Under the pieces are notes generated by a model that was not told the origin of the DNA, did no database searches, and was given only the letters and a program-made list of their open reading frames with translations. The position numbers were made by a program, and so were the translations under genes. From Elusimicrobiota bacterium (GTDB lineage: Bacteria > Elusimicrobiota > Elusimicrobia > F11), in NCBI GenBank assembly GCA_046153645.1, contig JBJXGI010000019.1, positions 1 through 13,503 on the forward strand: a DNA stretch of 13,503 nucleotides, read 5' to 3'. Below are positions 1 through 13,503 of this stretch, piece after piece. Each line of letters starts with the position of its first letter. The stretch's first letter is position 1.

Positions 1-360
1 AGTACTAGGGCTGAGGCTAGTGGATCGGAGACAGTTATTGTTGATCCACCCATTGATTGTGAGCGAAATCAATACGTAGGTATACAGGTTAATGAATTAG
101 TGGCGGGAGATGAGTTGATTGTTACAATCTCATTGATAGGTCCGACTGGACTGTACAGTACTTATACAGCAAAAGGTGAAAAAGGACCGGCAGTAGGATC
201 CTTAGTTGCCAACTTCAAGATTGGAAATATTCCGTGCGGAGACTATAATCTCATAATTGATGAAGCAAAGCTTAATAATAAAATTTATAGTGGGAGGAAT
301 TCTGTATATCACATTGCTACGCATTACGTTCGGCTTTTAGATAAAGCGGATTTCAAATAA
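1..360 (+). CDS. 3' end of a hypothetical protein (5'-partial, beta-rich)
   Basis: Frame 1 is open from base 1 (STRAEASGSETVIVDPP...) to TAA at 358-360, so the listed 100..360 ORF is probably the tail of a longer gene. A strong hairpin follows. No family recognised. Confidence 0.6.
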   Translation, partial: STRAEASGSETVIVDPPIDCERNQYVGIQVNELVAGDELIVTISLIGPTGLYSTYTAKGEKGPAVGSLVANFKIGNIPCGDYNLIIDEAKLNNKIYSGRNSVYHIATHYVRLLDKADFK

Positions 361-366
361 AAACCC

Positions 367-409
367 TAATAATCCCCGGCGGTTGAATATCCATCGCCGG
401 GGATTATTA
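367..409. terminator. Hairpin, probable intrinsic (possibly bidirectional) terminator
   Basis: TAATAATCCCCGGCGGT (367-383) pairs with ATCGCCGGGGATTATTA (393-409) with one G-U pair. It lies just after the stop at 360 and has A/T-rich flanks. Confidence 0.7.
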
Positions 410-611
410 ATAAAAACTCGTAGCCATCTCACTGTTAAGTTAATCCCAGCTGTAAGTTTCTTCCTGTAGAGGTATTTTTTTAAGCAGCTACAAAACCACT
501 GGTGCGGCGTTTGACCGATATGGATCCTGAACGGTTTTTCTGACCACTTGCCGATATCGGGAAAGATAAGGAATAGAATCGACCAGACTATTTGGTTCAC
601 CCCTCATACAT

Positions 612-930
612 CTTATCGTTACCCATAACTTTATAGAATCGAGGGAGCCGAGTGACAGAAATTGAGTGGGAGGTGAATTGAATGGCCCAACGATTAACAA
701 CACTTGTGACCCATGAATTTGATGGTATAGAGCTGGGGGATAAACGTTTGAATGAACGATGTCATGATATAGTCAAAGCCATGAGCAAGAACCCTGAGAA
801 AAGTATTCCTGAGAATTGTGAAGACTGGAGCAGTACAAAAGCAGCGTATCGTTTTTTTAGCCACGAAAATACGACCCGAGAAGTTGTGCTGGAAGCACAT
901 TTTAAACATACGAGTGAACGTTGTCGCGGA
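612..930 (+). mobile_element. Truncated IS4-family (IS50/Tn5-like) element: left end plus transposase N-terminus
   Basis: The 19-bp CTTATCGTTACCCATAACT (612-630) matches the IS50 outside end CTGACTCTTATACACAAGT at 11/19 positions. SD GGGAGGTG at 668-675, ATG at 682. The protein shows the Tn5-type DNA-binding motifs EFDGIELGDKRLNER, SIP, W...KAAYRFF and H...T.ER. No DDE domain or right end is visible. Confidence 0.8.
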
Positions 931-1245
931 CGTATCACAGATGGTGGAGATGCCGGCGACTCTCCTTATCCCGTTATTTGTGTATGGAACGGGAAGGAGA
1001 AAATACTGGAAATAATGTCCGGCGAAAACAATTTGATCATGCGTGTTGAAATTTTTAGTAGCCGCGTTAAAAATTATTTTGGCCCGCAAGTCGGATCTCG
1101 TTTTTCCGATGTATTTACTGCTGATATCCCAAGTGATTGTGAAAGTGATGGAAAATCGGTTGTATGTTCTCAGAAATTTTTTTCCCTCTTCGATATGTAT
1201 TTGAAGGGAGTTGGAATGGTAATGGCCGCGAATTACCACCGGTAG
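682..1245 (+). pseudogene. Chimeric ORF: IS50-like transposase DNA-binding domain (~aa 1-83) fused in frame to a DUF1131-like fragment
   Basis: Transposase similarity stops near RCRG (~930). The downstream sequence is unrelated to transposases. Confidence 0.7.
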
Positions 1246-1292
1246 AAAAATTAAAAGACTTTCGCATCACAAGTATGTTCTTGGTGTTTTAA
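931..1292 (+). pseudogene. 5'-truncated, frameshifted DUF1131 (YfeY-like) gene remnant
   Basis: IMRVEIFSSRVKNYFGPQVGSRFSDVF...C...VVC resembles YfeY ISRIDVLDSDIPADTGVKIGTPFSDLY...C...VEC (recalled). A -1 shift near the T7 run (1177-1183) gives LRYVFEGSWNGNGRELPPVEKLKDFRITSMFLVF* (TAA 1290-1292), resembling YfeY ISYQFSGEWRGPEGLMPSDDTLKNWKVSKIIW. Confidence 0.65.
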
Positions 1293-1591
1293 ACGGAAGT
1301 GAACCATATAACCAATCGTTGCCGAATCTACGTCATAATGTTTTTTCCGATGATAAATGCGCCAAAACAGACGAAGTTTTCATGTGAAAGTAACGCCTGA
1401 GTCAAACCTCGAACCCCGAGATTGGGGTCCGTACATGGTTTAAATTCTCAAGTAAGCTGTCGATTTTCATTTTTTTATCTTCAAATTGTCACTCCAAAAT
1501 AACCTCCCTATCATGCCTTCCCTATAAGCTCAAAACGTCCGACAAATCGAGTTGCTGATGGTCTACATGTAAATGCAAGACAAGTGACTGG

Positions 1592-1755
1592 CCCATGATG
1601 GGTGAAAATCATGGGGGCAAACCTTGCGAGAGCAAGGGACGGTTTTAGAAGAGAATCTCTAGAACCACATCAGGAAGGCTTTAAGTGTCTCTTGATGGGC
1701 AAAGCCACGGGCCCGATGAAGTGGATCGGGAAGCCGGGTTACCGAAGATGATGCA
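1592..1755 (+). ncRNA. c-di-GMP-I (GEMM) riboswitch-like aptamer with a 58-nt insertion
   Basis: GGCAAA-CCTTGC-GAGA-GCAAGG-GAC (1616-1640; P2 with GNRA loop), then after the insertion GCAAAGCCACGGG-CCCGAT/ATCGGG-AAGCCGGGTTACCGA (1699-1745; P3). Equivalents of the ligand-contacting G20 (1616), A47 (1701) and C92 (1742) are present. It sits in the leader of a motor-gene operon. P1 is not clearly canonical. Confidence 0.75.
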
Positions 1756-1860
1756 AAGGAGTGCTATTCATATTCAGGGTGGATATGAATAACTTCAAGC
1801 AGTGTGGGCAATGCATCATCGGTGATCCGACCGCAATAAAGGTCGAAGCTACCGGTTAGG
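1735..1860 (+). promoter_or_regulatory. Putative riboswitch expression platform
   Basis: 1812-1829 is complementary to the aptamer 3' strand 1735-1755. An internal hairpin spans 1758-1796 and a CGACC/GGTCG hairpin spans 1828-1845, just before the start region. Confidence 0.5.
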
Positions 1861-3639
1861 GTGAGAAAAATGGGTGAATGGGTGAAGCATATCGGTTGTT
1901 CTATTTGGAACTCCTTTTTGGACATGGCGGATAACGCCAGCGTCCTCTTTTCTATTTTATTCCAGCCTCTTCGTCATCCCGTCATGATGGTTTATACACT
2001 TTTGCGTTGCGACTACACCTCACCCGGTCGTCGTACCGCACTGCTCAGCCGAGGTCGGAAGGCATTACTCACCCTAATGCTTCTGACCTCGGCTATTTTT
2101 TCTTCGACCAGCAAAATGTACGCCGCCGGTGAACCCGGTGCCTTCCTTCAATGGGGAGCAGGAGCCCGCTCTCTGGGAATGGGTCGCGCTTTCTTGGCTG
2201 TTTCCGACGACGCCAGTGCAACATATTGGAATCCTGCCGCGATGGTGCAGTTACAAAGAAAAGAAATCATGGGTCTTCAAGCCACGTTGTTTGCTGAGAC
2301 CAACTATAGTTTTTTCAGTTATGTCAGCCCTGGTAAAAAAGGAGGAGCTTGGGGTTTTAATATGACGAGTTTAACTTCTGGTGGTTTTGAGAAAGTTAAA
2401 GTTAAAGTGGATCCCGCGTCTTCGCCCAGCAATCCTGATTATTTATCTGTTGAAAAAGCAGGCGCTTATGAAGTTTCTCAAAAAGCTTACACTTTCGCCT
2501 ACGGTAAACAAGTGACGAATAAATTGGCGATGGGCTTAGCATTAAAGAGACTAACCAACACGGTTGATACTTTCGCGCAATCTTTTACCGCTGTTGATGC
2601 ATCTATATTTACCAAAGTAAATCAAAATTATCGTTTTGCCTTGGCCGTTAAAAATGCGGTCGCCCAGAATCCTGGGAATTCTAATGATAAATTGCCGCTC
2701 ACTTTTCGTATTGGAAATGCTTTTTCTTTAATGAATGATCGAGTTATTTTGGCGGCTGATTTAAATTCTTCCCAAGGCAGTGGTTTTGGTTGGAATTTAG
2801 GGACAGAGTATTCGGCAAGTCGGAGAATGGCTTTTAGATTAGGACTTGAAAGTAGAGATGGTGCTATCGCTGAAACAACTGCCGGTTTTGGACTGAAGTT
2901 CAGTAATTTTAATTTGGATTTGGCTTTTGGTATTACGGAACTGGGAATGTCTCAACGATATTCCCTCTCTTGGAAATTTGGCAAAGGCGCTAAAGCCGGG
3001 CAGCAAGACGAAGCTCGTCGTCTTATTAAATCCGGAGAATCCGCTTTTGCTAAAGGGCAATATGCCCAAGCTGTGGCCAGACTTGAAGCGGCATTGGGTG
3101 TGGACCCCTCCAACAAGGAATTGCAAAGCATGGTGGCAAAACTCAACAGTATTGCCGGCTCTATTCCTGCTGCTACTGGTGATGGTGAAATTGATCGGTT
3201 GGTGAGACAAGGTGTCTCTGCCTTTGTTGGAGGAGATTTATCAACAGCTTATGATTCATTAAGAACCGCTTATGAGAAAAACCCATCCAATCAAAGCTTG
3301 CTTAATTTTACGAATCGAGTTGCTCGTCAAGCCGGTCAACCTTTGGTCGAAGCTCCTCGTGATTCCTTGTCTGGAGCGCGTTGGACCCTGGTAGACCAAA
3401 AACTTCATGACGCGCTGACGGCTATTTATGAAGGTCGTTATGACGTGGCTATTAATAAATGCGAACAAGTATTGAGAATTGATCCTAGTAACGTGACGGC
3501 CATTGGACGAATGGGCGCTTCCTTCTTCTTAATGGGCGAAAAAGATAAAGCCATTACCTTGTGGAAACGCGCTCTTGAGCTTGAGCCCAATAACCAAACC
3601 GCGATTGAATACCTTAAGCAACTAGGGGTAGAGAAGTGA
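1861..3639 (+). CDS. PorV/PorQ (FadL-like) outer-membrane beta-barrel protein with C-terminal TPR repeats
   Basis: Signal-peptide-like RGRKALLTLMLLTSAIFSSTSKMYA, hatch motif GARSLGMGRAFLAVSDDASATYWNPAA, and alternating beta-strands ending YSLSWKF. TPRs follow (GQYAQAVARLEAALGVDPSN, GRYDVAINKCEQVLRIDPSN, KAITLWKRALELEPNN). The start is uncertain (1861, 1870 or ~1984). Confidence 0.85.
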   Translation: MRKMGEWVKHIGCSIWNSFLDMADNASVLFSILFQPLRHPVMMVYTLLRCDYTSPGRRTALLSRGRKALLTLMLLTSAIFSSTSKMYAAGEPGAFLQWGAGARSLGMGRAFLAVSDDASATYWNPAAMVQLQRKEIMGLQATLFAETNYSFFSYVSPGKKGGAWGFNMTSLTSGGFEKVKVKVDPASSPSNPDYLSVEKAGAYEVSQKAYTFAYGKQVTNKLAMGLALKRLTNTVDTFAQSFTAVDASIFTKVNQNYRFALAVKNAVAQNPGNSNDKLPLTFRIGNAFSLMNDRVILAADLNSSQGSGFGWNLGTEYSASRRMAFRLGLESRDGAIAETTAGFGLKFSNFNLDLAFGITELGMSQRYSLSWKFGKGAKAGQQDEARRLIKSGESAFAKGQYAQAVARLEAALGVDPSNKELQSMVAKLNSIAGSIPAATGDGEIDRLVRQGVSAFVGGDLSTAYDSLRTAYEKNPSNQSLLNFTNRVARQAGQPLVEAPRDSLSGARWTLVDQKLHDALTAIYEGRYDVAINKCEQVLRIDPSNVTAIGRMGASFFLMGEKDKAITLWKRALELEPNNQTAIEYLKQLGVEK

Positions 3640-3668
3640 TCTTTAAATTGATTGGTATTGATAAAAAG

Positions 3669-3759
3669 TCGTCACCCCGGCATGTCGTTAGCCGGGGTCC
3701 AGGATTAATTTTTTTTCAATTGAAAAGGAGCTGGATCCCGGCTTGCGCCGGGATGACGA
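3669..3759. repeat. REP-like composite palindrome (GTCA.CCCGG...GGTCCA / TGGATCCCGG...GGATGAC type)
   Basis: Terminal inverted repeats TCGTCACCCCGGC / GCCGGGATGACGA enclose two hairpins, ACCCCGGC..GCCGGGGT and ATCCCGGC..GCCGGGAT. The element is intergenic. Confidence 0.8.
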
Positions 3760-3771
3760 AAAATTAAAAGT

Positions 3772-5718
3772 ATGCGAAAACTCGAGATGGAAATTAATTG
3801 TAACTCCGCTTATACTCAGAATATGGTGTGTTCTAATTTTCGTTTTATATTTTTAACGGCTTTTTTTTCATGGGTTTCTGTTTTTTCTCCAATGATAGTT
3901 GAGTTAAAAGCCGTGGGGACAGAGATGCCTGATCCTATGGCTCTTGATCAAGAGCGCCGAATTAAAGAAGACACCGAACAAAAAGCGCAGGAGATCTGCG
4001 ATAGCATTCTTGGTAAAGGGCAGGCCAGTGTTTTGGCCAATATTGAATTGGGTATTGAAACCAACCGGAAGGGTGGGGCGGCGTTGGACCAAAAAAGAGA
4101 GTCTAAATCCGGATTGGGGGATGAGAATTTTATCCTTCCCTGGGTTCCCGCGCCAAAATCGGTTTCTAAAGAAGAGCAACCCAAAGATAGCAACGTTCAA
4201 ACGCAAGCGGCTCAACAAGAATCGGTTGATGTGAGAACAGTTGTGAAGCGGTTTGATATTACAGTTATTCATGATGACACAATTCCAGAATTAAAGGTGA
4301 CGTTAGTTAAAGACGCGCTGACTTCTGCTTTTGATCGTTATAAAAGTATCTTGAAGCTTTTTTTTAAACCAACTTCTTTTTCGAAAGAAGGACCCATAAG
4401 AACATCCGACGTTGTTAAGAAAAACTTTATTGATTCACTTAATCTAAAAACAATTTTGTTTCTCATTCTTCTTATGATTCTTTTCATGGTGCTCAAATTT
4501 TTCTTTGGGCCTTTGGCTGACTTTATGAAAAATTACATAGATGGAATGAAAGAACAATCAAAATCTAAAGTGGAAATGGAAAATAAGAGTGAAGCAGAAA
4601 ACGAAACAGATGCCGCTAATGAAGATGAGACTCTTTCGGAAGAAGAACAACAACGTTTGGCAGAAGAACAGGCCGCCATGGAGGCGGCATTATTAGCTGA
4701 GGAGGAAGTTATGGAAAAATTTGTTCCCTTTAAATACATTACTGATGAAAATGTGAAGCAATTGGCTTATTTGCTTCATCATGAAGAGCCTTGGATTGTG
4801 GCCATGGTGATCTCTTATCTTTCAGCTGAACATGGTTACAAAGTCATGGAAGCTCTTCCTTCTGATCTTCAAGCAAAAGTGGCTTTGGAAACGGCCATGT
4901 ATCGACAAACTTCTTTGGAGCAGGTTCAGGCGGTTGATTTAGATATTAAAGAAAAGATTGATTTTGTGGTCGGTGGTTTGGATAAGTTGGTTCTTATTTT
5001 AGAGAGTTCCGATCGGTTTGCCAGAGATAATATTTTGGAATATCTTAAAAATGAAAAGCCCGCAATTTATGAACGCGTGAGAGAAAATATTCTTTTGTTT
5101 GAAGATATTGTTAGTTTCCCTCGTCCAGCGATGCAAGTTGTTGTTCGGGAAGTAAAAACCGAGCAGTTGGGCGTGGCATTAAGAGGATGTAGCCCAGAAC
5201 TACAGCAGAAGTTCATGGAAAATATGTCACAGGGAGCGGCGGCTTTACTTAAAGAAGAAATGGAATTCGGTCGCCCCGTTACAGATGAACAAATTGAAGA
5301 AGAGCGTCGAAAAATTGTTGATCTCATTAAGTCGATGGAAAAAGATGGGAAGTTGAGTTTTAGGCAAAAAGGGAAAGGGTCTAGTCTTGAAGCGATGGAT
5401 ATGGGGAGTGATATGTCAGGTCTTCGTGGCATGGTTGGTAAATCGGCCAACCCAGAAGCGGCCTTGGCTTCTTATCAAGCGGGGGTTCAGGCGGGGGAAG
5501 CAGGTGACATTGAAGAGTCCATTCGGCAATTTGAAGCCAGCATAAAACAGAATTCTCAACTTGCCCCCGCTCATCAGGCTCTGGCCAACGCCTATTATTC
5601 TGTCGGGAGATATCAAGAAGCCCTGGCAAGTTACGATATGTTGCTTAAACTAGAACCAAATGACGAGTTGCAAGTTTGGGTAGACCAGTTACGAGCCACT
5701 ACTTCCGCAGCTGCATAA
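3772..5718 (+). CDS. Fused rotor protein: signal/TM, FliF RBM3-like periplasmic domain, TM, acidic linker, FliG middle and C-terminal domains, TPR
   Basis: FliG-M (aa 319-396: PFKYI...LLHHEEPWIVAMVISYL...LP), GG linker, and FliG-C (LLFEDI...REV...ALRG...NMSQGAAALLKEEMEFGRPV...IV...MEKDGKL). TM at ~aa 227-248. FliF-like segments EQKAQEICDSILGKGQASVLANIEL and VVKRFDITVIHD. TPR at ~aa 564-630. Confidence 0.85.
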   Translation: MRKLEMEINCNSAYTQNMVCSNFRFIFLTAFFSWVSVFSPMIVELKAVGTEMPDPMALDQERRIKEDTEQKAQEICDSILGKGQASVLANIELGIETNRKGGAALDQKRESKSGLGDENFILPWVPAPKSVSKEEQPKDSNVQTQAAQQESVDVRTVVKRFDITVIHDDTIPELKVTLVKDALTSAFDRYKSILKLFFKPTSFSKEGPIRTSDVVKKNFIDSLNLKTILFLILLMILFMVLKFFFGPLADFMKNYIDGMKEQSKSKVEMENKSEAENETDAANEDETLSEEEQQRLAEEQAAMEAALLAEEEVMEKFVPFKYITDENVKQLAYLLHHEEPWIVAMVISYLSAEHGYKVMEALPSDLQAKVALETAMYRQTSLEQVQAVDLDIKEKIDFVVGGLDKLVLILESSDRFARDNILEYLKNEKPAIYERVRENILLFEDIVSFPRPAMQVVVREVKTEQLGVALRGCSPELQQKFMENMSQGAAALLKEEMEFGRPVTDEQIEEERRKIVDLIKSMEKDGKLSFRQKGKGSSLEAMDMGSDMSGLRGMVGKSANPEAALASYQAGVQAGEAGDIEESIRQFEASIKQNSQLAPAHQALANAYYSVGRYQEALASYDMLLKLEPNDELQVWVDQLRATTSAAA

Positions 5719-5728
5719 AGAGAGGGTT

Positions 5729-7480
5729 ATGACGGCCAAAGAAATATTTAGAAAAAAAACGGATCATTTGATTCGTTGGGCCAAACGTTTTGACAAAGCC
5801 GTAGAATCGGAATTGGCGAAACTGGAACTTTTATTTCAACAGGCCACTGTTGAAACTGAGAAAGAAAAAAACTCTCAACTTCAAAAGATTCAAGAAGAAG
5901 AAATAAGACTGAAGGGTTTGATTGAGCAGTCAGGAAAAGAATATTCTCAAGATAAGTATAAATTAGAGCGTGATGTAAGTAATTCAAAAAACGATGTTGA
6001 AAGAACCCAAGCCAGTTTAAACTCCATCCATAAAGAATTTGAAACTGAATTTAATCGAATACATCAAGAGAAGTTAAACATTCAATTAACCATGGAACGC
6101 CAAAAAAGCGCCCTCACGGAACTTTATCAGGAAAAAAAGAGATCCCTAACTGTGGCCAGAGCAAAATTACTTCAGGAAGCAAGGCAAACTGAAGAAAACT
6201 ATAAAAAAGTCAAACAAAAGTCAGATGAAGATCAGTGTGCTATTAAAACTGAAATTGGAACCAAGTTAAACATTATTCAGGATCAGGCTGAATCCAAAAA
6301 ACAGGGTTGGGATATGGCGCTTGAGAAAATGCGCAAAGAATTGGCGGCCATTCATCAAGAAAAAGACGATTTACAGAAAAAACTATTGAGTATTCGCGAG
6401 GAAAAAGAAAAAGAGCTTGAGGATGTAAAAGTAAGTCTCAAATTGTCTAAAGATCAGTTAGAAATTGACAAGGTGACGTTGATTGAAAAAGCTGAAGAAG
6501 AAGAACGCCTTTGCGCAAAAGAAGTTGCAGAGTTACAAAAGAAAATTGAGCATGACGAAAAAGCCTTGGAAATATTAATTTTAGAATCAGAAAAAAACAA
6601 AAAAGAATTAGAAGAAGGTTATCATCGAGAAGAAAGTATTTTGAAAGAGTCTGTTCAGGCCGAATCTCAAAAGAGAGACTTCGAGCAAAAGCTATTTGAG
6701 CAGGAAAAATTAACGAAAGAAAAAGAATTGCAACGCTTAAAAGAAGAATACGATAAAAGAAAGTGGCAATGGGATAATCAAGTTCGAACTCTCATGATGC
6801 AGAAAAGTGTTTTGGATGCGCAGTACGACGCAGATCGATTGAAAGTAGATCGGGAAGCGCGTCTTCAGGTAAGAGGTTTAGAAGCAAAGCGTGGTGAATT
6901 AAGACAGCGGTTATCTGAGCTGCAAAATAGAAAAGATACCATCAAAGAAACAGGACAAAAAGAGCAAGATCTGATTCAGCAACGTTGGAAATGGCGACGT
7001 GAGCGGCTGTGGGGAATGTGGCAAAATCGGCTTCAGGTGCTAAAAAAGGAAAGATTGGTTTTACAAGAACAAATTCAAGATATACAGGAGAAATTTTCTA
7101 AGGAAAGTTCATCATCTGCCGAGATGGAACAACGAGAAGAAAAAAGAATCGATGATCTTCGAGAATTTGTTTTGCAGATGAGTGAAAAAAACCGAGGTCA
7201 AAATAAACAAAAAGGAATTCAAAATGAGCTTGAAAAAACACGGTTAATCGCTCAAATTAAGGAATGTGAAGCTTTGGTTGAGAATTGGGTTGAGCGCATG
7301 AAAATGACACAAGATGACGTTATGAAAGCCAATCAGGGTTTAGCTCAGGAATTAAACTATTTAGACAAATGGTATAGAGAAGAAGAAAAAGAAACACAAT
7401 TATTTCTTCATGAATTTCAAAATGCTTTATCAATTTTAAACCAAGCGCTTTCCAGTATCACTTTGAAAGATGCCGCTTGA
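5729..7480 (+). CDS. Long coiled-coil protein of unknown function (583 aa)
   Basis: E/K/Q/L-rich heptad pattern throughout with no proline. No signal peptide, TM or NTPase motif. SD-like AGAGAGGG upstream; 10 nt after the previous stop. Confidence 0.85.
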   Translation: MTAKEIFRKKTDHLIRWAKRFDKAVESELAKLELLFQQATVETEKEKNSQLQKIQEEEIRLKGLIEQSGKEYSQDKYKLERDVSNSKNDVERTQASLNSIHKEFETEFNRIHQEKLNIQLTMERQKSALTELYQEKKRSLTVARAKLLQEARQTEENYKKVKQKSDEDQCAIKTEIGTKLNIIQDQAESKKQGWDMALEKMRKELAAIHQEKDDLQKKLLSIREEKEKELEDVKVSLKLSKDQLEIDKVTLIEKAEEEERLCAKEVAELQKKIEHDEKALEILILESEKNKKELEEGYHREESILKESVQAESQKRDFEQKLFEQEKLTKEKELQRLKEEYDKRKWQWDNQVRTLMMQKSVLDAQYDADRLKVDREARLQVRGLEAKRGELRQRLSELQNRKDTIKETGQKEQDLIQQRWKWRRERLWGMWQNRLQVLKKERLVLQEQIQDIQEKFSKESSSSAEMEQREEKRIDDLREFVLQMSEKNRGQNKQKGIQNELEKTRLIAQIKECEALVENWVERMKMTQDDVMKANQGLAQELNYLDKWYREEEKETQLFLHEFQNALSILNQALSSITLKDAA

Positions 7481-7490
7481 ATGAGAATTT

Positions 7491-10400
7491 ATGGAAACCC
7501 CTGAAGAAAAGAAACCATCACAGCCTCCCATGAATAAACCGCCGGTTCCTCCTCCGGGGATTAAGAAACCGTCTAATTTGCCGAAAGGACCAGTCCCTCC
7601 GAGAGGTCAAACTCCTGGAATGCCGAGAATTCCTGGGATGTCCGGTGGAGGCGCAGGGGCACCAGGGTTAACTCCACCCATGAAACCACCAATGAACCTG
7701 CCGGGAAATAAGCCACCCATTTCTGCTCAGCCTGGCATGCCGCCATTGCCAGGAATGAACAAACCTCCTGTTCAAGGAGCGCACCCATCAGTCCCATCGC
7801 CATCAATACAAGGCCCTTCGATACCGACAACACCATTTGAGAATAAATTAAATGAAGCAGAGTCCCATAAGTCTGATTTGGAAACTAAAGTCACAGATCT
7901 TGAAAAAAGATTAATGGAAGAAAAGGAAAAAGTCTTATTGGCTTCTTTGAGGACGAAAGAGGAAGAAGCTGTTTCAGCAAAGGTTGAGTCCTCAATTAAA
8001 GAGATTCAAGATAAATTAAGACGGGAAAAACGAGAACAAGAACTTGAAGAAAATAAGAAGAAAGCAGAAACACGTCTTTTGGAAGTAGAACGAAGATTAG
8101 CCGAAGAGAGAGAAGCGTGGGTTACGACCCTTAAAAATCAAATCGGCCAGCGAGACCAAATATCTCAAGAAATGGAGACTCATTTCTCGGCTCGACTTAA
8201 GGATTTGGAGTACCGTTGGGCGCAAGAAAAGTCTTCTCTTGAAGCGAATGTTCGCGATAGAGAATCTGAAATTATTCGCATTCGACATGAGATGTCGTTA
8301 AAAGCCGAACAAGAAAAAGCTTTTTGGGAAGACCGATTAAAGGCGGTGTCTGGTGAAAAAGAGCGGATCGAAAGAGACTTCGAACGACTCAAAGATAAAT
8401 TTCACTCTGAAAAAGAACAGTTATTTTCAGAGCGCCAAGTTCTAAAAGATCAAACCCAGAAGCTGGAATCATCGCTTCGTTTTTTTGAAGAACAATCAAG
8501 GGTTGAAAAGTCCATTATTCAGAAAGAATCTGATGGAAAGTTTTCTCTTCTCAAACAGCAGTCCGAACATGAAAAGTCCTTGTTAGAAAAACAAATCTCT
8601 CAAATAAATGAACAGTTGCATGGTTTTCAAATTGAGATAAAAGAGAAATCAAAAATTATTGAAAATCTTCAGTCCTCAAATGTGCATTTAAATTCTCAGG
8701 TCCTCAGTCAGCTTCATCAGTTTGAAACACAGGTGAAAGAAAAAGATCGGCAAGTTGAAGGGTTAGTAACTCAGTTGAATCAGATTAAAAGATCTCTCGA
8801 AGACGCGTTGGCTAAAAATAAGACTGATGAGTTTACAGTTCAAAGTCAATCCAAAGAAATGAGCGACTTGAGATCAAAATTGCATATGTTAGAGGATGGT
8901 TTTTCCCGAGAACTTGAAAAAGCCAGTCAAATTGAAAAAGAAAAAGTTATTGCCGCTCAAGAAAAAATAATTTTTATCAAAGCTGAATTAGATAATTTAA
9001 AACATGCTTCTTCTGATAGAGAAAGAGAGTCAACTCTTAAAATAAGTAAATACGAAGATAAAATTCAGAATCTAACCGATGAAGTTCTCCGCAGCAAAGA
9101 AGGGGTAAAAGAACAAATTTCAAGAATTCAGAATGAATATGAATCTCGCTTGAAAGTTTTGCAATCTCGGTTGGATCATTATGATGTGAACGCACATCGA
9201 GAATATGAACAGGCGAGAGAAAAAGTGAAAACAGAATTGATTGAATTGCAAAATCAAGTGGAAGCGTACAAGAAAAAAGAAGAGGAAATTTCTAAAACAC
9301 ACCAATCCTTCATATCTCAAATTGACGAATTGAAAGATTCTTCAGCGAAAATAAGTACTGAAAAGAATAATTTGGAAAAGCAACTTGAAAGTCTTAAGGT
9401 AGAGTGGAAAGAAGGTCAATGGGAGTTGGAAAATAGGGTTCGTGAGTTGAGTGATCAATTAAGAGAAGCACAGGTGAAAGATCAGCATCAGGAAGATATT
9501 AAAATAAATTTAGAACAAGAACTGAAACAACGACAAGGGGCCTTGGAATATTTGGGGGGAACTCTAAAAGATAAAAAAGAAGAATTGGAAGAAAAAAACC
9601 ATCAAATAGAAGATATCGAAAGGAAATTGGCTCAGGAGAAAGTATCAAAAGAGTCAATTGAAAAAGAATTGAGACAACGAATCTCTGATGTAGAAAACTC
9701 GGAAGAAAAATTGAAAGATAAGAAAGCCGAGATTGATGCTTTAAAAAATAAATTATTTGAAAGCCAGCATCAGATAGAACACGAGCAAAGTGTCGCTCAG
9801 TTGTTAAGAAGAGAAATTGAAGGCTTTAAGAATCTTTCTCATGCCAATGGATTAGATACGTTGAGGGAATTGCAAACACAATTAAATGAGAAAAATAAGG
9901 AAATAGAACGGGTCAAAGAGTCTTTACAAGAATATAAAAACTTAGAGTCCGATATTGAAAAGAAAGAAATTCTTTTTAAAGACAAAGAAAAAGTTTTTAA
10001 ACAGCTTCTCAGTGACAAAGAAGAAACGATTTCAGATTTAAAAGCCAGGGTTCATTTGGTTGAAAAAAAACTAGATGAAACAAGTGGAAATGTTGAGCGA
10101 ATAAAAGAAGAAGCTAGAAATGAAGTTGATAAAGCCCGTCTTTTAGTAAAGAAAGATTTTGATCGAGTGCTGCAATTAAAAGAAGAAGAGAGTGTTCAGA
10201 AGTTAAATCAACTTCAAAAAATGGCTAAAGATGAAATAACAAAATTTGAACAAAACCATAAGGCACTGTTAGAAAATATTCGTCAGAAACATGCTGAAGA
10301 TCTCGAGAAAGTTTCAAGACAAAGTGCCGGTTCTGATTCTGCGCCATCTGAGGCTCTGTTGCAACAAATGAAATCTCAGATTGAAATGGAATTTATGAAT

Positions 10401-10733
10401 CGCTTAAAAGAACAAGAGACAGAATTTGAAGCGCAAATTGTTAAATCTAAAGACGAGGCCAAAAAAGAAATGGAGCGTCTTAAGTGGGAGGTCGGTCAAT
10501 CTAAAGAAGAGGTAAAAAAAGCAAAAGAGGCGCGCTTAAGTATTGAACGAGAGGCTCAAGAGCTTTTGCAACAGGCTGAAAATCATTATCGCAATGAACT
10601 TAATAAATTTAAAAAAGAGACTCAAGATCAAGAAAAGAAAAACGCCGGAGTCTTTACAAAGCTCGGCCGACTATTGGATACGCCTATTGTGGATACTAAA
10701 AAAGATAAAGATATGAAGGATAAGGCGGCTTGA
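7491..10733 (+). CDS. Very long coiled-coil protein with Pro/Gly-rich N-terminus (1080 aa)
   Basis: aa ~1-115 are Pro/Gly/Met-rich and low in complexity, followed by ~930 aa of heptad-like E/K/Q-rich sequence. The C-terminus carries amphipathic GVFTKLGRLL. No Walker motifs. Confidence 0.85.
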   Translation: METPEEKKPSQPPMNKPPVPPPGIKKPSNLPKGPVPPRGQTPGMPRIPGMSGGGAGAPGLTPPMKPPMNLPGNKPPISAQPGMPPLPGMNKPPVQGAHPSVPSPSIQGPSIPTTPFENKLNEAESHKSDLETKVTDLEKRLMEEKEKVLLASLRTKEEEAVSAKVESSIKEIQDKLRREKREQELEENKKKAETRLLEVERRLAEEREAWVTTLKNQIGQRDQISQEMETHFSARLKDLEYRWAQEKSSLEANVRDRESEIIRIRHEMSLKAEQEKAFWEDRLKAVSGEKERIERDFERLKDKFHSEKEQLFSERQVLKDQTQKLESSLRFFEEQSRVEKSIIQKESDGKFSLLKQQSEHEKSLLEKQISQINEQLHGFQIEIKEKSKIIENLQSSNVHLNSQVLSQLHQFETQVKEKDRQVEGLVTQLNQIKRSLEDALAKNKTDEFTVQSQSKEMSDLRSKLHMLEDGFSRELEKASQIEKEKVIAAQEKIIFIKAELDNLKHASSDRERESTLKISKYEDKIQNLTDEVLRSKEGVKEQISRIQNEYESRLKVLQSRLDHYDVNAHREYEQAREKVKTELIELQNQVEAYKKKEEEISKTHQSFISQIDELKDSSAKISTEKNNLEKQLESLKVEWKEGQWELENRVRELSDQLREAQVKDQHQEDIKINLEQELKQRQGALEYLGGTLKDKKEELEEKNHQIEDIERKLAQEKVSKESIEKELRQRISDVENSEEKLKDKKAEIDALKNKLFESQHQIEHEQSVAQLLRREIEGFKNLSHANGLDTLRELQTQLNEKNKEIERVKESLQEYKNLESDIEKKEILFKDKEKVFKQLLSDKEETISDLKARVHLVEKKLDETSGNVERIKEEARNEVDKARLLVKKDFDRVLQLKEEESVQKLNQLQKMAKDEITKFEQNHKALLENIRQKHAEDLEKVSRQSAGSDSAPSEALLQQMKSQIEMEFMNRLKEQETEFEAQIVKSKDEAKKEMERLKWEVGQSKEEVKKAKEARLSIEREAQELLQQAENHYRNELNKFKKETQDQEKKNAGVFTKLGRLLDTPIVDTKKDKDMKDKAA

Positions 10734-10743
10734 GAGTTTCGTT

Positions 10744-11001
10744 ATGATTTTATTAAAGCGCTTGAATGGAACACAATTTAATTTAAATGCTGAATTGATT
10801 GAACAAATTGAAAGTACCCCTGACACGGTCATTACTTTGACAACAGGCAATAACATTGTCGTTTTGGATAAGCGTGAAGACGTGATAGAGAAAATAGTCG
10901 AATATAGAAGAAAAGTTAATTTGGATGAGTCGTCATTCCTGAATGTCTCTACCTGCCCGCAAGTTGGCAGGCGGGTCGGGAATCCAAACTGTCAAAAATA
11001 G
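10744..11001 (+). CDS. flbD: FlbD/SwrD family protein; last ~24 aa are encoded by a palindromic repeat
   Basis: MILLKRLNG...LNAELIEQIESTPDTVITLTTG...V...E.VIEKIVEYRR is the family signature. The gene is in its usual position immediately upstream of motAB. Confidence 0.9.
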   Translation: MILLKRLNGTQFNLNAELIEQIESTPDTVITLTTGNNIVVLDKREDVIEKIVEYRRKVNLDESSFLNVSTCPQVGRRVGNPNCQK

Positions 11002-11035
11002 ACCCCCGACTAAGACATTCGGGGGTGACGACTCA
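10926..11035. repeat. REP-like palindromic element overlapping the flbD 3' end, with a nested small palindrome
   Basis: 23-bp inverted repeats TGAGTCGTCATTCCTGAATGTCT (10926-10948) and AGACATTCGGGGGTGACGACTCA (11013-11035) with three G-U-type differences. Internal CCTGCC..GGCAGG at 10952-10971. Confidence 0.8.
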
Positions 11036-11086
11036 GATGCTTAAATTCACTTAAGAGGCTAAAGAGATACATACAGAGGTAATGAA

Positions 11087-11896
11087 ATGGATCTAGCAAC
11101 AATATTTGGAATTTTAATTGGTCTTTTGATGGTTTTTTTAACCATTTTTCATGCGGAAGGGTTAAAAGGTTTCGCGCCCTTTTTAAATGCTGAAGCCGTT
11201 CTTATTGTTATGGGAGGAACTTTTTGCGCGCTTTTAGTTAATTATCCGCTCTCTCAGATATTGGGGATTTTTAAGGTCCTCAAAAAAGTCATGAGTAATC
11301 ATATTGTTGATACTTCTGAGATTGTGACCACCTTTGTTAAGTTTTCAAAGAAAGCTCGAACCGATGGTTTTTTGGCTTTGCAGGAAGAAGTGAAAAACAC
11401 AAAAGACGATTTTTTAAAAAGAGGAGTTCAGCTTGTTATTGATGGCGCCGATAAAGAATTTATTCAAAATATGATGGAAACTGAAATCGGTTTTATTCGA
11501 GAACGCCATAAATTGGGACAAGAAATTTTTAATTCTTTAGGGACCTACGCACCCGCTTTTGGAATTATCGGAACTATTCTTGGAATGATTATGATGATGA
11601 CCTCTCTCGATGACGTGGCGCAAGTCCCACGGAGAATGGCGCTTTGTTTGTCCGCGGCTTTTTTCGGTTTGGCCTCAGGGTATTTACTTTTTCTTCCTAT
11701 GGCGGGAAAGTTAAAACGCCGATCTGAAGAAGAGCTTCTCATTAAAGAAATTGTTATTCGAGGGGTTTTATTGCTTCAAACGGGGGCCGCTCCGTCACTT
11801 ATGGAATCTAATTTGAAAGCTTATTTAGATCCTACAACAAGGAACCTCATTCGAACCGGAACCATTGCGGGAGATGACAAAGCCAATGCCGCTTAA
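11087..11896 (+). CDS. motA: MotA/PomA-family stator A subunit
   Basis: MDLATIFG, LIVMGGT, ARTDGFLAL, FLKRGVQLVIDG, APAFGIIGTILG and FLPMAGKLK motifs; four hydrophobic segments. SD-like AGAGGT upstream. Confidence 0.95.
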   Translation: MDLATIFGILIGLLMVFLTIFHAEGLKGFAPFLNAEAVLIVMGGTFCALLVNYPLSQILGIFKVLKKVMSNHIVDTSEIVTTFVKFSKKARTDGFLALQEEVKNTKDDFLKRGVQLVIDGADKEFIQNMMETEIGFIRERHKLGQEIFNSLGTYAPAFGIIGTILGMIMMMTSLDDVAQVPRRMALCLSAAFFGLASGYLLFLPMAGKLKRRSEEELLIKEIVIRGVLLLQTGAAPSLMESNLKAYLDPTTRNLIRTGTIAGDDKANAA

Positions 11897-12563
11897 ATCC
11901 AAAGACATGATTGAAATGAGTGACCCCCGTGTTTGTCAGGTGGGGCATCCGGCGCCAGGCTGGATGGTTAATTACGCTGATTTAATGACGGAGTTGGTTT
12001 GCTTCTATTTAATTTTATATGCCTTATCCGCTTCGTTATCTAAGCCTATTCAAGAAGCAAAAAAAGAAGTTGAAGAAACCATGAAACAAGAAGAAGTGGC
12101 CGGCGATGTCAAAATCACCAAAGATGGTTTGGTTATTTCTCTTCAAGAACAAGGGTACAATGTTTTTTTTGAAAGCGGTTCCTCTGAAGTTACTGATCAA
12201 ATGAAAAAGATTTTAGATGGTTTGGCTCCCACGTTTCAAAAATTAGGACAAAAAAAACACGAGATGATTGTTGAAGGGCACACCGATGATATTCCTATTA
12301 GCACGGTACGGTTTCCTTCCAATTGGGAGTTGTCTACTGCAAGAGCCACTTCAGTTGTTTTATATTTGATTAATAAACATGGTTATCCTCCCACTCATAT
12401 TGGCGCAATTGGGTATGGTGAAAACAAGAGTTTGTCGCGTCTTCCTGACGAAGATGCAGGTACCTGGCGCGCGCGGAATCGAAGAGTTGTGTTCGTTATT
12501 AAAAATCCTGAACCTGAAAGTAACCCTGAAAATAAAAGCGAAACAAAAAAAGACGAGCACTAA
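11865..12563 (+). CDS. motB: MotB-family stator B subunit with OmpA-like peptidoglycan-binding domain
   Basis: TM motif WMVNYADLMT with the conserved Asp, then VEGHTD, FPSNWELSTARA, GYGE and RNRRV. It overlaps the motA end; the true start may be the ATG at 11874 or 11886. Confidence 0.95.
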   Translation: MREMTKPMPLKSKDMIEMSDPRVCQVGHPAPGWMVNYADLMTELVCFYLILYALSASLSKPIQEAKKEVEETMKQEEVAGDVKITKDGLVISLQEQGYNVFFESGSSEVTDQMKKILDGLAPTFQKLGQKKHEMIVEGHTDDIPISTVRFPSNWELSTARATSVVLYLINKHGYPPTHIGAIGYGENKSLSRLPDEDAGTWRARNRRVVFVIKNPEPESNPENKSETKKDEH

Positions 12564-12654
12564 TAAAAACACCTCTAAAACACAGCTTTATTTTCATTCC
12601 CTTGTCTTCGGTGAAAATTCATCTCTTATTCATCAGAATTTTACTGCGCTCTCC

Positions 12655-12660
12655 TATAAT
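12655..12660 (+). promoter_or_regulatory. Possible -10 element giving a near-leaderless transcript
   Basis: Perfect TATAAT 9 nt before ATG 12670. No SD and no convincing -35. Confidence 0.35.
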
Positions 12661-12669
12661 TGTTTGTAA

Positions 12670-13503
12670 ATGAAACTCTCTTTAAAGAAATCTTTAGCGC
12701 TTTTTTTATCCCTGATTTATTTCTTAAACCAAGGCGTTTTTGCCTCATTAGCCGAGTCCCGCTTTTGGGAAGAGCGGCGCCTGGCTTCAATGAGTGCCGC
12801 TTTAAAACCCAACCCTCTTTTAACAAACCTGCCAGCGATTAATAATCATCTTGAGGTTGCCTCGAAATGGAGTGATTCTAAGGAAATAAAAAAGTGGCCG
12901 AAACCGCACCAAGACGCGCTCGCAGCTATTTCTCTTCGTCACGGAAGCATTCAAGATATCTATTCAACATCGTCCCCCCAGCCTGTTTCTCCGGTGGTTC
13001 TAATTCAAGATATTCATTTGAATGCAGAGGCTCAAGAAAATATTGCTTCGCTTTTAAACGGGTTAATTGAGAAAAAACAGGCAGGCCTTGTGGGTGTTGA
13101 AGGGGCCTTTGACACATTTGATTTTAAACCGTTTAAAAAATTCTCTCATCATCCCCTAGCAAAAGAAATCACAGACGCCTTTTTGAAAGCTCAACTCTTA
13201 GCCGCTCCGTCTTATGTGGGAATAATTAATCCCACTGAAACATCTCTGTTCATGGGAATTGATGACAAAGAACATTACGACTTGAACGTGAAGGCATACT
13301 TAGAAACCAGAACGCTCAAGAAAAAAGTGATCAAAGAAATTGAGCAAGAAAAACACGTTCTGGAAGAAAAGAAAAAAACAATTTTTTCAAAAGAATTAGC
13401 CGAGTTTGATGCAAAGAGAGAATCCTATGAAAGGGGAACGTTGGGGCTTGGGGAATATGTGGATATACTTTTCAACGACCCCTCCCCTCTCCCGTTGTAC
13501 GGG
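12670..13503 (+). CDS. 3'-partial secreted protein, absent from the ORF track; resembles the N-terminal domain of large Elusimicrobiota/Omnitrophota proteins
   Basis: Open for 278 codons to the window edge: MKLSLKKSLALFLSLIYFLNQGVFA (signal peptide), ESRFWEERR, VVLIQDIHLNAEAQENIA, LVGVEGA, MGIDDKEHYDLNVKAY. Confidence 0.85.
   Translation, partial: MKLSLKKSLALFLSLIYFLNQGVFASLAESRFWEERRLASMSAALKPNPLLTNLPAINNHLEVASKWSDSKEIKKWPKPHQDALAAISLRHGSIQDIYSTSSPQPVSPVVLIQDIHLNAEAQENIASLLNGLIEKKQAGLVGVEGAFDTFDFKPFKKFSHHPLAKEITDAFLKAQLLAAPSYVGIINPTETSLFMGIDDKEHYDLNVKAYLETRTLKKKVIKEIEQEKHVLEEKKKTIFSKELAEFDAKRESYERGTLGLGEYVDILFNDPSPLPLYG

Follow-up and report, generated by a model that had tools for sequence, protein, structure and literature searches.

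The window analyzed here, a stretch of 13,503 nucleotides from an Elusimicrobiota bacterium, harbors a single co-directional cluster on the + strand (1605-12563), which runs from an aptamer through genes for an outer-membrane barrel with a TPR tail, a fusion of FliF (RBM3) and FliG (middle and C-terminal domains, MC) with TPRs, two giant coiled-coil proteins and FlbD to MotA and MotB (Table 1). This arrangement had been proposed by a first-pass annotation and was recovered by open reading frame (ORF) and family calls, and the coordinates agree with its description of three 10-nt junctions and a motA/motB overlap. The gaps at 5718/5729, 7480/7491 and 10733/10744 (ORF coordinates) are each exactly 10 nt, while the overlap amounts to 32 nt if motB starts at TTG 11865 and to 11 nt if it starts at ATG 11886. 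The latter is the likely start on sequence grounds, and it gives MPLKSKD, the same N-terminus as in the orthologue of the closest relative. Rod, hook, filament, export, fliM/N and che families, which had been described as missing from the window, were likewise not found by a Pfam search among its ten ORFs. The cluster holds no protein with a T9SS-type C-terminal domain (CTD), and the closest relative has no conserved counterpart of the secreted ORF downstream of it (12670-13503); both points weigh against the reading proposed below.

Table 1. Features of the cluster, in window coordinates
Feature	Position	Strand	Basis
Leader RNA, divergent c-di-GMP-I-class aptamer	1605..1750	+	Rfam match 1667-1746, P2-like GNRA hairpin 1614-1643
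PorV/PorQ-family outer-membrane barrel with C-terminal TPR	1861..3639	+	NF033709, PDB PorV match, TPR families
Intergenic spacer, structured	3640..3771	+	Fold energy, repeated hairpin
Rotor protein: FliF-RBM3-like, FliG MC and TPR	3772..5718	+	Pfam, profile and structure matches
Coiled-coil protein 1, 583 aa	5729..7480	+	Sequence; without Pfam family
Coiled-coil protein 2, 1080 aa	7491..10733	+	Sequence; weak SMC coiled-coil match
FlbD, small stator-associated protein	10744..11001	+	PF06289, 91.7 bits
MotA, stator A subunit, FlbD-linked clade	11087..11896	+	PF01618, 90.6 bits
MotB, stator B subunit	11865..12563	+	MotB_plug 37.9 bits, OmpA 55 bits

The cluster was compared with a phylum sample of 201 genomes, in which 72 match the fusion at E <= 1e-10 and 52 carry a full-length orthologue (E <= 1e-60); twenty loci were chosen from these 52 carriers. 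At Rfam gathering thresholds nothing in the window is matched. Under an E-value threshold, RF01051 (c-di-GMP-I) matches 1667-1746 at 32.8 bits against a gathering score of 35 (E 1.5e-4), and a piece of RF03167, corresponding to a P2-like hairpin, gives a second match at 1618-1641. The region 1605-1750 folds at -55.7 kcal/mol (z -4.4), and the same two-part layout is seen in the closest relative, where it is accompanied by a compensatory inserted hairpin. A c-di-GMP-I-class riboswitch scoring at or above gathering occupies the orthologous position in 18 of the 20 relatives' loci, and the other c-di-GMP-I riboswitch of the genome precedes genes for a PilZ protein, a PorV-like barrel and a CTD protein of 1694 aa. 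Judged from these matches, the operon is headed by a c-di-GMP-I-class leader, of which the window's own copy is divergent and below gathering. The structured spacer (-54.2 kcal/mol, z -6.4) probably has no functional role in the system, and its 3' hairpin recurs on two other contigs (C99 and C98) as a dispersed GC-rich hairpin repeat.

The barrel passes the cut-off of the NCBIfam PorV/PorQ family (NF033709, 108.4 bits versus 90) and scores only 36 bits against PorV proper (NF033710, cut-off 250). In a profile search of the PDB, PorV 6h3i_F (E 2.1e-12) was the sole non-TPR match among the best 60 of 126 matches. Pfam places TPR families in residues 390-590, which belong to a C-terminal, presumably periplasmic domain of about 215 aa. 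Translation probably begins at ATG 1870 or ATG 1984, of which the closest relative shares the former, with MGEWVK as the N-terminus.

The fusion is constructed from a first transmembrane helix, a periplasmic FliF-RBM3-like domain (residues ~50-205), a second transmembrane helix, an acidic linker, the FliG middle and C-terminal domains (FliG_M 48.3 bits, FliG_C 106.9 bits; PDB 1lkv, E 3.4e-58) and cytoplasmic TPRs, whereas FliG_N was not found by Pfam. Within the periplasmic domain, a disordered insert (102-149) holds a conserved LPxxPxPK motif. This periplasmic part aligns in hhalign with the phylum's FliF at 93.8% probability (E 1.7e-7, 137 columns, FliF profile positions 242-397), and it matches SpoIIIAG 5wc3 (E 7e-4) and residues 220-288 of FliF 6scn (E 0.033). 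The AF2 model of the domain adopts an alpha-beta-(insert)-beta-alpha-beta fold with pLDDT >90, and its residues 50-204 superpose on the MS ring 8z5v_A with Z 11.9 and an rmsd of 10.8 Å. By such remote matches the periplasmic part is assigned to the RBM3 region of FliF, and with FliG MC behind it the first-pass call of a FliF/FliG fusion was right. The modelled FliG_C resembles both 1qc7_B (Z 15.5, rmsd 1.4 Å) and the stator-bound complex 8ucs_H (TM 0.93, rmsd 1.3 Å), and the acidic pair of the torque helix, the GG hinge and the LFED motif are retained. The residue pairs of FliG and MotA, including E. coli R281 and R297, were taken from PMC12505986. At the R281 position, Gly stands in eight of the nine fusion orthologues aligned and Arg in the genome's own flagellar FliG, while none of the nine has Arg at the R297 position. 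In this alignment the FliG residues that would pair with MotA are thus changed, which counts against a rotor-stator reading.

Coiled-coil proteins 1 and 2 are rich in Glu, Lys, Gln and Leu, and neither matched a Pfam family; protein 2 has a weak SMC coiled-coil match (29 bits). Both are predicted to be cytoplasmic. Neither carries a signal peptide or a CTD, and therefore they are not secreted cargo and lend no support to the secretion of large proteins that the first-pass annotation had listed among possible outputs. Protein 1 has a clear orthologue in only one of the 20 loci, that of the closest relative (3e-157). Protein 2 is composed of a Pro-rich N-terminus, which recurs in all 11 orthologues listed, a long coiled coil and a short C-terminal FWxxLNxPVIEI-like motif, which is present in eight of those 11 and degenerate in the window. 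None of its 38 homologues is informatively named, some being auto-labelled "chromosome segregation ATPase", and the organism names listed are all Elusimicrobia.

MotA has its best NCBIfam matches to MotP/MotA/PomA (196-229 bits, all under the equivalog cut-offs) and retains the basic loop residue and both channel prolines; in MotB, the channel Asp lies in NYADLMT, where the transmembrane helix begins, and the protein also has a plug and an OmpA-type peptidoglycan-binding domain. Three MotA clades were resolved in a tree, one flagellum-linked (97/100), one FlbD-linked (99/98) and one paralogue-linked, and the window's MotA sits in the FlbD-linked clade, apart from the flagellum-linked one. FlbD, for which the window copy is the single match in the genome, occurs in 61 of the 201 genomes and 48 of the 52 fusion carriers, and in only two of the six FlhA-positive genomes; all four flagellated genomes without the fusion lack it.

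Flagellar markers are scarce in the phylum: FlhA, flagellin and FliMN_C are each found in six of the 201 genomes and N-terminal FliF in seven, the same six genomes holding all four and one more (G123) FliF only. No match for FlhA, N-terminal FliF, flagellin or FliM/N was obtained in 50 of the 52 fusion carriers, although the genomes of the sample are related to one another and such co-occurrence counts overstate independence for this reason. In the closest relative (G148; 99% complete, 68% identity), the operon is complete and all four markers are missing. Only two genomes, the window's own and G064, combine the fusion with a flagellum. The first-pass description of a machine without a flagellum is accordingly wrong for the window's genome, where a full flagellar operon lies on contig C58, and apt for those 50 carriers. 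That operon includes its own FliF, FliG, MotA/MotB and flagellins (MotA: PRK09109, 285 bits versus a cut-off of 237), so the window genes are not the only FliF, FliG and stator of this flagellum.

Gene order is conserved to different degrees. In 19 of the 20 loci the fusion gene is immediately preceded by the barrel gene, and a homologue of coiled-coil protein 2 is present in 16, so the linkage claimed for these genes stood up to the synteny comparison. For flbD-motAB the linkage is not supported: no more than 24 of the 52 carriers have these genes in cis (seven of the 20 fetched loci include them), and in another 24 they are unlinked and lie among housekeeping genes. The comparison upholds the rotor-stator core as a unit of its own, conserved together with the PorV-like barrel, a coiled-coil protein and the c-di-GMP leader. 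On present trees and profile searches, the stator genes and the rotor gene form their own lineages, mainly in genomes without a flagellar match.

The relatives' operons also contain surface-protein genes, a point in favor of a link between the machine and surface proteins. Small CTD-only proteins lead the operon in six loci, and secreted fn3/Ig proteins are encoded in cis in eight of 20, five of which extend past the end of the fetched sequence; in three of these eight (L025, L029 and L030) a CHU_C CTD could be recognized. PorP/SprF-LysM barrels occur in two loci, and in the closest relative an ORF spanning 6632 aa or more, with a CTD-like domain at its end, lies just upstream of the leader.

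Among known systems, the core of the flagellar motor is homologous in RBM3, the FliG middle and C-terminal domains, MotA, MotB (plug, Asp and OmpA domain) and FlbD, and a stator pushing on FliG_C would be the expected working mode. Unlike the flagellar rotor, that of the cluster lacks RBM1/RBM2 as well as FliG_N, has lost the Arg at R281 as described above and occurs naturally as one polypeptide chain with a tail of TPRs, whereas the FliF-FliG fusions of the flagellar motor that have been solved (PDB 8z4d) were engineered; it is accompanied by a PorV-like barrel and giant coiled coils, and FliM/FliN, export gate, rod, hook and filament were not found in 50 of 52 carriers. With the Bacteroidota T9SS/gliding apparatus (GldLM/PorLM, PorV, PorQ-PorZ, SprF-SprB), the cluster shares the PorV/PorQ-family barrel, the CTD proteins and PorP/SprF-like barrels in relatives' operons and, putatively, the coupling of outer-membrane proteins to a 5:2 motor powered by ions. 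It differs in that the motor is MotAB on a FliG-type partner, while GldLM has a periplasmic shaft, in the TPR tail of the barrel and in a phylum outside Bacteroidota. The Agl-Glt gliding machinery of Myxococcus, which serves surface movement, combines the MotAB-family AglRQS motor with TPR connectors, outer-membrane barrels and the long cytoplasmic coiled-coil protein AglZ, all of which are echoed here by description only, with no homology seen between the other parts; the Agl motor belongs to the TolQR/ExbBD type and is not known to act on a FliG partner.

An Atlas search returned clusters with FliG_C, FliG_M and FliF_C also from Pseudomonadota, Balneolota and Fidelibacterota. A second cluster in the window's genome, on C40, looks closer to a five-gene form (FliF/FliG fusion, outer-membrane barrel, TPR lipoprotein, MotA, MotB), relative to which the window has its TPRs fused to barrel and rotor and has coiled coils, FlbD and a c-di-GMP riboswitch added.

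Four other explanations were weighed. The cluster could be a T9SS-like secretion or attachment engine, in which MotAB-FliFG replaces the GldLM/PorLM motor and powers the export or attachment of CTD proteins via outer-membrane parts resembling PorV and SprA, as opposed to moving these proteins along the surface. The barrel's family score and its match to solved PorV, the CTD mini-proteins, fn3/Ig proteins and PorP/SprF-like barrels in cis in relatives, and the presence of about 13 PorV-like barrels in the genome, several beside CTD ORFs, all favor such an engine. However, SprA_N (PF14349) has no match in this genome and merely weak ones in 27 of 201, including seven of the 63 f12-family genomes searched, a family in which the fusion had just one weak match; the long periplasmic GldM shaft has no counterpart, and the window's operon is devoid of a CTD protein, which leaves this explanation unlikely. 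GldM itself (TIGR03517) is not matched in the genome and equally in none of the control genomes, so that its absence says nothing either way. A non-rotating, PMF-dependent tether or force transducer of the Tol-Pal or Ton kind, which maintains or senses the outer membrane and in which FliG only docks MotA, would accord with the trans-envelope logic of inner-membrane motor, periplasmic domain, TPR and outer-membrane protein, with the altered basic residues of the torque helix and with the many non-rotary outputs that 5:2 motors drive, as stated in PMC12204202. It is decidedly doubtful in view of the retained ring-building RBM3 fold, a FliG_C nearly identical in fold to the stator-bound domain and three further MotA/TolQ/ExbB-family loci in the genome (208-243 aa frames) that look like TolQ/ExbB.

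It is very improbable that the genes are accessories of the true flagellum, that is, a second stator set and a FliG paralogue tuning or localizing its motor. The complete flagellar operon in the genome would be served by them, it has fliL directly after flgE and no flbD, the genome's only FlbD being the window copy, and the flgE-motA-motB stator of G121 is sister to the FlbD-linked MotA clade. Against this, 50 of 52 carriers have no match for any of the four flagellar markers, the four flagellated genomes without the fusion are also without FlbD, C58 has its own MotA/MotB near the flagellar genes, and the fusion is devoid of FliG_N, so the usual docking on FliF is impossible. The rarity of flagella in the phylum and the flagellar origin of the parts might instead suggest a decaying, functionless remnant of an ancestral gene set, a reading that is close to refuted because of conservation: the ORFs are intact across 52 genomes of many families at 30-68% identity, gene order and riboswitch are kept, and 27 columns of a 45-sequence alignment are invariant.

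Since the operon is found mostly in bacteria without a flagellum, it gives the impression of an envelope machine, driven by ions, that has so far gone undescribed. No published description of the system was found in the literature searched, and orphan motAB, flbD and fliG genes are remarked on in one preprint. That the cluster encodes a non-flagellar rotor-stator module is proposed with good confidence; that it constitutes a stand-alone envelope machine, derived from the flagellar motor, typical of Elusimicrobiota and outside this organism's flagellum, is considered fairly probable. In such a machine, RBM3 domains would build a ring or array at the inner membrane, and MotA5B2 units, anchored to peptidoglycan through MotB and powered by ion flow, would push on its FliG C-terminal domains. 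The movement or force would then be relayed outward via the periplasmic domain and reach the PorV-like barrel at its TPR tail. The cytoplasmic TPRs and giant coiled coils may act as a scaffold, the role of FliM/FliN in the flagellum. The likeliest output, suggested only tentatively, would be the moving, presenting or anchoring of surface proteins with T9SS-type CTDs; if this is true, the machine would allow these bacteria to move on surfaces or to adhere in a controlled manner, with c-di-GMP setting the response.

All features between ~1605 and 12563 lie on the + strand of contig C81, whose entire 13,503 bases make up the window and which belongs to a 2.63 Mb genome of 99.7% completeness (G000) that is assigned to Elusimicrobiota by the names carried by homologous proteins and loci. 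The three 10-nt junctions and the motA/motB overlap reported in the first-pass annotation were borne out by the ORF coordinates collected in the table, and no + strand terminator-like site was detected within 3600-12600 by a terminator scan whose overall counts were no better than those of shuffles.

Features of the window and of two further clusters on other contigs of the same genome (CC1 and CC2, coiled-coil proteins 1 and 2; CTD, T9SS-type C-terminal domain)
Feature	Position	Strand	Basis or remark
5'-open ORF without family, before the transposase fragment	1-360	+	outside operon
187-aa ORF with the transposase DNA-binding N-terminus alone	682-1245	+	Tnp_DNA_bind, 73.7 bits; outside operon
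Structured leader	~1605-1750	+	Rfam match below gathering, and folding
PorV/PorQ-family barrel with TPR tail	1861-3639	+	family profiles
Membrane protein with FliG_M, FliG_C and TPR	3772-5718	+	family profiles
CC1, 583 aa, without Pfam family, Glu/Lys/Gln/Leu-rich by eye	5729-7480	+	
CC2, 1080 aa, without Pfam family, Glu/Lys/Gln/Leu-rich by eye	7491-10733	+	
FlbD	10744-11001	+	family profile
MotA	11087-11896	+	family profile
MotB	11865-12563	+	family profile; 5' end overlaps motA
Secreted ORF with signal peptide, 3'-truncated, without Pfam or NCBIfam family	12670-13503	+	outside operon
Second riboswitch operon	C30:10806-20282 (L140, L138)	-	FecR-domain protein; uncharacterized 403-aa protein; 1694-aa CarboxypepD_reg and T9SS-type CTD protein; PorV-like barrel; PilZ protein
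Paralogous rotor-stator cluster	C40, L005:6383-12203	-	TPR protein, 315 aa; FliF_C, FliG_M and FliG_C fusion, 575 aa; MotA; two MotB/OmpA proteins; REC-GGDEF response regulator

In the ORFs of the FliG-containing membrane protein, CC1, CC2 and MotA, the last two codons before the stop encode Ala-Ala (GCN GCN; 5707-5731, 7469-7493, 10722-10746 and 11885-11909), and the next ATG stands exactly 10 nt on in three of the four, an ATG at 11907 being likewise found 10 nt downstream after motA. This pattern, which is absent from the five relatives compared, might locally signal translational coupling. In the operon's two longer intergenic gaps (3640-3771 and 11002-11036) there are GC-rich hairpins belonging to short repeats that recur on other contigs (C98 and C99; C10, C34 and C74), and the former gap folds at -54.2 kcal/mol (z -6.4). 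The ORF downstream of motB was rejected as a member of the system, having no family and not being conserved in the closest relative (G148), whose motB is followed instead by an ORF that by eye resembles an NAD-dependent sugar dehydratase.

The membrane protein, referred to here as the fusion, is a FliF lacking RBM1 and RBM2 joined to a FliG lacking its N domain and followed by TPR, as follows from the combined matches to FliG_MC and RBM3. FliG was defined by TIGR00207 or by PF14842, PF14841 and PF01706 for its N, M and C domains, respectively. FliG_M (48.3 bits) and FliG_C (106.9 bits) both scored above cut-off in the fusion, and no Pfam match was obtained there for FliG_N, the domain which binds the FliF C-terminus; the score against TIGR00207 was 119 bits, below the cut-off of 226.7. 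A profile built from 45 family members matched T. maritima FliG-MC (1lkv) at E 3.4e-58, and the FliG_C of the AF2 model (mean pLDDT 77.9 for the fusion) lies within 1.3-1.4 A of solved FliG_C structures, including the MotAB-bound copy in 8ucs.

No match to RBM1-RBM2 (PF01514) was found in the fusion, the sole match of the genome being on C58, the contig with the flagellar genes, and PF08345 itself matched only the paralogue on C40. The region of PF08345, the ring-building RBM3 domain, was nevertheless recognized in the fusion by several routes. The N-terminal 300 residues (21 orthologues) aligned with FliF of the phylum in hhalign at 93.8% probability (E 1.7e-7, 137 columns), the match stopping just before the second membrane helix of FliF, and the best PDB sequence matches of the N-terminal region were SpoIIIAG (E 7e-4) and FliF residues 220-288. 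Moreover, the Atlas search returned PF08345 clusters both by features and by structure, and the AF2 model predicted an alpha-beta-(disordered insert)-beta-alpha-beta topology with pLDDT > 90. In the structural search (VIA) with the whole model, whose list is dominated by TPR and FliG, the C34 MS ring 8z5v_A was matched over residues 50-204 at rank 49 (Z 11.9; rmsd 10.8 A, inflated by the insert) as the only match outside FliG and TPR among the best 50. The first-pass designation of a FliF/FliG fusion was thus correct, FliG_MC being identified by profile and model, and RBM3 by hhalign, PDB, Atlas, AF2 and structural search.

The torque helix appears to be altered in part. According to a recent survey of MotAB evolution, the residues of E. 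coli FliG that pair with MotA are R281, D288/D289 and R297 (PMC12505986). With these numbers assigned by eye through the T. maritima FliG alignment, the acidic pair is retained as Glu/Asp in the fusion, while the R281 position is occupied by Gly in eight of nine aligned fusion orthologues (Arg in the FliG of the flagellum of G000) and the R297 position by Arg in none of the nine. A co-variation of charges between MotA and FliG was considered and dropped, since the MotA position corresponding to E. coli E98 holds Gln or Glu in FlbD-linked and flagellum-linked clades alike.

The assertion that the machine operates without a flagellum fails for G000 itself. The search of the genome for the flagellar set located it on C58, which harbors flgC, fliE, fliF, fliG, fliH, fliI, fliJ, fliK, flgD, flgE, fliL, fliM, fliN, fliO, fliP, fliQ, fliR, flhB and flhA, two flagellin genes, and, ~8 kb upstream of the flagellar genes, a stator of its own with a MotA above the NCBIfam cut-off followed by MotB. 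An accessory role to the flagellum is an unlikely rival explanation, and the phylum gives a different picture. In a sample of 201 genomes, 72 matched the fusion at E <= 1e-10 and 52 were counted as carrying a full-length orthologue (E <= 1e-60), these genomes being mutually related, so that counts of co-occurrence are not independent events. FlhA, the FliF N-terminal part, flagellin and FliMN_C each turned up in 6 or 7 of the 201, essentially the same six genomes, and in 50 of the 52 carriers none of FlhA, the FliF N-terminal part, flagellin and FliM/N was detected. Both systems occur together in G000 and G064 only, and FlbD was not found in the four flagellated genomes without the fusion. At the phylum level, the cluster is thereby shown to be independent of the flagellum.

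Fusions of the FliF/FliG type number up to four per genome in the phylum. The one on C40, which matches PF08345 at E 1.5e-6, belongs to a paralogous cluster at which no riboswitch was found, so that G000, with a flagellum, the window cluster and the C40 cluster, offers a natural three-way comparison.

The stator of the window is of the flagellar type, in that MotA contains a MotA_ExbB channel domain with the conserved prolines, and MotB contains the plug, the channel Asp and an OmpA domain. The window MotA falls below the cut-offs of the NCBIfam equivalogs MotP, MotA and PomA (best 229 versus 394 bits), and it is therefore a divergent member of the family. FlbD (PF06289) scored 91.7 bits against a cut-off of 24.7, and it is present as a single copy per genome in 61 of the 201 genomes and in 48 of the 52 carriers, the four carriers without it having genome completeness of 78-96%. 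In a MotA tree of 19 sequences, from which one duplicate row was left out and in which a long-branch TolQ-like outgroup was kept, a flagellum-linked clade (97/100) and a FlbD-linked clade including the window MotA (99/98) were recovered alongside unresolved paralogue-linked sequences. The sister of the FlbD-linked clade was a flgE-motA-motB stator, a position which fits a descent of the FlbD-linked stator from a flagellar stator.

The barrel matched NF033709, the PorV/PorQ family, at 108.4 bits (cut-off 90) over profile positions 6-326 of 326, and PorV in the PDB at E 2.1e-12, the sole non-TPR match among the 60 matches listed; it stayed well below the cut-off of NF033710, the equivalog for PorV proper (36 versus 250 bits). 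As for the sprA and gldLM genes that had been suggested as a check, no SprA_N (PF14349) match was obtained in G000, with weak matches in 27 of the 201 genomes, and no GldM (TIGR03517) match was obtained in G000 or in the control genomes. About 13 PorV-like barrel genes occur in G000 (17 matches on 14 contigs); several immediately follow a small Por_Secre_tail ORF or the CTD-bearing end of a large protein (C20, C33 and C43).

T9SS-type proteins are frequent in the operons of the relatives. At the operon start of six loci there is a 129-158-aa protein with little beyond a T9SS-type sorting domain, and a secreted fn3/Ig protein was found in 8 of 20 loci, five of the eight running off the fetched DNA; a CHU_C C-terminal domain was seen on those of L025, L029 and L030. 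In addition, two loci contain PorP/SprF-LysM barrels, and a single locus encodes a REC-GGDEF regulator. In G148 (C77:3400-23299; L151 and L014), a 5'-open ORF of at least 6632 aa, which ends in a FlgD_ig/CTD-like domain, stops 250 nt short of the riboswitch that leads the orthologous operon, and the corresponding side of the window is occupied by an IS remnant and the contig end instead. An orthologue of this putative giant adhesin in G000 was sought and dropped, only a 30-bit CTD match on C43 being available. The only other c-di-GMP-I riboswitch of G000 (50.9 bits) heads the C30 operon. From the operon leaders and the C30 operon, the pairing of a PorV-like barrel with a CTD protein emerges as a putatively c-di-GMP-controlled theme in this organism.

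No Rfam match at the gathering threshold exists anywhere in the window. With an E-value threshold, c-di-GMP-I (RF01051) was matched at 1667-1746 with 32.8 bits, short of the 35 bits set for gathering. Separately from this main match, 1618-1641 forms a canonical P2-type hairpin, and the stretch 1605-1750 folds at z = -4.4. The leader of G148 displays the same split layout together with a compensatory inserted hairpin and reaches 38.4 bits, above gathering. Of 20 orthologous loci, each from a different genome, 18 have directly upstream of the operon an aptamer of the c-di-GMP-I or c-di-GMP-I-GGC class that reaches the gathering score (37.5-84 bits, or 60.7-72.9 bits for the GGC variant), five loci bearing tandem aptamers, and none was found in L017 and L029. 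Owing to these position-matched aptamers, assignment of the window leader as a divergent, putative c-di-GMP-I-class aptamer is well supported by position. Pairing of the aptamer 3' strand with the terminator region in full-length folds of L030 and L031, two of five relatives with an intrinsic terminator, suggests a possible OFF switch; in the other three the terminator forms either way, and the window leader has no recognizable terminator.

The linkage emphasized in the first-pass annotation holds for the barrel and CC2 genes in most of the relatives' loci compared. Among 20 loci picked from the 52 carriers, the fusion gene is directly preceded by the barrel gene in 19 and accompanied by a CC2 homologue in 16, which, along with the aptamer leaders, shows that the linkage of the cluster to the barrel, one coiled-coil protein and the leader is conserved. 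The flbD-motA-motB genes lie within the fetched stretch in 7 of the 20 loci, and in 24 of all 52 carriers flbD is co-directional and no more than 20 kb downstream; in another 24 it is located elsewhere, and in the remaining 4 it was not found. When unlinked, flbD-motA-motB is flanked by housekeeping genes, and the search for extra partners there was abandoned, as the neighbors scanned in 10 loci were housekeeping or unrelated genes (for instance cysS, SpoU methylase and pyruvate phosphate dikinase). As seen in L141-L148 and L017:16845-18782, the pyruvate phosphate dikinase gene follows flbD-motA-motB in at least 6 of the 10 unlinked loci and also occurs near the linked genes in G064, an adjacency that looks like an old chromosomal neighborhood and not a functional link. 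The giant proteins of the relatives are devoid of signal peptides and consist of E, K, Q, L, R, D and A to 61-72%, one type having a TPR-like motif at its end and the other a Pro-rich N-terminus plus a short conserved C-terminal motif; judged by these sequence features, they look like a cytoplasmic scaffold rather than cargo.

With homology of all parts established, a mechanism may be sketched in which RBM3 would build a ring or array, MotAB would exert torque or force on FliG_C, TPR contacts would pass the force on to the barrel, and the output would act on CTD-bearing surface proteins. The boldest version, to which we assign only a slim chance, is that the cluster constitutes a bacterial engine of a third kind for gliding or surface transport, switched by c-di-GMP. 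Peptidoglycan-anchored MotAB units would serve as pinions on the FliG domains of membrane-embedded carriers, which TPR contacts with giant cytoplasmic coiled-coil filaments would string into a ring or moving belt, and each carrier would drag a PorV-like barrel, through a periplasmic RBM3-TPR contact, and with the barrel move a giant CTD-anchored adhesin over the cell surface. Less probable rivals to the rotor-stator mechanism are a secretion engine and a static tether and, less probable still, the flagellar accessory mentioned above and a decaying remnant, the last being opposed by the conserved linkage across relatives.

FliG and flagellar-type MotAB are customarily treated as flagellum-specific. 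Free-living Elusimicrobiota that lack structural genes of the flagellum are noted, in a preprint on magnetotactic members of the phylum, to possess motAB, flbD and fliG homologues of unclear role, and the fusion, operon, barrel and riboswitch are not described in its available part (10.1101/2022.07.08.499144). In the accessible text of the MotAB evolution survey, which places "flagellar ion transporters" in one clade apart from non-flagellar 5:2 motors, none of the terms Elusimicrobi-, FlbD and TPR occurs (PMC12505986). No published description of this system was found in the literature searched.

A flagellar-type stator, its FlbD partner and a FliF-FliG rotor have presumably been kept for another job across a mostly flagellum-less phylum. 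If the gliding engine were real, it would provide directed movement for Elusimicrobiota that have no flagellum, among them the magnetosome-bearing ones described as without flagella, and the torque interface of the flagellum would be shown to operate in another setting. More generally, a module functioning as a motor would represent a new output for the best-studied bacterial rotary machine, would be relevant to the origin or re-use of the flagellar motor, and could explain movement or the handling of giant adhesins in flagellum-less, free-living Elusimicrobiota.

Follow-up and report, generated by a model that had tools for sequence, protein, structure and literature searches.

A single-chain FliF RBM3–FliG–TPR protein encoded with MotA and MotB in Elusimicrobiota: a candidate rotor subunit outside the flagellum

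One chain of 648 aa from an Elusimicrobiota bacterium combines a FliF RBM3-like domain, a transmembrane (TM) helix, the middle and C-terminal domains of FliG (FliG_M and FliG_C) and a TPR tail, and its gene shares an operon with genes for a MotA/MotB stator. The original prediction that FliG_M, FliG_C and TPRs are all present in this fusion was confirmed, as each is matched by Pfam above its cut-off. FliG and MotAB are textbook partners that belong to the flagellum only. As the fusion has its own MotA and MotB in the operon and is common in a phylum that is mostly non-flagellated, it looks as if flagellar motor parts have been repurposed for a non-flagellar task. We consider it reasonably probable that the fusion is a cut-down, one-chain flagellar rotor subunit that would form a gate-less ring, be driven by its own MotAB stator and serve a non-flagellar use. 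The DNA analysed is a stretch of 13,503 nucleotides, referred to as the window (Table 1).

The reading frame of the fusion is open throughout, and the encoded segments follow each other in the order signal-like helix, periplasmic domain, TM helix, acidic linker, FliG_M, FliG_C and two TPRs. Most homologs begin 4–10 residues ahead of the hydrophobic helix and the true start may therefore be Met18 instead of Met1. Hydropathy has its maxima at aa 25–43 and aa 228–246, a layout with two hydrophobic segments that is common to most homologs, and the AlphaFold model places the N-terminal helix at aa 24–46. In many homologs this helix, the first hydrophobic segment, resembles a cleavable signal peptide and is followed by small residues (AxA-like) and then by a conserved PDP...LLEQE start. 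At the second segment F243, G246 and P247 are near-invariant. The acidic linker is modelled with a pLDDT below 50 at aa 267–293 and as a helix at aa 291–315, and the TPR module as five helices, i.e., two TPR motifs and a cap, with a pLDDT of about 96–98 (TPR_2 at aa 598–631, 33.1 bits; cut-off 27).

Table 1. Features of the window, with positions counted from its first nucleotide.
Feature	Position	Strand	Basis or remark
c-di-GMP-I riboswitch-like aptamer (candidate), upstream of PorV-like gene	1667..1746	+	RF01051, just below threshold
PorV/PorQ-family outer-membrane barrel with C-terminal TPRs	1861..3639	+	NF033709, TPR_2
FliF(RBM3)-TM-FliG(M,C)-TPR fusion, 648 aa	3772..5718	+	start may be Met18 (3823)
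N-terminal hydrophobic helix aa 23–46, signal peptide or TM1	3838..3909	+	hydropathy, model
Periplasmic FliF RBM3-like domain aa 55–201	3934..4374	+	AF2 core pLDDT >90, Foldseek, VIA
Transmembrane helix aa 225–250	4444..4521	+	hydropathy 2.84 at aa 228–246; model helix from aa 225
Cytoplasmic acidic linker aa 251–317, partly disordered	4522..4722	+	Glu/Asp-rich
FliG middle domain aa 329–397	4756..4962	+	PF14841, E 1.2e-12
FliG C-terminal (torque) domain aa 424–529	5041..5358	+	PF01706, E 8e-31
C-terminal TPR module aa 561–647	5452..5712	+	TPR_2, TPR_1, TPR_19, TPR_16 matches
Cytoplasmic coiled-coil protein 1, 583 aa, no known family	5729..7480	+	
Coiled-coil protein 2, giant, 1080 aa, Pro-rich N-terminus	7491..10733	+	weak SMC-like coiled-coil matches only
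FlbD	10744..11001	+	PF06289, E 2.1e-26
MotA-type stator A subunit	11087..11896	+	PF01618, E 8.7e-26
MotB-type stator B subunit	11865..12563	+	MotB_plug, E 1.3e-9; OmpA, E 1.1e-14

Structural models support the assignment of the periplasmic domain as FliF RBM3-like with a collar insert. In the AlphaFold model aa 48–228 fold as an RBM with the order alpha-beta-(insert)-beta-alpha-beta (pLDDT 77.7 for the domain). An RBM3 pattern had been predicted at aa ~60–203 and all its elements were recovered in the models: a helix at aa 55–80 that ends with ILGKG, a strand at aa 85–99 containing ASVLANIEL, a long, low-confidence insert between beta1 and beta2 (aa ~100–150), a strand at aa 152–168 containing VKRFDITVIHD, and then a helix (aa 173–186) and a strand (aa 194–201). 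The insert carries an LPWVPAPK motif, in which P123, P126 and P128 are invariant or nearly so among 49 homologs. LPWVP had been compared with the GVPG of the FliF collar. More distant family members have LPGVP or LPGIP at this position, and a profile alignment to FliF starts at the first helix of RBM3 and extends to the GVP motif. This alignment comes from a PDB profile search with 64 domain sequences, in which FliF accounted for four of five matches, all of them weak (E 0.026–0.082).

A Foldseek search with the periplasmic domain returned FliF MS-ring/RBM3 structures as all 18 matches at E<=1e-3, and SpoIIIAG was found at rank 19 (E 5.4e-3). VIA, a search that is independent of Foldseek and in which 48,161 chains were compared, placed FliF at ranks 1–3 (Z 12.0, 11.4 and 10.4; rmsd 2.4–2.5 Å over 97–101 residues, Salmonella FliF 228–438), ahead of the next fold at Z 8.8 and of SpoIIIAG at Z 7.1; PrgK, EscJ and SpoIIIAH also rank below FliF in the structural searches. 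With an RBM fold in the model and FliF on top of two independent searches, the possibility that this segment lacks an RBM fold was not borne out. Comparison with the Pfam family YscJ_FliF_C (PF08345) and with SpoIIIAG, suggested together with the prediction, gave a divided result: FliF heads the structural matches and SpoIIIAG falls below it, but Pfam YscJ_FliF_C has no match on the fusion. A direct hhalign comparison with the FliF of the same genome gave a probability of 14.5%. In a complex prediction four copies of the periplasmic domain scored 0.01, a value that, with no control runs beside it, is uninformative in either direction. The predicted absence of RBM1 and RBM2 was upheld, as the signal-like helix and the first RBM helix are only ~10 residues apart, which leaves no space for either domain, and Pfam YscJ_FliF (PF01514, RBM1-RBM2) gave nothing at E<=10 on aa 1–260 of the fusion, whereas the canonical FliF of the same genome scores 230 bits.

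The FliG part is recognized with ease. FliG_M scores 48.3 bits (PF14841, cut-off 25) and FliG_C 106.9 bits (PF01706, cut-off 23.3), and both together (FliG_MC) align to T. maritima FliG_MC (1LKV) with an E value of 3.5e-38. The Gly-Gly hinge is kept (VGGLD, against VGGID in T. maritima), and G401 and G402 are invariant in homologs. The TIGR00207 (fliG) profile matches aa 318–530 with its positions 110–328 of 338, at a score of 119.1 that lies under the equivalog cut-off of 226.7. As the match begins at profile position 110 the N-terminal domain of FliG is missing, and Pfam FliG_N has no match in the fusion either, as had been anticipated. The charged torque helix of FliG faces MotA, the residues in E. 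coli being R281, D288 and D289. In this region the fusion reads NMSQGAAALLKEEMEF and T. maritima NMSKRAAALLKDELEY, so that K-E-E of the fusion is aligned with K-D-E, while the Arg ahead of this triplet (KR in T. maritima) is replaced by Gly (G488) in all 49 aligned homologs. EHPQ of T. maritima, which we take to be the EHPQR FliM-binding motif of FliG, is EEPW in the fusion and in the family consensus, and MFVF is ILLF. As a consequence of these three changes the stator must be contacted, and switching achieved, in another way than in the flagellum. In the description of the fusion as an MS-ring/C-ring protein, "C-ring" is too strong a label since only FliG_MC is found and the FliM-binding EHPQ is changed.

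In a synteny set of 80 Elusimicrobiota loci the gene order is conserved as PorV-like barrel with TPRs, fusion, coiled-coil proteins, FlbD, MotA and MotB. In the window the genes are separated by gaps of 10 nt, and motA and motB overlap. Of the 61 related loci whose upstream sequence is 2.5 kb or longer, 55 have the PorV-like gene immediately upstream of the fusion. The product of the PorV-like gene scores 108 bits with NF033709 (PorV_fam, cut-off 90) over aa 95–373 and matches TPR_2 and related models at aa ~385–585, and it falls far under the cut-offs of the specific PorV, PorQ and PorV2 equivalogs. Coiled-coil protein 1, which begins 10 nt past the fusion stop, is kept in the closest relatives and has no match in Pfam or NCBIfam; most loci have a homolog of coiled-coil protein 2 downstream of the fusion. 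Of 50 loci with 6 kb or more of flanking sequence, 37 encode MotA on the downstream side. Among 39 loci with at least 9.5 kb downstream, 13 have no MotAB there and a TPR-tailed protein of ~1600 aa instead. Genes past motB are not conserved, the window having an unknown ORF and a related locus a DsbA-like gene, and the upstream end of the window consists of an IS fragment and the contig end, with no giant gene.

MotA has its closest solved relatives in flagellar MotA of C. sporogenes (6ysf, E 6.9e-49), MotA of B. subtilis and PomA of Vibrio. It is a divergent member, as it scores 229, 219 and 196 bits with the NCBIfam MotA, MotP and PomA equivalogs, below their cut-offs of 394, 340 and 341. The basic residue in its loop is conserved as K or R in all 49 orthologs. 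MotB has the plug, a TM segment with Asp in YADLMT and an OmpA-like peptidoglycan-binding domain. Co-variation of charges in FliG and the MotA loop, in which loss of the FliG Arg would be paired with loss of a MotA Glu, was considered and dropped because the pattern is inconsistent: position 99 of MotA is Q in 40 of 49 orthologs and also in the genome's own flagellar MotA, and a further stator of this genome, on contig C40, has E at this position even though the fusion encoded beside it also has Gly for the torque-helix Arg.

The candidate aptamer upstream of the PorV-like gene scores 32.8 bits with RF01051 against a gathering score of 35, covering the full model (1–87); the E value is 7e-5 for a search of 321 nt. 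None of the Rfam matches in the window reaches its gathering score. Above-gathering matches were found at the corresponding place upstream of the PorV-like gene in two of six related loci searched (L048, RF03167, 63.2 bits; L035, RF01051, 42.1 bits). Expression of the operon is probably under c-di-GMP control. Promoter and terminator scans of the window gave results at chance level. The sequencing runs on record for the source are four DNA runs from a single study, with no RNA among them.

The fusion domain is present in 166 of 401 Elusimicrobiota genomes and 84 of 123 genera, while FlhA was found in 9 and is missing from 392. The two occur together in only four genomes; 162 of the 166 domain-bearing genomes are without FlhA and five of the nine FlhA-bearing genomes are without the domain. 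This distribution is in agreement with the prediction that there is no T3SS gate. The seven other genomes in the family of the source genome all encode the fusion, and FlhA is absent from every one. The source genome is unusual, as it contains a complete flagellar cluster and also another fusion that comes with a MotAB of its own, so that the fusion is an independent system. It has three separate rotor/stator sets: the flagellar one on contig C58 (FlhA, FliF, FliG, FliM, flagellins and MotA, with a composition that fits the genome), the operon of the window on contig C81, unlinked to the former, and the one on C40. Paralog P0124 of the same genome is collinear with the fusion (P0001) over aa 25–528 (26% identity, E 2e-39) and matches Pfam YscJ_FliF_C with 29.1 bits (cut-off 23.8), and several of its relatives as well as members of a third subfamily carry a precomputed match to this family. 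There are also many proteins of ~150–240 aa with an RBM3-like domain and neither TM2 nor FliG part; the RBM3-like domain can therefore work without FliG. Among the best 150 of 490 profile hits (1.84 billion representatives) none has the canonical FliF layout.

If the fusion is a rotor subunit, the signal-like helix would export the RBM3-like domain into the periplasm, and the single TM helix and ~65-residue acidic linker would tether the FliG middle and C-terminal domains beneath the membrane. The FliF MS-ring is a ring of about 33–34 subunits. The RBM3 domains would probably form a ring in the way those of FliF do, and this ring would hold one FliG_MC per subunit as a cytoplasmic ring. The FlbD-MotA-MotB stator, encoded four genes downstream, would be anchored to peptidoglycan via MotB, and ion flow through it would push the torque helix of FliG_C and so turn the ring. 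Such a machine would have no export gate, rod, hook or filament, and the partners conserved with it are the PorV-like outer-membrane barrel with TPRs and the cytoplasmic coiled-coil proteins. What the analysis shows directly are the domain homologies, the conservation of the operon and its independence from flagellar genes throughout the phylum; ring, rotation and output are inferred. As a tentative extension, which we regard as possible but doubtful, the operon may encode a machine that would be the third type to use the torque core of the flagellum, i.e., a gate-less RBM3-FliG ring that is driven by FlbD-MotAB, controlled by c-di-GMP and linked via cytoplasmic coiled-coils and the PorV-like barrel to an envelope task, e.g., the movement or handling of giant surface adhesins. 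If true, this would be a rotary motor without filament or secretion gate, and in the source genome it would run alongside a true flagellum and a second, paralogous rotor.

The fusion could also act as a force transducer and not as a ring, in few or single copies like TonB, TolA or GldM, with MotA5B2 working the FliG_C of lone tethered subunits and the periplasmic domain transmitting force, or a conformational signal, to the PorV-like barrel/TPR protein of the outer membrane. This fits with the PorV-like barrel and its periplasmic TPRs being the most constant neighbour, and the ring itself is something that we infer. There are also secreted RBM3-like proteins that stand alone, so that the domain may serve as a module for interactions in the periplasm. 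The structural match ranked first is nevertheless no generic alpha/beta domain but the ring-forming RBM3 of FliF with its collar insert, and as far as is known all RBM families with high matches (FliF, PrgK, EscJ, SpoIIIAG and SpoIIIAH) build rings, and we regard the transducer as unlikely. It is highly unlikely that the fusion is an accessory part of the flagellar motor, with an additional FliG paralog and its stators being incorporated into a canonical flagellum or tuning it. The source genome has the flagellins, MotA, FliF, FliG, FliM and FlhA for such a flagellum, and FlbD, MotA and MotB of the operon are of flagellar type, but the fusion is found almost entirely in genomes without FlhA, including its whole family otherwise, the operon is unlinked to the flagellar cluster and the FliM-binding motif is changed.

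Quite improbable, too, is an output in type IX-like secretion or gliding, in which FliF-FliG/MotAB would replace the GldLM/PorLM motor and power the export or movement of giant surface proteins with a T9SS C-terminal domain (CTD) via the PorV-like barrel. In agreement with such a role the neighbour is a PorV/PorQ-family protein above the NCBIfam cut-off, in at least nine loci the PorV-like gene is closely preceded by the end of an ORF that exceeds 2400 aa, all five C-termini of giant proteins tested match CTD regions of PorU, PorZ and M6-like T9SS proteins, and the source genome has 10 Por_Secre_tail matches, one of them within a frame of 8738 aa. The GldL and GldM models have no match in the source genome, which is uninformative because control genomes were equally silent. 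On the other hand Por_Secre_tail was found in 52 of the 89 genomes in family f16 and the fusion domain in none of the 89, and for the 118 genomes in family f2 the respective counts are 21 and 1; CTD-dependent export in the phylum therefore needs no fusion. The giant proteins moreover score only 17–21.8 bits with TIGR04183, under the cut-off of 23, and in the window no giant gene lies upstream, where the IS fragment and contig end are found.

Compared with the flagellar rotor FliF/FliG/MotA5B2 of Salmonella and Vibrio (6scn, 8z5v), the proposed one-chain rotor subunit has the same RBM3 fold with a beta1-beta2 insert and (G/W)VP motif, a TM helix after it, FliG_M and FliG_C with the hinge and the acidic pair of the torque helix, and a flagellar-type MotA/MotB/FlbD stator set. 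It differs in being a single chain, in lacking RBM1 and RBM2, which surround the export gate, as well as FliG_N and the FliG-binding C-terminal tail of FliF, in the torque-helix Gly and EEPW, and in having a TPR tail and a signal-peptide-like N-terminal segment; no flagellar genes lie within its operon and none were found in most genomes. SpoIIIAG of the sporulation channel (5wc3) also forms a ring from an RBM with a beta insert, but it has neither FliG part nor stator and its structural score is clearly under that of FliF.

Fusions of FliF and FliG had been referred to as laboratory mutants. Engineered ones do exist: full-length fusions of Salmonella (PMC6079021) and Vibrio FliFG (PMC11481574; PDB 8z4d/8z4g) are reported to assemble rings and, like the present protein, join FliF and FliG covalently in a 1:1 ratio. 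In the searches the 8z4d chain was matched with the periplasmic profile as well as with the FliG part. The engineered chains keep all of FliF (RBM1–3) and all of FliG including FliG_N, 945 aa in Vibrio against 648 aa here, whereas the natural fusion has RBM3 and FliG_MC only. However, a natural fusion, that of Chlamydiaceae, is already in print (Bergeron 2016, PeerJ, PMC4768692). It resembles the Elusimicrobiota protein in having a shortened FliF and a FliG part, a signal sequence and two hydrophobic segments, and hosts that are not considered to be flagellated. The Chlamydia protein is reported to be ~330 aa long, to keep an RBM2-like part and only a FliG_M-like region and to have no SpoIIIAG-like (RBM3) domain, and a role together with the injectisome has been proposed (PMC4768692). 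The Elusimicrobiota protein thus keeps the opposite parts, RBM3, FliG_M and FliG_C, and has a dedicated MotAB stator. A preprint notes motAB, flbD and fliG homologs of unclear role in free-living Elusimicrobiota (bioRxiv 10.1101/2022.07.08.499144), and a literature search outside subscription journals returned no description of the RBM3-FliG_MC architecture in this phylum.

A conserved operon in which FliF is reduced to its ring-forming end and FliG to its torque half, and which retains a stator in a phylum where FlhA is missing from 392 of 401 sampled genomes, would demonstrate that the core for torque is able to work as a stand-alone module. It would also offer a minimal natural system for MS-ring assembly without a gate, for how FliF:FliG stoichiometry is set, and for the question of whether rotor or secretion system came first. 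As the source genome has a flagellum and two fusions, the fusion is neither a decaying remnant nor a stand-in for FliF and FliG. In a quick tree a single branch with an SH-aLRT of 99 splits 48 fused FliG_MC rows from 23 canonical FliG rows.

The fusion protein P0001 combines FliG_M (aa 329–397), FliG_C (aa 424–529) and a TPR region (aa ~564–631) in one chain, as originally predicted, with all three Pfam matches above their cut-offs. The FliG profile TIGR00207 aligns to aa 318–530 over profile positions 110–328 of 338, and as this alignment begins at position 110 the FliG N-domain is missing, which also agrees with the prediction. Hydrophobic segments at aa 25–43 and aa 228–246 (hydropathy) form a layout common to most of about 120 homologs. 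In the 49-homolog alignment, small residues often close the first segment and a conserved PDP..LLEQE start follows, so that this segment may be cleaved off as a signal peptide instead of serving as a first transmembrane helix. A full-length AlphaFold model (mean pLDDT 78.8) is confident in the RBM core (aa 55–99 and 152–201), in the TM helix that starts at aa 225, in both FliG domains (FliG_M and FliG_C) and in the five helices of the TPR region (aa 561–647); confidence is low for the insert between beta1 and beta2, for aa 267–293 of the acidic linker and for aa 535–557. The first 17 residues (3772–3822), upstream of Met18, carry a short motif, ..S/G-A-Y-T.., that also occurs in N-terminal extensions of several close homologs (P0009, P0029, P0049 and P0052), which points to translation of the extension or to conservation of a DNA or RNA signal at this place.

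The periplasmic part had been proposed to follow the RBM3 pattern of FliF, and the structural evidence bears this out. A model of aa 48–228 (pLDDT 77.7, core >90) has the order helix, long strand, disordered insert, long strand, helix, strand. Foldseek against the PDB gave 18 matches at E ≤ 1e-3, all of them FliF MS-ring/RBM3 entries, with SpoIIIAG at rank 19 and PrgK and Shigella inner-ring entries lower; the TM-scores are modest (0.25–0.43) because of the beta1-beta2 insert. VIA-align, which is independent of Foldseek and searched 48,161 representative chains, placed FliF at ranks 1–3 (Z 12.0, 11.4 and 10.4; rmsd 2.4–2.5 Å over 97–101 residues), matching model residues 3–157 to Salmonella FliF 228–438, ahead of an OsmC-like fold (Z 8.8) and of PrgK, SpoIIIAH and EscJ (Z 8.1–8.5). 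The sequence evidence is weaker than the structural evidence but points in the same direction. When a profile of 64 periplasmic domains (A2; 62 from related loci, one from the window and one from the paralog P0124) was compared with the PDB, FliF made up four of five matches (E 0.026–0.082), in alignments that start at the first helix and strand of RBM3 and reach LPGVP against AGVP; hhalign against the genome's own FliF gave only 14.5% probability (E 0.0019) over beta2-alpha2-beta3. The strongest sequence link is transitive, through P0124, which scores 29.1 bits with Pfam YscJ_FliF_C (cut-off 23.8) and is collinear with P0001 over aa 25–528. The suggested comparison with YscJ_FliF_C and SpoIIIAG favoured FliF at the level of structure, whereas aa 1–260 of P0001 itself gave no Pfam match even at E ≤ 10. 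As the first helix of RBM3 has only about 10 residues ahead of it, the protein lacks RBM1 and RBM2, for which no room had been expected.

The FliG part of P0001 matches Thermotoga maritima FliG_MC (1LKV) with E 3.5e-38. The Gly-Gly hinge is kept as VGGLD, with G401 and G402 invariant, and the torque-helix charges K-D-E of T. maritima are K-E-E; the Arg preceding them is replaced by Gly (G488, invariant in 49 homologs), EHPQ by EEPW and MFVF by ILLF. Given the roles described for these motifs in flagellar FliG, this comparison suggests that FliG_MC of P0001 should still face a stator, and that FliM binding or switching like that of flagellar FliG is unlikely. Among solved structures, the window MotA is closest to the flagellar MotA proteins of C. 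sporogenes and B. subtilis and to Vibrio PomA (E 7e-49 to 1e-40), while MotB carries a plug, an OmpA-like domain and, within YADLMT, an Asp. All 49 MotA orthologs have K or R at the basic position of the loop; eight residues past it, 40 of them have Q and 9 have E, Q being also the residue of the genome's flagellar MotA.

The genome (2.63 Mb, 99.7% complete) also holds a complete-looking flagellar cluster with flagellins, MotA, FliF, FliG, FliM and FlhA, at ~26–63 kb of contig C58. As the GC content and tetranucleotide make-up of C58 are consistent with the genome, this cluster reflects retention or transfer rather than contamination. With the set of the window (contig C81) and that of contig C40, a paralogous fusion with its own MotA and MotB, this makes three rotor/stator sets in one genome. 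Among 401 sampled Elusimicrobiota genomes the A2 domain was found in 166 (136/293 high-quality genomes; 84/123 genera), being nearly absent from two small-genome families (1/118 and 0/89), and FlhA in 9. Only four genomes hold both: FlhA is missing from 162/166 genomes with the domain, and the domain from 5/9 genomes with FlhA. In the family to which the window belongs, the fusion occurs in 7/7 other genomes and FlhA in 0/7. This distribution supports the predicted lack of a T3SS gate, even though the present genome itself has FlhA.

Fusions of FliF and FliG had been known to the original prediction as laboratory mutants. Engineered ones are reported to assemble rings (PMC6079021; PMC11481574), but a natural one is also reported from Chlamydiaceae, with an RBM2-like part and FliG_M only (PMC4768692); P0001, with RBM3, FliG_M and FliG_C, has kept the opposite parts. 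A preprint describes homologs of motAB, flbD and fliG in flagellum-less Elusimicrobiota and calls their role unclear (10.1101/2022.07.08.499144). A search of the literature outside subscription journals found no description of the RBM3-FliG_MC architecture. What the window adds is the fusion beside a complete-looking flagellar gene set in one genome, a second paralogous rotor/stator pair in that genome, and the phylum-wide and locus counts.

At E ≤ 1e-3 the A2 profile matched 490 cluster representatives in a set of 1.84 billion proteins. The best 150 of these 490 comprise TPR-tailed fusions of ~600–700 aa, fusions without TPR of ~470–550 aa, and many proteins of ~150–240 aa with a signal peptide and the RBM3-like domain only; FliG_MC was present in 18/18 long, more distant matches tested. 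The short proteins, among them P0194, P0196, P0203 and P0211, have neither a second TM helix nor a FliG part. Named members of three fusion subfamilies are all from Elusimicrobiota. A quick ML tree was made from 71 FliG_MC rows, which comprise 16 from the alignment of 49 fusion homologs, 14 of ~55 C40-type proteins, 18 other fusions and 23 canonical FliG (22 weak matches and the genome's own); in it one branch (SH-aLRT 99) parts all canonical FliG from all fused forms. The tree is unrooted and from a short search, with several long branches and a small canonical sample, and fits a single old origin of the fusion, though it is not proof of one.

Features of the window and of the paralogous C40 locus
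Feature	Position	Strand	Remark
IS4/Tn5-type transposase, DNA-binding N-terminal fragment	682–1245 (also 1–360)	+	near contig start
PorV/PorQ-family barrel with TPRs	1861–3639	+	
FliF-FliG fusion P0001	3772–5718	+	648 aa
Coiled-coil protein	5729–7480	+	without known family
Coiled-coil protein	7491–10733	+	without known family
FlbD	10744–11001	+	
MotA	11087–11896	+	
MotB	11865–12563	+	
ORF 3' of motB	12670–13503	+	≥278 aa, running off contig end
P0124, RBM3-TM-FliG_MC fusion	C40, L003:1258–2985	−	575 aa, without TPR; YscJ_FliF_C match; FLPGVPN in periplasmic domain
MotA of C40	L003:457–1251		directly after P0124
MotB of C40	from L003:454 downward		after MotA

Genes from P0001 to FlbD are separated by 10-nt gaps, and motA and motB overlap. 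All named relatives of the window proteins come from Elusimicrobiota MAGs. GTDB representative genomes, when scanned, gave 118 relatives among 176 candidates, and neighbours were counted by tblastn with the window proteins on the best 80 loci, all labelled Elusimicrobia, Endomicrobia or 'bacterium'. The PorV-like gene lies directly upstream of the fusion in 55/61 loci with at least 2.5 kb of upstream sequence, and MotA and FlbD lie downstream in 37 of the 50 loci whose sequence continues for at least 6 kb on that side (26/39 with at least 9.5 kb). In the 13 MotA-less loci (L032, L036, L037, L039, L041, L043, L047, L052, L064, L067, L073, L074 and L084) the fusion is followed by a conserved ~1600–1860 aa protein whose C-terminus holds a TPR, and by a coiled-coil protein and M16 peptidases, and FlbD-MotAB was not found within 10 kb of it. 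Genes after motB show no conservation; the window's last ORF had no Pfam/NCBIfam match and is not kept at the equivalent position in the related locus L005.

At least nine loci, the window's closest relatives included, have an ORF of >2400 aa whose end lies immediately ahead of the PorV-like gene; the C-termini of 5/5 such ORFs tested resemble T9SS C-terminal sorting domains (CTDs), with TIGR04183 scores below cut-off. Where close relatives have this giant surface-protein gene, the window has the IS fragment and the end of the contig; the gene may have been lost here or left unassembled. The adjoining PorV-like gene, the giant CTD-type proteins upstream of it in relatives and 10 Por_Secre_tail matches in the genome would all suit a fusion that powers a T9SS-like function. 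CTDs are, however, common in the two families nearly without the fusion (52/89 and 21/118), and the searches for GldL and GldM were without a working control; this reading is kept as a minority hypothesis. One open frame bearing Por_Secre_tail is 8738 aa long (C79:38442–39022), and 266/401 genomes of the phylum have this domain.

Upstream of the PorV-like gene, RF01051 (c-di-GMP-I) matches 1667–1746 over the full model with 32.8 bits, below its gathering score of 35, and an aptamer of this type scores above gathering at the equivalent place in 2/6 related loci searched. Given a window score below gathering and two relatives above it, c-di-GMP control is likely but, for the window itself, not established. 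The interval between the PorV-like gene and the fusion (3670–3760) contains two GC-rich hairpins, CCCCGGC...GCCGGGG followed by a T run and CCCGGC...GCCGGG, which could be a terminator, an attenuator or copies of the genome's GC-rich hairpin repeats.
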